DNA of 47,734 nucleotides, taken from Planctomycetes bacterium UBA1146. Lineage in GTDB: Bacteria > Planctomycetota > UBA8108 > UBA1146. The position numbers and the translations under genes were made by a program. The stretch covers positions 1-47,734 of the forward strand of contig CAWLAN010000001.1 of the NCBI GenBank assembly GCA_963854815.1, given 5' to 3'. The notes below the pieces were generated by a model. That model searched no databases and was not told the DNA's origin. It saw only the letters and a program-made list of their open reading frames with translations. This document shows, piece by piece, positions 1-47,734 of the stretch (within the stretch, counting starts at the first letter, position 1; each line of letters begins with the position of its first letter).

Positions 1-1206
1 GGCCAGACCCCGCTGATTCACGCCGCCGGGCACTCCAAGCACCCGGAGGTCGTCTCGCTGCTGCTGAAAAAGGGCGCCGAGATCGAGGTCAGAAATGACC
101 TCGGCCGGACCCCGCTGATGCTCGCCGCCCAGTTCTCCTCGACCCCGGAGATCGTCTCGCTGCTGCTGGCAAAGGGCGCCGAGGTCGAGGCCAGGGATAA
201 GGCCGGCCAGACCCCGCTGATGTTCGCCGCCAAACTCTCCTCGACCCCGGCGATCGTCGCGCTGCTGCTGGAAAAGGGCGCCGAGATCAACGCCAGGTCT
301 AACGACGGCCATACCCCGCTGATGTTCGCCGCCCAGCTCTCCTCGACCCCGGCGATCGTCACGCTGCTGCTGGCAAGGGGCGCCGAGGTCGAGGCCAGGG
401 ATAAGGCCGGCTCGACCGCGCTGATGCGCGCCGCCCAGTTCTCCTCGACCCCGGAGATCGTCACGCTGCTGCTGGCAAGGGGCGCCGAGATCGAGGCCAG
501 GGATAACAACGGCTCGACCCCGCTGATGAGCGCGGCGGCCGGCTCCTCGACTCCGGCGATCGTCACGCTGCTGCTGGCAAGGGGCGCCGAGATCGAGGCC
601 AGCAATAAGTACGGCTCGACCCCGCTGATGGTCGCCACCCGGTACTCCTCGACCCCGGAGATCGTCACGTTGCTGCTGGAAAAGGGCGCCGAGTTCGAGG
701 CCAGAGATATACTCGGCCAGACCCCGCTGATTCACGCCGCCGGGCACTCCAAGCACCCGGAGGTCGTCTCGCTGCTGCTGGCAATGGGCGCCGAAATCAA
801 CGCCAAGGATAACATCGGCTCGACCCCGCTGATGGCCGCCTCCGCCCTCTCCACGACCCCGGCGATCATCACGCTGCTCTTGGATGCGGGCGCCGAGATC
901 GACGCCAGGAGCAACGACGGCCAGACGCCGCTGATGGTCGCCGCCCGGTACTCCTCGACCCCGGAGATCGTCACGCTGCTGCTGGAAAAAGGCGCCGACA
1001 TCGAGGCCAGGGATAAGTACGGCAATACCCCGCTGACAGTCGCCACCGCGAAATCCTCGATCCCGGCGATCGTCACGCTGCTCTTGGATGCGGGCGCCGA
1101 GATCGAAGCCAGGAACAACATCGGCTGGACCCCGCTGATGGTCGCCGCCGGGGTCTCCACGACCCCCGAGATCGTCTCGCTGCTCTTGAATGCGGGCGCC
1201 GATGCT
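1..1206 (+). repeat. 99-bp (33-codon) tandem repeat array underlying the ankyrin gene
   Basis: Units starting at 118, 217, 316, 415 and so on keep an exact 99-nt period with high nucleotide identity. Bases 1-66 are identical (66/66) to bases 715-780. Confidence 0.85.
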
Positions 1207-1314
1207 CTGTCGAAGTCCAAGGAGGGCAAGAAGGCCATCGATTACGCCGAGGAGAACGACAAGTTGAAGGGGACGAAGGCGTACTGGAAGTTGCACGACC
1301 AGTCGATCGAGTAG
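1..1314 (+). CDS. ankyrin-repeat protein (5' end lies outside the window)
   Basis: Frame 1 is open from base 1 (GQTPLIHAAGHSKHPEVVSLLLKKGAEIEV...) and joins the listed ORF 118..1314; stop at 1312-1314. It contains about 12 tandem 33-aa units of the form G.TPLM.AA..SSTPEIVTLLL.KGAEIEARD. This is a variant of the ankyrin consensus, with TPLM in place of TPLH and SSTP in place of GH. Confidence 0.9.
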   Translation, partial: GQTPLIHAAGHSKHPEVVSLLLKKGAEIEVRNDLGRTPLMLAAQFSSTPEIVSLLLAKGAEVEARDKAGQTPLMFAAKLSSTPAIVALLLEKGAEINARSNDGHTPLMFAAQLSSTPAIVTLLLARGAEVEARDKAGSTALMRAAQFSSTPEIVTLLLARGAEIEARDNNGSTPLMSAAAGSSTPAIVTLLLARGAEIEASNKYGSTPLMVATRYSSTPEIVTLLLEKGAEFEARDILGQTPLIHAAGHSKHPEVVSLLLAMGAEINAKDNIGSTPLMAASALSTTPAIITLLLDAGAEIDARSNDGQTPLMVAARYSSTPEIVTLLLEKGADIEARDKYGNTPLTVATAKSSIPAIVTLLLDAGAEIEARNNIGWTPLMVAAGVSTTPEIVSLLLNAGADALSKSKEGKKAIDYAEENDKLKGTKAYWKLHDQSIE

Positions 1315-1371
1315 GGTGGTAGCGGTACTGCGGTGAGGAACGAGTGCAATTCGCCGGCTTGTGCCCGCCGC

Positions 1372-1695
1372 CTACTTCTCGCGGGTGGCGGTTTCTGGGG
1401 TCGGGACGGGCACGCTTTCTCCCAGCATTTCCCGGGCCATGTCGGCGATCTGCAGTGGCGGTGCCATCGCTTGCAGTTTGCGCCAGTCGCCAGTGCGGGT
1501 GTTGCCGAGGATCAGCCAGCCGTTGTCACTCTTGGCGTTGACATCAGCACCCGCCTCGATCAACAGCTTGACGATCTCCGGGGTCGATTCCTCCGTGACG
1601 GCACGCATCAGCGGTGTATTGTCGACCACATCCCTAGCCTCAATCTCGGCACCTTCGCTGATCAGTAGCCGGATGTAATCCGCCCGCGACCCCTT
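1372..1695 (-). CDS. short ankyrin-repeat ORF, possibly a gene remnant (start unclear)
   Basis: The C-terminal part of ORF 1372..1944(-) reads ...ADYIRLLISEGAEIEARDVVDNTPLMRAVTEESTPEIVKLLIEAGADVNAKSDNGW..., the same TPLM/STPEIV ankyrin flavour as the plus-strand gene. The ankyrin-like part begins 2 nt after the stop of the upstream gene (1700). No ATG, GTG or TTG occurs there (the codons read AAC ATC AAG GGG). The first ATG is at 1608. Confidence 0.35.
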   Translation of the reverse strand, partial: KGSRADYIRLLISEGAEIEARDVVDNTPLMRAVTEESTPEIVKLLIEAGADVNAKSDNGWLILGNTRTGDWRKLQAMAPPLQIADMAREMLGESVPVPTPETATREK

Positions 1696-1699
1696 GATG

Positions 1700-2830
1700 T
1701 TAGGGGCAGCTGGTCTGATCACACTGAAGGGTATCGGTATCGGTCGGATCGGGGCCGCAACCAGTCTGGAGATTCGGCTCCGGAATCGGCGTGGCACCGG
1801 GAATGAACAGGCTCGAGAGCAAGAACACCGCATCCGCAACGTTGACTCCGCCATCATCGTTGACATCGCCGGAATCGCGACACCCCAGTGGAGTCGCTCC
1901 GGGTATGAACAAACTCGACAGCAGGAACACTGCATCGGCAACATTTACGCCCAGGTCGAGATTGCAGTCACCGCGGATGAAGGCATCCCCCGTTGGGCAG
2001 GTCGTGGGAGTTTCCAGCAGCGCGATTCCATTGACGTCGACCGGCATTGTTCCCAACAACTGCTCCTGGCCATCGCTATCGACCAGATAGGTCGAATCAT
2101 TCCCCTGCACCCAGATGAAGACATCCTCGTCATCCCAGTAGGTCAGACTACGGACCGGCTGCGCGCTGAGAGTGGCAGACAGAGGGATCGTCGTCGAATC
2201 GCAATTGTTGGGTCCAGTGACGGCGGGGCGCTCGAACTGTGGCGTTGAACCGGCCGTCCATCCTCCCGAGGCACGGAACACTTCTTCGCCAGCACCCAGA
2301 GCGATGGAATCACCACCGTCACTGCCGTCGTACTGGCACAGATCGAGTGGCCCACCGGTGATGGTGCTCAACTCGCAGTAACTGGATTCTCCCGTGGTGA
2401 GAGTATTCGTGATGGCACGAAGTTCGCCGGACTCGGTGAACTCGAGATCATTGAAATCGAGTATGGTAAATCCGATCAGGCTCAAGGTGAGATTGATGGG
2501 GTCGTATTCGAGCAACCACGGCGAAGGCGCCGGAGATGGCGGTAGCGAAAGCATCGCGAGCATGAACCAGTTGCCGGTGCTGGGATGGATCGCGATTCCC
2601 CTCAGCCCATCGATCTCGATGGCACCAGTGATCGATATCGGAGTCTCCGAAATCACCGCGAGCGTATCAACATCGAGCTCCCTGACCACATCGTCCTGAT
2701 CGGAAACAGTCAGGAAGGTGGTGACGAAGCAATTGACTGGCCCCGCCTGCCCCTCCAGGGAGGACGTGGTTACCGTCATGCACAGCAGCATCACCGTAGC
2801 AACACTCTTCAGAAAAATATTCGATTTCAT
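1700..2830 (-). CDS. secreted hypothetical protein with a C-terminal double dockerin-like (EF-hand) module
   Basis: N-terminal signal peptide (MKSNIFLKSVATVMLLCMTVTTSS). The C-terminus reads FIRGDCNLDLGVNVADAVFLLSSLFIPGATP...GDVNDDGGVNVADAVFLLSSLFIPGATP..CGPDPTDTDTLQCDQTSCP, which are two dockerin type-I-like Ca-binding segments. Confidence 0.8.
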   Translation of the reverse strand: MKSNIFLKSVATVMLLCMTVTTSSLEGQAGPVNCFVTTFLTVSDQDDVVRELDVDTLAVISETPISITGAIEIDGLRGIAIHPSTGNWFMLAMLSLPPSPAPSPWLLEYDPINLTLSLIGFTILDFNDLEFTESGELRAITNTLTTGESSYCELSTITGGPLDLCQYDGSDGGDSIALGAGEEVFRASGGWTAGSTPQFERPAVTGPNNCDSTTIPLSATLSAQPVRSLTYWDDEDVFIWVQGNDSTYLVDSDGQEQLLGTMPVDVNGIALLETPTTCPTGDAFIRGDCNLDLGVNVADAVFLLSSLFIPGATPLGCRDSGDVNDDGGVNVADAVFLLSSLFIPGATPIPEPNLQTGCGPDPTDTDTLQCDQTSCP

Positions 2831-2879
2831 ATCTCACTCCGATCACCGATCGGTCCGGGGCGGGAGGGACTTTCCGGCG

Positions 2880-4229
2880 CTAGCGCCCGAGCGCTTTTTT
2901 TAGCGATTTTTCCAGTTGGTCGTAACTCTGATATCCAGCTTCCCGGGACACAACGTTGCCCTTGCGGTCGATGAAATAGACCGTCGGCAGTCTCTTCAAA
3001 TGGTACTGCTGAAAACCAACGCCGTCGCCCCGCAGCAACATCCGTTGCTGGAGATCGTTCTCCTGAACGAACTCTCGAATACGGCTTCTGCTGTCATTGT
3101 CGGCATTAATTGCCAGCACGGCGACGTCCTGGCTCCTGTATTCCCTCTGGATCTTGCTGAGGTACGGAGACTCCGCACGACAGATACCTCACGAATAACC
3201 CCAGAAGGCCAGTAGCAACGTTTTGCCCCTGTACTCTTCCAGTGTCACCTGATTCCCGTCGACGTCATCGAGGGTGAAAGCGGGTGCCGGCTTGCCGATC
3301 ATCTTGCGGGCTCTCACGTCAGGATCGAGCGGTTGCGAGGCGATCTTCTTGCTCGCCTTCAGCAGTCCGGCCACCTCCTTCACCACGTCACCGAGGGGGC
3401 CTTTCTCGTGATCCTTGCGATCCTCGTTGAACATCTTCTCGGCGATCTCCACCGCCGCCAGGGACATTCCCTTGCGCAGAACCCTCACCACGGGTGCGAG
3501 AAACTCGTATCCGCTCTGAACTTCCTGCGATTCCTGTGCGTCGATAAGACCTGCCTCGAGGCGTTGGACCTTGAGTTGGCGCTTCTCGGTGCGGGCATTG
3601 TCGTCCTCGCCACGAATCAGCGTGGTAACCCATTCGGCAGACTTGAGGGATCCGCCTGCTGACATGTGAAGAGTTTCCGTGAACTCGGTCATCCTCAGAG
3701 CCCTGGCACCTCCGCGCACCACGATCTCGCTCCCGGCAAGAGTTCCAGTCTGAGTGATCATGCCATCTGCAGCGGTGACTTCTTTTCTCTCGACGGGAAT
3801 CTGGCGACGAAATCCGACCGGGGTTGCGTCAGCCCAGCCGAGTCCGTTCTCATGGCCACCAGCGCCGTGGACCGATAGCAACATCTCCATCACACCCGGA
3901 GAAAGCGGATCGAACAGTTCCGGTCTCGGTTTCCCCGTTCCCTGGATCAACATCGAACCGATGGGAAAACCACCCGGGAACGAACCATCCGATGCGACCG
4001 CTCTCCAGACCCAACGATGCCCACTCGGAGCAGGGATCTGGTAGATGGTCACCTCGTACTGGACCGCGTCCTCACCGCGAACTCTTTCGACACTCCAGAC
4101 GGCCTTGGCCGATTTCGTCTCTTGCTGCTGAACCGGAACTGCCATCGAGACGGCAGACAGGGGGGCGAGAAGAAGCAGTACAGGAAGGGACTTCCACAAA
4201 GCCCTCTCGGTCCAGCGGCGTGATCGCAT
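2880..4229 (-). CDS. TlpA/ResA-like thiol:disulfide oxidoreductase fused to a domain of unknown function of about 330 aa; predicted selenoprotein (TGA at 3189-3191 read as Sec)
   Basis: ORFs 3189..4316 and 2880..3119 share a frame ((3191-3119)/3 = 24 codons). Only one TGA and 23 sense codons separate them. The joined sequence ...GKPAPAFTLDDVDGNQVTLEEYRGKTLLLAFWGYS-U-GICRAESPYLSKIQREYRSQDVAVLAINADNDSRSRIREFVQENDLQQRMLLRGDGVGFQQYHLKRLPTVYFIDRKGNVV... is collinear with the TlpA/ResA fold (FWATWCGPCRAE...GLPTTFLID). The likely start is ATG 4229 (MRSRRWTERALWKSLPVLLLLAPLSAVSMA, a signal peptide), preceded by GGAGGAG. Confidence 0.7.
3158..3191 (-). promoter_or_regulatory. SECIS-like hairpin starting at the UGA
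   Basis: The minus strand is UGAGGUA-UCUGUCGUG-CGGA-GUC-UCCG-UACCUCA. It forms a 7-bp outer stem (UGAGGUA/UACCUCA), a 5' bulge, and a 4-bp apical stem (CGGA/UCCG) with a GUC loop. The apical stem starts 13 nt after the UGA codon. An alternative 7-bp apical stem GUGCGGA/UCCGUAC is also possible. Confidence 0.5.
3189..3191 (-). other. in-frame UGA, candidate selenocysteine codon at the first position of a U-G-I-C redox motif
   Basis: The minus strand reads GCC TTC TGG GGT TAT TCG TGA GGT ATC TGT CGT GCG GAG, which translates as A F W G Y S * G I C R A E. The stop aligns with the first Cys of the thioredoxin-fold CxxC. Confidence 0.65.
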
Positions 4230-4542
4230 CGAGAATCTCCTCCGATAAGAAAAAAGTAGGCCTCTTTGTCCAAATTCGAGGGGATGTGGGAATTCCATGC
4301 CCATCCGGGGTGCCACTCCATTTCACGGTAATCTGCCCGGGAATCGGAGGCAAGGGGTGTCCAATTGGGTACTGGTATCCTGGAACCGGCTCCACTACAC
4401 TAGGAGCCGATGCGTGAGCGATGGGCCCGTCCCGGGGATTTTCTGTGAGGGAATCGGGAAACGGGTGGCGTCTTACGGGATGTTGGGTCGGTGCCGCAGG
4501 TGTTCGACCACCCACGGTAAACCTCTCTGGAGGAGGGATGAC

Positions 4543-5256
4543 ATGTTGAACCGCGTTCAAGTTCTGCTGCTGATGGGGTTGTTGTTGATCTTCATGCCCG
4601 TTGCGGTAGGCACTCTCTTCAGTGCTGACGAAATAGGTCTTCGCAAGCCGCTCGATCTCCCAGCCGGAGGAGCTGGCGTGGACGACGAGGAAGAAGACGC
4701 TCCTGAAGCGATCAGTTTCTATGGCAGTGAGTTCGAGGGAGATTGTTTCGTCTTCATCGTTCCGGCCTATGGTTTCTGCGGAGAGACAGTTATCTTCGAC
4801 ATGATTCGTCAGGAAGTCGCCCAGACACTCAACCAGCTTTCAGCTGCCGTCGATTTTGCCGTCGTTGCCTACAACTCCACCACTTACATCTGGCGGCCCG
4901 AGTGCTGTAGTGCCTCGCCGGGCCACAAGGCATCGGCTCAGGCGTGGATGGGCACGCTAGCTCCCATCGAAAACCATTGCCTGCTCGATGCAGCTCTGGC
5001 AGGACTCGGTCTTGCACAGCAAGCCCCTGGTGCCTACAAGCAGGTCATCATCTGCGGCGCCCGCGAACCTTACTGCAACGGTTCCGGTGGAGGCAGTTAT
5101 GCCGACATCTGCCTGGAGTCGATCACGGCAGCCAACTTCGAGAATCTTCCGATCCACACCATCTACTTCACCAGTTCGTTCTATTCCGGCGAAGAGGCGT
5201 TCTACATCAACCTCTCTGCCATGAATGGTGGAACTTTCCGTCAGGTAGATTACTAG
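4543..5256 (+). CDS. secreted vWA-like domain protein (the MIDAS motif is not evident)
   Basis: ATG 4543 is preceded by GGAGGAGGG. Signal peptide MLNRVQVLLLMGLLLIFMPVAVG. The layout is vWA-like (..FVFIVPAYGF...FAVVAYNS...IIICGAREP...IHTIYF...MNGGTFRQV) but lacks a DxSxS motif. Confidence 0.6.
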   Translation: MLNRVQVLLLMGLLLIFMPVAVGTLFSADEIGLRKPLDLPAGGAGVDDEEEDAPEAISFYGSEFEGDCFVFIVPAYGFCGETVIFDMIRQEVAQTLNQLSAAVDFAVVAYNSTTYIWRPECCSASPGHKASAQAWMGTLAPIENHCLLDAALAGLGLAQQAPGAYKQVIICGAREPYCNGSGGGSYADICLESITAANFENLPIHTIYFTSSFYSGEEAFYINLSAMNGGTFRQVDY

Positions 5257-5275
5257 CAGTTATCGACCCGGATCG

Positions 5276-5318
5276 AACAAGGCCCTGGACGCTCGAGCGT
5301 TCAGGGCCTTGTTTTTTG
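5276..5318 (+). terminator. rho-independent terminator after the vWA-like gene
   Basis: A 12-bp stem AACAAGGCCCTG / CAGGGCCTTGTT (5276-5287 / 5302-5313) with an internally palindromic loop, followed by a T run (6 consecutive T at 5312-5317, the first two being the last two stem bases). Confidence 0.75.
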
Positions 5319-5353
5319 CCGAGAGACTCCCCCGAATCCTGCCGAGATGGCCC

Positions 5354-6454
5354 TCAGCGAATCTTGAGTAGCAAGATGATGAGCAAAGGAGCCAGCAGCG
5401 CCTGAGCGATCACGAATCGCACCAGAACCTGGGCCTTGGACCAGCCCAGATTCTTGCGGCAGTGATCATGAAGGGGGAAACGAATGTGGTGGAAAATCCG
5501 GATCTTGAGAAACTTCTTCAACCCGATCTTGAACAATCCTGTACCCCCATTGGCCAGGATCAGCAAAGCGACGACCGCCAATAAAAAAGGGTTTCCGGTC
5601 GCCAGCACGAACACCCCCAGCAGTAGACCAAGTGCCCGAGATCCTGCATCTCCCATCAGCAACTGGGCTGGCTCGGCATTGAACCACAAGTAAGTCGCCA
5701 GGGTTCCGAGGGTCGTCGAAACCACGATGGACCAACTGGCTCCATCTTCATAGAAGGGCACCAACAGGTATCGCGCGGTCTCGATGTGCCCCACCACTCC
5801 ATAAAGCACACCTCCGAGACCAACAAATGCCAATCCCAGCAAACTACCGGAGAGCCCATCGACACCATCGGAACAATTGGTCGAATTGATGGAAAACCAC
5901 AACAGGGCCGTCGCCATGATCCCGTATTCCCAGGAAGTAAGGAGAAGTGGAGCCAGCATTCCGGCGGTTCCATCGAGGGCTGCCTCAGCCCCCATCTTCG
6001 GGGCGTGGAATGGCACCCAGATCTCGACGAAGGACTCGCCACCGATCATCGCCCAGGCAACCACCATGGAGAGCAGCAGATCTATCGTCCCCTTGACCAA
6101 TCGACCCCACCCAGCCGGACTCCGGTCATCGAGAAATCCAGCACCCATGGCGAACAGAACTGCCACCAAGATGACGGCCCGAAACGGATCCCATGGTGTC
6201 ACCAGCAAGCAGATCACGATGGTGACCGGTATGAAGAGAGCGCCTGCACCGGTCGGCTTGCCGATCGAATCCGGGGAATCGATGGCATGGTTTCTACCCC
6301 GGTCGGTAGGAAGAACCCCGCGCCAGCGCTTGAGTACCACATAAGACCCGAGTGCAGCGAAGACGACTCCGAGGGCACTCAGTATGAGGTGGGATTGGAG
6401 CAGCCGTATGGGGCCCCAGAAATCCTGGAATTGCTGACCCAACCAGTAGAGCAC
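5354..6454 (-). CDS. MraY/WecA-family polyprenyl-phosphate sugar-phosphate transferase (divergent MraY-like)
   Basis: Polytopic membrane protein with the family motifs in order: IGKPTGAGALF, FLDD, NCSDGVDGLSG, MGDAGSRALG, and RFPLHDHCRKNLGWSKAQVLVRFV (compare PLHHHFE..GW.E..VV.RF in MraY). Confidence 0.7.
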   Translation of the reverse strand: MLYWLGQQFQDFWGPIRLLQSHLILSALGVVFAALGSYVVLKRWRGVLPTDRGRNHAIDSPDSIGKPTGAGALFIPVTIVICLLVTPWDPFRAVILVAVLFAMGAGFLDDRSPAGWGRLVKGTIDLLLSMVVAWAMIGGESFVEIWVPFHAPKMGAEAALDGTAGMLAPLLLTSWEYGIMATALLWFSINSTNCSDGVDGLSGSLLGLAFVGLGGVLYGVVGHIETARYLLVPFYEDGASWSIVVSTTLGTLATYLWFNAEPAQLLMGDAGSRALGLLLGVFVLATGNPFLLAVVALLILANGGTGLFKIGLKKFLKIRIFHHIRFPLHDHCRKNLGWSKAQVLVRFVIAQALLAPLLIILLLKIR

Positions 6455-6577
6455 TGAGGCATCCCCCCCGGATCCTTCCCGGTCGGAGGATCCCCCGCAA
6501 GGATAGCCGCCGGGATCACGTCAAGAAAGGTGGGACGAATACGCTGCTCTGTCTTGCATTGACATCATTCGCCAACA

Positions 6578-7327
6578 TTACCCACCGGTCTTCGAACCCT
6601 TGGGGGTCGACTCGGATTCGTTCTTCTCGCCACGCTCGCGCGCTTCCCTGGCTTCCTGGATCCGAGCACGCCGTTCATCCTCGACCCGCCGGGTACGGAT
6701 CACCATTCCATATGCACGTACCAATGGATTCTGCACGGTTCGTCCCTCGACCACGTCGCGAATCGCCATGTCGAGGTACAATTTCCTCTCGAGCTTCTTT
6801 CCCCAGACATCATCGTCGATAGCCCCGTGGTAGACAATCTGGCCTCGATTCACCACCAGATATGTAGGACTGACCTGCACTCCGAAGGCCTCTGCCAGAC
6901 GTCCGTCCAGATCGATGAGGTAAGGGTGCTTGACCGAAAATTTCTCGAGCCAGGGGCGAATCTTCTCCGGATGGGCGAAAAATGCAGAGTCGATGGAAAC
7001 CCACTTCACTCCCTGCTTGCCCCAGCGACGAATCATCGGCGTGACTCGATGCTGGGCATAGAGCCGCTGGCTGAACCGACACTCCGGGAGGGTCCATTCC
7101 AGAACCACCACCTCTTCGGAAAGGTTGGCGAGATCAAAGGGCTTGCCATCGATATCGTCCAGAACCAGAGCCGGAGACGGCTTTCCCAGAAGACTGGCAG
7201 GATCGGCAAGATGGGTTACCTTCTCCACCGTCGCTGGCGCATCAGGGGCAACCACGGGAGGCTCCTGCAATCTGTGGATGAATGATAAATTCAGGCTCAG
7301 AAAAATTACTGGCAACAGCGATACCAT
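6578..7327 (-). CDS. secreted thioredoxin-fold (redoxin-like) protein with a single-Cys site and a basic/acidic C-terminal tail
   Basis: Signal-like N-terminus MVSLLPVIFLSLNLSF. Redoxin layout GKPSPALVLDDIDGKPFDLANLSEEVVVLEWTLPECRFS...VSPTYLVVNRGQIVYHG. The motif LPEC replaces CxxC. Confidence 0.7.
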   Translation of the reverse strand: MVSLLPVIFLSLNLSFIHRLQEPPVVAPDAPATVEKVTHLADPASLLGKPSPALVLDDIDGKPFDLANLSEEVVVLEWTLPECRFSQRLYAQHRVTPMIRRWGKQGVKWVSIDSAFFAHPEKIRPWLEKFSVKHPYLIDLDGRLAEAFGVQVSPTYLVVNRGQIVYHGAIDDDVWGKKLERKLYLDMAIRDVVEGRTVQNPLVRAYGMVIRTRRVEDERRARIQEAREARERGEKNESESTPKGSKTGG

Positions 7328-7582
7328 TCAAAACGACCTCTCTTGTGATCACGGCCAGGAGTTCGAGAGGCAGATCCTCGACGAACTCCGTTTCCTCCAG
7401 CATCTTACCATCATCGGCCTGCAACAGGGTCGGTACTCGATTCAGGTTCCGACAACTGAGGGCGACATGGTACTATCCCTGTGCCACGTTTTGCTGGTAT
7501 CGCAGCCTCTTCACAGTTGGGTGGCAATGGCGATGAAGAACTCCGATCCTGGCCAGGACCCGCCAGTGAGGATTGCCCTGAC

Positions 7583-9226
7583 ATGACCCTTACACCTCCC
7601 GGAACCCCTCTGGGCGCCCTCACAGCCCGTCGTCGTTCAGGAGTGGGTCTTGTACTGTTCCTGTTTGTCCTTTGGCTGCCAGGAACTTCCCTCGCAGGGC
7701 ATCAGACTCCGGTCACAGAGCCCGTCACTGAGCCCATCACTGAGCCCATCACCGGGTCGCAAGCACCTGCCGCAGATGACACTACAAAGGAGACACCAGA
7801 AGCGGACCAATCTGCCCAGTTAGCAGCCTTGGTCGCCTCCAAACTGGAATCGATCCCGGACCCGAGGTCTCTCAAAAGGGCCGATCTGCCTCGTATCTTC
7901 AAGATCCTCGACGAGGGAATCACTGCCGGTCGCAGATACGTCACCGAGTTTCCCGAGTCAGAGGCGATGCCTCGAGTCTGCTGCGATCTCGGTCGACTGT
8001 TGATTCTCAATGTTGATCGATACCTCGGAACCCTCGACGAAGAGGCGAAGATCTTCGGCAATCCTCTGAGTGCTGATCAGAAACTACAGGAACGACTCAC
8101 CTACCTGGCTGAGGTGGTCAATTACTGCCAAGTTGCTCTGGCAGCCGAGATCTCCTCCAGTTTGAGGTGCCGAGCTCAGGTGATCCTCGGTGACTGTCTG
8201 TTGAAGATGCGGGAGTCTTCTCGATCAGCGGATGCTTTCTCGAAGGCCCTGGAACTGGACACCTCCAGGATCGATCTCCCCGAGTTGAAGATCAAGCGGA
8301 TCGAGGCCTTCGAGATTGCTGAACGTTATCAAGAGATGCTCGAAGCTGGCAAAGATTGTCTGGAGAACGATCCGAGAAGCCACTTCTTGCCTCACCTGGT
8401 CTACTTCACACACAAAGCGCATCGACATCTGGGGCTTCTATATGATGGTCGTCAACTGTGGCGTACCTGGGGACCAGTCCTCAGCGCCGGGTCACTCGGT
8501 GGTGAGATCGAGATGCCTGGATCCACCGACAAATGGCAGGTACCCGAGGGAAAAGAACCGGACTTCCGGTTGATGGCAGACCGCGCGGGTTTCTACGAAG
8601 GGTTCTATCAACTCGCTCTCGGAAATAAAGATGCCGCACTCCAGGCGATGATCAAATACAACGATCAACTCTACGAGCGAATCAATTCCGGCGAGACGAT
8701 CTCGATGGCCACCAAGACCTATCTCGAGTTCCAATCGTTACCGATGTCACAGCGAATTGACGTCTTGCACGGGCGAGTTGCTCCATCCCTCGACGGATTG
8801 CGATGGATCCAGGCCCCACCTGAATCTGACGAGGACAAGAAACTGGAACTACGTCTCTTTTGCGATTCAAACCGGGCGTCCAACCGACAGTCTCGGTTCA
8901 TCGACTTGCTGAGGAAGTTAGAACATGAATATTCCTCCCAGGGGCTTCGAGTCGTGTGGTTAAGTAGCGTCCTGAGAGCCGAACGCGCCGTTCGTGAGGC
9001 GAATGCGATGACCGAGATCGCCATCGAGAGAAAACTCGGCTGGTCCTTCGGGGTACAACCGGGTGTGGAAGCTGGGGTACTCGAACGCCATCTCGTTCCT
9101 CATGGGGGCACCTTGTTGATGGCGATCGATTCGGAAGGAATTGTTCGCTGGGAAGTTATTGACCCGATGTTCTGGGATGCAGGACTCTATCGGTCCATCA
9201 TCGAACGCCTCCTCGAAAGTTCGTGA
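7583..9226 (+). CDS. secreted protein with a PVTE/PITE repeat, a helical-repeat middle region and a C-terminal thioredoxin-fold-like domain lacking CxxC
   Basis: The likely start is ATG 7583 (MTLTPPGTPLGALTARRRSGVGLVLFLFVLWLPGTSLAG, a signal peptide). The ORF as listed begins at 7481. The C-terminus KLELRLFCDSNRASNRQSRFIDLLRKLEHEYSSQGLRVVWLSS...GGTLLMAIDSEGIVRWEV has a thioredoxin-fold layout without redox cysteines. Confidence 0.65.
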   Translation: MTLTPPGTPLGALTARRRSGVGLVLFLFVLWLPGTSLAGHQTPVTEPVTEPITEPITGSQAPAADDTTKETPEADQSAQLAALVASKLESIPDPRSLKRADLPRIFKILDEGITAGRRYVTEFPESEAMPRVCCDLGRLLILNVDRYLGTLDEEAKIFGNPLSADQKLQERLTYLAEVVNYCQVALAAEISSSLRCRAQVILGDCLLKMRESSRSADAFSKALELDTSRIDLPELKIKRIEAFEIAERYQEMLEAGKDCLENDPRSHFLPHLVYFTHKAHRHLGLLYDGRQLWRTWGPVLSAGSLGGEIEMPGSTDKWQVPEGKEPDFRLMADRAGFYEGFYQLALGNKDAALQAMIKYNDQLYERINSGETISMATKTYLEFQSLPMSQRIDVLHGRVAPSLDGLRWIQAPPESDEDKKLELRLFCDSNRASNRQSRFIDLLRKLEHEYSSQGLRVVWLSSVLRAERAVREANAMTEIAIERKLGWSFGVQPGVEAGVLERHLVPHGGTLLMAIDSEGIVRWEVIDPMFWDAGLYRSIIERLLESS

Positions 9227-9243
9227 TCATCGGAGGAGGTCTC

Positions 9244-9600
9244 ATGAGTCGCCCCTATGAAAAAGTCGTGCTGGTGTGTATCCACGGTCGCACTTGTCCT
9301 CGACAGGGATCGCTGGAGACCTGTGAAGCGCTCCGTGAAGCGGTATCCACAGCAGGGCTCACGGATAAGATCCGGATCGTGAAATCCGGCTGTCTCGCCC
9401 AGTGCGGTCACGGACCGATGGTCGCCATCGAACCGGACGGATCCTGGTACGGTAGCGTCACCGCCAAAGATGCAGAGGAACTGTTCTCTGGCCCTATCCT
9501 GTGCGGAACCCTTCTGGAGAGACTGCGCCACCAACCCAAGCGGCAAGGAAAGAACGTCATCGCGCCCGATCAGTGGACCATTCCCCCCTCGAGGGAGTGA
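9244..9600 (+). CDS. thioredoxin-like [2Fe-2S] ferredoxin family protein
   Basis: ATG 9244 lies 5 nt after GGAGGAGG. The cysteine pattern VCIHGRTC...[18 protein letters not shown] is typical of the (2Fe-2S) thioredoxin-like ferredoxin family. Confidence 0.75.
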
Positions 9601-9791
9601 ATCCGAGCCTCCAAACCTCCCCAGGACCGCAAAAGAACCGCTCATCCGGCCAGATTCGATCTACACAGGAGCTGCCGAGCGATATCCTCAGACATATTAG
9701 CCGGATTGGCCGATCAGAGTCCTCCACGGCGGAGGAACCGGCCAAGCGACAGCCAGGGGCGAACGGGACCCGATCCCGTGGAGTATTCGCG

Positions 9792-11876
9792 ATGACGCCT
9801 GACATCACCAGGATGCGGAACATCGGCATCAGTGCCCATATCGATAGTGGCAAGACGACCCTCACCGAGAGGATCCTCTTCTACACCGATCGAATCCATA
9901 CCATCGGCGAGGTCCGGGGAAAGGACGGCCGGGGAGCAACGATGGATTCGATGGAACTCGAGCGTGAGCGCGGAATCACGATCCAGTCCGCTGCAACCTA
10001 CATCGAGTGGGATGGAAACCACATCAACATCATCGACACTCCAGGACACGTCGACTTTACCGTGGAGGTAGAGCGGGCATTACGCGTGCTGGATGGAGCC
10101 ATCATGGTTCTGTGTGCGGTATCGGGAGTCCAGAGTCAATCGATCACCGTAGACCGTCAGATGCGCCGGTACAATGTTCCACGGATAGCATTCGTCAACA
10201 AATGCGATCGAATCGGTGCGGATCCGTTCAGAGTCTGCGATAAATTGCGTGAAAAGTTACGATTGAATGCCGTGATGTTCCAGATCCCCATCGGGCTGGA
10301 GAAGAACCACCAGGGTGTCGTTGATCTGGTCAAGATGGAAGCGATCTACTTCGATGGGGACAATGGCGAGATTGTCCGGCGAGAAGAGATTCCCGAAAAT
10401 CTCATGGAGATCGCCGAAGAACGCCGTGAAATTTTGCTCGATGCCGTGTCCCACTATTGCGACGACCTGATGGAAGCGATGCTCGAGGACAGGGTCACTG
10501 AAGAACTGATTCATGAAGCAACTCGCAAGGGTGTCACAACGCTTGAACTTTGCCCGGTCTACTGCGGAGCCGCCTTCAAGAACAAGGGTGTGCAACCTTT
10601 GATGGACTCGGTAAACAGATATCTCCCCAGTCCGGTCGATGTCGAGAACTTCGCTTTCAATCCTGATAACGAAGAAGAACAGTTCCTCGTCACCAACAAC
10701 CCTGACGATCCCCTGCTCAGTTATGCGTTCAAACTCGAAGATGGACCATACGGACAGTTGACCTATGTGAGGATTTACCAGGGAAGACTGGTCAGGGGAG
10801 ACTTCGTCTATAACGCACGTACCGGAATGAAGGTGAAGATCAGCCGTATCGTGCGAATGCACGCAGATAACATGGATGAAATCAACAGCGCCCAGGCCGG
10901 CGATATCGTCGCCCTCTTCGGTATAGATTGTGCTTCAGGAGACACCTTCCGTTGCAAGAACACGAATCTCATCCTGGCTTCGATGCACGTCCCGGAACCA
11001 GTCATCCACCTGGCAGTGAAACCCATTGATCGTAAGTCTTCAGACAACATGGCGAAGGCCCTCCAGAGATTCACCAAGGAAGATCCGACATTTCGTGTCG
11101 CTTTCGACCCCGCGAGCCACGAGACCGTTATCTCAGGGATGGGTGAACTCCACCTCGAGGTGTACATCGAACGGATGAAACGAGAATTCAGGGCAGAGGT
11201 GATGACGGGTGCACCTAAGGTGGCTTTTCATGAGCGAATCAGTTGCCCTGTCGAATTCGACTTCACCCACAAGAAGCAGACCGGTGGGTCAGGCCAGTAC
11301 GCCCGTATCATCGGCACGATGGGACCCCATCCAGAGGGTATTTTCCATTTCGAGAACCGGATCAGCGGCGGTAAGGTTCCGCGCGAATACGTCTCCTCGG
11401 TAAAAAAAGGCTTCAAACAGTGCATGGAAAAGGGACTCCTGATCGGGGCTCCTGTCGACGGACTCGAAGTGGTCCTTCTCGATGGTGGCCACCATGCGGT
11501 CGACTCTTCAGACATGGCATTCCAGACAGCAGCCAGGAACTGCTTCCGCGAATACTACAACAATGGCAAACCCGAGGTTCTCGAACCACTGATGATGGTG
11601 AGTCTCGAGGGCCCCAGCGAATTCCAGGGCAACATGGTCGGCACTCTTCTCAAGCGACGAGGATCCCTCAAGGGTACCCTGGACGAGGAGGGGTATGTAC
11701 GAATCGATGCCGAGGTACCGTTGGCTGAGATGTTTGGTTACGCCACGACTCTGCGTTCGGCGACTCAGGGAAAAGCGGAGTTCACCATGGAGTTCAACCG
11801 CTACGCTCCCGCTCCTCGCGCAGTCCAGGAAGATCTGATCGCCTCGTACAGGAATGAACTGGAACTGAAGAGTTAG
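9792..11876 (+). CDS. fusA: elongation factor G
   Basis: [32 protein letters not shown]...[24 protein letters not shown]...NKCDR, with full five-domain EF-G length. The start at ATG 9792 gives the canonical N-terminus. The listed ORF start at 9501 adds 97 low-complexity residues that overlap the ferredoxin gene. Confidence 0.95.
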
Positions 11877-11918
11877 ATGCGGTCCTCGCCGGTTCTGGCG
11901 ACAACTTCCCTCTTGAAC

Positions 11919-13478
11919 TCAGTCTCCGATGAATCGCTCCACTGCTCTGCGAGACCCCTGCAGGGCGATTCTCTGGCTATAGAGATCGAGCGCTCTGATG
12001 CCGCCAAGTTCCTCTCCACCACCAGCTCTACCTGGCCCTCCATGTAGCGATGAAGGAAGTGCAACACCTGATCCCGGCGCCTGACTCGCCATCTTCTCCG
12101 ATGCGAGGTAGAAGCGTCCACTCCAGGACCCGCAACGCCTGAGAAAATCAAAGGTCCACTGGTCGTTATCACTGTAGACCGAGGTAACCAACGACCCATC
12201 GCCCTTGCTGTTGAGACAGGCCGCCGTGGGTGCCTCACCATCAAAGGGACAGATGGTGGAAACGGGACCAAATACCTCGAGATCATGAATCAGATCAGAA
12301 CCACCGGCTTCTCTGGCTCTCAAGAGCGTCGGTGCGAAGAAATATCCCTTGCCCGGCTCTGCCCCGACACCGTCGACCCTCTCTCCGCTTCCATGAACCA
12401 GGTCCGCGACCCCCCGTAACTTCGTCACTCCTTCGAGGACGCTCGATAGTTGATCTGCAGTCGCAAGGGGACCGACATTTGTCTTGTCAGCGAATGGAGA
12501 TCCTGTAACGCGCCCGGAGAGTTCTTCGCACATCGCCTCCTCGACAGTTGCGAGTTGCTCCTGAGGCACGAAAATTCTCCTCACCGCAGTGCATTTCTGA
12601 CCACTCTTCTGGGTGATCTCACGACAGACCTCCTTGATGAAGAGATTCCAGACCTCTGATTCCGGCTGCACATCGGGAGCGAGGAATGCAGCGTTGAGGC
12701 TGTCGGCCTCTATGTTGATGGGAGTCGAGCGAGCAAGAAGGTTTTCGTGCGAACGAATTCTGAGGGCTGTGTGCGCCGATCCGGTAAATGCGACCACGTC
12801 CTGACCGTGGAGATGGTCGAAGAGATCAGCCACAGACCCACAGATGAGCCCCAGCACTCCCTCCGGAACGCAATCGGCCTCCACCACGGTCTCGATGCAT
12901 CGTTCGGTAACGAGACAGGTACTCGTTGCGGGTTTCGTGATCACTGGCATTCCCGCAAGGATCGCGGCAGCGGCTTTTTCTGCGAACCCCCAGGCGGGAA
13001 AGTTGAATGCATTGATGTGTATGGCGACACCATCACGAGAGACACGGCCATGCCGACCCCAGAATATGGAAGACCGGCCCAGTTGTTCACCGGGTCCATC
13101 GGGCAAGACGTGTCCATCACCGAGTTCCTTACCCAGTGCCCCGTAGTGATAGAGAGTGCCTGTTGCACCATCGATATCGAACTTGGAGTCTTTGCGGGTA
13201 GTCCCACAATTTTTCATGGAGAGTTCCAGAAGTTCTTCCCTGTGCTCATGAATCGCCTTTGACATCGCGATGAGCAACTCTCCTCGCTGAGCAAAAGAGA
13301 GCTCCCGCAAGGCAAACCCGCCCCTCGAGCGTGCATGCTCGATGGCAGCCCGAAAGTCGATCCCGGCACTCGATACCGCGGCCAGCGGATCTTCTGTAGT
13401 CGGATCGTGCAGGAGGGCGAAAGATTCTTCAACGCCTGCGTACCATTTCCCCAGCAGATGACTTCTCAGGATCTTCAT
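11919..13478 (-). CDS. aldehyde dehydrogenase, PaaZ-N-terminal type (ALDH domain only)
   Basis: Collinear with the ALDH half of PaaZ: GVAIHINAFNFPAWGFAEK, KPATST, VPEGVLGLICGS, QDVVAFTGSA, EADSLNAA, and the catalytic GQKCTAVRRIFVP. There is no MaoC hydratase domain and no neighbouring paa genes. Confidence 0.85.
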   Translation of the reverse strand: MKILRSHLLGKWYAGVEESFALLHDPTTEDPLAAVSSAGIDFRAAIEHARSRGGFALRELSFAQRGELLIAMSKAIHEHREELLELSMKNCGTTRKDSKFDIDGATGTLYHYGALGKELGDGHVLPDGPGEQLGRSSIFWGRHGRVSRDGVAIHINAFNFPAWGFAEKAAAAILAGMPVITKPATSTCLVTERCIETVVEADCVPEGVLGLICGSVADLFDHLHGQDVVAFTGSAHTALRIRSHENLLARSTPINIEADSLNAAFLAPDVQPESEVWNLFIKEVCREITQKSGQKCTAVRRIFVPQEQLATVEEAMCEELSGRVTGSPFADKTNVGPLATADQLSSVLEGVTKLRGVADLVHGSGERVDGVGAEPGKGYFFAPTLLRAREAGGSDLIHDLEVFGPVSTICPFDGEAPTAACLNSKGDGSLVTSVYSDNDQWTFDFLRRCGSWSGRFYLASEKMASQAPGSGVALPSSLHGGPGRAGGGEELGGIRALDLYSQRIALQGSRRAVERFIGD

Positions 13479-13618
13479 CCTCGTCCTTCCTCCCCGATCA
13501 GTTCACTCTCTGATGTGAACCAGAGGCCAAGCCTATTAGAAACAGCAGCAGGACACCACTCCAGAAGATCGGTCTCCAGATAGACCGGCTACGAATGAGA
13601 AGGGACGGCGTCAACTAC

Positions 13619-15697
13619 TCAGGGGAGGCAATCGCCCAGCGAATCCGGTGTCGGATCGAGCCCATATCCAGGATAGGGATACGGAATCGTCTCTCCGCCA
13701 GCAAAGAGGTAGTTCAGCAGATTGATGGCATCTCCGATGTTGATCATCCCATCGTCATTTGCATCGGCTGCATCGGGACAAACCGTGAACGGGCCTCCCG
13801 AAAATAAATAATCGAGGACGAAAATCGCATCGGCAATATTCACACTCTGGTCGTAGGTCGCATCCCCACGGACAAACAGGAACTGGGGCTGCTCGGAAAC
13901 TGTAACAGTTCCATGAATGAAATATGGAATCACCGAGAAACCACCTTCGATGGCAAAAATGTTGTTGATCGGTGGATCTCCCAGATCGTCCTGGAAGTAA
14001 AGAACGGTCGTGGTACCCAGAGGAGTATTCTGAGCCACGGTGTAATTGAGGGTACACAACGTCTGGTTTGCCCCGGGAGTCATCGTCCTACCATCGAAGG
14101 GGGGCAACGTGTCGAAGATCACTGCCAGGTAAAGGAATGCAACGGAACCAGACGTGTTGATGTCCGAGGCGATGAACTCGGGTGCCAGTGACTGGGCCTG
14201 GGTTCCATCGATGGAGATCTCGTTCATGGTGATGACCAGATCATCGTAGGTCACAGAGATCTGAAATCCCTGCAGTGCATCGACATGAGTGCCCAGCACC
14301 GGATGAATCACTGGCTGGCCTCCGAATACCGAGATGTCGGCCATTTCGAAAGCATTCTCTGGAGTTGTCACCACGATCGGATTCACTAGCGAGTTCGTGT
14401 CGGTGCCTCCAGGGCCAGTCACCGTGAGGGAGACAATGTACGATCCGGGCTCGATGTAAGTGTGCTCACCAGAAATATCATTGCTGATCTCACCATCACC
14501 AAAATCCCAGGTGCGGGTCTCCACCATTCCTACAGTCTGGTCCTCGAAGAGCACCGTGCGGGCTGCTGCAGGATCGTCCTCCGGGGTGATGGTGAATTCC
14601 GCCACGGGAGGCGGCGTATTGTGGGCGTAGAAGGCAATTCCATCCGAAATCACGATGAAGTGCTCGTATCCGAGCGCATCCAGGGCGAGATCCATTCCCG
14701 TATGGACTCCTGCAATCCCCTCGAGAGGCCCACTGACCGGAGTGGCGTTCCCGTCGACGGCGTATCGATGCGCCTGTTGATCTTGAATCCAGGCGATGGA
14801 ATATCGATCGGTACTCAACGAACCGAGGGCGAGATCGGAGATCGCTCCGCCTCCGGTACTGATGATCTGCTGGCTGTCGATACCTCCCGAGAGGGATCCA
14901 GTGAGCAGATGGAGTTCATCGGAGGAATCGACAACCACCCGGACGGATCCATCCGGATGGACTGCTGCATCCCACTGATCGATGGGAATCAGCATATCGT
15001 AGAGATCGAAGACCCCACCTTGAGAACTGGCATCGGAAACCAAGCCCTTGAGGATTGTCCCCTCTTGCCAGAGGATCAGAACCGTATCATCTGATATCGA
15101 GAGAACTCTGCTCATCCCGCCGGTTCCGCAAAGCACCGGATCTTGACCAGCAAACTTCATCATCACTTCATTCGATGTACTCGTCGAACGGGTCCAGCTG
15201 ATCACCCGGTCACCACTGGCGAGAACAACGACCGAAGAATCGGAGCAATCATTGGTTCCAGAACTGACGAGAATCGGTTCGCCGAACCCTGACGCAACAC
15301 TCTCGATGAGGAACATCGAACGTGGACCCGCAGCCAACTGTTGCTCCAGGGTGATGGAATAACTGGCCACCAGACCCTGGGTCAGGGCTGGAGAGAAAAC
15401 AACTCCGGGAGAGACCAGTACCGGAAGCATCGACTGAAAATCGATCAGTGAGCCGGTAAAGTAGATCACATTCTCGGTCCTTGCACAGAGAGAAACCTGC
15501 TGTGGAACACAACCAGAGCAGTTGTCGTCGACATGGATCGAGGGATTCAATACTGGATCGCTCACAGCCGAAACCTGAATGACCTGGAGGGACTGGGCAA
15601 AGACGGTGCAAAAAGGTACCAGCAACAGCAGCGCGAAAATCACCGCCGCGGGTGAAAAAATCGAGAGGCTAGTTCTCCCTCGAATCAACCGCTGCAT
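13619..15697 (-). CDS. secreted protein with a PKD domain, a cohesin-like domain and a C-terminal double dockerin-like module
   Basis: ATG 15697 lies 6 nt after GGAGGG, with signal peptide MQRLIRGRTSLSIFSPAAVIFALLLLVPFCTVFAQS. PKD domain: TWDFGDGEISNDISGEHTYIEPGSYIVSLTVTGPGG. Cohesin-like domain: LQGFQISVTYDDLVITMNEISIDGT. Dockerin-like module: VRGDATYDQSVNIADAIFVLDYLFSGG...DANDDGMINIGDAINLLNYLFAGG. Confidence 0.85.
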   Translation of the reverse strand: MQRLIRGRTSLSIFSPAAVIFALLLLVPFCTVFAQSLQVIQVSAVSDPVLNPSIHVDDNCSGCVPQQVSLCARTENVIYFTGSLIDFQSMLPVLVSPGVVFSPALTQGLVASYSITLEQQLAAGPRSMFLIESVASGFGEPILVSSGTNDCSDSSVVVLASGDRVISWTRSTSTSNEVMMKFAGQDPVLCGTGGMSRVLSISDDTVLILWQEGTILKGLVSDASSQGGVFDLYDMLIPIDQWDAAVHPDGSVRVVVDSSDELHLLTGSLSGGIDSQQIISTGGGAISDLALGSLSTDRYSIAWIQDQQAHRYAVDGNATPVSGPLEGIAGVHTGMDLALDALGYEHFIVISDGIAFYAHNTPPPVAEFTITPEDDPAAARTVLFEDQTVGMVETRTWDFGDGEISNDISGEHTYIEPGSYIVSLTVTGPGGTDTNSLVNPIVVTTPENAFEMADISVFGGQPVIHPVLGTHVDALQGFQISVTYDDLVITMNEISIDGTQAQSLAPEFIASDINTSGSVAFLYLAVIFDTLPPFDGRTMTPGANQTLCTLNYTVAQNTPLGTTTVLYFQDDLGDPPINNIFAIEGGFSVIPYFIHGTVTVSEQPQFLFVRGDATYDQSVNIADAIFVLDYLFSGGPFTVCPDAADANDDGMINIGDAINLLNYLFAGGETIPYPYPGYGLDPTPDSLGDCLP

Positions 15698-15979
15698 TGG
15701 AAACCCTCCTACTAAAGCCGTGCGGAAATGAACCCACCGATTTTCCCGACCAGGCTCTCTCATCACCGAAAAGAACGTTCACTTCTTTCCGATAAGAAGT
15801 TCCACAGTCAACAACCCGCCCACAAGACCAGAGTGCGAATTGACTGATATGACTGCTTCACTGTGCATCTATTTGACCACGGAACCGCGGATGAGGGAAG
15901 AGGTGCAGGCCAGGAGAGTAGGGACGCGTCATATTTCGCCATTAATGGGTATTGTTACAGGTATGAAAACAAGGCAAAT

Positions 15980-16282
15980 TTACCACAGTTGGCGAGCACG
16001 TTCCTGAAGCCGGTCCTGAATTCTCATCAGACAGAAAATAGCAATGGAAGCAATCAGCCCCAGCAACGGAAGTTCGATGCCCGGTTGCCAACTTGCCTCG
16101 GAGAAGGCAAGCGATGTTCCGGTGATCTCCTCGGGAAGTTCCACCCGAGAAGAAGAGGAGACATGAGGAGTGGTTGGATCGGGGACAATCCAGATAAGCA
16201 CACAGAGAACCAGGGGGATCAGTGCGATCTTTTCTTTCCGTCCAATGCGCACAGAATCTGCCCCTCTCTCTCCAGGAGGCAA
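15980..16282 (-). CDS. hypothetical small membrane protein (weak call)
   Basis: 100-codon ORF with a TTG start and two hydrophobic segments (IALIPLVLCVLIWIV and LPLLGLIASIAIFCLM). No convincing Shine-Dalgarno sequence. It sits in a 710-nt gap with no other gene call. Confidence 0.3.
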   Translation of the reverse strand: MPPGERGADSVRIGRKEKIALIPLVLCVLIWIVPDPTTPHVSSSSRVELPEEITGTSLAFSEASWQPGIELPLLGLIASIAIFCLMRIQDRLQERARQLW

Positions 16283-16408
16283 GAATATAGCAGCTATCGC
16301 CGCGATCCAGTCTCATTCACAGGCGACTTCTTCCGCTTGCCGAGACCCCGGCTCTGAGGGACCATCGAGCAGCGCCGATCGATTCGGAGTCGACGCCCTG
16401 GAGGTCCA

Positions 16409-17566
16409 TTGAGCGATTCAAAGAGAATCCAGCGAAACAAGACACGCGTCATCGATATCGGCACCGCCCGCCTTGGCGGAGAGAATCCGATACTGGTTCA
16501 GAGCATGTGCGCAACACCGACCCAGAACATTGCAGACACCTCCCGGCAAGTACAAGCCCTTGCAGATGCGGGAGCCGGCATCGTCCGGCTCGCTGTCGAC
16601 TCGCGAAAAGATGCAGAGGCCGCCATCGAAATCTGCAAGCAAGTCGATGCCAACATCTGCATCGATCTGCAGGAAAACTGGCGCTTGGCCCAACTGCTGG
16701 CGCCGTCGGTTGCGAAGATCCGCTACAACCCGGGACATCTTCATCACCATGAAAAGTCCGTTCCCTGGCAAGATAAGGTCAGGAGAATTGCGCAGTGGGC
16801 AGCAGAAGGAAATACTGCACTCAGGATCGGAGTGAACTGTGGTTCAGTAGACCCAGCCCAGAAGAAGATGTGGCCGCCAGAAGATTCAGTTTCACCGATG
16901 GTCGCCAGTGCCCTGGAGCACTCTACCCTTCTTGATGAGATCGGTTTCATTCATTACACGGTCTCACTGAAAGATTCCGATCCTGCGCTGGTGGTAGAGG
17001 CGAATCGAAACTTTGCCCTGCAGCGCCCTGAGGTTCCCCTTCACCTCGGCGTCACCGAAGCAGGTCTTCCTCCTGACGGAGTGATCAAGACTCGAATCGC
17101 CTTCGAACAGTTGATCTCACGTGGCATCGGAGACACCATCCGGGTCTCCTTGACCCTACCCAACGACGAAAAAAATAAGGAAGTCTTCGCCGGACAGGAG
17201 ATCCTCGATGACATCGCCAGCGGTAGAGTCCGGAGCGTCGTTCACTATCAGACTGACGGTCCTAATATCATCTCGTGTCCATCGTGTTCGAGAGTCGAGA
17301 ATGGAGCCTTCGTTGAACTGGCTCAGCAAGTAAAAGAACTCTCGGGTGCTTACTGTGATCACCAGCTCACCATCGCCGTGATGGGATGCCGGGTAAATGG
17401 CCCGGGAGAAACCGATGACGCGGACCTCGGACTCTGGTGCGCTCCCAGTTTCGTCAATCTGAAGAGAGGATCAGAGAGCCTCGGTTCATTTCCCTACGAT
17501 GAGATCCTGGAAAAACTCAAACAAGAAATCGAAAATTTGATTCGAAATCGTGGAACCGTTTCCTGA
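16409..17566 (+). CDS. ispG: 4-hydroxy-3-methylbut-2-en-1-yl diphosphate synthase (flavodoxin)
   Basis: [34 protein letters not shown]...[10 protein letters not shown]...[15 protein letters not shown] start 5 nt after GGAGG. Confidence 0.93.
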
Positions 17567-17590
17567 AGTAAATCCGTTTCTTCCAGAATG

Positions 17591-17636
17591 AAAGAAGCTC
17601 CCGCGACCACATCGGTCACGGGAGCTTCTTTTTTTG
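17591..17636 (+). terminator. rho-independent terminator after ispG
   Basis: Stem AAAGAAGCTCCCG / CGGGAGCTTCTTT (17591-17603 / 17619-17631), followed by a T run extending to 17635. It lies between convergent genes. Confidence 0.75.
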
Positions 17637-17672
17637 TCACAGGTCAGTTCCTGCGTACCTGAGTCAGCCCTT

Positions 17673-20600
17673 CTATGGACACGGCGGGAAGGAAGCGCAG
17701 TCGAGCGCGGAGCCCGCTGGATCCTGTCCACAAGCAGAGAAGGGATCTTCAGGTGGCAGTCCACCCGCGAAGAGATACGAAAGTACGAAAATGGTGTCTG
17801 CAATGTTGATCAAATCATCGTTGTTGGCGTCGACAGAGGCTTCGCAAGGAACACCGCCATCGCCGAACAAATACTCGAGACTGGAAACCGCATCGCTGAT
17901 GTCATGTTGTCCGTCAGCATTGATATCGCCACGCACCCAATCCTGGACAAAGCACTCATCCGGTACTCCGTCACTGTTATTGTCGGGGCTGGTACCGTTA
18001 GCGATGTCACAGGAATCAGGAACCGAGTTGGCATTGCAGTCGATGGCAGTCCCCTCAGCAATATCGCAGAGATCGAGCGTTCCGCTCGTATCGCAATCGC
18101 TGGAAGGATCATCATTTATCTGGCAGACATCGAGTTGACCATCGAGATCACAGTCATCTGCTCCGGCGAGGAGATCACAAAAGTCGTCTTGCCCGTTGCC
18201 ATCGCAATCAGTACCCGCTGTCTGGTCCACATCGCAATTGTTGGGAATGCCATCTCCGTCGAGGTCGTCATCACAATCATCGATGGTGCCATCGGCATCG
18301 GTATCGGGCTCACAGGAATCAGGGATCCCATCCTGGTCGCAGTCGGGATCCCCGGTGGCGACATCGCAAATGTCTGGAATGCCATTTGCGTTGCAGTCCG
18401 GCACGGAACCATCGGCAGTGGAGCACTCGTCGGGAACCCCATCGATGTCGCAATCGATACTGGTCCCATTTGCGATGTCATCGGCATCAGGGATTCCGTT
18501 GGTGTTGCAGTCCGGCACCGAACAGTTGACATCCTCGAGGCGAAAATCATCGATAGCGGCTTCGATGATCGAACCGCCTCCCAGATCGCTTGCAATGAAG
18601 CGAACCTGTACGCTACTCGAGAGCAACACGAAATCAGAGACGAGGAAACTGTGCTCGATCCAACCTCCAGAGGTTCCTGCACCGGCCGGCCCGATCGTCT
18701 CGACATCGACCCACGATGACCCGTCATCAGAGATCTCTATCTCAAAGATGTCCGCATTCTCCGAACCACCCGTATCGTTGGAGTACCAGCGGAAGTAACT
18801 GATCTGTGGAGTGGAAGAACCGGACAGATCCATCACCGCTGAATAGAGTGTCGTGGATCCCCCATCGACGTCATTTTCGCCATTACTTCCACCGGCACTA
18901 CCCTGACCGGTGAACCAGCACTGGGTACCAGCCACTGTGTTGTCATCATCAGGCTGAGCATTGGTCCCGAGTGGATCTCCACGAACCCAGGTCCCGGTGG
19001 TTGCATCGTTGGGGCTTCCCACTGTCCAGCCCGCAGACTGTTCAAAATCGGTATCCTCTGTGTTGATTCCGAAGGCACTCAATCCTGGTGCCGGTCCGGA
19101 TTCTGGGTAAGAAACCAGTTGCCCGGAAGTACTCTGAGCCTCGATCCACCAGCCGAACTCACTGCCACAGGTAATGGGGGGGAAAGTCATCTCGTAATTG
19201 ACTCCACCGAGGAAGCTCAGCGCAATCGTCTCGATACCGGTACCCGTATCGACCATGAGCGACTCGGTTCCGGCCTGAACGCTCGAACCAGCAACGGGGG
19301 TAATGGTGACATCGAAGGTATCGCCACCGAGTGGGTCGAAGAGCGTAGGATCTCCGCCGAGAACCGCAATGTCGAGAGCGGCGGTTACGGTGACACTGCA
19401 ACTGACCGGGCCGGAGGGCACTCCTGCCTGAGTCCCATTGACTGCGTAACTATGAGCACCCGGGGCAGGACTTGCATCGGTCCAGGATGTAGAAGAACCG
19501 GCGATGGTCGCAACCAAAGAGCCGTCACGAGTGATTTCGATGGCGTCGTAGACCTCACCATTGGTCCAACCCAGATCGACTTGCTCTCCTACCTGAGCGC
19601 ACGAAAGATTCGAAACACCCGGGAGGAAATTACCACTAGGCGCTAACACGCTGATACTGACCGAATCTGGCTGACCGGCGACCGGCTTGAAAAGTCCGAG
19701 GGTGGCGGTGTTCGGATCAGGAGGTGCATTACAGGTGAAGTAGAAGTTGTACATCGTCGACCAGCGCAGAGCATTGGCATCCTCGTTCGCAGCGAAAGAT
19801 TCCGTGGCCCAGGTGATCCCGACCCCCGGAACTTCGGTGACCTGCCAGTCCTCACCGGAATGTGGCTCACCACTGTGCCAGGTGATGTCATGGAAACCAT
19901 GACTGAGGATGGTTGCACCGGCTGGAAAAGGCACCATGAAACTGTTGGCGGACCGATCCGAGTACATGTTGTAGACCGCGTACTCGTAGTTCCAGGTACC
20001 GTCACCATTGTCGGTCACATCGTAGCCGACGATGAAGAGGCCCTCGTTGGGAATCTCTACATCGATGAGGGTGACACTCGGCTGGAAGTCCTGCCACGCC
20101 TGGATCGGGGGAGACATCATCTCGGTGCCTCCGACGAAACTGAGGCTGTGACTACCCGTCTGAGAAACGGTGACACGTCGGTAGGAGGCATTGTTGGCCT
20201 GGTTTCCGAAACTCGCATCATCGAGAGCCACGTACTGGCCACTGACGAAGTAGAGCGCACCCGGGAAATTTCCCGTGGTGAGATCATCGCCTTTTACCTG
20301 CATTCTTCTTCCAACCGTACCCTGGCCGCCCGGGATCGGCGGTGCCGAATACGGATAGGGGAAAAGGCCGGTGAAAGCGTTGACCTGGGAACGAGGACCG
20401 AGATTACCCTGGTTGCCGTTGAGTCCTGCAGAGTACGGGTCCGCACAACCCGGGGTAAGAAAACTGAGGCATCCACCTCCACCATTACAACCGCTGCAGA
20501 GACCGGTGTTCTGCAGGGCGCAGAAGCCGTGTTTCAACCACGACGCTCCGATCTGGGTGAAGCGCCCATCATGCAATCGCCACATATCCTGGGCGATCAC

Positions 20601-20849
20601 CGGATGCTCGTTGTTATTGGCTACCCACGACAGATTCGCATCACCAATGTTGCACGAGGTGGTGGCCACCGAGTAGGCGAAGATCGACTCCCCCGCGATG
20701 GTGTTGGAACCGTACGCATTGGTCGCGGGTAGATCTCCGACGATCACATCGGGCCCGATCTGAGCCTCGAGCTGGGTTGAGAACCCAAAGATCATCGACA
20801 ACGCCACAACGAAAAATGCAGCCTGAAGAATGTATGAAAATCGCATCAT
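17673..20849 (-). CDS. giant secreted protein with an N-terminal domain of unknown function, an FN3-like module, a MAM/jelly-roll-like domain, Cys/Asp (thrombospondin type-3-like) repeats and a C-terminal double dockerin-like module
   Basis: ATG 20849 lies after GGAGGA (MMRFSYILQAAFFVVALSMIFGFSTQLEAQ, a signal peptide). About 14 repeats of the form DC(N/D).NGIPD.CDIA.G. C-terminus: VRGDINADGQHDISDAVSSLEYLFGDGG...DANNDDLINIADTIFVLSYLFAGG...CASFPPCP. Confidence 0.85.
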   Translation of the reverse strand: MMRFSYILQAAFFVVALSMIFGFSTQLEAQIGPDVIVGDLPATNAYGSNTIAGESIFAYSVATTSCNIGDANLSWVANNNEHPVIAQDMWRLHDGRFTQIGASWLKHGFCALQNTGLCSGCNGGGGCLSFLTPGCADPYSAGLNGNQGNLGPRSQVNAFTGLFPYPYSAPPIPGGQGTVGRRMQVKGDDLTTGNFPGALYFVSGQYVALDDASFGNQANNASYRRVTVSQTGSHSLSFVGGTEMMSPPIQAWQDFQPSVTLIDVEIPNEGLFIVGYDVTDNGDGTWNYEYAVYNMYSDRSANSFMVPFPAGATILSHGFHDITWHSGEPHSGEDWQVTEVPGVGITWATESFAANEDANALRWSTMYNFYFTCNAPPDPNTATLGLFKPVAGQPDSVSISVLAPSGNFLPGVSNLSCAQVGEQVDLGWTNGEVYDAIEITRDGSLVATIAGSSTSWTDASPAPGAHSYAVNGTQAGVPSGPVSCSVTVTAALDIAVLGGDPTLFDPLGGDTFDVTITPVAGSSVQAGTESLMVDTGTGIETIALSFLGGVNYEMTFPPITCGSEFGWWIEAQSTSGQLVSYPESGPAPGLSAFGINTEDTDFEQSAGWTVGSPNDATTGTWVRGDPLGTNAQPDDDNTVAGTQCWFTGQGSAGGSNGENDVDGGSTTLYSAVMDLSGSSTPQISYFRWYSNDTGGSENADIFEIEISDDGSSWVDVETIGPAGAGTSGGWIEHSFLVSDFVLLSSSVQVRFIASDLGGGSIIEAAIDDFRLEDVNCSVPDCNTNGIPDADDIANGTSIDCDIDGVPDECSTADGSVPDCNANGIPDICDVATGDPDCDQDGIPDSCEPDTDADGTIDDCDDDLDGDGIPNNCDVDQTAGTDCDGNGQDDFCDLLAGADDCDLDGQLDVCQINDDPSSDCDTSGTLDLCDIAEGTAIDCNANSVPDSCDIANGTSPDNNSDGVPDECFVQDWVRGDINADGQHDISDAVSSLEYLFGDGGVPCEASVDANNDDLINIADTIFVLSYLFAGGLPPEDPFSACGQDPAGSALDCASFPPCP

Positions 20850-21192
20850 TTTCCTCCTGGGGAACCAACGTGCTTGACAGAGCCCATCAACCAACTCGAT
20901 TGAGATAAGGGCGGACCCACGGCACACAACTCCGGACGAACAATTCTACCCGGTACACACATCCCCGATCTTATCACTGCTGTGAGTCGGCAAAAACCGA
21001 CTATCGGGCTCTCCAGGACAGGAATCGGGGCGTCTGTGCCGCTGCTGCGGGGTCATTCGAGGTGTTCGGCACTGCTCGGAGGTGCTCCCAGCAGTCCTTT
21101 GACACCGAAGTTGTCGCTGAGATGTCGAATCTTCAGGATCAGAGGGGAGGAAAAAGAGCGGCCGACGTCAACCGTCGACCGCTCCAGATAGC

Positions 21193-21268
21193 TGGTAGCG
21201 GGGGCAGGACTCGAACCTGCGACCTTCGGGTTATGAGCCCGACGAGCTGCCAACTGCTCCACCCCGCG
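21193..21268 (-). tRNA. initiator tRNA-Met (CAU)
   Basis: The minus strand is CGCGGGG-TG-GAGC-AGTTGGCA-GCTC-G-TCGGG-CTCATAA-CCCGA-AGGTC-GCAGG-TTCGAGT-CCTGC-CCCCGCT-A-CCA. It has a CAU anticodon, three consecutive G:C pairs closing the anticodon stem, an unpaired 1:72 position (C:U) and an encoded CCA. Confidence 0.9.
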
Positions 21269-21316
21269 AAAACTACGAAATCGAAGAGCCGAAACTAAGC
21301 AATCCGGCCCACAGCG

Positions 21317-21925
21317 TCAAGTGGACTCTTGCGATCTGCGACGCTGTAAACCGCTGATCATCTCGATCTCGCCAACAGGAATACCGGTCTCAACAGAGAT
21401 CTCCTGTGGAGTTGCTCCATCGGCGATCATTTGCTCTATCTGGGCCTGGGTCGCTATCTCGTGGTCACTGCGACCATCTGCGAGCACGGTTTCACCCACC
21501 GGACCATCCACCTGGCATGGCTCATCGATGATCACGGAATCCCCTCCCGTGGTCACAACTTTTTCGACCTGGAATCGTCTGATCGGCTGCTCGTCAAGTT
21601 CCTCTGTGCTCGCCACAACTTCCGGCACCCCTTTTGCCACGTCGCGGTAATCGCCTTCCGGACTCGAATCGACCTCAACTGTAGCCCCAGGAGTATCGAT
21701 CCCGGATGGAACCGCACGGATGGAGCCAGTGGAAGTGCCGCTAACGGTATTTCCGACCGACTTCTTCCAGATGATCAAGAACGCCAGCACCACCACCAGA
21801 ACCAGGAACCATGGAGGTGAGCCTGCGGCAACCGGCACGATTGCGGCAAAAATCGGTTCCATCTCACCCCCAACTAGAGAAACGTTCCCTGACAGTATTG
21901 CAATCTCCCCCAAGAAATCCCCCAT
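21317..21925 (-). CDS. hypothetical single-pass membrane protein with a C-terminal helix-turn-helix-like segment
   Basis: ATG 21925 lies after AAGGGGGA; an alternative start is ATG 21862. One TM segment (PPWFLVLVVVLAFLIIW). The C-terminus TQAQIEQMIADGATPQEISVETGIPVGEIEMI looks like an HTH. Confidence 0.55.
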   Translation of the reverse strand: MGDFLGEIAILSGNVSLVGGEMEPIFAAIVPVAAGSPPWFLVLVVVLAFLIIWKKSVGNTVSGTSTGSIRAVPSGIDTPGATVEVDSSPEGDYRDVAKGVPEVVASTEELDEQPIRRFQVEKVVTTGGDSVIIDEPCQVDGPVGETVLADGRSDHEIATQAQIEQMIADGATPQEISVETGIPVGEIEMISGLQRRRSQEST

Positions 21926-21958
21926 GCGAATCCCCCTTCAATCCCGATCGAGACCGAC

Positions 21959-23053
21959 TCAATTGATGAAATCGTCGATCAACCCGAGTAACTCCTTCGT
22001 ATCATCGAGGGTCACCGCTCCCATGTGACCGATCCTGAAGGTTTTTTCCTTCAGATGTCCATATCCGTTGGCGAGCAACATATCGTGATGGCGCAGGGTT
22101 TGGTTGAGATCTGCAACGGAAATCCCCCGATTGTTTTCGATACAGGTCAAGGAGACCGATTCGAACCCAGCCTCGGGGAAAAGTTGGAACTGCTTTCTCG
22201 CCCAATCCCTGGTCAACTCCGCTCTTTCCTGGTGTGCCCGGTACCAGTTTGCCTCATCAGCGAGAATCATGGCGAACCGATCCTTGAGAGCTTGCATCAG
22301 TGCGATCGGCGGAGTGTTTGGGGTCTGATTGGTCTTCCAGAACTTGTTCATGGCAAGAACATCGAAATAGGTTCCCCGGTTGTCGATGGTTGCCGCCCGA
22401 TCGTGAGCCCGCTCCGAGACCGCCAGCAGTGCCAGACCGGGAGGTAATGCTAGCGCCTTCTGGCTCCCGGTCACCAGGTAATCGACCGGAGCCATATCCT
22501 CGAGTCGAATCGGGGTAGCTGCAGCACTGGTAACGGCATCGACGAGCAGGAACACATCATCTTGTTGTGCCACAACCTCCGCGATCTCTTCGAGAGGACT
22601 CATCACGCCGGTGCTGGTTTCATTGTGAACAACCGTGACGGCATCAAAGTCTCCGCGTGAGAGTTCCTCACGGACCTGATCGGGCTTGACCGCCTGCCCC
22701 CACGCTAGATCAATCCGGGTCGCATCCTTGCCGTTCGAGACGCAAATCTTGTAGAAACGCTCACTGAAGGCACCGTTGACGAAACAAAGTACCTTTTCAC
22801 GAACACCGTTGCGTACCGCAGCCTCTATCCCTCCGGTACCGGAAGAGCCCAGCACGTAAACCGGATCCTGGGTGTGAAAAAACCTCTGAGCGTCTCGGCG
22901 GAGAACCTCCGCGAGAGCGCTGAATTCCGGTGCCCGATGACCGATCATCGGACGTGTCATCGCATCGAGAATCGACTGCTCTACCTCGACCGGACCGGGG
23001 ATGAAGAGACGCGGCACGTCTCGCTTCACCCGGTGATCATCAATGGCTCTCAT
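21959..23053 (-). CDS. class V aminotransferase (alanine-glyoxylate / serine-pyruvate / phosphoserine aminotransferase family)
   Basis: LFIPGPVEV..MIGHRAPEF...VVHNETSTGV...TGSQKALALPPGLALLAVSERA (PLP-lysine region), 364 aa. Confidence 0.85.
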   Translation of the reverse strand: MRAIDDHRVKRDVPRLFIPGPVEVEQSILDAMTRPMIGHRAPEFSALAEVLRRDAQRFFHTQDPVYVLGSSGTGGIEAAVRNGVREKVLCFVNGAFSERFYKICVSNGKDATRIDLAWGQAVKPDQVREELSRGDFDAVTVVHNETSTGVMSPLEEIAEVVAQQDDVFLLVDAVTSAAATPIRLEDMAPVDYLVTGSQKALALPPGLALLAVSERAHDRAATIDNRGTYFDVLAMNKFWKTNQTPNTPPIALMQALKDRFAMILADEANWYRAHQERAELTRDWARKQFQLFPEAGFESVSLTCIENNRGISVADLNQTLRHHDMLLANGYGHLKEKTFRIGHMGAVTLDDTKELLGLIDDFIN

Positions 23054-24228
23054 CTCTTTTCCTCCTCGTCGATGAATCTAGCGATCAATCCTGTCGATAT
23101 CTTGGGCTCGAAGAAAGTGGTTTTGGTGGGGAAAATCTCACCGGCGAGGACGCGGGTCCAGAACTCATCTCGCCCCACTGGGGAAAGTTGGCAAAATACG
23201 CCCATCTCGCTGTCGTTCAGGATCTTCCTGCCATCCTCTACCTGATCAGGGGTCGCTGCCGTGCCCAGATCCCCGAACTCGTCGATGACCTCCCGAAGAC
23301 GACGGGCCAGGGTCGGTCGGGATGCGTCCTGACGGCAATGCAGATCCACCACCTGCCCACCGGGGATCTCGATGCTCCAGGGGTCTCCATCGCCATCGTC
23401 GAGAACCTCGACGAGACGATCTCTCACCTGCCGGGAGTGGACGTTTCGGCCCGAATCCCAGGTCCAGACCCTGTGGGTGATCCGCATCTTCAATCCCGGT
23501 TGATGAAGATCACAGATGAACGCCAGCAACAGCCGGGCACCCGGAGACTCTGGATCATCACGGAGGGTCAACGCCGTCGTGTACCGGTGGTGGCCATCGG
23601 CCAGCACCGAGGGGATCGGTGCCAATCGAGACTCGATCTGGGCGACCAGTTCCGGATCATCCATCCGGCGCAAACTGTGGACATCCCCCTGCCAGTCCGG
23701 CTTCTCGAACAGTAATTCGCCAGTATCGGGAAAGACACCGATCTCCGAGAGGGTTCTCTCCAGTCCTTCACAGGTCAACAGCACCACGCCGACATCGATG
23801 CCGCTACAGCGTGCCTGCTCGATCAGACGTTCCAGCGTGTGGGGACGAATCTCCTCGTGGCGAAGAACTCCCTCCCCCCACGGCCGAGTCTCGATCGCGC
23901 CGAGGATCCCCGTGAGAATATTCTCTTCTCCCGAATCACCACCATGACTGACCTGGTAGCGGTACAGGCAAGGCTTCTCCTCCCGCAGCAACCTCTCATC
24001 GGCAAGGGCAGATCTCAGCGCTTCCCCGCAACCGCGATAGACCTCCTCATCGAGAGGGGCGTCCGGATTCTCACCGAGAATCCAGCGCACGGCATTGTGG
24101 GGAGAGTGGTCCAGCAACCTTCGATGCAATTGGGGCGTGATCATGTCGTAGGGAGGACAGATCACTTCCCCCGGATCCAACACTTCTGGTCGAACTCGCA
24201 AGGCTCGAATCGCTCTCATTCTAGGCAA
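23050..24228 (-). CDS. DUF1015 family protein
   Basis: VICPPYDMI, RHEEIRPHT, LADGHHRYTTAL and FPTKTTFFEPKISTGL are the characteristic DUF1015 blocks. A 4-nt ATGA overlap links it to the downstream aminotransferase. Confidence 0.8.
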   Translation of the reverse strand: MPRMRAIRALRVRPEVLDPGEVICPPYDMITPQLHRRLLDHSPHNAVRWILGENPDAPLDEEVYRGCGEALRSALADERLLREEKPCLYRYQVSHGGDSGEENILTGILGAIETRPWGEGVLRHEEIRPHTLERLIEQARCSGIDVGVVLLTCEGLERTLSEIGVFPDTGELLFEKPDWQGDVHSLRRMDDPELVAQIESRLAPIPSVLADGHHRYTTALTLRDDPESPGARLLLAFICDLHQPGLKMRITHRVWTWDSGRNVHSRQVRDRLVEVLDDGDGDPWSIEIPGGQVVDLHCRQDASRPTLARRLREVIDEFGDLGTAATPDQVEDGRKILNDSEMGVFCQLSPVGRDEFWTRVLAGEIFPTKTTFFEPKISTGLIARFIDEEEKR

Positions 24229-24231
24229 GAG

Positions 24232-25470
24232 TCAGTCCTCCAGATTCCGGTAACAGATATTGAGTGCCTGTAGTGCATAAGAGGTGGCGAGGACAGGATC
24301 CCCTTCCCACCAGCGGTCGACTTCATTGGACCAGGAACCAGCCGCCGCCTGTCGTTGCAGCAGAGCTCCGGCGATCTCCTCGGCCCAGCGATGTTCCTGT
24401 CCCGAGGAATCTGTGAGGGTCGAGTCACCCAGAACTTCCAGCGCGCGAGCCATCACCGCCAGGTAGTAGTAATAACCCATCTGCCCCCTGGCAGCATTCA
24501 GCGGCGTCGCCATTCCTGGATTCTCATCGACACTCCAGTGTTCACGAATCCAATCGATGGCCGCCACGATTCGTGGATCGTCCCGTTTCAGTCCGGCATA
24601 GATGAGCGATTTCACCGCGGCATAGGTCATCGACCCGTATGAGGAAAAAGACTTGCTCCCATCATCGTTCACCACTGTTGAAGCTTTGGACTCACCGGGA
24701 TGGTAATAAAACCCGCCGTCCTCGGTGGAAACTTGCTTCTTTCCATCGAGTGCGTCATTCGATGATTTTCGATTCTGGCAACGAGAGATGAAGACGCTTG
24801 CCCGACGCCAGACATCCGAATCCTCGGAGAGTCCGGCGGCCCGTAGTGCCTCCAGAGCCAGTTGTGTGTTGCTGAGATCGGGACGTCGATCACTGCCGTA
24901 CCCGATGCCTCCAAAGGAATTGATGTGAGCAATACGATCATATGCAACCGGTTTCGATTGCTCGGAACACTGGATCCCTGCGATGTAATCTCGCATCCGG
25001 GCCACCTCTGCTCGGTATCGAGGTTTGTCTCGACCGGCATCGAGGGCGGTCAGAGCGAGAATCGTGACGGAAGTCTTGTAGTTCATCAGTCCCTGATCGG
25101 GGATATACACGCCCCCGTCTTTTTGTTGATGGGAAAGAAGGTAATGAACCGCTGCAGAGATGAACGGACCATCCTCTTCCCGATAAGCACGTGGACTATC
25201 GATGATGGCATGCAATGCCATCGCCGTGATCCCCGGATCACCAGCAAAGGAACCCCAGGAGCCGTCGGGACGCTGATGGTCGATGATCCAGTTGGCGCCA
25301 CGATCGATCATCTTCTTGATGGCAACTCGATCGAGTTTGCTGACAGGATCCTCGACCTGGTCGTCGGCTCTAGCCTGAGTTGGTAGCGGCGAGAGGCCAG
25401 TTACCCCCAGCAGCAACCAGAGCGCCATCAATAAACAAGCACTGGACGCAGGGCCCACGTTCTTGTTCAT
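24232..25470 (-). CDS. secreted prenyltransferase/squalene-oxidase-repeat (alpha-alpha toroid) protein
   Basis: Signal peptide, then repeated ..HQ..DGSWG / HQQKDGGVY / QRQAAAGSW motifs typical of terpenoid cyclase/prenyltransferase repeats. Confidence 0.7.
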   Translation of the reverse strand: MNKNVGPASSACLLMALWLLLGVTGLSPLPTQARADDQVEDPVSKLDRVAIKKMIDRGANWIIDHQRPDGSWGSFAGDPGITAMALHAIIDSPRAYREEDGPFISAAVHYLLSHQQKDGGVYIPDQGLMNYKTSVTILALTALDAGRDKPRYRAEVARMRDYIAGIQCSEQSKPVAYDRIAHINSFGGIGYGSDRRPDLSNTQLALEALRAAGLSEDSDVWRRASVFISRCQNRKSSNDALDGKKQVSTEDGGFYYHPGESKASTVVNDDGSKSFSSYGSMTYAAVKSLIYAGLKRDDPRIVAAIDWIREHWSVDENPGMATPLNAARGQMGYYYYLAVMARALEVLGDSTLTDSSGQEHRWAEEIAGALLQRQAAAGSWSNEVDRWWEGDPVLATSYALQALNICYRNLED

Positions 25471-26306
25471 CTGTTTCTTCCTTCCCTGGCACCGTTGGTA
25501 CCACCGGAATCGATCTCGGGCTCATTGTCACGAGGCGGCAGTTCCATCCGGATCGCAGATGAATCCACATCTGCGGCAACGGCACGCCGAAACACAACCG
25601 TGACCTCGGGGGGGTCGTCCCTGCGATGATTGGGCAACACCTCCGAATAGGCGAAATAGTCGCCGTCCGGGTACGGTAATGCTAGCGGATTGTCGAGGAT
25701 CGCCCAGGGTCTGTGACACAAAGATATCACCTCACCGGTGACGCGGGCCATGAACTCTTCCGCCGCTACCGTCCCCTCTGGTGCCCCTGGAGGCGGATCC
25801 AGCATGAGAAAATCCGAAGCGGTGAAGGCAAATCCGCATCGACTCATCTCTCGGGCCATCGGGGCGTTGATGATGCACCTTTCTGCGCGAATCGTACGGA
25901 GTCTTTCTCGGCCTTCCGGATCCTGAACCCGGAAACGTAGTGAGACGATGACACGATCCCCCCCGGTGAGAGGTCCGAGATCCATTTCCGATTCGGGACT
26001 CCTGGCTTGCTCGATCCCTAGCATCAGCAACGCTGTTTGCAAATCGGCAGGGTCACAATCGAGGGCGACCAGGGTTTCATGAGGTTTGGTCCCGGGGGTA
26101 CAGACGAGGTACTCGAGGAAGCCACTGACGAGATTGAGATAACCATCCGCCTCGACACTGCGCGAAGATGGGTGATACCGGGCCTTCCCGATCGGGATCG
26201 AATCCTCCGCCGATGGTCGACTACCGGGGAGAACATCCACTGGCATCCCATATAGGGCTGCTGTGATGACGATAAGGAAACAACTGGAAGACATGAAGAA
26301 CTCCAA
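25467..26306 (-). CDS. secreted hypothetical protein (possibly YdjY-like domain)
   Basis: Signal-like N-terminus. The block GFLEYLVCTPGTKPHETLVALDCDPADLQTALLMLG recalls YdjY-type domains, but that recognition is from memory only. A 4-nt overlap links it to the downstream gene. Confidence 0.6.
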   Translation of the reverse strand: MEFFMSSSCFLIVITAALYGMPVDVLPGSRPSAEDSIPIGKARYHPSSRSVEADGYLNLVSGFLEYLVCTPGTKPHETLVALDCDPADLQTALLMLGIEQARSPESEMDLGPLTGGDRVIVSLRFRVQDPEGRERLRTIRAERCIINAPMAREMSRCGFAFTASDFLMLDPPPGAPEGTVAAEEFMARVTGEVISLCHRPWAILDNPLALPYPDGDYFAYSEVLPNHRRDDPPEVTVVFRRAVAADVDSSAIRMELPPRDNEPEIDSGGTNGAREGRNR

Positions 26307-26558
26307 CTGCAGAGATCATCTCATCTGTACCTTGCCTTGTCCAACGGACCGGCAACATCGCAGATGGCACAGATACGGGTCAGATACGTGCTCCTCTGCA
26401 CCCTCTTGACGCTATCGAGGGTGTCCCGGTTCCGTCCCTGCTGCTGCCTGGAGGCTCGCTACCGTACTGACCTTGCAGGATTGTGCCGCTACCGCTAGCC
26501 TTCGACTACAACTCGAAACAGGAACCCCACCTACGCCCCTGTCACGAGCGGAGTTCTT

Positions 26559-27698
26559 TTGAGTCCCGAGCCGGATCAGGGTTCGACGGCAGGTCCGTCG
26601 GCACAGAACCGCTGGAGCGTCGTGATCGAGGTCGAAGCAGGAATTTTGCGCCTTCCGGTGACCCGCATCGATGAGAGGGAAGTTCTCCTCGACACCCCGG
26701 TGCGATTGAAGATCGGCGACCGATATGAACTGATCGTCGAACGACCTGACGGCGCTGCAGACCTGATTCACGCCGAGGTTACCAACAGAAGTCCAGCTGG
26801 ATTGTTGATGCGATGGAAACCATCGCACCCCCGGGAACTGGAAGCACTCGAACGGCTCTTCTCGGATAGCGCCTCCCTTCAGAACCACCCAGACATCGAA
26901 TCAGCACTACGATCCAGATCTCGATTGGTGAGTACCTCCACCATCGCTGCCCAACGCGACAGCGTTCGTGTCCTGAATCTATCGGCGGTCACGGAATTGA
27001 TCCAGGATGCGGTAGAGGACGCGCTCCGCGAGAGTGGCCGATTGCTCGATGATTCGGAGTTGAAAGAACTGATCGAGGAATCCGAGATAAGATTCCAGCA
27101 ACGCCTCGTCCAGTTCGAGAATGAAAAAGCTGACCTTCAATCGAGAATTCAGGGGCTTTCGACTCGATTGGACCGAGCTCAGGATTTGCTGAACCAGGAA
27201 CGGAACAGGCAGGTGGATCGAGATCGATTCACGCTCTCAGAAGATGCCCTTGGCGAACTCGAAGGAACCTTCCAGAAGATCATCGACGATGCTGTCGCAT
27301 CCAGCGAAGTCGGTCCCTCCCTGGAACTCGAACTCAGGGTGGTGATGGAACGTTGCCTCGATTCTGAGCGGGAACGAGTTCGAGCCCTGGAGGAAAAAGC
27401 TCGTAGCGAAAACATCGATCTGCTGGAGCGAAAGATCCAGCGCCTCGCCAGCAGCCTCGATGACGCCCGCAGTGCTCGCGACCAGGCGCTGGAAATCGTT
27501 CGCAGGGCCGAATCAAGGCGATCTCAGTCGCCCTTCATCGGCGCGGCCGACGCGATCCAGCCCTCCGGCTCCGATGACCCGCACGCCTCGAGACGACGCA
27601 CACTGCTGCTCGATCTGATGCAGGAGAATCGCGAACTTCGACAACACATCAGCTCGGAAAACAAAAAACTCAGAGTCACCGAGAAGGGTCCTGCCTGA
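26559..27698 (+). CDS. coiled-coil protein with an N-terminal PilZ-like beta-barrel
   Basis: TTG start. The N-terminus WSVVIEVEAGILRLPVTRIDEREVLLDTPVRLKIGDRYELIVERPDGAADLIHAEVTNRSPAGLLMRW contains an N.S..G match to the PilZ (D/N)xSxxG motif, but no RxxxR motif lies inside the ORF. The remaining roughly 260 aa are heptad-rich and charged (coiled coil). Confidence 0.65.
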   Translation: MSPEPDQGSTAGPSAQNRWSVVIEVEAGILRLPVTRIDEREVLLDTPVRLKIGDRYELIVERPDGAADLIHAEVTNRSPAGLLMRWKPSHPRELEALERLFSDSASLQNHPDIESALRSRSRLVSTSTIAAQRDSVRVLNLSAVTELIQDAVEDALRESGRLLDDSELKELIEESEIRFQQRLVQFENEKADLQSRIQGLSTRLDRAQDLLNQERNRQVDRDRFTLSEDALGELEGTFQKIIDDAVASSEVGPSLELELRVVMERCLDSERERVRALEEKARSENIDLLERKIQRLASSLDDARSARDQALEIVRRAESRRSQSPFIGAADAIQPSGSDDPHASRRRTLLLDLMQENRELRQHISSENKKLRVTEKGPA

Positions 27699-27733
27699 TA
27701 TGGTAATGACAACTTCTTGGGGGAGGGGAAATC

Positions 27734-28762
27734 ATGAGTGACACCGTTTTCATCGGAATGGATCTCGGTACCAGCCGAACTTCCATAACAACATCTACCG
27801 GAGTGAGGACCACGGTCTGGTCCTATGTGGGATACGCGCAGGATCACGTCAGCAGGAAGCATCTTGGTGGACGCGACAAGGTGTTCGGGGCGGAAGCAGT
27901 GGAGAACCGCCTGGCGGTGAACCTGGTCAGACCTCTAGACAAAGGACTGATCCTCGACGACGAGGAGTCCCGGCAAGCGGTCAGGGATCTACTCGAGCAC
28001 ATTTTCGACGAGGCGAGCATTCCCAGTGGAAGCACCATCTATGGTGTAATCGGTGCGCCCGCTGAAGCGAGCGTCGACTCGAAGGCACTCATCTTATCTT
28101 CCGCCTCGGAATTCATGGATAGCATCATCGTTTGCTCAGAGCCTTTCGCCGTCGCCTACGGACTCGACTTCCTTTCAGACACCCTGGTCGTCGACATCGG
28201 TGCCGGTACCGTCGACCTGTGCAGAGTTCACGGAACGATGCCAAAACCGGAAGACCAACGGACCCATCATTATGCAGGCGATGCCATCGACGCCCGACTC
28301 GCCGAGCTCCTGACTGAAAATCATCCGGAGGCACAGTTCTCCAACAACATGGTCCGGGAAATCAAAGAGCAATACTCGTGTGTCGGAACTCATATGGATC
28401 CGGTCAAGGTCACTTTTCCTGTAAAGGGGAAGCCGACCGAGTTCGATATCACAGCTGAGTTGAGCGAAGCCTGCTTCGCAATGGTCCCTCCGACCGTCGA
28501 AGCGCTGCAGGACCTGATCGCCACCTTCGATCCAGAGTTCCAGCAAAAGATGCGCAATCATGTGCTACTCGGTGGAGGTGGAAGCCAGATCACCGGTCTC
28601 TCACGTGCCATCGAGGACGCACTCGCGGAATACGGTGGAGGTAAGGTGCAACAGGTCGAGGAGCCACAATACGCCGGCTCGAACGGGGCTCTCAAGATCG
28701 CGCTCGATATGCCCGAGGACTTCTGGCAGGAGTTCATCGAGCAACAGAGCGAGAAGGCCTGA
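27734..28762 (+). CDS. MamK-family actin-like protein
   Basis: ATG lies after GGGGGAGGGG. The protein is collinear over its full length with MamK as I recall it: IGMDLGTSRTS, VIGAPAEASVDSKALI, VCSEPFAVAYGLDFLSDTLVVDIGAGTVDLCRVHGTMPKPEDQ, IKEQYSCVG, LLGGGGSQITGL and GSNGALKIALDMPEDFWQEF. Confidence 0.85.
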   Translation: MSDTVFIGMDLGTSRTSITTSTGVRTTVWSYVGYAQDHVSRKHLGGRDKVFGAEAVENRLAVNLVRPLDKGLILDDEESRQAVRDLLEHIFDEASIPSGSTIYGVIGAPAEASVDSKALILSSASEFMDSIIVCSEPFAVAYGLDFLSDTLVVDIGAGTVDLCRVHGTMPKPEDQRTHHYAGDAIDARLAELLTENHPEAQFSNNMVREIKEQYSCVGTHMDPVKVTFPVKGKPTEFDITAELSEACFAMVPPTVEALQDLIATFDPEFQQKMRNHVLLGGGGSQITGLSRAIEDALAEYGGGKVQQVEEPQYAGSNGALKIALDMPEDFWQEFIEQQSEKA

Positions 28763-28795
28763 CCTCGCCGCCACAGGTGAGGGAATCACGACACA

Positions 28796-28831
28796 AGAGG
28801 GCCAGCAGGGGATACCCCCTGCTGGCCCTCT
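28796..28831. terminator. GC-rich hairpin between convergent genes (possible bidirectional terminator)
   Basis: A 16-bp perfect stem AGAGGGCCAGCAGGGG-ATAC-CCCCTGCTGGCCCTCT. The U tracts are weak in both directions (TTGATG on plus, TGTGTCG on minus). Confidence 0.5.
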
Positions 28832-28852
28832 TTGATGCCAGTACACAATAAC

Positions 28853-29659
28853 CTAGAGGGCGTACCCTGCAGATCTTGTCTCGTCCAACCAGTCGCGAAT
28901 CTGACCCGCCTGGATCGACCGGATCGCCGGTTTTGCCCCGGGATCGTAGTAGATCGATGGCGGTGGGCGAAGTTTGCGCGCCAGACCACCCCATGCAGTT
29001 CTTCTGACCTCGAGGTCAATATCCTCGAGTGCTTGGATCAAGATCGAGAGCGATTCGCTGCGAGCATCCTGGACCAGACCACAAACGCAGAGGAATCGTA
29101 CTTCTGCGTCCTTTTCGATCTGGTAGCGATCCTGCAACGAATCCAGCGCATAGGGAACTTCGAGAGAAAGCAGAATGCTGGCAGCATTTCGTCGCGCGGT
29201 GACGTTGCCCTCGCTCAGAACCCGTGCCACCGACTGCACTGATCTTTCACCGAGTTGAACGAGTGCAGATTCGAGCAGATCATCCTCTGCTACCGAGCCC
29301 TCCGCCAACATTCTCGACAGCGGCGCCAGCACTCGAAGATCACCCTCCTGTGCCAGGATGGTACAGATGACCCGCTTGGTCCTCGCATCGATCATCGAGT
29401 CCTCGAGAGTAGCAACCAGCAAGTTCTTCGTGATGGCAGGAGCCTTCTCGATACTCAACAGAATTCGATCCAACGACTTCCTCTGGAGCTTCGGGTCATA
29501 GGAACCCAGATCTGGAATCACCGTCGTGGTACGGATGTCCTGGAGTACATCATCGGCTTCGGTGCGCTTTTCTCCCGGCTGACATCCTGTCACCAGCAAA
29601 CTCGAGATCATCAACAAGGTAGCGATGGTGCGACAATGCGCACTGTGCAGATAATCCAT
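28853..29659 (-). CDS. HEAT-repeat lipoprotein
   Basis: Lipobox LLVTGC (MDYLHSAHCRTIATLLMISSLLVTGCQ), followed by HEAT/armadillo-like helical repeats. Its ATG shares one base with the TAA of the upstream secretin gene (TAATG). Confidence 0.75.
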   Translation of the reverse strand: MDYLHSAHCRTIATLLMISSLLVTGCQPGEKRTEADDVLQDIRTTTVIPDLGSYDPKLQRKSLDRILLSIEKAPAITKNLLVATLEDSMIDARTKRVICTILAQEGDLRVLAPLSRMLAEGSVAEDDLLESALVQLGERSVQSVARVLSEGNVTARRNAASILLSLEVPYALDSLQDRYQIEKDAEVRFLCVCGLVQDARSESLSILIQALEDIDLEVRRTAWGGLARKLRPPPSIYYDPGAKPAIRSIQAGQIRDWLDETRSAGYAL

Positions 29660-32364
29660 TACAGTCCTCTCACCGGCCGTAGCGGAGAACTGTTGAGGTA
29701 CTCCCAGCGTTCATCAAGATCCTGCAAGTGATCCCCCAGTTCATCGAGGGTGATGGTGCGTAATTCAAAAGCGGCGAGGTCGTCTTCGAGGGTTCCCAGA
29801 GGAATCTCGCCTTCGGAGACCGCATCCTTCAGACGCACCGTGAGGTGAGTGGTTATGGCAAGGAAATCGAGCCCCCTGGTACCGAGGTCCGCGAGCAGTT
29901 CCGTGTAGGTGAGATTCTCCGGTGATGTTGCTTTCGGGAACAGATTTGCTCTTTGCTCCTCGAGTAACTTCCTGAAGTGGCCATGTTGTTCCTGAGTACG
30001 GGCTTGCAACTCGACGAACTTTGCAAACTCATCGAGGCTTCGGTCTCCGAGTATGCGGAGTCTCTCGAGAGTCTTCTCGGAAAGATCCGTTTCACCACGC
30101 AAGACGACGATATCGCCCTTCTCATAGAAGGTGCGCAACTTGTCGTAGGAGAGACTGACATGGTACGGGCTGGTCGGAACCACGATCTCTCGCCTGGGAG
30201 AGACCACATCATCGTAATCGAGATCAGGATTCAGACTCTTGATGTTCTCGACCAGAATCGCCGCAGCCTGGAAGAAAATCTGCCGCTCTTTCTTGGTCCA
30301 GGTCCTGATCGATTTCTCGGGGTGTCTCCTCTTGAACACGCTCAGCGAGTCTGCCGCGTCCGGAAGATAGTCCTCGAAGATCTTGAGACGGCTGACCAGT
30401 TCACGCTTCTTGACGATGCTCAGCAGGGTCAGGTCCACGACATCCTGGCGAGTGAATCCCTCGACAGGTGTGCGCCCGATCGGATCGAGTCCGACCAGGT
30501 CCCTCCCCTTCAGGATGTAGCGGTCATTGAAGAGCACGCTGTTGTAGGTGTCGAAATGTCGGCTCTCCTTCGGCGTCGAGATGGGATCGACTCCATCTTC
30601 GCTGAGGATGTGCGGTGTGAGCACGATGATGATTTCACTGCGCTGCTGCTGTGAACTCTTACGACCGAAAAAGTCACCCAGGAACGGAATCTGTCCCAGC
30701 AGCGGGATCTTGTTGCTGGACTCGAATTCGCTCTCCTTGATCAGTCCGCCGAGGATGAGGGGCCGGTGATTTTTTACGCGGGCCTGGCCACGGAAGTTAC
30801 GAGTGGCCACTTCCGGGATGCCCAGTAGATCCTCAGCGAAGACTCGTTGTCGTCCCTGAAGATTGTTGACGGTGATGTCGATGAGCATCGAGATTTCGTT
30901 CTCATCGGGACCGCTGATCCGCGGCTTGACGACGAGAGTCGTACCGATATGCACGGTTCCAACCTTGTTGATGTTTGCAATAACATTGTTGCCAAAATTT
31001 GATACTCCCACCTCGGTCGAGATGAAGGTAGGAATCTTCTCGCCGAGGTGCAACTGGCTCTGACGGTCATCGAGGGCATAGAGTTTCGGGCGCGCCTTGA
31101 TGATCGCATCGCCTTTACGAACCAGGGCATGGACTCCAGCCAGGAACTGTCCTGACAACCGTTCGGTGGTGTCATCGAAGAGGAAGGACAGCCCTGCCTG
31201 CTCGATCGGATTGAAGTTCCCGCTCGGTTGAGGAATATCCTCCCCGGGCAACGGGGAGGCGAAATTGATCACCGAGCGGCGCTTCTCGATCGCAAGCATG
31301 TCGATCCCGAGATCGGACAGAGCATCGGCTTCCAGTTCGATGATCTGGACCTCGATCATGATCTGTTTCGCCGGCACGTCGATCTTGTCGATGAACGCCT
31401 GGATCCGTTCGAGATCTTCCTCTGTACCGACCGCCATCAATCGATTTCGGGCCTCGGTCGACGGGGATTCGAGAAAAGTGAGCGACATTGCGGAATCCTC
31501 GATACCACTTCCCAGATTCACCGGCGGCAGTTCGACCGGATCGATATGGGGAATCTCGAGGATGTAGGGGTACTCCGGCAGATTCCATGAAGGCAACACC
31601 GTATCGGTGGCGGCGGTATAGCGTGAATAAACCGCCCTCGTGTAGGTGTGGGTGATGGTGCGATTGCCCTGCTTGACGGAATCGTTCTTCACCTCTTGGG
31701 TCCGATGGTAAACCTGGCACACCTTGCTCGCTGCCAACGCCTCGAGAACCAGTTGAATGCCAGCGTAACGGATGGTGATCGCTTTCTGGATCAGGCGATC
31801 ACGCACCTCTAGACTCTCGAAGTCCCGGATGGTCCGGATCAAGGCTTCCGTCGTCGGTGGATCCGCGGTCACCAGTAATGAGTGCTCTCGATTGGAGATC
31901 ATCGTGACGGTGCCGTTCTCGACGAAAATAGCGAGAGTCGGGGTCTCGCGCAGGAACTGGATCACTTCCTCGGCTTCGATGTGAAACAATTCCACGAAGG
32001 TCAAATTGGGAACCTGGGCCAGAACCGGAGTGGACCCGGCCAACGGGAGCAACACCGAGGCGATGCAGATGATCGACAACAGAAGTGTGCAGGGAATCAC
32101 TTCCCTCAATCGATTCAGGATTCCCGCTCCTCTCCGCTTTCCTCGACCCGGTTGCGACGACTCACCCCGGGGTACACGACCAGTTCGTGGACCGGGTTCC
32201 CGGCATCCGGGATCCTGGCCACTTTTCCCCCGTCGACCCTGACCGGATAACCGGTCGAGGTTTCCGCCGTGCTGGATCCAGGAGAGCGCCCCATGCGGAC
32301 CCCCGATCGGTACACTGCAGATTATCGACACGTTACCAGCCATTCTCAACCACAACCCAGCCAC
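29659..32364 (-). CDS. secretin (GspD/PilQ family) with a C-terminal extension of about 314 aa
   Basis: Secretin core: AKQIMIEVQIIELEADALSDLGID...ARPKLYALDDRQSQLHLGEKIP...GGLIKESEFESSNKIPLLGQIPFLGDFFGRKSSQQQRSEIIIVLTPHIL. The signal peptide (LLLSIICIASVLLPLAGSTPVLAQ) only appears about 90 codons into the ORF. The true start is therefore probably TTG 32109 or GTG 32100 rather than ATG 32364 or 32343. Confidence 0.8.
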   Translation of the reverse strand: MAGLWLRMAGNVSIICSVPIGGPHGALSWIQHGGNLDRLSGQGRRGKSGQDPGCREPGPRTGRVPRGESSQPGRGKRRGAGILNRLREVIPCTLLLSIICIASVLLPLAGSTPVLAQVPNLTFVELFHIEAEEVIQFLRETPTLAIFVENGTVTMISNREHSLLVTADPPTTEALIRTIRDFESLEVRDRLIQKAITIRYAGIQLVLEALAASKVCQVYHRTQEVKNDSVKQGNRTITHTYTRAVYSRYTAATDTVLPSWNLPEYPYILEIPHIDPVELPPVNLGSGIEDSAMSLTFLESPSTEARNRLMAVGTEEDLERIQAFIDKIDVPAKQIMIEVQIIELEADALSDLGIDMLAIEKRRSVINFASPLPGEDIPQPSGNFNPIEQAGLSFLFDDTTERLSGQFLAGVHALVRKGDAIIKARPKLYALDDRQSQLHLGEKIPTFISTEVGVSNFGNNVIANINKVGTVHIGTTLVVKPRISGPDENEISMLIDITVNNLQGRQRVFAEDLLGIPEVATRNFRGQARVKNHRPLILGGLIKESEFESSNKIPLLGQIPFLGDFFGRKSSQQQRSEIIIVLTPHILSEDGVDPISTPKESRHFDTYNSVLFNDRYILKGRDLVGLDPIGRTPVEGFTRQDVVDLTLLSIVKKRELVSRLKIFEDYLPDAADSLSVFKRRHPEKSIRTWTKKERQIFFQAAAILVENIKSLNPDLDYDDVVSPRREIVVPTSPYHVSLSYDKLRTFYEKGDIVVLRGETDLSEKTLERLRILGDRSLDEFAKFVELQARTQEQHGHFRKLLEEQRANLFPKATSPENLTYTELLADLGTRGLDFLAITTHLTVRLKDAVSEGEIPLGTLEDDLAAFELRTITLDELGDHLQDLDERWEYLNSSPLRPVRGL

Positions 32365-34594
32365 TCCAGACAGATGGGTGACGATCCAACCTATTTCGCT
32401 TCAATTGCCTACAAGCATATCTCAGGACCTCAGCAGGCCCCTTTTGGCCATCTGTAGCCCGCACCAGTGATCCGACCAGACGACCGGCCGCCGCATCCTC
32501 GACTGGCCACAGGGTGCCCAGGATCGCCTGGCAGCCTGCATCCAGGGCAGCACGCGTGAAACCGGCCAGATCGTCCGCCCCGGATGCGCCTCCGATGGCA
32601 GTTTCACAACCGGTCAGCGCAAGCAGACGGCACCCAGTCAGGCGATAACCCGACATCTCATCAGCTGTCAGTTCTCCGTCGCAGCGCTCATCGGGTGCCA
32701 GCGCCAACAAGGAGCTACCCGGGTCATGCGGATGGAAGTCCCCGTGACAGGCGATATGAAGAACCCGCGCTTGTTCGGCTCCTTCGCGCACCGCCGATTC
32801 GGTCGCATCGGTTCCCGCAAGGAATACGGATCCGGGGAAACTCTCCAGTACTTGCTTGCCCTCCTTGCGTGTTCCTGGAAGTGGAGGACGACCCTCGACA
32901 ACGGGGTCGACCACAGTCAACCAACCTTCCCGTGGCAATGGATCGAGAGCACGGCAGGCAGAAACCACTGCGGGGAGCAAACTCCAGGTACAGCGATCCA
33001 CCAGCGTTGTTCCGTCGACGGGAAGAACTCCCCACGGGATCCTTCTCATGCCACCGACCGGCGCCAACAACACACGATCGTTGGCGCCAACTCCTGAAGG
33101 AAAGATTCTCGAAGCGAGCCAGCGAGCGGAGTCTGAATCGGTTCCCCGCGAATCATGGAGACTCAACGCCTTGACGATGGCTTCTCCGGGATCTTGATCG
33201 ATACGGCGCACATTCCAGCTTCCATCATCCGTGGTCCACACCAGCAATTCCGGACCCGTATCGAGGACCACGACCACGGTAGCCTTGTCTTTGGCTCGAG
33301 TTGCAACCTCACTCAGTTGCGTGAACTTCGGAGGCTCGACACCCTGTCCCCGCACCCGCAAGTGTTCGGCTGCCAACAATGCAGCCATGGGATTCCCGAG
33401 CCGCGCCTCGATACGCGCCAGTAGCACGGCGGGTTCTCGCCGGGGTGAAAGTGCAGCCGCATCGTCTTGCCGCGAGCCGCGGATCTGCTCGACGGTGGCC
33501 AGCGCCAGGCGAGCCTCCCGTCTTGCTTGCTGAAGACGGCTTGCCTTCAGAAACGCCCGTGCACGCGCCAGAGCGCACTTCCACAGCGTTTCCTGGTCGC
33601 CCGAGAGATCGACAGCCTTCCGCGTCACCTCGATCGTTTCCTCGACCCAACCGCGTCGAGACGCTGCAGAAGCAACCGTCACGAGGGCCAGCGTTGCAGT
33701 GGCGCGATCGCCGCGAAGTGTCGCCGATGAAAATGCGGATCGAGAATCTGCAAGTGCAGAGTTCAATTCATCTCGCCAGAGTTGAGCACTATTTGTGAAG
33801 GCCGCGGTTTGTATCCTGCGAGTCGCCCGTTCGATAAGAAATCGATCTCTTGCGCGCGTACCTATCGGAGCACGATCTCCCGCCCGATCGAGCAGTTGCT
33901 TGGCACTACGTTGGTGCACACGATCTACCTCTGCAAACTTATTTTGAACCGACGAGGAGAGACGCATCCACTTCGATGCCAGGGTTGCTTCCAACGAGAC
34001 ACCCTGCAAACTGTCGAGTTCCTCTGCCGCTCGCGCAGGCATTCCCTCCCGCAAATTTCGTGCGGCACGTTCGAGAACATCCACGGGCGTTCCACCTACG
34101 GGATACCACGGACTGGAATCAACTGCCGAAGAGATTCGATGAAGTGTCGGCTCTTCATCCTCCATAGTGACCCGAACCAGGATTTCTCCGGACGGAACCC
34201 TTCCAGGGTCAGGACCGAGAAGTTCAGCGTCGGAGAAGAAAAGGCGCGCCGCAGTGCCATCGACATCTATAGAGGCGAGCACTACTTCGCAGCCGGCATG
34301 AACCAGGCAAACGTCTACCCTTCTCCATCCTTGCGCCTCGGGCAAGGTGACCGAGATGACATCTGTATCCACCAGCGGTCGATCAGTCCGTAGTTTTCCC
34401 TGGAGAAGGGAGATATCCAGGGTCGATGCATGAGATACCGATGCGGTCGAAAAACCCAACAGAAGTACAGAGAGCGCCAAAAATAGACATCGAACTCGCC
34501 ACAAGGTGATGGGCCGCGTGTAGGTTGCCGATGGCGGTCGGCAAGAGGCAAATCTCATCGAACGGAACTCCGGACCCTGGTCCCGGAGCGGCAT
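32333..34594 (-). CDS. signal-peptide-bearing CHAT-domain (caspase-like) protease with a helical-repeat N-terminal region
   Basis: C-terminal CHAT hallmarks: VLHIACHGDF (His) and LLALTGCETA (Cys). The N-terminus LWRVRCLFLALSVLLLGFSTASVSHAS is a signal peptide. An alternative start is ATG 34558. Confidence 0.8.
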   Translation of the reverse strand: MPLRDQGPEFRSMRFASCRPPSATYTRPITLWRVRCLFLALSVLLLGFSTASVSHASTLDISLLQGKLRTDRPLVDTDVISVTLPEAQGWRRVDVCLVHAGCEVVLASIDVDGTAARLFFSDAELLGPDPGRVPSGEILVRVTMEDEEPTLHRISSAVDSSPWYPVGGTPVDVLERAARNLREGMPARAAEELDSLQGVSLEATLASKWMRLSSSVQNKFAEVDRVHQRSAKQLLDRAGDRAPIGTRARDRFLIERATRRIQTAAFTNSAQLWRDELNSALADSRSAFSSATLRGDRATATLALVTVASAASRRGWVEETIEVTRKAVDLSGDQETLWKCALARARAFLKASRLQQARREARLALATVEQIRGSRQDDAAALSPRREPAVLLARIEARLGNPMAALLAAEHLRVRGQGVEPPKFTQLSEVATRAKDKATVVVVLDTGPELLVWTTDDGSWNVRRIDQDPGEAIVKALSLHDSRGTDSDSARWLASRIFPSGVGANDRVLLAPVGGMRRIPWGVLPVDGTTLVDRCTWSLLPAVVSACRALDPLPREGWLTVVDPVVEGRPPLPGTRKEGKQVLESFPGSVFLAGTDATESAVREGAEQARVLHIACHGDFHPHDPGSSLLALAPDERCDGELTADEMSGYRLTGCRLLALTGCETAIGGASGADDLAGFTRAALDAGCQAILGTLWPVEDAAAGRLVGSLVRATDGQKGPAEVLRYACRQLKRNRLDRHPSVWSGWVVVENGW

Positions 34595-34633
34595 TCCAGG
34601 ACTCCCAGACTATGCCGGATCTGCCCTGAAAGT

Positions 34634-35590
34634 TCAATCATCTGCTCCCAGTTGGCGGCCACCATCCCAGACGGAAGGCTCCCTGCGGATCCGGTCGAGT
34701 TGAAAACCACCGAGCAGGTCTTCGGGTCGGCAGCAGGTTCCCTCGGCAGCCAGACCACTGAGAAATCCGAGAGTCCCGACCAGCGACTGGGCCGAAACGC
34801 CTGCTCGTCGATAACGAGCCAAACTCGTATCCCCGTGCCGTTTCGCGAGCCTACGGCCGTCAGGTCCCACGATGAGAGGAACGTGGATGAATTGCGGAGC
34901 TGCAGCACCCAGATGACGATAGAGCAACAACTGTCGCGGTGTCGATGAGAGCAGGTCATCGGCCCTCAATACCTCCGTCACCCCCGCGGCTGCATCGTCG
35001 ACCACGACTGCCAACTGATAGGACGGGGTTCCATCTCGCTTGCGTACCACGAAGTCACCCGACAACTCTCCAACCTGGGGACCGGTAAACTGGTCCACGA
35101 AGGCAAAGGAAGGTTCCATCACCCGCAATCGAAGCGCCGGATCCCGACCAGTCTCTGAGCGTGCATGCTTCTCATCTTGCCAGCGGTCGCGGCAAGTCCC
35201 CGGGTAAATCGTCTCGGCCGCGATGCCGCTGGATTCGTGCGGGGCACTGGCTGCCTGCTCCACTTCGCGCCGAGAACAGGTACACGGATAGACGAGTCGC
35301 TGCTGCTGAAGGACCCCGAGAGCCTGTTCGTGGCGAGAGAGATGCTCGGTCTGGATCTCGGGCTCTCCGTCCCAGTCGAGTCCCAGCCACTGCAGATCCT
35401 CGATGGTTTGCTCGATCGCCCCGGACCGAACCCGCGGCCCATCGATGTCCTCGATCCGGAGGCGCAGAATTCCTCCTCGACTGCGAATCGATAACCACGC
35501 CAACAGGAACGACCTGGCGTTGCCCAGGTGCAGGACACCGGTCGGACTGGGAGCCAATCTACCCACCGGTGAGATCTTGCGATGCTCCAT
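34634..35590 (-). CDS. gluQ: tRNA glutamyl-Q(34) synthetase (truncated GluRS paralogue)
   Basis: GRLAPSPTGVLHLGNARSFLLAWL...LRIEDIDGPR...YPCTCSR...YPGTCRD. It is 318 aa and has no anticodon-binding domain. Confidence 0.85.
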   Translation of the reverse strand: MEHRKISPVGRLAPSPTGVLHLGNARSFLLAWLSIRSRGGILRLRIEDIDGPRVRSGAIEQTIEDLQWLGLDWDGEPEIQTEHLSRHEQALGVLQQQRLVYPCTCSRREVEQAASAPHESSGIAAETIYPGTCRDRWQDEKHARSETGRDPALRLRVMEPSFAFVDQFTGPQVGELSGDFVVRKRDGTPSYQLAVVVDDAAAGVTEVLRADDLLSSTPRQLLLYRHLGAAAPQFIHVPLIVGPDGRRLAKRHGDTSLARYRRAGVSAQSLVGTLGFLSGLAAEGTCCRPEDLLGGFQLDRIRREPSVWDGGRQLGADD

Positions 35591-35760
35591 CGAACTCCCG
35601 TTTCAGCGAATAGGTGACCGGGTAAATTGCTCCCAAACATGCCAGGATCGGATCTTGCCGGTCGATTCTCCTCCAGGATTCCCCACTGAACCCTGGTCCG
35701 GTAGAATGGTATCACAGGATTCGGAGCACTCTGTTGTTGCCAGATCCTCGACCCCGGCGT

Positions 35761-36016
35761 GAGTCGCCCGGGTCAACAGTGAGAAGCCTGGTGGGACGCC
35801 GCCAGGCGGGACGGTACCCGGCTACGGGTGTCACGCCCGCTTGAGGCCGGGAAACTCCAACCTAAGAGAGGAGGTGGTCCATTGATGATTGTCCGTGGCT
35901 CTACTAGGAGGTGGGTGCGTTAGCCCGCTCCCCTGACGGGGGAGGCGGCACCATCCGCCTTACCCACCTGGTAGATACAGGGCCCGGAGGGAACCCCTCC
36001 GGGCCCTTCTTCAATT
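35761..36016 (+). ncRNA. candidate structured RNA or leader, family unassigned
   Basis: Region without a credible ORF between divergent gluQ and prfB. It holds several nested helices: GCCTGG/CCAGGC, a long imperfect helix CTACTAGGAGGTGGGT...ACCCACCTGGTAG, and CCGCTCCCC/GGGGGAGGCGG. It ends in a perfect 12-bp hairpin GGGCCCGGAGGG-AAC-CCCTCCGGGCCC (35980-36006) followed by TTCTTCAATT. Confidence 0.35.
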
Positions 36017-36113
36017 CCGCACGCTGCCAAGAGTTCACTTGGCTAAAAGGCCTCCCGGCGGCACCATGGTGCCGTCACCATGATGGTCACACCCGAGGGA
36101 ATGGCGGAGAGTC

Positions 36114-37229
36114 GTGAACGCTGAGGTTAAAACTCGATTGCGCTCCATCGAGCAACTTCTCGAACGAATCCGCGATGCGACGCGCCATGACGAGCAAAAG
36201 AAGCGTCTCAACAAACTCGAGAAAGAAATGTCCGCCGTGGGATTCTGGGATGATCGCGAAAAGGCGGAGACCGTCATCGATCAGATGAAGAAGGTCAAGG
36301 AATCGGTGCAGAGCATCGAGAAGCTGGCCAGTCAACTGTCGGATACCCTGGCACTGTACGAACTCGCCGAAGCGGAGAAAGACGCAGAGTCCCTCGCCGA
36401 GGTCGAGACCGATAGCCTTCGTCTGCTCAAACTGGCCGATGGGCTCGAACTGAGGACCTTGCTTTCTGGAAAATACGCTTCGGCCAATGCATATCTCGAG
36501 ATCCAGTCCGGAGCTGGCGGCACCGATGCCTGTGACTGGACCCTGATGGTCCAGCGGATGTATCTACGCTGGGCGGAACAGCAGAAATTCCGCACCAAGA
36601 TCATCGACGAGCAATTCGCTGAGGAAGCCGGGCTGAAATCATCGACGATTCACGTCGTCGGTGACTATGCCTACGGGTATCTCCAGGCTGAATCGGGAGT
36701 TCATCGCATCGTTCGGATCTCGCCTTTTGATGCACAGGCGAGACGCCAGACCGCCTTCGCCTCGGTCCGAGTGATTCCGGAAACCGACGTTTCTGAAACT
36801 GTCGAGATCACTGAGTCCGATCTTCGAATCGATACCTATAGAGCCAGCGGTGCGGGAGGGCAGCACGTCAACACCACCGATTCCGCGGTCAGGATCACTC
36901 ACATCCCCACGGGGATCGTCGTGCAATGCCAGAACGAACGCTCTCAGCACGCCAACCGGGCCCAGGCGATGAGAGTGCTCACTGCTCGCATCCTGGAGGC
37001 ACAGGAGCGCCAACGCAGGGAAGAACTGGATCGACTCCAGGGCACCAAGAGCGATATCGCTTTTGGCAGCCAGATTCGCTCCTATGTCCTGCATCCTTAC
37101 AAGATGATCAAGGATCATAGAACCGAGCATGAAACCAGTAACGTCGACGATGTACTCGATGGAAACCTCCAACCCTTTATCGAGAGCTGGCTGCGCCATC
37201 AAACCCGAGCAGGCCAATCCACCGAGTAA
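36114..37229 (+). CDS. prfB: peptide chain release factor 2 (single uninterrupted ORF, no +1 frameshift site)
   Basis: SPF tripeptide ([13 protein letters not shown]) and GGQ motif ([20 protein letters not shown]). GTG start after GGAGAG. Confidence 0.93.
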
Positions 37230-37242
37230 GGAAAGACAAGCG

Positions 37243-38478
37243 ATGGAGCCTTTGACGAAAACCGACCCTGAAATCGCCGCGATCATACTTCGCGAAGAGC
37301 AACGCCAGAGCGGAGAGATCAACCTCATCGCCAGCGAAAACATCGTCAGCGATGCGGTTCTCCTGGCCCAGGGTTCGGTTTTGACCAACAAGTACGCCGA
37401 GGGATATCCGGGTCGACGGTACTACGGTGGTTGCGAAGTCGTCGACGAGGCGGAGGAATTGGCGCGATCACGGGCGTTGGAACTGTTTGGGGCCGAGCAT
37501 GCAAATGTGCAGTCCCACTCGGGAACCCAGGCGAATATCGCTGCTTATGGCGCCCTGCTGGCGCCAGGGGACAAGGTTCTCGCCATGGATCTGGCTCACG
37601 GTGGCCATCTTTCTCACGGAGCGCGCGTCAGCCTGACAGGAAAGATCTACCAGTTCGAGCACTACCCGGTCAACGCCGACAGCGAGATGATCGATCTTGA
37701 CCTCGTCGAACAACTAGCCAGGGAATTCCAACCGAAACTGATCGTCGCCGGTGCCAGCGCCTATCCACGAATCATCGATTTTGCAGGATTTCGTCGCATC
37801 GCCGATGAAGTCGGGGCCAGGTTGATGGTCGACATGGCCCACATCGCCGGTCTCGTTGCAACAGGAGTGCACCCGAGTCCCATCCCGCATGCTGACGTGG
37901 TGACCACCACCACTCACAAGACCCTCAGAGGGCCCAGAAGCGGACTGATCCTCTGTCGCAAGAAGTTGGCGAAGAAGATCGATTCGGCGGTGTTCCCCGG
38001 AGGCCAGGGTGGACCACTGATGCACCTGGTGGCGGCACGGGCGGTTTGCTTCCAGGAAGCCAAGACCGAGGCCTTCCGTCAATACACAAAGAAGATCGTC
38101 GAGAACTCAATTCATCTCGGCGAGATTCTCTCCGACGGGGGCCTGCGTCTGGTCTCCGGAGGAACCGACAATCACATGATACTCGCCGACCTGCGATCGA
38201 TGGATCTGACCGGAGATATCGCCGAGGCAGTACTCGGCAAGGCAGGAATCGTGGTGAACATGAACATGATTCCCTACGATCCCGCGCCACCGAGACGCCC
38301 GAGCGGGATGAGGATCGGTACCCCGACCATCACCAGTCGCGGCATGGGAAGCGATGAAATCAGCCTGATCGGAAACTGGATCCTCGAGATCCTCAAAGAT
38401 CCCGCAGACGAGAATCGCATCGAGAGCATACGTGCCGATGTACGGGAACTGTGCCAGGGATTTCCGACCCGGATCTGA
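37243..38478 (+). CDS. glyA: serine hydroxymethyltransferase
   Basis: [38 protein letters not shown]...[17 protein letters not shown] 37243 gives the canonical N-terminus. Confidence 0.95.
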
Positions 38479-38509
38479 CCGATATTGGCTGGTCTTCTTC
38501 CGGAGGATC

Positions 38510-39511
38510 TCAATCCCGCGTCAGATGAGTCGACCTCACACCCACTGCTGAGCGAACCGCATCCATCGTCTCCTCGATGACGGGTCGTACGCGGCGCGCC
38601 CCCTCGTGAAGAATCTCTTCTACCTGCTCGGGATCCGCCTCTAGCTTGGCACGACGAGTCCTGGCATCGGCAAAATACTCCAGCAACGAATCGAATAACT
38701 GCTGCTTCGCATGGCCGTACCCGTAACCGATACCAGTAGCGCGCATCTTGTTGTCCATCTCTGCTACCTGCTCCTCGGTGGCAACGAGTTTGTACAGGTC
38801 GCAGATGGTATTACCCTCCGGATTCTTGGATTCTTCCACTCCTCGAGAATCAGTCACGATGGACATGACCTGTTTCTTTAACTTTTTTTCGCTGTCGAAG
38901 ATGCAAAGATCATTTCCGTAGGACTTGCTCATCTTCTGCCCATCGATCCCGGGAACCCTGGCAGCCTGCCCTTCGAAGATGAGCGGTTCGGGAATCGGAA
39001 ACACCTTTGCGAATGTCTGATTGAACTTGCCAGCGATATCTCTGGTCACCTCGACATGCTGCTTCTGGTCCTGGCCAACCGGCACACGATGGGATCGCAC
39101 GATGAGAATGTCAGCAGCCATCAGCACCGGATAGGCGAACAATCCGTGATCTGCAGAAAGGCCTTGCGCCACCTTGTCCTTGTAGGCGTGACAACGTTCG
39201 AGAAGTCCCATGGGAGTTACAGTCGACAGGATCCAGGAAAGTTCGCAAACCTCGGGGACATCTTCTTGTCGATAGAGCACCGCTTTTTCTGGATCGAGCC
39301 CCAGGGCCAGATAATCCATGGCGATCCTCGATATATTCGAAGACAGTTCTTCCGATTTCCTGACCGATGTGAGGGCATGGTAAGAAGCGATGAAATAATG
39401 CGCCCCACCCTGATCCTGGAGGTCGATCCATTGTCGAATCGCCCCGAAGTAATTTCCCAGGTGAATCCCGGAGTTACTCGGAGTGAGTCCAGAGAGTGTG
39501 ATCAGGCCCAT
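38510..39511 (-). CDS. trpS: tryptophan--tRNA ligase
   Basis: GLTPSNSGIHLGNYFGAI (HIGH-type motif) and KMSKSYGN (KMSKS motif). ATG 39511 gives a normal length of about 333 aa. Confidence 0.92.
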   Translation of the reverse strand: MGLITLSGLTPSNSGIHLGNYFGAIRQWIDLQDQGGAHYFIASYHALTSVRKSEELSSNISRIAMDYLALGLDPEKAVLYRQEDVPEVCELSWILSTVTPMGLLERCHAYKDKVAQGLSADHGLFAYPVLMAADILIVRSHRVPVGQDQKQHVEVTRDIAGKFNQTFAKVFPIPEPLIFEGQAARVPGIDGQKMSKSYGNDLCIFDSEKKLKKQVMSIVTDSRGVEESKNPEGNTICDLYKLVATEEQVAEMDNKMRATGIGYGYGHAKQQLFDSLLEYFADARTRRAKLEADPEQVEEILHEGARRVRPVIEETMDAVRSAVGVRSTHLTRD

Positions 39512-39738
39512 GACTTGCTCCTGCCGACAGTGCGGCACCAGTGGCGGCAACGGTGAGGACAGGGTAACGAAACCCACCACCATCTCCAGACGGACTGCGA
39601 AACTTGTGATCCGGGTCTCGTTTGTTCAGAATCTAGACAGCAGGCCCTTTTGCTGTGATCCTGCTTCGCAGAGGATGCGACGGTTTCGATCCCAGCGTAG
39701 TGTTTTCAGCATTCTGACCACCAGATCCGGGAGGATCC

Positions 39739-40566
39739 TTGGCAAAGAAGAACAAGAAGAAGCGGGGTCGAATCAGCCGGGCATTCCTGTCCGGACTCGG
39801 AACTCTTCTTCCGACAATTCTCACGATCCTCATCCTGGTGATCGCCTACAACTTCATCAACGAGAAAATCGCTACCCCCCTGACCACCATGATGCGCACG
39901 GGACTCTCATCCGAACTGATGAAGGAAAAGTTCTGGCAAGGGATGGTCGGGCTTCCAGCTTGGCAACTGGATGAAGTCGTCGACGATACCAACTTTCCCG
40001 AACGAACCGACGATACCCTTTTCTCTGAACGCGTGGCTACTCTGACACCTGCATGGCTCGGGTTCGTCATGGCCATCTTCTTGGTTCTCGCCGTTGGAAT
40101 CATCTTCAGGGGGGTCCTCGGACGACAACTGCTGAAGATCATCGAGGCGATGATTCAACAGATCCCTCTCATCAAGGTGATCTATCCCTATGCAAAACAG
40201 GTGACGCAGTTCTTCTTCGAGGAGAAGAACAAGATCGAATACGAGACCGCCGTCGCGGTCGAATATCCGCGCAAGGGGCTGTGGTCACTCGGGTTCGTCA
40301 CCAGCTCGGGCTTCCGCGACATCGTAAAGGTCGCCGGACAGGACGTGGTGGCGATATTCATCCCTTCGAGCCCCACTCCCATCACCGGATACACCATTTT
40401 GGTGCCACGAGTCGATATTATTCCGCTCGACCTGAGCGTCGAAGAGGTACTGCGGTTTACCATCTCTGGCGGTGTCATCTTGCCACCGAACCAAGTCCCA
40501 TTGGACTCGGTACCGGACTCCGAAAAAACGTCCGGGGCTGATTCCGCAGCAGATGTGGAAGAATGA
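39739..40566 (+). CDS. DUF502 family membrane protein
   Basis: TTG start after GGGAGGA. Two N-terminal TM segments plus the blocks PLIKVIYPYAKQV, GLWSLGFVT and PSSPTPITGYTILVPR typical of DUF502. Confidence 0.75.
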   Translation: MAKKNKKKRGRISRAFLSGLGTLLPTILTILILVIAYNFINEKIATPLTTMMRTGLSSELMKEKFWQGMVGLPAWQLDEVVDDTNFPERTDDTLFSERVATLTPAWLGFVMAIFLVLAVGIIFRGVLGRQLLKIIEAMIQQIPLIKVIYPYAKQVTQFFFEEKNKIEYETAVAVEYPRKGLWSLGFVTSSGFRDIVKVAGQDVVAIFIPSSPTPITGYTILVPRVDIIPLDLSVEEVLRFTISGGVILPPNQVPLDSVPDSEKTSGADSAADVEE

Positions 40567-40581
40567 GATTGATCGGAGGGC

Positions 40582-40609
40582 TTGACGACGAGTCCCCTCC
40601 GACTAGCAT
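40582..40609 (+). promoter_or_regulatory. sigma70-like promoter candidate for tRNA-Pro
   Basis: TTGACG (40582-40587), a 16-nt spacer, then TAGCAT (40604-40609), 30 nt upstream of the tRNA 5' end. A similar cTTGACG box lies upstream of the initiator tRNA (21315-21320, minus strand). Confidence 0.3.
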
Positions 40610-40639
40610 CGGATCGATAGCAAAATGGATGACTCAGGT

Positions 40640-40716
40640 CGGGCCGTAGCGCAGTCTGGTAGCGCGCCACGCTGGGGGTGTGGATGTCGGTGGTTCGAAT
40701 CCACTCGGTCCGACCA
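40640..40716 (+). tRNA. tRNA-Pro (GGG)
   Basis: CGGGCCG-TA-GCGC-AGTCTGGTA-GCGC-G-CCACG-CTGGGGG-TGTGG-ATGTC-GGTGG-TTCGAAT-CCACT-CGGTCCG-A-CCA. GGG anticodon, G37, encoded CCA. Confidence 0.9.
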
Positions 40717-40746
40717 TTTTTTCTCCTTCCTGCGTTTCCCTGCGAT

Positions 40747-41598
40747 ATGAGTGACTTGATGATCCAGGATCCCGTCTCACCACCTGAATCCACCATGCCT
40801 GGGCCGACCATCGATGCACCGCAGGTACAGCGGTGCGGATCCCGTACCACCTGGTGGCTCTCTTCACGAACTGCTGAGGTCGAATCGAGCGGATTCATCC
40901 AGGGAGAGGCCAATCTGCCTCTCGAGGGATATCGGTCCGGCCGGACAGATCATCCAGTTTTTCGTCATGCAAGCGGGTCACTGTTGATGTGGAAGAGTTG
41001 CCTTCGTGGAGGATGGCTCGCTCACCTCGTGCGAGACAGGCACTGGCGACCGAAGCGTTTCGTACAGGAGATGGAGATGTGCAACTGCATCAATCAGCAG
41101 GGCATCCCCACCTCACAGATCATCGCCGTTGCTGCCACGTCTGCAGGAATCGGTTTCAAGGTCGAGATGTTGATCTGTCTCGAACGCGAGGTCGATACAC
41201 TACTCGACTTGCTAGCAGATCGATCACTGTCAGCAAGCGAACGCCAGAAGTTTCTGGAGACCACCGCCAGCACGATACATCACTTCCATGAGCAAGGTTG
41301 GCTGCATGGAGATCTCAATCTGATGAACATCCTGATACAGAAAGAAGACAACGGGACCTACCGGACGATCCTCGTCGATCTCGATCCTGGCGGCCTGGGT
41401 CCGGTTGCAGATCGACTCGCCAACCTGACCAGGTTGGTCCGTTCATACCGGAAATCCCGGTGCAACCAGATTCCGGCTCTACAACCAGGCGAGGGCTTTC
41501 GTTTCATGTACGGAGTAACCGGCGGAAAGCGTCAGTTGTTGAAACGACTGCTAAAAAAAGCACGGCAACTGCTGGATCCCGAGGAGTGGAAACGATGA
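40747..41598 (+). CDS. lipopolysaccharide kinase (Kdo/WaaP/InaA) family protein
   Basis: The catalytic-loop-like HGDLNLMNILI and the LVDLD motif. ATG 40747 is the first start after the tRNA. Confidence 0.7.
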   Translation: MSDLMIQDPVSPPESTMPGPTIDAPQVQRCGSRTTWWLSSRTAEVESSGFIQGEANLPLEGYRSGRTDHPVFRHASGSLLMWKSCLRGGWLAHLVRDRHWRPKRFVQEMEMCNCINQQGIPTSQIIAVAATSAGIGFKVEMLICLEREVDTLLDLLADRSLSASERQKFLETTASTIHHFHEQGWLHGDLNLMNILIQKEDNGTYRTILVDLDPGGLGPVADRLANLTRLVRSYRKSRCNQIPALQPGEGFRFMYGVTGGKRQLLKRLLKKARQLLDPEEWKR

Positions 41599-42401
41599 AA
41601 ATTCGCCTCGGTGCCATCGACTTCCTGAATGCCTTGCCACTGTGCGACAAACTGTCGCGAGAGGATGACCGCTGGGACATCGTCGAAGCTCTACCCAGCG
41701 AACTGGCAAACCACCTCAAGAGCGGGGAGATCGATGTCGGGCTCGTACCTCAGGTCGAAGCTTGCCGCGATCCTCGCTACCGCATCGTCCCCGGACATTG
41801 CATCTCCTGTGATGGCGAGGTGGGCTCGATCCTGCTGTTTTGCCGCAAGGCTTGGAGGGATCTGGAGGTCGTTGCGGTGGATCAGGCCAGCAGTTCGTCC
41901 GTTGAACTTCTTCAAGTTCTGCGCCATCTCGATGGACTCCCGCCGCTGGAATTGATGGAGACCCGTTCCGACCTGTCATCGTTTGAAAGTCCGAACCCTC
42001 CCGAGGCGATCCTGCTCATCGGAGATGCAGCTCTGGGACATCTCTCGAGCCCCATCGAGCGAATCGATCTGGGTCAGGCGTGGAAGGAACGAACCGGCCT
42101 CCCTTTCGTCTTCGCAGTGTGGCTAGCGCGAGAAGGACTACCAACATGGGTCGTTTCGGTCCTTGGTGAAGCCGCACAGCTGGGGCTCGCCTCGCGAGAC
42201 CAGTTCGCAATTGACTTCAGCAGGTCTCATCCGGAAATTTTCGACAGATCGGCTGCCAGTGACTACCTGCACCGTTGCATTTGCTACCATCTGGGCCAGG
42301 AGCAGCAGGAAGCACTGGTCTATTTCCACCGTCTCCGTACAGAGATTGACCCTCGACTCGATCGAGAATGGTATCCCCGGTACCTGGAGGTAGATCGATG
42401 A
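41595..42401 (+). CDS. mqnA: chorismate dehydratase (futalosine-pathway menaquinone biosynthesis, MqnA family)
   Basis: MKIRLGAIDFLNALPL...LPSELANHLKSGEIDVGLVPQVE...YRIVPGHCISCDGEVGSILLFCRK...VAVDQASSSSVELLQVL matches the MqnA layout. ATGA overlap with the upstream kinase gene. Confidence 0.75.
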   Translation: MKIRLGAIDFLNALPLCDKLSREDDRWDIVEALPSELANHLKSGEIDVGLVPQVEACRDPRYRIVPGHCISCDGEVGSILLFCRKAWRDLEVVAVDQASSSSVELLQVLRHLDGLPPLELMETRSDLSSFESPNPPEAILLIGDAALGHLSSPIERIDLGQAWKERTGLPFVFAVWLAREGLPTWVVSVLGEAAQLGLASRDQFAIDFSRSHPEIFDRSAASDYLHRCICYHLGQEQQEALVYFHRLRTEIDPRLDREWYPRYLEVDR

Positions 42402-43246
42402 TGACTGACTTGACTGCGACCGTCATCACCTTCAACGAAGAGGAGAACATCCAGGACTGCCTACAATCCCTTCAGTGGGTACCTCATATCGTGGTGGTCG
42501 ATTCTGGATCCACAGATCGCACCGTAGAAATCGCCAAAGAATTTACTGAACACGTGTACGTCACCGATTGGCCCGGCCATATCCAGCAGAAGAACCGAGC
42601 CATCGATTTCGCCCCCACCGACTGGATCCTTTCCCTCGATGCCGATGAACGTGTGACTCCCGAGTTGCGCAAAGAACTACAAGAAGTGCTCTCGTCGGAA
42701 CCCAGATTCGCTGGGTTTTCGATGCCAAGACTCACCTGGCACCTGGGCCGCTGGATCCGTCACGGCGGCTGGTATCCCGACCGCAAGATCCGGCTCTTTG
42801 ATCGACGCAAGGCACGCTGGGCTGGGGTCAACCCTCACGACCACATCGAACTGGACGGCAAAGCCAGCGCACTGGCGGGGGAAATCCTGCACTACTCCTA
42901 CAGAGACCTTCAGCAACACATAGATAGAATCGATTTCTTCACCTCGATCGCAGCTCGCGAAAACGACGTTCGAGGTAAGAGAGGTCACGTCTTCGGAATG
43001 TTCTTCAGGGCACCCTGGAAGTTCATCCGGATGTACTTGTTCAAGAAAGGCTGGAAGGACGGCTTCGCAGGTTTCATTCTTGCATCAATCGCAGCATTCT
43101 CCGTATTCCTCAAATATGCCTGCCTGTGGGAAAGACGATCTCTCCGTGGACGAGGCATCGATCCCGATTCGATGCCCCGCCATCACCGAGGTCCTGAGTG
43201 GCGAGCGCCCAGACGCCCTCCTGAAGTAACGGAAGCAAACTCGTGA
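42398..43246 (+). CDS. family 2 glycosyltransferase (LPS-core type)
   Basis: TVITFNEEENIQDCLQSLQWVPHIVVVDSGSTDRT...SLDADER. ATGA overlap with mqnA. Confidence 0.85.
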   Translation: MMTDLTATVITFNEEENIQDCLQSLQWVPHIVVVDSGSTDRTVEIAKEFTEHVYVTDWPGHIQQKNRAIDFAPTDWILSLDADERVTPELRKELQEVLSSEPRFAGFSMPRLTWHLGRWIRHGGWYPDRKIRLFDRRKARWAGVNPHDHIELDGKASALAGEILHYSYRDLQQHIDRIDFFTSIAARENDVRGKRGHVFGMFFRAPWKFIRMYLFKKGWKDGFAGFILASIAAFSVFLKYACLWERRSLRGRGIDPDSMPRHHRGPEWRAPRRPPEVTEANS

Positions 43247-44367
43247 AGATCTTCCATCTCTTCGCCAATCACAAGTTCACCGGACCTTCAGATCCGGCGA
43301 TGGTACTCGCAACGGCTCAGGCTGCAGTCGGTGCCGAGATTCGCTTCATCTCCAGCACCCATCCACAAGCCGAAAACGTTCTCGATCAATCCGCCAGGGC
43401 GAGGGGACTTCGTACTTTCCACGGTTTGCGGATGCCCAAGCATTTTCATCTTTCGAGTTTGCGTTCCGATGTGCGGAAGTTACGAAAACTGATCGCGCAA
43501 GAGAAACCCGATTTCATTCACTCTCATCTCGACGGTGACCATCTCGTGTGTGCTCTCGCGCGTACTCAGGATGGCCCGCTCTTGATCCGGAGCACCTACG
43601 ATCTCGATCCCCCGCGGGGCCTGCGTGCCGCCTGGATCGCACGGCACACGGACCTCTGGATCGCACCCACCCAACAAGCCGCAGAAAGACTCGCGTCATC
43701 AAAAAAACGATCCCGTGAAAAAATTCGGATCATCCCCCCGCTACTCGATCTCGAGCGTTTCAAATCAACTTCACATGCGGAACCCTCGAAGCCCTCTGCT
43801 TCCACGATGAAGGACAAGATCGTCATTGGTGTGGTCGCCCGGATGCAGAAGCACCGGAGATTTCCTGAATTGATCGATTCATTCGCCGCAGCCGCACGTA
43901 TTGATCCCAGATTGCATCTCGAGATCCTCGGTCGAGGATCCCGCCAGGTCCAACTCGCACAAAACCCGGCCAGAGACTCTGGTTTCGGTGATCGCATTCA
44001 TTTTCCGGGCTATATCGAACCGAGTTCATATCCGCTGCACCTCGCTGGCTTCGACATGGTCGTTTTTCTGGTTCCCGGCTCTGATGGAACCTGTCGAGCG
44101 GCGCGAGAAGCGATGGCCTGTGGGGTTCCGGTAATTGCCAGTAGGCGCGGATTGTTGCCAGAACTGATTCCCACCACCGGAGGCTACCTGCTCGAAGATG
44201 AGCGGGACGAAACCCTCACACGGGCGATCCTCACACTCGCTGGAGACGAGAATCTGAGACGGAATCTCGCCGATGGGGCGGAAAAATACAGCCGAGAGGT
44301 ATTCGACGTGAAACTACACGTGAGAACACTACTGGACGATCTGGACCATTCCCTGGCCAGTATCTGA
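43243..44367 (+). CDS. family 4 (GT-B, group 1) glycosyltransferase
   Basis: GTG start overlapping the GT2 stop (GTGA). The C-terminal half has the EGFG/E..E-type region: FLVPGSDGTCRAAREAMACGVPVIASRRG.LPELI. Confidence 0.8.
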   Translation: MKIFHLFANHKFTGPSDPAMVLATAQAAVGAEIRFISSTHPQAENVLDQSARARGLRTFHGLRMPKHFHLSSLRSDVRKLRKLIAQEKPDFIHSHLDGDHLVCALARTQDGPLLIRSTYDLDPPRGLRAAWIARHTDLWIAPTQQAAERLASSKKRSREKIRIIPPLLDLERFKSTSHAEPSKPSASTMKDKIVIGVVARMQKHRRFPELIDSFAAAARIDPRLHLEILGRGSRQVQLAQNPARDSGFGDRIHFPGYIEPSSYPLHLAGFDMVVFLVPGSDGTCRAAREAMACGVPVIASRRGLLPELIPTTGGYLLEDERDETLTRAILTLAGDENLRRNLADGAEKYSREVFDVKLHVRTLLDDLDHSLASI

Positions 44368-44512
44368 CCGATTTCAGGAAAAAAACCCGGTTTGAGTAAA
44401 GTTCGAATCCCCCCCGAGCCGATGTATCCGGTGGGCCCGGATGGACCGTGCCCGAGGCCTGCGGGCCACAAGATAAGGCCCGGAGAGGCCACCATACGGG
44501 AAAGGTCAGGCA

Positions 44513-45103
44513 ATGAACGCCAAGACAAACAAGAATGTTGCTCACCAGGACGTCGTCAGCAACAACTGTTGTATCGCAAATTACCCGACGGCTCGCGTCG
44601 TCACAGGCATCCTCGGGTTCCTCGCCCTGTGCACCATCGCAACCAACTACGCGGTCAACACCGCATTCGACATGAACATATTCCTGTCGGTGGTTGCGAC
44701 TGCGGCTGTCGCCTGTTTCGCTGCCTGCACTTCCAACATGTGGAAGAACGGCTTCCAGATCTTCACCGGCAAGGTCGACAACATCGTCGAGGCTTACTGT
44801 TTCTGGAACACGGCTGCGCGTGGTTTCCTGGTCGCCTGTGCGGTCTTCAGTGCCGGAGCTTTCTTCTCTGCTCCTAGCACCTCCAGCATCGCCGCTTCTT
44901 TCGCGCCAGTGTTCTTCCCCTTCTTCGTAAGCATCTGCGGATACTTCGTCTGCAGAACCTTCTCGAATGCTTGCAGTTACTGTGTGATCAACACCGAGAA
45001 CGTCAATGTGATCAACTGGCAAGAAAATGTCAGCAATGACACGATTGTCACTGCAGACACTAATGCCGTGACTGCTGGTTCCGGTGTGACCGTAAATTCC
45101 TGA
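44513..45103 (+). CDS. hypothetical Cys-rich four-TM membrane protein
   Basis: Four hydrophobic segments (VVTGILGFLALCTIA, IFLSVVATAAVACFAAC, GFLVACAVFSAGAFF and FAPVFFPFFVSICGYFVC) and 12 Cys in 196 aa. A strong terminator follows. Confidence 0.6.
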   Translation: MNAKTNKNVAHQDVVSNNCCIANYPTARVVTGILGFLALCTIATNYAVNTAFDMNIFLSVVATAAVACFAACTSNMWKNGFQIFTGKVDNIVEAYCFWNTAARGFLVACAVFSAGAFFSAPSTSSIAASFAPVFFPFFVSICGYFVCRTFSNACSYCVINTENVNVINWQENVSNDTIVTADTNAVTAGSGVTVNS

Positions 45104-45138
45104 ACAGAATTTCGAACTACGCTATTATCGCAACCAAC

Positions 45139-45180
45139 AGGGGTGAGGTGCCTACCGGGCACCTCACCCCTTGCTCTTTT
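45139..45180 (+). terminator. rho-independent terminator
   Basis: A 13-bp perfect stem GGGGTGAGGTGCC-TACCG-GGCACCTCACCCC followed by TTGCTCTTTTT. Confidence 0.85.
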
Positions 45181-45402
45181 TGAAAAAGCCCGTTACTCAC
45201 ATATCGTACCTCTCCCATATCACAAACATCCATTTACAACGCTTGTAGGATTCCCCTCTGAATCATATTCTTGAGGTCTATTCATTTGTATTTAGCCTCG
45301 CCAAAGGCGGGGGTGAAGAGGTTGTATCGGTAGTCCAAACGTTGCGGAGAGTTCTGATCTCTCCGAAGACCTACCGAGTCTTATATGTATTGGGAGAAGA
45401 AT

Positions 45403-47734
45403 ATGCCCCCCCGTTCCCTCACAGTTCTCAGGGTTCTTTCTACCGCCACCGTACTGCTGGTCGTTACCGTCATTTCAGGTGCCTCGGACCAGGTATTCAT
45501 TGATACCGCCCAGGTAAAAATCTTCGGCGCAAACCAGGAATCTCATCTTGGAGCATCATCTTCGGGAGCCGGGGATGTCGACGGTGACGGGATTTCAGAT
45601 ATCGTTGTCGGAGCTCCGGGTGCAAATAACCCGTCTCACAACACCGGTGGAAACGCCTATATCATCAGGGGATCTGCGGATATCGATACCGAAATCGATC
45701 TGAAATTCCCGCCTTCTGATTCGGTAGTAGTTCTGGAGGGGGCAACCCCGGGAGACCAACTTGGATTCTCCGTCTCCAATGCCGGAGACGTGAACGGCGA
45801 CGGCATCGATGATTTCATCGTCGGTGCTCCGGGTGCGGTCAGTACCGATCCGATTCACCACGAACCGGATACAGGCAGAGCCTACATCATCTATGGATCG
45901 CCCAACCTCCCCCCCACCATCGATGTCTCGAGCCTCGGAAGTGCCGGGATCACGATGATCGGTGGCCAAGAAGACGGCCGTTTCGGATCTGCAGTTTCGG
46001 GTGCCGGCGACTTCAATGGTGACGGATATGGTGACGTGCTCGTCGGCGCTCCCAATGAAGAGCACAACCAAAATGGTGGCGCCGGGGCTGCATACCTGAT
46101 TCTGGGAGGCCCTTCACTTTCCTCCTGGATGGATTTCAGCATGGCCCAATCTGGTGTCGCCGTGTTCAAGACCGGCGGCCACGATAATAGAGTCGGATCT
46201 TCAGTGGCAGACCTGGAGGACTTCAATGGCGACGGGCATACCGACATCGCCATCGCCTCTCTGCGTTTCGGAGATGCTGCTAACCCCGCAGCCGGTCGTG
46301 CATGGATCATCTTCGGTGGAAGCACGCCTTCCGCAGAGATAAATCTGAACGCGCTCTCTGACAGCGGGCTTTCCGGAGTAACCATCAGAACTCCAGTAGC
46401 CAACGATGAGGTGGGACAGTCCATCAGTTGTGCCGGCGATGCCGATGCCGATGGAGACACAGAAATCCTCGTCACTCGCTCGCTCGATGATCACGATCCA
46501 GAAACGATTGCGACGGTCGCTTACCTCATTCGAGGAAGTTCCGATCCGGATGAGGAGATCAATCTCGCAGAGTCGCATCCCATGGTCACTCGCTATGACA
46601 CCTTCTTTGATAACGAAGAGGAAGGCCAATCGGCCCACGGTACTTATGACGTCACCGGTGACGGTGTCGATGACCACATCGTGGGAATACCTCGTTCGGT
46701 ACTGCTGGAGGTGGAAAAGGGCATCGCGCACAGAGTGGATGGGGACCAGAATCTCGGTGGATCTCAGTTACTGGATCTGCTCCAGCATTCAGGTCGAGGT
46801 TTCATCGGTCTGGGGCAAGATCAGAAGGTCGGATATTCTGTCGGAGCTGCCGGAAACTTCAACGACGACCGCGGTAACGACATGATGATCGGTGCGCCGG
46901 GAACCAAGCCTTACGGTCGTAGCGAAGCGGGAGCCCTTTATGTTTTCCTCGGGCATTCCCTGCGCTCCCCCAATCAAGTCCAAACTGAAGCACTTGGCCA
47001 GACGGTATCGGTCTCGTGGAACAATCGTGCGGTTTACGATCAAGTCGATCTGTTCCGCGACGGCGCCCACCATGCCACGCTGCCAGGAGATGCCGAGAGT
47101 TTCACGGACGAAAACGTGGCAGAAGGTAACCACACTTACAAGGTCAACGGAACTCGCCGCACTGTTACCTCCGTCAAGAAGAGCAGCAGTATCCGGGTTC
47201 TGGATCCTGCTGATATGCTGCAATGCGTCTCGCACCATCGTGAAGTCACATTCACATGGATGAATCAGGACACCGAATACGAAGCTATCGATGTCTACAG
47301 AGACGGCACCGTCATCGCCACACTTGCAGGAACCGCCGAGATGTTCATCGATGCGGACGTCTCTTTTGGAAACCACGAATACCAGCTGGTCGAGCGCGGG
47401 GATCGTACAACCACCCTGCCTTCATCCTGCAGCATCATTGTATTGCAGCCGCCATACCTGGCGTTCTGCTCTGCAGCTCCCGATCCGGTAACCAACGAAA
47501 ACGTTGCCCAACTGGACTGGTCGAACGGACCAGACACTCTCTATGAAGAGATTCTGATCTATCGAGATGGATCGCTGTTACAGACGCTTGCGGGGAATGC
47601 GGTATCGACCACCGACATCATCGACCCGGGCAGGTATGTCTACGAAATCGAGGCTCTCGCTGACGGTGGGCGCGCGACAAGCGCTCGTGCCAGTTGTGAA
47701 GTAACCGATCCGATCGCCCCTGAAAATCTCGTTT
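45403..47734 (+). CDS. secreted FG-GAP (integrin-alpha-like) repeat protein with C-terminal FN3-like modules (3' end lies outside the window)
   Basis: This ORF is not in the supplied track because it has no stop inside the window. ATG 45403 lies after GGGAGAAG, and frame 1 is open for 777 codons to base 47734; I checked it codon by codon from 46081 onward. N-terminus: MPPRSLTVLRVLSTATVLLVVTVISGASD...LGASSSGAGDVDGDGISDIVVGAPGANN...GNAYIIRG. FG-GAP units are repeated (GDVNGDGIDDFIVGAP, GDFNGDGYGDVLVGAP, and others). Confidence 0.85.
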   Translation, partial: MPPRSLTVLRVLSTATVLLVVTVISGASDQVFIDTAQVKIFGANQESHLGASSSGAGDVDGDGISDIVVGAPGANNPSHNTGGNAYIIRGSADIDTEIDLKFPPSDSVVVLEGATPGDQLGFSVSNAGDVNGDGIDDFIVGAPGAVSTDPIHHEPDTGRAYIIYGSPNLPPTIDVSSLGSAGITMIGGQEDGRFGSAVSGAGDFNGDGYGDVLVGAPNEEHNQNGGAGAAYLILGGPSLSSWMDFSMAQSGVAVFKTGGHDNRVGSSVADLEDFNGDGHTDIAIASLRFGDAANPAAGRAWIIFGGSTPSAEINLNALSDSGLSGVTIRTPVANDEVGQSISCAGDADADGDTEILVTRSLDDHDPETIATVAYLIRGSSDPDEEINLAESHPMVTRYDTFFDNEEEGQSAHGTYDVTGDGVDDHIVGIPRSVLLEVEKGIAHRVDGDQNLGGSQLLDLLQHSGRGFIGLGQDQKVGYSVGAAGNFNDDRGNDMMIGAPGTKPYGRSEAGALYVFLGHSLRSPNQVQTEALGQTVSVSWNNRAVYDQVDLFRDGAHHATLPGDAESFTDENVAEGNHTYKVNGTRRTVTSVKKSSSIRVLDPADMLQCVSHHREVTFTWMNQDTEYEAIDVYRDGTVIATLAGTAEMFIDADVSFGNHEYQLVERGDRTTTLPSSCSIIVLQPPYLAFCSAAPDPVTNENVAQLDWSNGPDTLYEEILIYRDGSLLQTLAGNAVSTTDIIDPGRYVYEIEALADGGRATSARASCEVTDPIAPENLV

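Follow-up and report, generated by a model that had tools for sequence, protein, structure and literature searches.

The minus-strand segment 4229..2880 of the 47,734-nucleotide stretch of planctomycete DNA analysed here (hereafter the window) very probably holds a single gene, encoding an exported 449-residue thiol-disulfide oxidoreductase of the TlpA/ResA type in which selenocysteine serves as the nucleophile of the CxxC motif (U347-G-I-C350). Sequence comparison shows that the family has conserved, as a set, the UGA, the frame downstream of it and a hairpin located 10 nt past the UGA. The first of the two open reading frames in this segment (4316/4229..3189) ends with ...LLLAFWGYS-TGA, the TGA occupying 3191..3189. 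Past this codon, the same frame remains open for 102 sense codons before a TAG at 2882..2880, and a 79-aa ORF with a GTG at 3119 begins 23 codons beyond the TGA; around the TGA, the read-through product is FWGYS-U-GIC-RAESPYL. An earlier note on this DNA had proposed that the two frames are one gene, and this is borne out by the presence of a single in-frame TGA and of one Redoxin/AhpC-TSA domain extending across both parts. In all public records examined, two entries stand in for the gene, a "redoxin domain-containing protein" (~345 aa) and an orphan ORF (79-101 aa), and the family is present in public databases solely as such truncated pieces. Translation probably starts at ATG 4229, with GTG 4316 and ATG 4304 as possible in-frame alternatives upstream; the MRSRRW start given by ATG 4229 is that of the gene calls for the homologues P0001 and P0003-P0005. 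The features of the locus are listed in Table 1.

Table 1. Features of the proposed selenoprotein gene and its neighbours (positions in the window)
Feature	Position	Strand	Description
Proposed complete selenoprotein gene	2880..4229	-	449 codons; ATG 4229; Sec-UGA, codon 347; true stop TAG 2882..2880
Predicted Sec-type signal peptide	4140..4229	-	residues 1-30, MRSRRWTERALWKSLPVLLLLAPLSAVSMA; cleavage before VP; read from sequence
β-rich N-terminal domain	3543..4112	-	residues 40-229; without detectable sequence family
Helical bundle and linker	3300..3539	-	residues 231-310; joins β-domain to thioredoxin fold
ResA/TlpA-like thioredoxin-fold (Redoxin) domain	2907..3299	-	residues 311-441
Proposed selenocysteine codon, in-frame TGA	3189..3191	-	residue 347; attacking position of UxxC
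Resolving cysteine Cys350, TGT	3180..3182	-	sole Cys of the whole protein; column invariant in alignment A2
Candidate bacterial SECIS hairpin	3162..3178	-	GUGCGGA-GUC-UCCGUAC; 7 bp; G-first triloop; starts 10 nt past UGA
Downstream neighbour	1700..2830	-	49 nt from selenoprotein gene; 376-aa secreted Cys-rich protein with two dockerin-like repeats
Divergently transcribed neighbour	4543..5256	+	~237-aa secreted Cys-rich protein

With the TGA read through, the C-terminal part of the protein is one recognizable domain. When U was changed to C for the Pfam search, the read-through protein matched both PF08534 Redoxin (1e-22, 81 bits for a cut-off of 26.6) and PF00578 AhpC-TSA (1.8e-22, 80 bits for a cut-off of 26), in each case as one stretch, 311-441, across the TGA. 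Matches in the PDB include ResA (4nmu, 6.8e-22), B. subtilis ResA (1st9, 3e-17) and TlpA (1jfu, 1e-10). The alignment to ResA is gapless over the active site and keeps the cis-Pro "LPT", here P415 (2985..2987), so that a CxxC-type motif at the start of α1 and a cis-Pro loop, as found in the TlpA-like thioredoxin-fold superfamily (Redoxin/AhpC-TSA; cd02966-type), are both present. The TGA falls on the first Cys of the CxxC, i.e., in the N-terminal Cys column of solved ResA structures, exactly where the earlier note had placed it.

Upstream of this fold, the same note had described one secreted domain of about 330 aa. This extension, which has no detectable sequence family, is not a single domain, but consists of a signal peptide of ~30 aa, a β-rich domain of ~190 aa and a helical bundle of ~70-80 aa. 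The predicted signal peptide combines a basic n-region, a 16-residue hydrophobic core and an S-M-A motif, and residues 1-38 have an AlphaFold pLDDT below 65. An AlphaFold2 model of the N-terminal 346 residues (pLDDT 86.6, pTM 0.77) shows 12 strands and one helix in the β-domain, followed by helices at 231-249, 257-274, 280-297 and 303-310. The β-domain has no match in Pfam or NCBIfam, and a Foldseek search of the N-terminal model against the PDB returned only weak matches, such as LolB/LolA and lipovitellin, whose open β-sheets bind lipids or lipoproteins; their TM values of 0.2-0.38 are too low for any fold family to be claimed.

Conservation of the TGA is a strong argument for its function. 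Every one of the 47 Sec-type loci examined has TGA in this column, followed by 101-115 open codons; these loci range from 23 species-level Planctomycetota MAGs to relatives of ~20-25% identity, and all source sequences are MAGs or metagenome contigs, with no cultured organism among them. Within the marine clade, TGA is present in 34/34 loci (23 GTDB species genomes) and is followed by 101-102 open codons, and distant subfamilies with FWGYT/A/G, FWALL or FWSLM at this place (20-30% identity) likewise carry it. Such recurrence of TGA at one shared column is far beyond chance. As for proteins, the close complete homologues in a collection of 5.8 billion proteins all stop exactly at ...FWGYS (19/19) and, an exhaustive profile search gave 20 full-N-domain representatives that end at the TGA column and 2 that are full-length Cys forms. 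Cys at this column is rare among the relatives, being found in three of them, P0089/L039 (TGT), L047 (TGC) and P0132 (Cys), all aligned exactly to the UGA in alignment A2. In addition, comparison of the window with L003 gives a dN of 0.053 and a dS of 0.83 past the TGA, versus a dN of 0.091 and a dS of 0.99 for the upstream part; dN thus lies far below dS, and the 101-115 codons 3' of the TGA are under purifying selection. The gene thereby displays what is expected of a bacterial selenoprotein: a conserved in-frame UGA, an open frame downstream and Cys homologues aligned to the UGA.

The second line of evidence is the hairpin. The earlier note had proposed to look for a SECIS element within 3140-3195 of the minus strand; a SECIS-like hairpin with frozen synonymous sites and compensatory changes is indeed found there, albeit over the narrower span given in Table 1. 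A weaker lower stem of 3 bp would lengthen it to 3157..3183, but is not kept consistently across sequences. The hairpin has a ΔG of -7.9 kcal/mol, and none of 200 shuffles was as stable; its ΔG lies between -7.9 and -11.4 kcal/mol across Sec forms, versus -1.2 for the same 17 nt of L047, the close Cys form, from which the hairpin is missing. The 7-bp stem forms in all 29 distinct sequences, with standard pairs in 203/203 cells of the upper pairs. Three compensatory double changes are seen in the stem (U-A to C-G, G-C to A-U and C-G to G-C), and the observed covariation score was reached by 0/500 shuffles. Synonymous sites tell a similar story: where the amino acid is invariant and its codon degenerate (143 columns), only 10 columns keep to one codon, and 6 of these are at positions -1 and +4..+8 relative to the TGA; no stretch of the gene is invariant at the nucleotide level for longer than CGTGCGGAGTCTCCG. 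Nucleotide conservation here is in part a protein constraint, since the conserved peptide CRAE(S/A)PH is encoded across the hairpin. The pattern TGA-N14-GGAGKCTCC occurs once per locus in 47/47 Sec loci and in 0/2 Cys loci. Of note, the apical 9-mer GGAGKCTCC is also found at 2640 and 7257 of the window, without an upstream TGA or a stem and at chance level.

In the bacterial SECIS model (PMC1088965), a stem-loop follows the UGA closely and carries a G in its small apical loop; the hairpin found here has this form, lying just 3' of the UGA with a loop of G-U/G-C. In a comparison with the SECIS of E. coli fdhF, checked against 5,420 genomes, both are 17-nt hairpins, starting 10 nt (here) or 11 nt (fdhF) past the UGA, in which an A-U pair closes a small G-first loop containing U/G-C (A[GUC]U here, A[GGUC]U in fdhF). 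In contrast to that of fdhF, the candidate hairpin is a perfect 7-bp stem without a bulged U, has a triloop instead of a tetraloop, and is more stable (-7.9 to -11.4 versus -4.2 kcal/mol). Folding of 101 nt around the TGA was no better than for shuffled sequences (z = -0.97), significance being confined to the local 17-nt hairpin. Rfam searches of the whole window (gathering thresholds) and of 3080-3260 (E-value mode) returned two tRNAs and noise, with no match to the hairpin, a result that is uninformative because bacterial SECIS elements are poorly covered in Rfam.

Other explanations for the in-frame TGA can be envisaged. The UGA could be read through without selenocysteine, by a near-cognate tRNA (Trp, Cys or Arg), with the hairpin acting as a generic stimulator of read-through or pausing. 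Consistent with this, Sec-decoding genes are absent from the sequences fetched: ARAGORN found no tRNA-Sec in the window and 26 loci, and selA, selB and selD were detected neither in the window nor among the related loci (712 kb in total), where tblastn with E. coli SelA, SelB and SelD matched only the G domain of a neighbouring EF-G; the lack of an Rfam match to SECIS points the same way. Complete selA/selB/selD sets are present in some Planctomycetes (PMC4807772). Against non-Sec read-through, the recoded position is that of the catalytic nucleophile and is Cys in relatives, so that only Sec or Cys would keep the activity. We know of no bacterial precedent for a conserved non-Sec read-through at a catalytic residue, which also speaks against it. 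Furthermore, the spacing, the stem length and the small G-first apical loop fit the bacterial SECIS model and fdhF (PMC1088965). Altogether, read-through without selenocysteine seems improbable. Even less probable is the production of two proteins, namely a 346-aa secreted protein ending at the TGA and a 79-aa ORF translated on its own from GTG 3119, or never, although this matches the annotation by every gene caller and by NCBI at the loci examined. This reading was rejected on several grounds. The 23 codons between TGA and GTG show conservation at the protein level and hold both the resolving Cys and the RAExP motif, and termination at the TGA would interrupt the thioredoxin fold after β1, so that neither fragment could fold. 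Moreover, the Cys-form relatives are single polypeptides, and selection downstream is as strong as upstream.

The last two readings have next to no likelihood. A pseudogene newly created by a nonsense mutation, or a TGA introduced by an assembly error, has nothing more in its favour than the in-frame stop itself. Both are at odds with the recurrence of this TGA in 47 loci that are independent of one another, come from many samples and species, and have an intact and constrained downstream frame; TGA across 23 species-level genomes and distant subfamilies, together with downstream purifying selection, refutes the pseudogene and answers the concern of the earlier note that this copy might be a fresh nonsense mutation. 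An alternative genetic code in which UGA is sense (code 4 or 25) is in turn refuted by genes of the window itself. TGA is the stop codon of 15 of its 24 well-supported, Pfam-backed genes, which have full-length Pfam coverage, and prfB, encoding RF2, lies at 36114..37229 (487.6 bits for a cut-off of 370). Several homologues of the selenoprotein gene also use TGA as their own terminator, and the residue aligned in relatives is Cys, not Trp or Gly. TGA is hence the ordinary stop here and the genetic code is standard. The sequence-based checks suggested in the earlier note all turned out in its favour. A mechanical scan of the window (57% GC) for other ORF pairs split by TGA gave 145 candidates, none of which was convincing except the target.

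Selenocysteine at the UGA, the preferred reading, would place the protein in known company. UxxC thioredoxin-fold selenoproteins of the Prx-like or TlpA-like kind have been known since 2004-2008, notably from marine metagenomes, and the literature supports the earlier note in treating the replacement of Cys by Sec in this fold as an established class of bacterial selenoproteins (PMC1088965, PMC2398784, PMC13188914). The class compared here comprises UxxC selenoproteins of PF00578/PF08534, "Prx-like 1" and "Prx-like 3" of the GOS study, and the "Thiol-disulfide isomerase-like" family of the Sargasso Sea (cd02966). Shared with these are the PF00578 and PF08534 thioredoxin fold, Sec as the first residue of UxxC, a marine origin, a hairpin in the coding region with a G in its small apical loop, and truncation at the UGA by gene callers (PMC1088965, PMC2398784, PMC13188914). 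The present family differs by its β-rich and helical N-terminal extension of ~280 aa after the signal peptide and by the prevalence of Sec, found in ~20/22 full-length-type representatives, whereas GOS Prx-like 1 counts 225 Sec versus 2,740 Cys forms. With its PF00578 match (1.8e-22) and a U-G-I-C rather than a TxxU motif, the protein corresponds, by Pfam match and motif, to the Prx-like thiol:disulfide oxidoreductases of PMC13188914 (Table 1 of that paper), for which WP_010940744.1 and MGB1650493.1 are published reference sequences. It is not a peroxiredoxin proper: the context LAFWGYSUGICRAE is devoid of the PxxxTxx motif and its best named relatives are ResA and TlpA.

Indeed, the closest solved structures are the extracytoplasmic CxxC reductases ResA (Bacillus), TlpA (Bradyrhizobium) and CcmG/DsbE, which have in common with this protein the FWG-x-W/S-C-x-x-C context, the cis-Pro loop and predicted export. 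Unlike them, it has Sec for the first Cys and a large N-terminal domain instead of a single membrane anchor, and no cytochrome c maturation or Sco genes lie near its gene. Its NCBIfam scores stay below the cut-offs for ResA (NF002854, 96 versus 170 bits), TlpA (NF047696, 58 versus 230) and DsbE/CcmG (TIGR00385, 41.8 versus 123); by analogy, it would work like ResA, TlpA and DsbE, but it is an orthologue of none. Two NCBIfam families, the ResA-like WAxxUGC selenoprotein NF041054 and the TUGYCR (seleno)protein NF053656, also combine a TlpA/ResA-like fold with Sec in the active site. The protein belongs to neither (41.5 versus 300 and 19.3 versus 100 bits, respectively), its motif being U-G-x-C within FW(G/A/S)xxUxxCRAExP and not UGC or TUGYCR.

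By analogy with the Sec pathway as established in bacteria, the hairpin would serve as a SECIS, binding SelB·GTP·Sec-tRNA(Sec) and delivering it to the UGA against competition by RF2. After export through the signal peptide, and if the enzyme behaves as ResA, TlpA and CcmG do, the low-pKa selenolate of U347 would attack a substrate disulfide, C350 would resolve the mixed selenenylsulfide, and a membrane electron donor of the CcdA/DsbD type would re-reduce the U-C pair. More speculatively, the β-rich domain might provide targeting to a substrate or to the envelope, and the two co-conserved Cys-rich secreted neighbours could be clients of the oxidoreductase. Both neighbours stay adjacent even in relatives of ~20-25% identity. 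The 376-aa protein adjoins the selenoprotein gene in all marine loci and in the distant loci L037 (39% identity, 1e-71) and L049 (29% identity, 3e-32), and is possibly an operon partner or a substrate. The ~237-aa protein, which has no Pfam match, is present in all syntenic loci, the copy of the distant L049 being 54% identical to that of L003. A more far-reaching proposal, which we regard as rather unlikely, is that of a Planctomycetota-specific and essentially obligately selenium-dependent envelope redox module, in which the Sec TlpA-like reductase, fused to an open β-barrel that resembles LolA/LolB and holds a lipid or lipoprotein group, would be dedicated to the maturation of both Cys-rich neighbours. 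If true, this would tie marine selenium supply to the assembly of cell-surface proteins in Planctomycetota.

The finding leaves the knowledge of how selenoproteins work unchanged, and this kind of selenoprotein was already known; what sets this family apart is its ~280-aa β-rich N-terminal part without detectable sequence family, its almost exclusive reliance on Sec and the pair of Cys-rich secreted proteins conserved beside it. It nonetheless corrects a systematic annotation error, the splitting of the gene, which annotation pipelines keep truncating as no NCBIfam model exists for the family. The candidate SECIS is unusually clean, being short (17 nt), strongly conserved, marked by compensatory changes and accompanied by matched Cys-form controls, and could help to build covariance models or serve in heterologous expression. 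The conserved three-gene neighbourhood likewise provides a concrete hypothesis for the substrates of the enzyme. Lastly, a well-supported Sec-dominant selenoprotein family is added to marine and other Planctomycetota, implying that these uncultured lineages decode Sec and need selenium.

The minus-strand ORF 4316/4229..3189 closes with GKTLLLAFWGYS and a TGA (3191..3189), past which the same frame remains open for 102 sense codons (GICRAESPYLSKIQ...ALGR) until a TAG at 2882..2880; the listed 79-aa ORF starts at an internal GTG (3119), 23 codons 3' of the TGA. When the TGA is read as Cys, the Pfam families Redoxin (1e-22) and AhpC-TSA (1.8e-22) each give one unbroken match across the stop, over residues 311-441. 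The closest solved structures are those of ResA (4nmu, 6.8e-22; B. subtilis ResA 1st9, 3e-17), followed by TlpA (1jfu) and CcmG/DsbE. In this comparison the cis-Pro of 'LPT' is retained and 'lafwgysCgiCraespyl' of the target aligns without gaps with 'lnfwgtwCepCkkefpym' of ResA, which places the TGA on the N-terminal, attacking Cys of the CxxC motif. An earlier note had proposed that the split ORFs are one TlpA-like gene with UGA at the first CxxC position, and every detail of this proposal is borne out.

Features of the target gene, its product and its surroundings
Feature	Position	Strand	Remarks
Target gene	4229..2880	minus	449 codons; in-frame TGA is residue 347 (U347)
Candidate SECIS hairpin, GUGCGGA-GUC-UCCGUAC	3178..3162	minus	10 nt past UGA; 7-bp stem, 3-base loop, G first
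Secreted protein, 376 aa	1700..2830	minus	49 nt downstream of target gene; about ten Cys, two dockerin-like repeats (GDCNLDLGVNVADAVFLLSSLFIPGATP), no Pfam family
Cys-rich secreted protein, ~237 aa	4543..5256 (inside listed ORF 4297-5256)	plus	divergent, upstream of target gene; no Pfam family
Second AhpC/TSA-Redoxin-like gene, 249 aa	6578-7327	minus	~2.3 kb from target gene; syntenic in all marine loci
EF-G paralogue	9501-11876	plus	all five EF-G domains; conserved in neighbourhood
prfB (RF2)	36114..37229	plus	TIGR00020, 487.6 bits (cut-off 370)
Predicted Sec-type signal peptide	residues 1-30		basic n-region, 16-residue hydrophobic core, S-M-A before V31; read from sequence
β-rich domain	residues 40-229		12 strands; AlphaFold2 model
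Helical bundle	residues 231-310		AlphaFold2 model

A search of the joined sequence against 5.8 billion proteins retrieved 20 close homologues (48-94% identity) from Planctomycetota MAGs, which cover at most 77% of the query; all 19 complete ones terminate exactly at ...FWGYS. DNA was obtained for 34 close-homologue loci, 23 species-representative genomes among them, the nearest being from 'Planctomycetes bacterium UBA1146' (92%). At the active-site column, where the earlier note had suggested looking for TGA or a Cys codon, each of the 34 carries TGA, after which the frame stays open for 101-102 codons and encodes conserved protein. About 30 more distant members came from a profile search run exhaustively over 1.84 billion cluster representatives, and 20 of the 22 that match the N-terminal domain in full terminate at the same column, with endings such as FWGYT/A/G/I, FWGFT, FWALL or FWSLM. 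The two others continue past it, as FWSSS-C-RSC-RAEAP in P0089 (460 aa) and CWSIA-C-KEC-RAEAP in P0132 (475 aa). TGA was found again in the DNA of six distant subgroups and in seven more metagenome contigs, and the rare relatives with a Cys codon have it at this very column: TGC in the close relative L047, TGT in the gene for P0089. As regards the assemblies, one syntenic locus (L019, QNYK01000079.1) belongs to a MAG labelled 'Bacillota bacterium' and is probably a contig that was mis-binned or mislabelled, and the NAT2 MAG (PAIH01) has the gene on two contigs (L013 and L014) that are identical around the TGA, pointing to bin redundancy.

Between the window and L003, a relative's locus, dN and dS are 0.053 and 0.83 on the 3' side of the TGA, versus 0.091 and 0.99 on the 5' side; constraint downstream of the TGA is at least equal to that upstream. 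Because the TGA is conserved across loci and dN is far below dS in the frame that follows, a pseudogene, an assembly error at the TGA and a pair of independent genes are all, for practical purposes, ruled out. An altered genetic code was likewise rejected, as TGA terminates 15 of the 24 Pfam-supported genes in the window, RF2 is encoded there, and several homologues of the target gene have TGA as their own true terminator. Programmed +1 frameshift sites are common in bacterial prfB; the prfB of the window, apparently one uninterrupted ORF, seems to be without one, since its match extends over model positions 3-353 of 353.

When 25 distinct sequences of the marine clade (close Planctomycetota relatives) are aligned by codon, 143 degenerate columns have an invariant amino acid, but only 10 of them use a single codon; six of the ten encode the Ser at -1 and the Arg-Ala-Glu-Ser-Pro stretch at +4..+8 relative to the TGA. 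No nucleotide run of the gene stays invariant for longer than the 15-mer CGTGCGGAGTCTCCG; next comes TCGTGAGG, which surrounds the UGA, and all other runs are of 5 nt or less; synonymous divergence falls to 0-0.25 over codons +1..+11, versus 0.5-0.84 elsewhere. Each of the seven pairs of the upper stem is a standard pair in all 29 distinct sequences compared, which cover all subfamilies. Both sides changed in three of these pairs, U-A to C-G in the distant locus L037, and G-C to A-U and C-G to G-C in L043-L046, where the changes accompany Ala to Arg and His to Tyr replacements; in the window clade, one G-C pair became G-U. In 500 shuffles neither the covariation score nor the paired fraction came up to the observed value, and sliding the register of the stem lowers the paired fraction to 31-68%; conservation of the 3-bp lower stem is partial. 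The motif TGA-N14-GGAGKCTCC occurs exactly once per locus in 47 of 47 Sec-type loci and in neither of the two Cys-type loci. Folding energies of the hairpin 17-mers are -7.9 to -11.4 kcal/mol, versus -1.2 kcal/mol for the same 17 nt of L047 despite a nearly identical peptide, and the Cys-type locus L039 retains only a different 4-bp hairpin. In L047, relative to its close Sec-form relative L046, an Arg to Val change (AGG to GUC) destroys the hairpin; judged from sequence, this pair is a natural Sec/Cys exchange coupled to loss or gain of the putative SECIS. The fdhF SECIS of E. coli, whose sequence was compared with 5,420 genomes of that species, is a 17-nt minihelix located 11 nt past the UGA, in which a GGUC loop is closed by an A-U pair; the hairpin here has nearly the same geometry. 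No Rfam model matches the hairpin, bacterial SECIS elements being thinly covered there.

Residues 1-346 were modelled confidently with AlphaFold2 from 42 family sequences (pLDDT 86.6, pTM 0.77); in the model, the first thioredoxin-fold strands follow the helical bundle. The N-terminal 300 residues match no Pfam or NCBIfam family. A Foldseek comparison of this model with the PDB gives no more than a weak likeness to open β-sheet lipid/lipoprotein binders, among them lipovitellin/MTP and LolB/LolA (TM 0.2-0.38), a hint rather than an assignment. Besides U347, the mature protein has C350 as its single Cys, which leaves U-G-I-C as the sole redox pair that it could form. In the most likely three-step reaction, proposed on the model of ResA, TlpA and CcmG, the selenolate of U347 would attack a disulfide of the substrate in the periplasm, C350 would resolve the selenenylsulfide, and a CcdA/DsbD-type donor would re-reduce the enzyme.

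The target gene lies in a conserved neighbourhood, two members of which are retained beside family members of only ~20-27% identity. The dockerin-like 376-aa protein also adjoins target homologues in the distant loci L037 (39% identity, 1e-71) and L049 (29%, 3e-32), and the copies of the ~237-aa protein in L049 and L003 share 54% identity. Gene order makes it plausible that these two Cys-rich proteins are clients or partners of the target protein. The Cys form P0089 has another context (L039, 11956-14603): two di-haem oxidoreductase genes (PF06537, DHOR) and an M10 peptidase follow it in place of the gene for the dockerin-like protein. The 249-aa Redoxin-like gene has an atypical single-Cys site (VLEWTLPECRFSQ), is unsplit by any stop and weakly matches the Sec-family model NF041054 (31.7 bits). 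As to the EF-G paralogue, 791 aa from a GTG according to the ORF lister and 694 aa in the gene call, its G domain gives the sole tblastn match to E. coli SelB, a weak one; the gene does not encode SelB. Neither the window nor 712 kb of related loci contain selA, selB, selD or tRNA-Sec; complete Sec machinery is known from some Planctomycetes (PMC4807772).

UxxC thioredoxin-fold selenoproteins are an established class, abundant especially in marine metagenomes, with names such as 'Prx-like thiol:disulfide oxidoreductase', 'thiol:disulfide interchange protein', 'thiol-disulfide isomerase-like (cd02966)', 'Redoxin family protein' or 'UGC-containing TlpA family', and fusions to unknown domains have already been reported (PMC1088965, PMC2398784, PMC13188914). 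The target protein has the PF00578 match and the UxxC that define the Prx-like class operationally, and scores under the curated NCBIfam cut-offs for ResA, TlpA and DsbE and for both Sec-specific TlpA-like models (NF041054, NF053656). It is therefore a previously unannotated addition to this class, its truncated pieces being named 'redoxin domain-containing protein' at NCBI. It is set apart by its large β-rich N-terminal domain, the strong numerical dominance of Sec forms, with Cys forms rare, the exceptionally well conserved candidate SECIS and the conserved neighbourhood. The conserved TGA, the Cys-form relatives, the hairpin and the downstream constraint support the selenoprotein reading of the earlier note, and the gene very probably encodes a genuine selenoprotein. 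The protein is mechanistically unsurprising; it provides a clean, well-controlled example, corrects the annotation and has ecological implications for marine Planctomycetota.

Follow-up and report, generated by a model that had tools for sequence, protein, structure and literature searches.

A single in-frame TGA interrupts a long reading frame on the minus strand of the window, by which we mean the whole 47,734-nt stretch of DNA from Planctomycetes bacterium UBA1146 analyzed here, and a hairpin lies directly behind it. The locus raises the question of whether this codon ends translation or is decoded as an amino acid, and what the hairpin has to do with it. The first-pass annotation had likened the hairpin to bacterial SECIS elements, and this reading is supported by covariation of the stem among UGA-containing homologs, by its absence from Cys homologs and by the presence of tRNA-Sec, SelA, SelB and SelD in the genome. 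We conclude, with high confidence, that selenocysteine is encoded by the UGA at 3191-3189(-), with the hairpin behind it as its bacterial SECIS element.

The gene and its in-frame UGA

The longest ORF on the minus strand runs from a GTG at 4316 to 2880 and carries one in-frame TGA, at 3191-3189; the likely start is an ATG at 4229, which places the selenoprotein gene at 2880-4229(-). The UGA (3189-3191, minus strand) is codon 376 when counted from the GTG and codon 347 from the likely ATG, and standard ORF calling cuts the gene into two ORFs of 375 aa and 79 aa. Translation through the UGA gives ...LLLAFWGYS-U-GICRAESPYLSK..., in which the U, read as selenocysteine, replaces the first Cys of a CxxC motif (U-G-I-C). 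The encoded protein begins with a stretch that by inspection is signal-peptide-like (MRSRRWTERALWKSLPVLLLLAPLSAVSMA), continues with about 300 residues for which there was no family match, and ends in a ResA/TlpA-like redoxin domain. This Redoxin/AhpC-TSA domain (TlpA/ResA-like thioredoxin fold; residues 340-470, positions 2905-3299, minus strand) has the UGA inside it, and both PF08534 (E 1.1e-22, 80.8 bits against a cut-off of 26.6) and PF00578 (E 1.9e-22, 80.0 bits against a cut-off of 26) matched it in Pfam as one domain across the TGA.

The nearest solved structures are thiol-disulfide oxidoreductases of the ResA, TlpA and DsbE type. The best PDB match was ResA 4nmu (7.7e-21), with the Sec position aligned to the first Cys of the ResA CxxC. 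The protein shares with ResA, TlpA and CcmG (PDB 4nmu, 1st9, 1jfu) both the fold and the active-site layout FWG-x-x-[C/U]-x-x-C-x-x-E-x-P, but it differs from them in having Sec for the first Cys and a long N-terminal extension, and its score with the NCBIfam ResA model NF002854 (95.9 bits) lies below the cut-off of 170 for that subfamily. Two named selenoprotein models likewise scored below their cut-offs: NF041054 (WAxxUGC) with 41.3 against 300 and NF053656 (TUGYCR) with 19.2 against 100. The product would be a thiol:disulfide oxidoreductase of ResA/TlpA type, exported and with U-G-I-C as its active site. Selenoproteins have been reported in Planctomycetes (PMC4807772). Directly downstream on the same strand, at 1700-2830(-), lies a gene for a secreted protein that carries two dockerin-like repeats (GDCNLDLGVNVADAVFLLSSLFIPGA...).

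Thirty full-length orthologs came out of a six-frame search through 60 related genomes. These orthologs represent the whole family and part of the order, their identity ranges from 92% to 28%, and each of them carries its TGA at this codon. The codons that follow at +12 to +27 read CGT GCG GAG (T/G)CT CCG CAC, with one codon used by all of the 30 orthologs that have the amino acid in question, where the degeneracy is 6, 4, 2, 6, 4 and 2; the flanking conserved residues (G, Y, F, C, I, K, Q, V, L) are encoded by 2-6 codons each. The bases without synonymous variation coincide exactly with a 17-nt stem-loop, GUGCGGA-GNC-UCCGCAC. The His codon CAC is replaced by the Tyr codon UAC in the window and its nearest relative alone, which turns one G-C pair into G-U. 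Immediately before the UGA, at 3192-3194(-), all 23 orthologs with Ser at that position use TCG out of six possible Ser codons. This codon has no obvious pairing partner, and its conservation may reflect a codon-context effect on UGA decoding.

The hairpin and its covariation

The outer pairing described in the first-pass annotation is real: on the minus strand UGAGGUA (3191-3185) is complementary to UACCUCA (3164-3158), with 20 nt between. Both of the inner stems offered there, CGGA/UCCG and GUGCGGA/UCCGUAC with one G:U pair, can also be formed. The small loop does contain GU, either as GUC or, with the closing A-U pair open, as AGUCU, but the distance of 13 nt from the UGA that had been given for it is that of the start of the CGGA stem; the loop itself starts 16 nt after the UGA if counted to A3172 (3188-3173) and 17 nt if counted to G3171. 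The conserved part is a 17-nt core at 3162-3178(-), which starts 10 nt after the UGA (spacer 3188-3179) and whose arms, 5' GUGCGG (3178-3173) and 3' CCGUAC (3167-3162), form a 6-bp stem. The apical loop is A-G-U-C-U (3168-3172, minus strand), with G3171 and U3170 as the presumed SelB contact, and an optional seventh pair, A3172-U3168, gives 7 bp with a 3-nt loop instead of 6 bp with a 5-nt loop. The 17-mer is GUGCGGAGUCUCCGUAC in the window and GUGCGGAGUCUCCGCAC in its His-type counterpart. There is no U-run 3' of the hairpin in the window sequence, and an Rfam covariance-model search gave no family match, only three chance-level matches (E 5-8) to unrelated eukaryotic families.

Folding energy had been put forward as a check, with a result no better than shuffled controls counting against the hairpin. 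Formally, that is the result: the 46-nt stretch folds at -12.7 kcal/mol (z = -0.97), 36 of 200 shuffles fold as well, and the 111-nt context gives z = -0.83. The comparison has low power for a helix of 6-7 bp, and we rejected folding energy as a SECIS test because z-scores are uninformative for a helix so short. The minimum-energy structure of the 46 nt is the stem that had been listed as the alternative, GUGCGGA/UCCGUAC with a GUC loop; the 34-nt hairpin folds at -10.5 kcal/mol and the 17-mer alone at -7.9 kcal/mol. When all 86,996 TGA triplets of the genome were scanned, 36 had a 6-bp stem and a G[G/U] loop behind them in the same arrangement, against a chance estimate of about 30; three of these are open-framed on both sides, and only the window locus lies in a redox motif. 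The geometry alone is therefore no predictor of selenoproteins, and together with the z-scores this means that the single sequence by itself proves nothing. The excess over chance is entirely comparative.

Two alignments carry this comparison. The first was built by protein homology and holds 54 sequences (46 distinct rows), including distant UGA paralogs of the same class. Pairing in the apical helix reaches 98.8% across the 46 distinct sequences, and three pairs have changed in a compensatory way, the counts being CG31/GC8/AU5/UA1 at one pair and GC30/AU14/GU2 at another. None of 500 shuffles reached the covariation score, and slid controls were 37-54% paired. In the distant paralogs, GCG...CCG-CAC is replaced by AAG...CCU-UAC, AGG...CCC-UAC, ACG...CCG-UAC or GUG...CCA-CAC, and CGU...CAC by CGA...CUC, with both sides of the stem altered together. 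The loop G (column 30 of this alignment) is G in 54 of 54 sequences.

The second alignment came from a cross-phylum DNA pattern, applied to one genome per species, that fixed F-W, TGA, Cys, CGN, NNG-GAG, CCN and a final C. It matched at least 119 loci, labeled with many phyla, among them Planctomycetota, Acidobacteriota, Actinomycetota, Methylomirabilota/Rokubacteria, Chloroflexota, Eisenbacteria, Armatimonadota, Gemmatimonadota, SAR324, Poribacteria, WOR-3 and Desulfobacterota. Because the 120 distinct sequences were ascertained by a pattern that fixes three of the six stem pairs, as well as the loop G (G20), we considered the free pairs: 14/28 is paired in 120/120 (GC37, UA32, AU19, CG18, GU12, UG2), 15/27 in 118/120 and 16/26 in 119/120, the last two again with six pair types each, counts that overstate the number of independent events since sequences within a phylum are related. 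The presence of both G-U and U-G pairs assigns the helix to the sense strand and so to the mRNA. Conservation and covariation of the stem in other UGA-containing homologs, the other check that had been proposed, thus turned out as a SECIS element predicts, with 98.8% pairing among the 46 distinct sequences and 118-120 of 120 across phyla. The distance from helix to UGA is fixed to the nucleotide in the 174 aligned Sec sequences of the two alignments (54 + 120), and none of them has a bulge in the stem. The A-U seventh pair (19/23), considered as an obligatory part, was dropped from the description: it is paired in only 49 of 120 cross-phylum sequences, so the general loop has five bases, A-G-[G/U]-N-N.

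The helix also leaves its mark on the protein. Two residues, one between R and E and the other following P, vary in concert with the choice of Arg and Pro codons (codons +12, +15, +24 and +27), and the 120-sequence alignment contains R-A-E-x-P-H, R-K-E-x-P-Y, R-R-E-x-P-V and R-E-E-x-P-P/S among its combinations. This joint variation of residues and codons indicates that the RNA constrains the active-site peptide.

The outer stem fared less well. The first-pass annotation had taken it as the main fold; the inner stem GUGCGGA/UCCGUAC, given there as the alternative, is the conserved one, and of the 7-bp outer stem only UGAG/CUCA recurs, weakly so outside the family. The 5' arm of this lower helix, UGAG (3188-3191, minus strand), includes the UGA itself, and the 3' arm, CUCA (3158-3161, minus strand), spans a Leu CUC and a Ser AGC codon, which are CUC in 28 of 29 and AGC in 26 of 29 orthologs. 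In the family set, pairing of UGAG/CUCA (positions 0-3/30-33) amounts to 89.7% and a single compensatory change occurs (A-U in L041, G-C in the others); across phyla only 72.7% is paired, against 40-54% in slid controls. The remaining outer pairs, 4-6/27-29 (GUA/UAC), occur only in the window and L014 and compete with the apical stem. In the window the outer-stem and apical folds are nearly equal (-9.8 and -9.2 kcal/mol) because Tyr UAC in place of His CAC weakens one pair to G-U, which makes the competing fold about as stable; the commonest ortholog sequence gives -6.5 kcal/mol for the outer-stem fold against -11.2 for the conserved one. We therefore rejected the 7-bp outer stem as a functional unit.

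Homologs with Cys in place of the UGA served as controls for the protein sequence. The 20 Cys homologs found by the same homology search were 43.6% paired on the SECIS structure, no better than slid controls. A second control consisted of 30 homologs, drawn from 300 genomes of the same phylum, that encode F-W-x3-C-x2-C-R-x-E-x-P; the full stem was present in 0 of these 30, and the four stem pairs that are free of the peptide motif (14/28 to 17/25) were 23-33% paired. The most direct comparison is between L050 (Sec) and L083 (Cys), which encode an identical peptide, PPCRTEAPYLSKLVE: the Cys gene uses CGC, GAA, GCG and CCC, and three pairs are broken by synonymous changes alone. Since Cys homologs with the same motif, or even the same peptide, lack the stem, the structure is explained by the UGA and not by the protein sequence. 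The earlier statement that protein sequence alone fails to account for the structure is in this way borne out.

Decoding machinery and competing readings

We then considered whether the genome can decode UGA as selenocysteine. The assembly (2.7 Mb, 232 contigs, 88% complete) encodes tRNA-SeC (anticodon tca), selD and selA next to one another on contig 13 (G000:C13:6008-8431(-)), and selB, complete with the winged-helix domain, on contig 42. The selD gene has one in-frame TGA and is therefore probably a selenoprotein gene as well. Thus tRNA-Sec, SelA, SelB and SelD are all encoded alongside a stem that covaries in UGA forms and is absent in Cys forms.

The same genome contains a second TlpA-like family with UGA (G000:C58:5539-6003(+) and G000:C5:5846-6244(-), with relatives L066-L081). 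Its motif is FWGDW-U-GPCRAMYPHERSLV, and an invariant CACGAGC-GGUC-GCUCGUG hairpin with an fdhF-like GGUC loop lies at +27 to +44. The loops of the two UGA redoxin families lie 17 and 31 nt after the UGA, so one genome has at least two SECIS geometries. Elsewhere, a Chloroflexia MAG (JAUIIK010000030.1; L142 3933-5538) has three UGA-redoxin and hairpin matches within 1.6 kb on one strand.

Two further matches deserve description. A redoxin with a bacterial-type in-ORF SECIS occurs on a 9.6-kb contig labeled Methanobacteriota archaeon MED870 (PAEE01000009.1; L128 3328-3378). An archaeal origin of this match is improbable, as that MAG has no tRNA-Sec above cut-off, no SelA and no SelB, and the closest peptide to the redoxin is from Ca. 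Actinomarina; the contig is probably mis-binned. A Ca. Actinomarina MAG of 1.1 Mb (G345) itself carries tRNA-SeC(tca) (C5:30150-30240), selD with an in-frame TGA (C5:2986-3906) and a UGA redoxin with hairpin (L176 5166-5216). Neither SelA nor SelB was found in it by Pfam or TIGRFAM models, and since selD lies 3 kb from the contig end, the missing genes may lie in an assembly gap.

The machinery also bears on a rival reading, in which translation passes the UGA with no selenocysteine involved, perhaps through a near-cognate Trp or Cys tRNA, and the hairpin is a generic stimulator of read-through or a pause site. Downstream hairpins are able to stimulate read-through in other systems, and selenocysteine insertion in the window gene is something that we infer. 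We nevertheless consider this very unlikely: the Sec machinery in the genome is complete, the UGA stands in place of the catalytic Cys of CxxC, which is a typical Sec position, loop and spacing match the SelB-type SECIS model, and other UGA redoxins in the same genomes have a hairpin with an fdhF-like GGUC loop.

It is extremely unlikely that the TGA is a true stop, leaving two genes or a pseudogene and a hairpin that is due to chance or terminator-like. The split into 375-aa and 79-aa ORFs and the unexceptional fold energy would suit such a reading, but the TGA is kept in 30 of 30 orthologs down to 28% identity with the downstream frame and domain intact, a single Pfam domain spans it, the 79-aa fragment would have no active site, a U-run is absent after the hairpin, and covariation is confined to UGA forms. 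Structural conservation by itself names no function, yet another role for the helix, unrelated to UGA decoding (in mRNA stability, in sRNA binding, or in pausing translation for export or folding), is exceedingly improbable, given that the helix is strictly linked to the UGA, that Cys homologs of the same phylum with the same motif and even identical local peptides do not have it, and that its distance from the UGA is fixed to the nucleotide in 174 aligned Sec sequences.

Taking the UGA as a selenocysteine codon and the hairpin as its SECIS element, the course of decoding can be outlined from E. coli. There, according to the reviews PMC13188914 and PMC8659212, SelB-GTP-Sec-tRNA(Sec) attaches to the apical loop, the lower helix is unwound when the ribosome reaches it, and the tRNA is handed over to the A-site UGA. 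In the window gene, entry of the UGA into the A site would melt the weak lower helix UGAG/CUCA, which would leave the apical stem-loop positioned where the mRNA enters the ribosome. SelB could bind the stem-loop there through its C-terminal winged-helix domain, with the loop G (and U) as contacts, and would deliver Sec-tRNA(Sec) in competition with RF2. SelB binding and Sec insertion at this particular UGA are thus predicted by analogy.

Relation to known SECIS elements and UxxC redoxins

The bacterial SECIS model of bSECISearch (Zhang and Gladyshev), as laid out in Fig. 2 of PMC13188914, has a 3-9 nt loop on a 4-16 bp upper stem, a G as the first or second base of the loop (mostly N1-G-[G|U]-N-N2), a UGA-to-apical-loop distance of 16-37 nt, and an MFE of -7.5 kcal/mol or lower. 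The window element, a stem-loop that lies within coding sequence right behind an in-frame UGA, where the frame is open on either side, fits the model in all four respects: its stem and loop measure 6 bp and 5 nt, or 7 bp and 3 nt; its loop is A-G-U-C-U, with A and U pairable, and AG[G/U] in relatives; its MFE is -12.7 (46 nt), -10.5 (34 nt) or -7.9 kcal/mol (17-mer); and its UGA-loop spacing of 16-17 nt lies at the very bottom of the range. The minimal SECIS of E. coli fdhF, as summarized in PMC8659212 citing Liu et al. 1998, is a 17-nt upper stem-loop 11 nt from the UGA in which U17, G23 and U24 are essential. Like it, the window element is in the ORF directly 3' of the UGA, consists of a 17-nt apical stem-loop with G-U in the loop, and has a lower helix that includes the UGA; SelB is the presumed reader here. 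Unlike fdhF as described there, with its 11-nt spacer and bulged U, the window element has a 10-nt spacer and a bulge-free, perfect helix of 6-7 bp, its loop is AGUCU (AG[G/U]NN in relatives) rather than GGUC, and its critical G is nearer to the UGA by 2 nt.

Thioredoxin-fold selenoproteins with UxxC have been catalogued earlier in marine metagenomes and genomes (PMC2398784, PMC13188914), among them a 'Prx-like thiol:disulfide oxidoreductase' (PF00578) with UxxC (PMC13188914) and, in the GOS survey, 'Prx-like 1' (pfam00578) and 'Prx-like 3' (pfam08534, with fusions to unknown domains) (PMC2398784). The window protein has its domain above the Pfam cut-offs and its UGA at the first Cys of CxxC, where homologs have Cys. 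Likened by description, it resembles these UxxC Prx-like families in combining PF00578/PF08534 with UxxC, in its many Cys homologs, in its marine source and in the fusion of a redoxin to an uncharacterized domain, and it differs from the catalogued proteins in its N-terminal region of about 300 aa that has no family match.

Could these elements form a class of their own? We put forward only tentatively, and with some doubt, that a distinct SECIS class, for which there is no RNA-family model, extends across many phyla and is built into the C-R-x-E-x-P motif of TlpA-like redoxins. Such a class would be set apart by a 10-nt spacer, a bulge-free 6-bp stem, an A-G-[G/U]-N-N loop and the minimum UGA-loop distance known for bacteria. 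Helix and peptide would co-evolve in it, the residue within R-x-E, the residue after P, and the Arg and Pro codons being jointly chosen to keep the pairs. If the class is real, a model of it would recover many mis-split genes, and its members would be a natural data set on how SelB recognition constrains the active-site sequence of an enzyme.

Conceptually nothing here is new, as both UxxC redoxins with Sec and bacterial SECIS hairpins inside ORFs are well established, and the window gene with its hairpin is a well-supported but ordinary addition to a known class. For RNA biology, the alignments document natural covariation in a bacterial SECIS with unusual clarity: all six pair types occur at three of its pairs, and there are matched Cys controls encoding the same peptide. 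For annotation, the locus should be described as one selenoprotein of about 450 aa, predicted to be exported, and not as fragments of 375 aa and 79 aa, and the same correction applies to the orthologs in all searched genomes of the family and to the look-alikes in many phyla.
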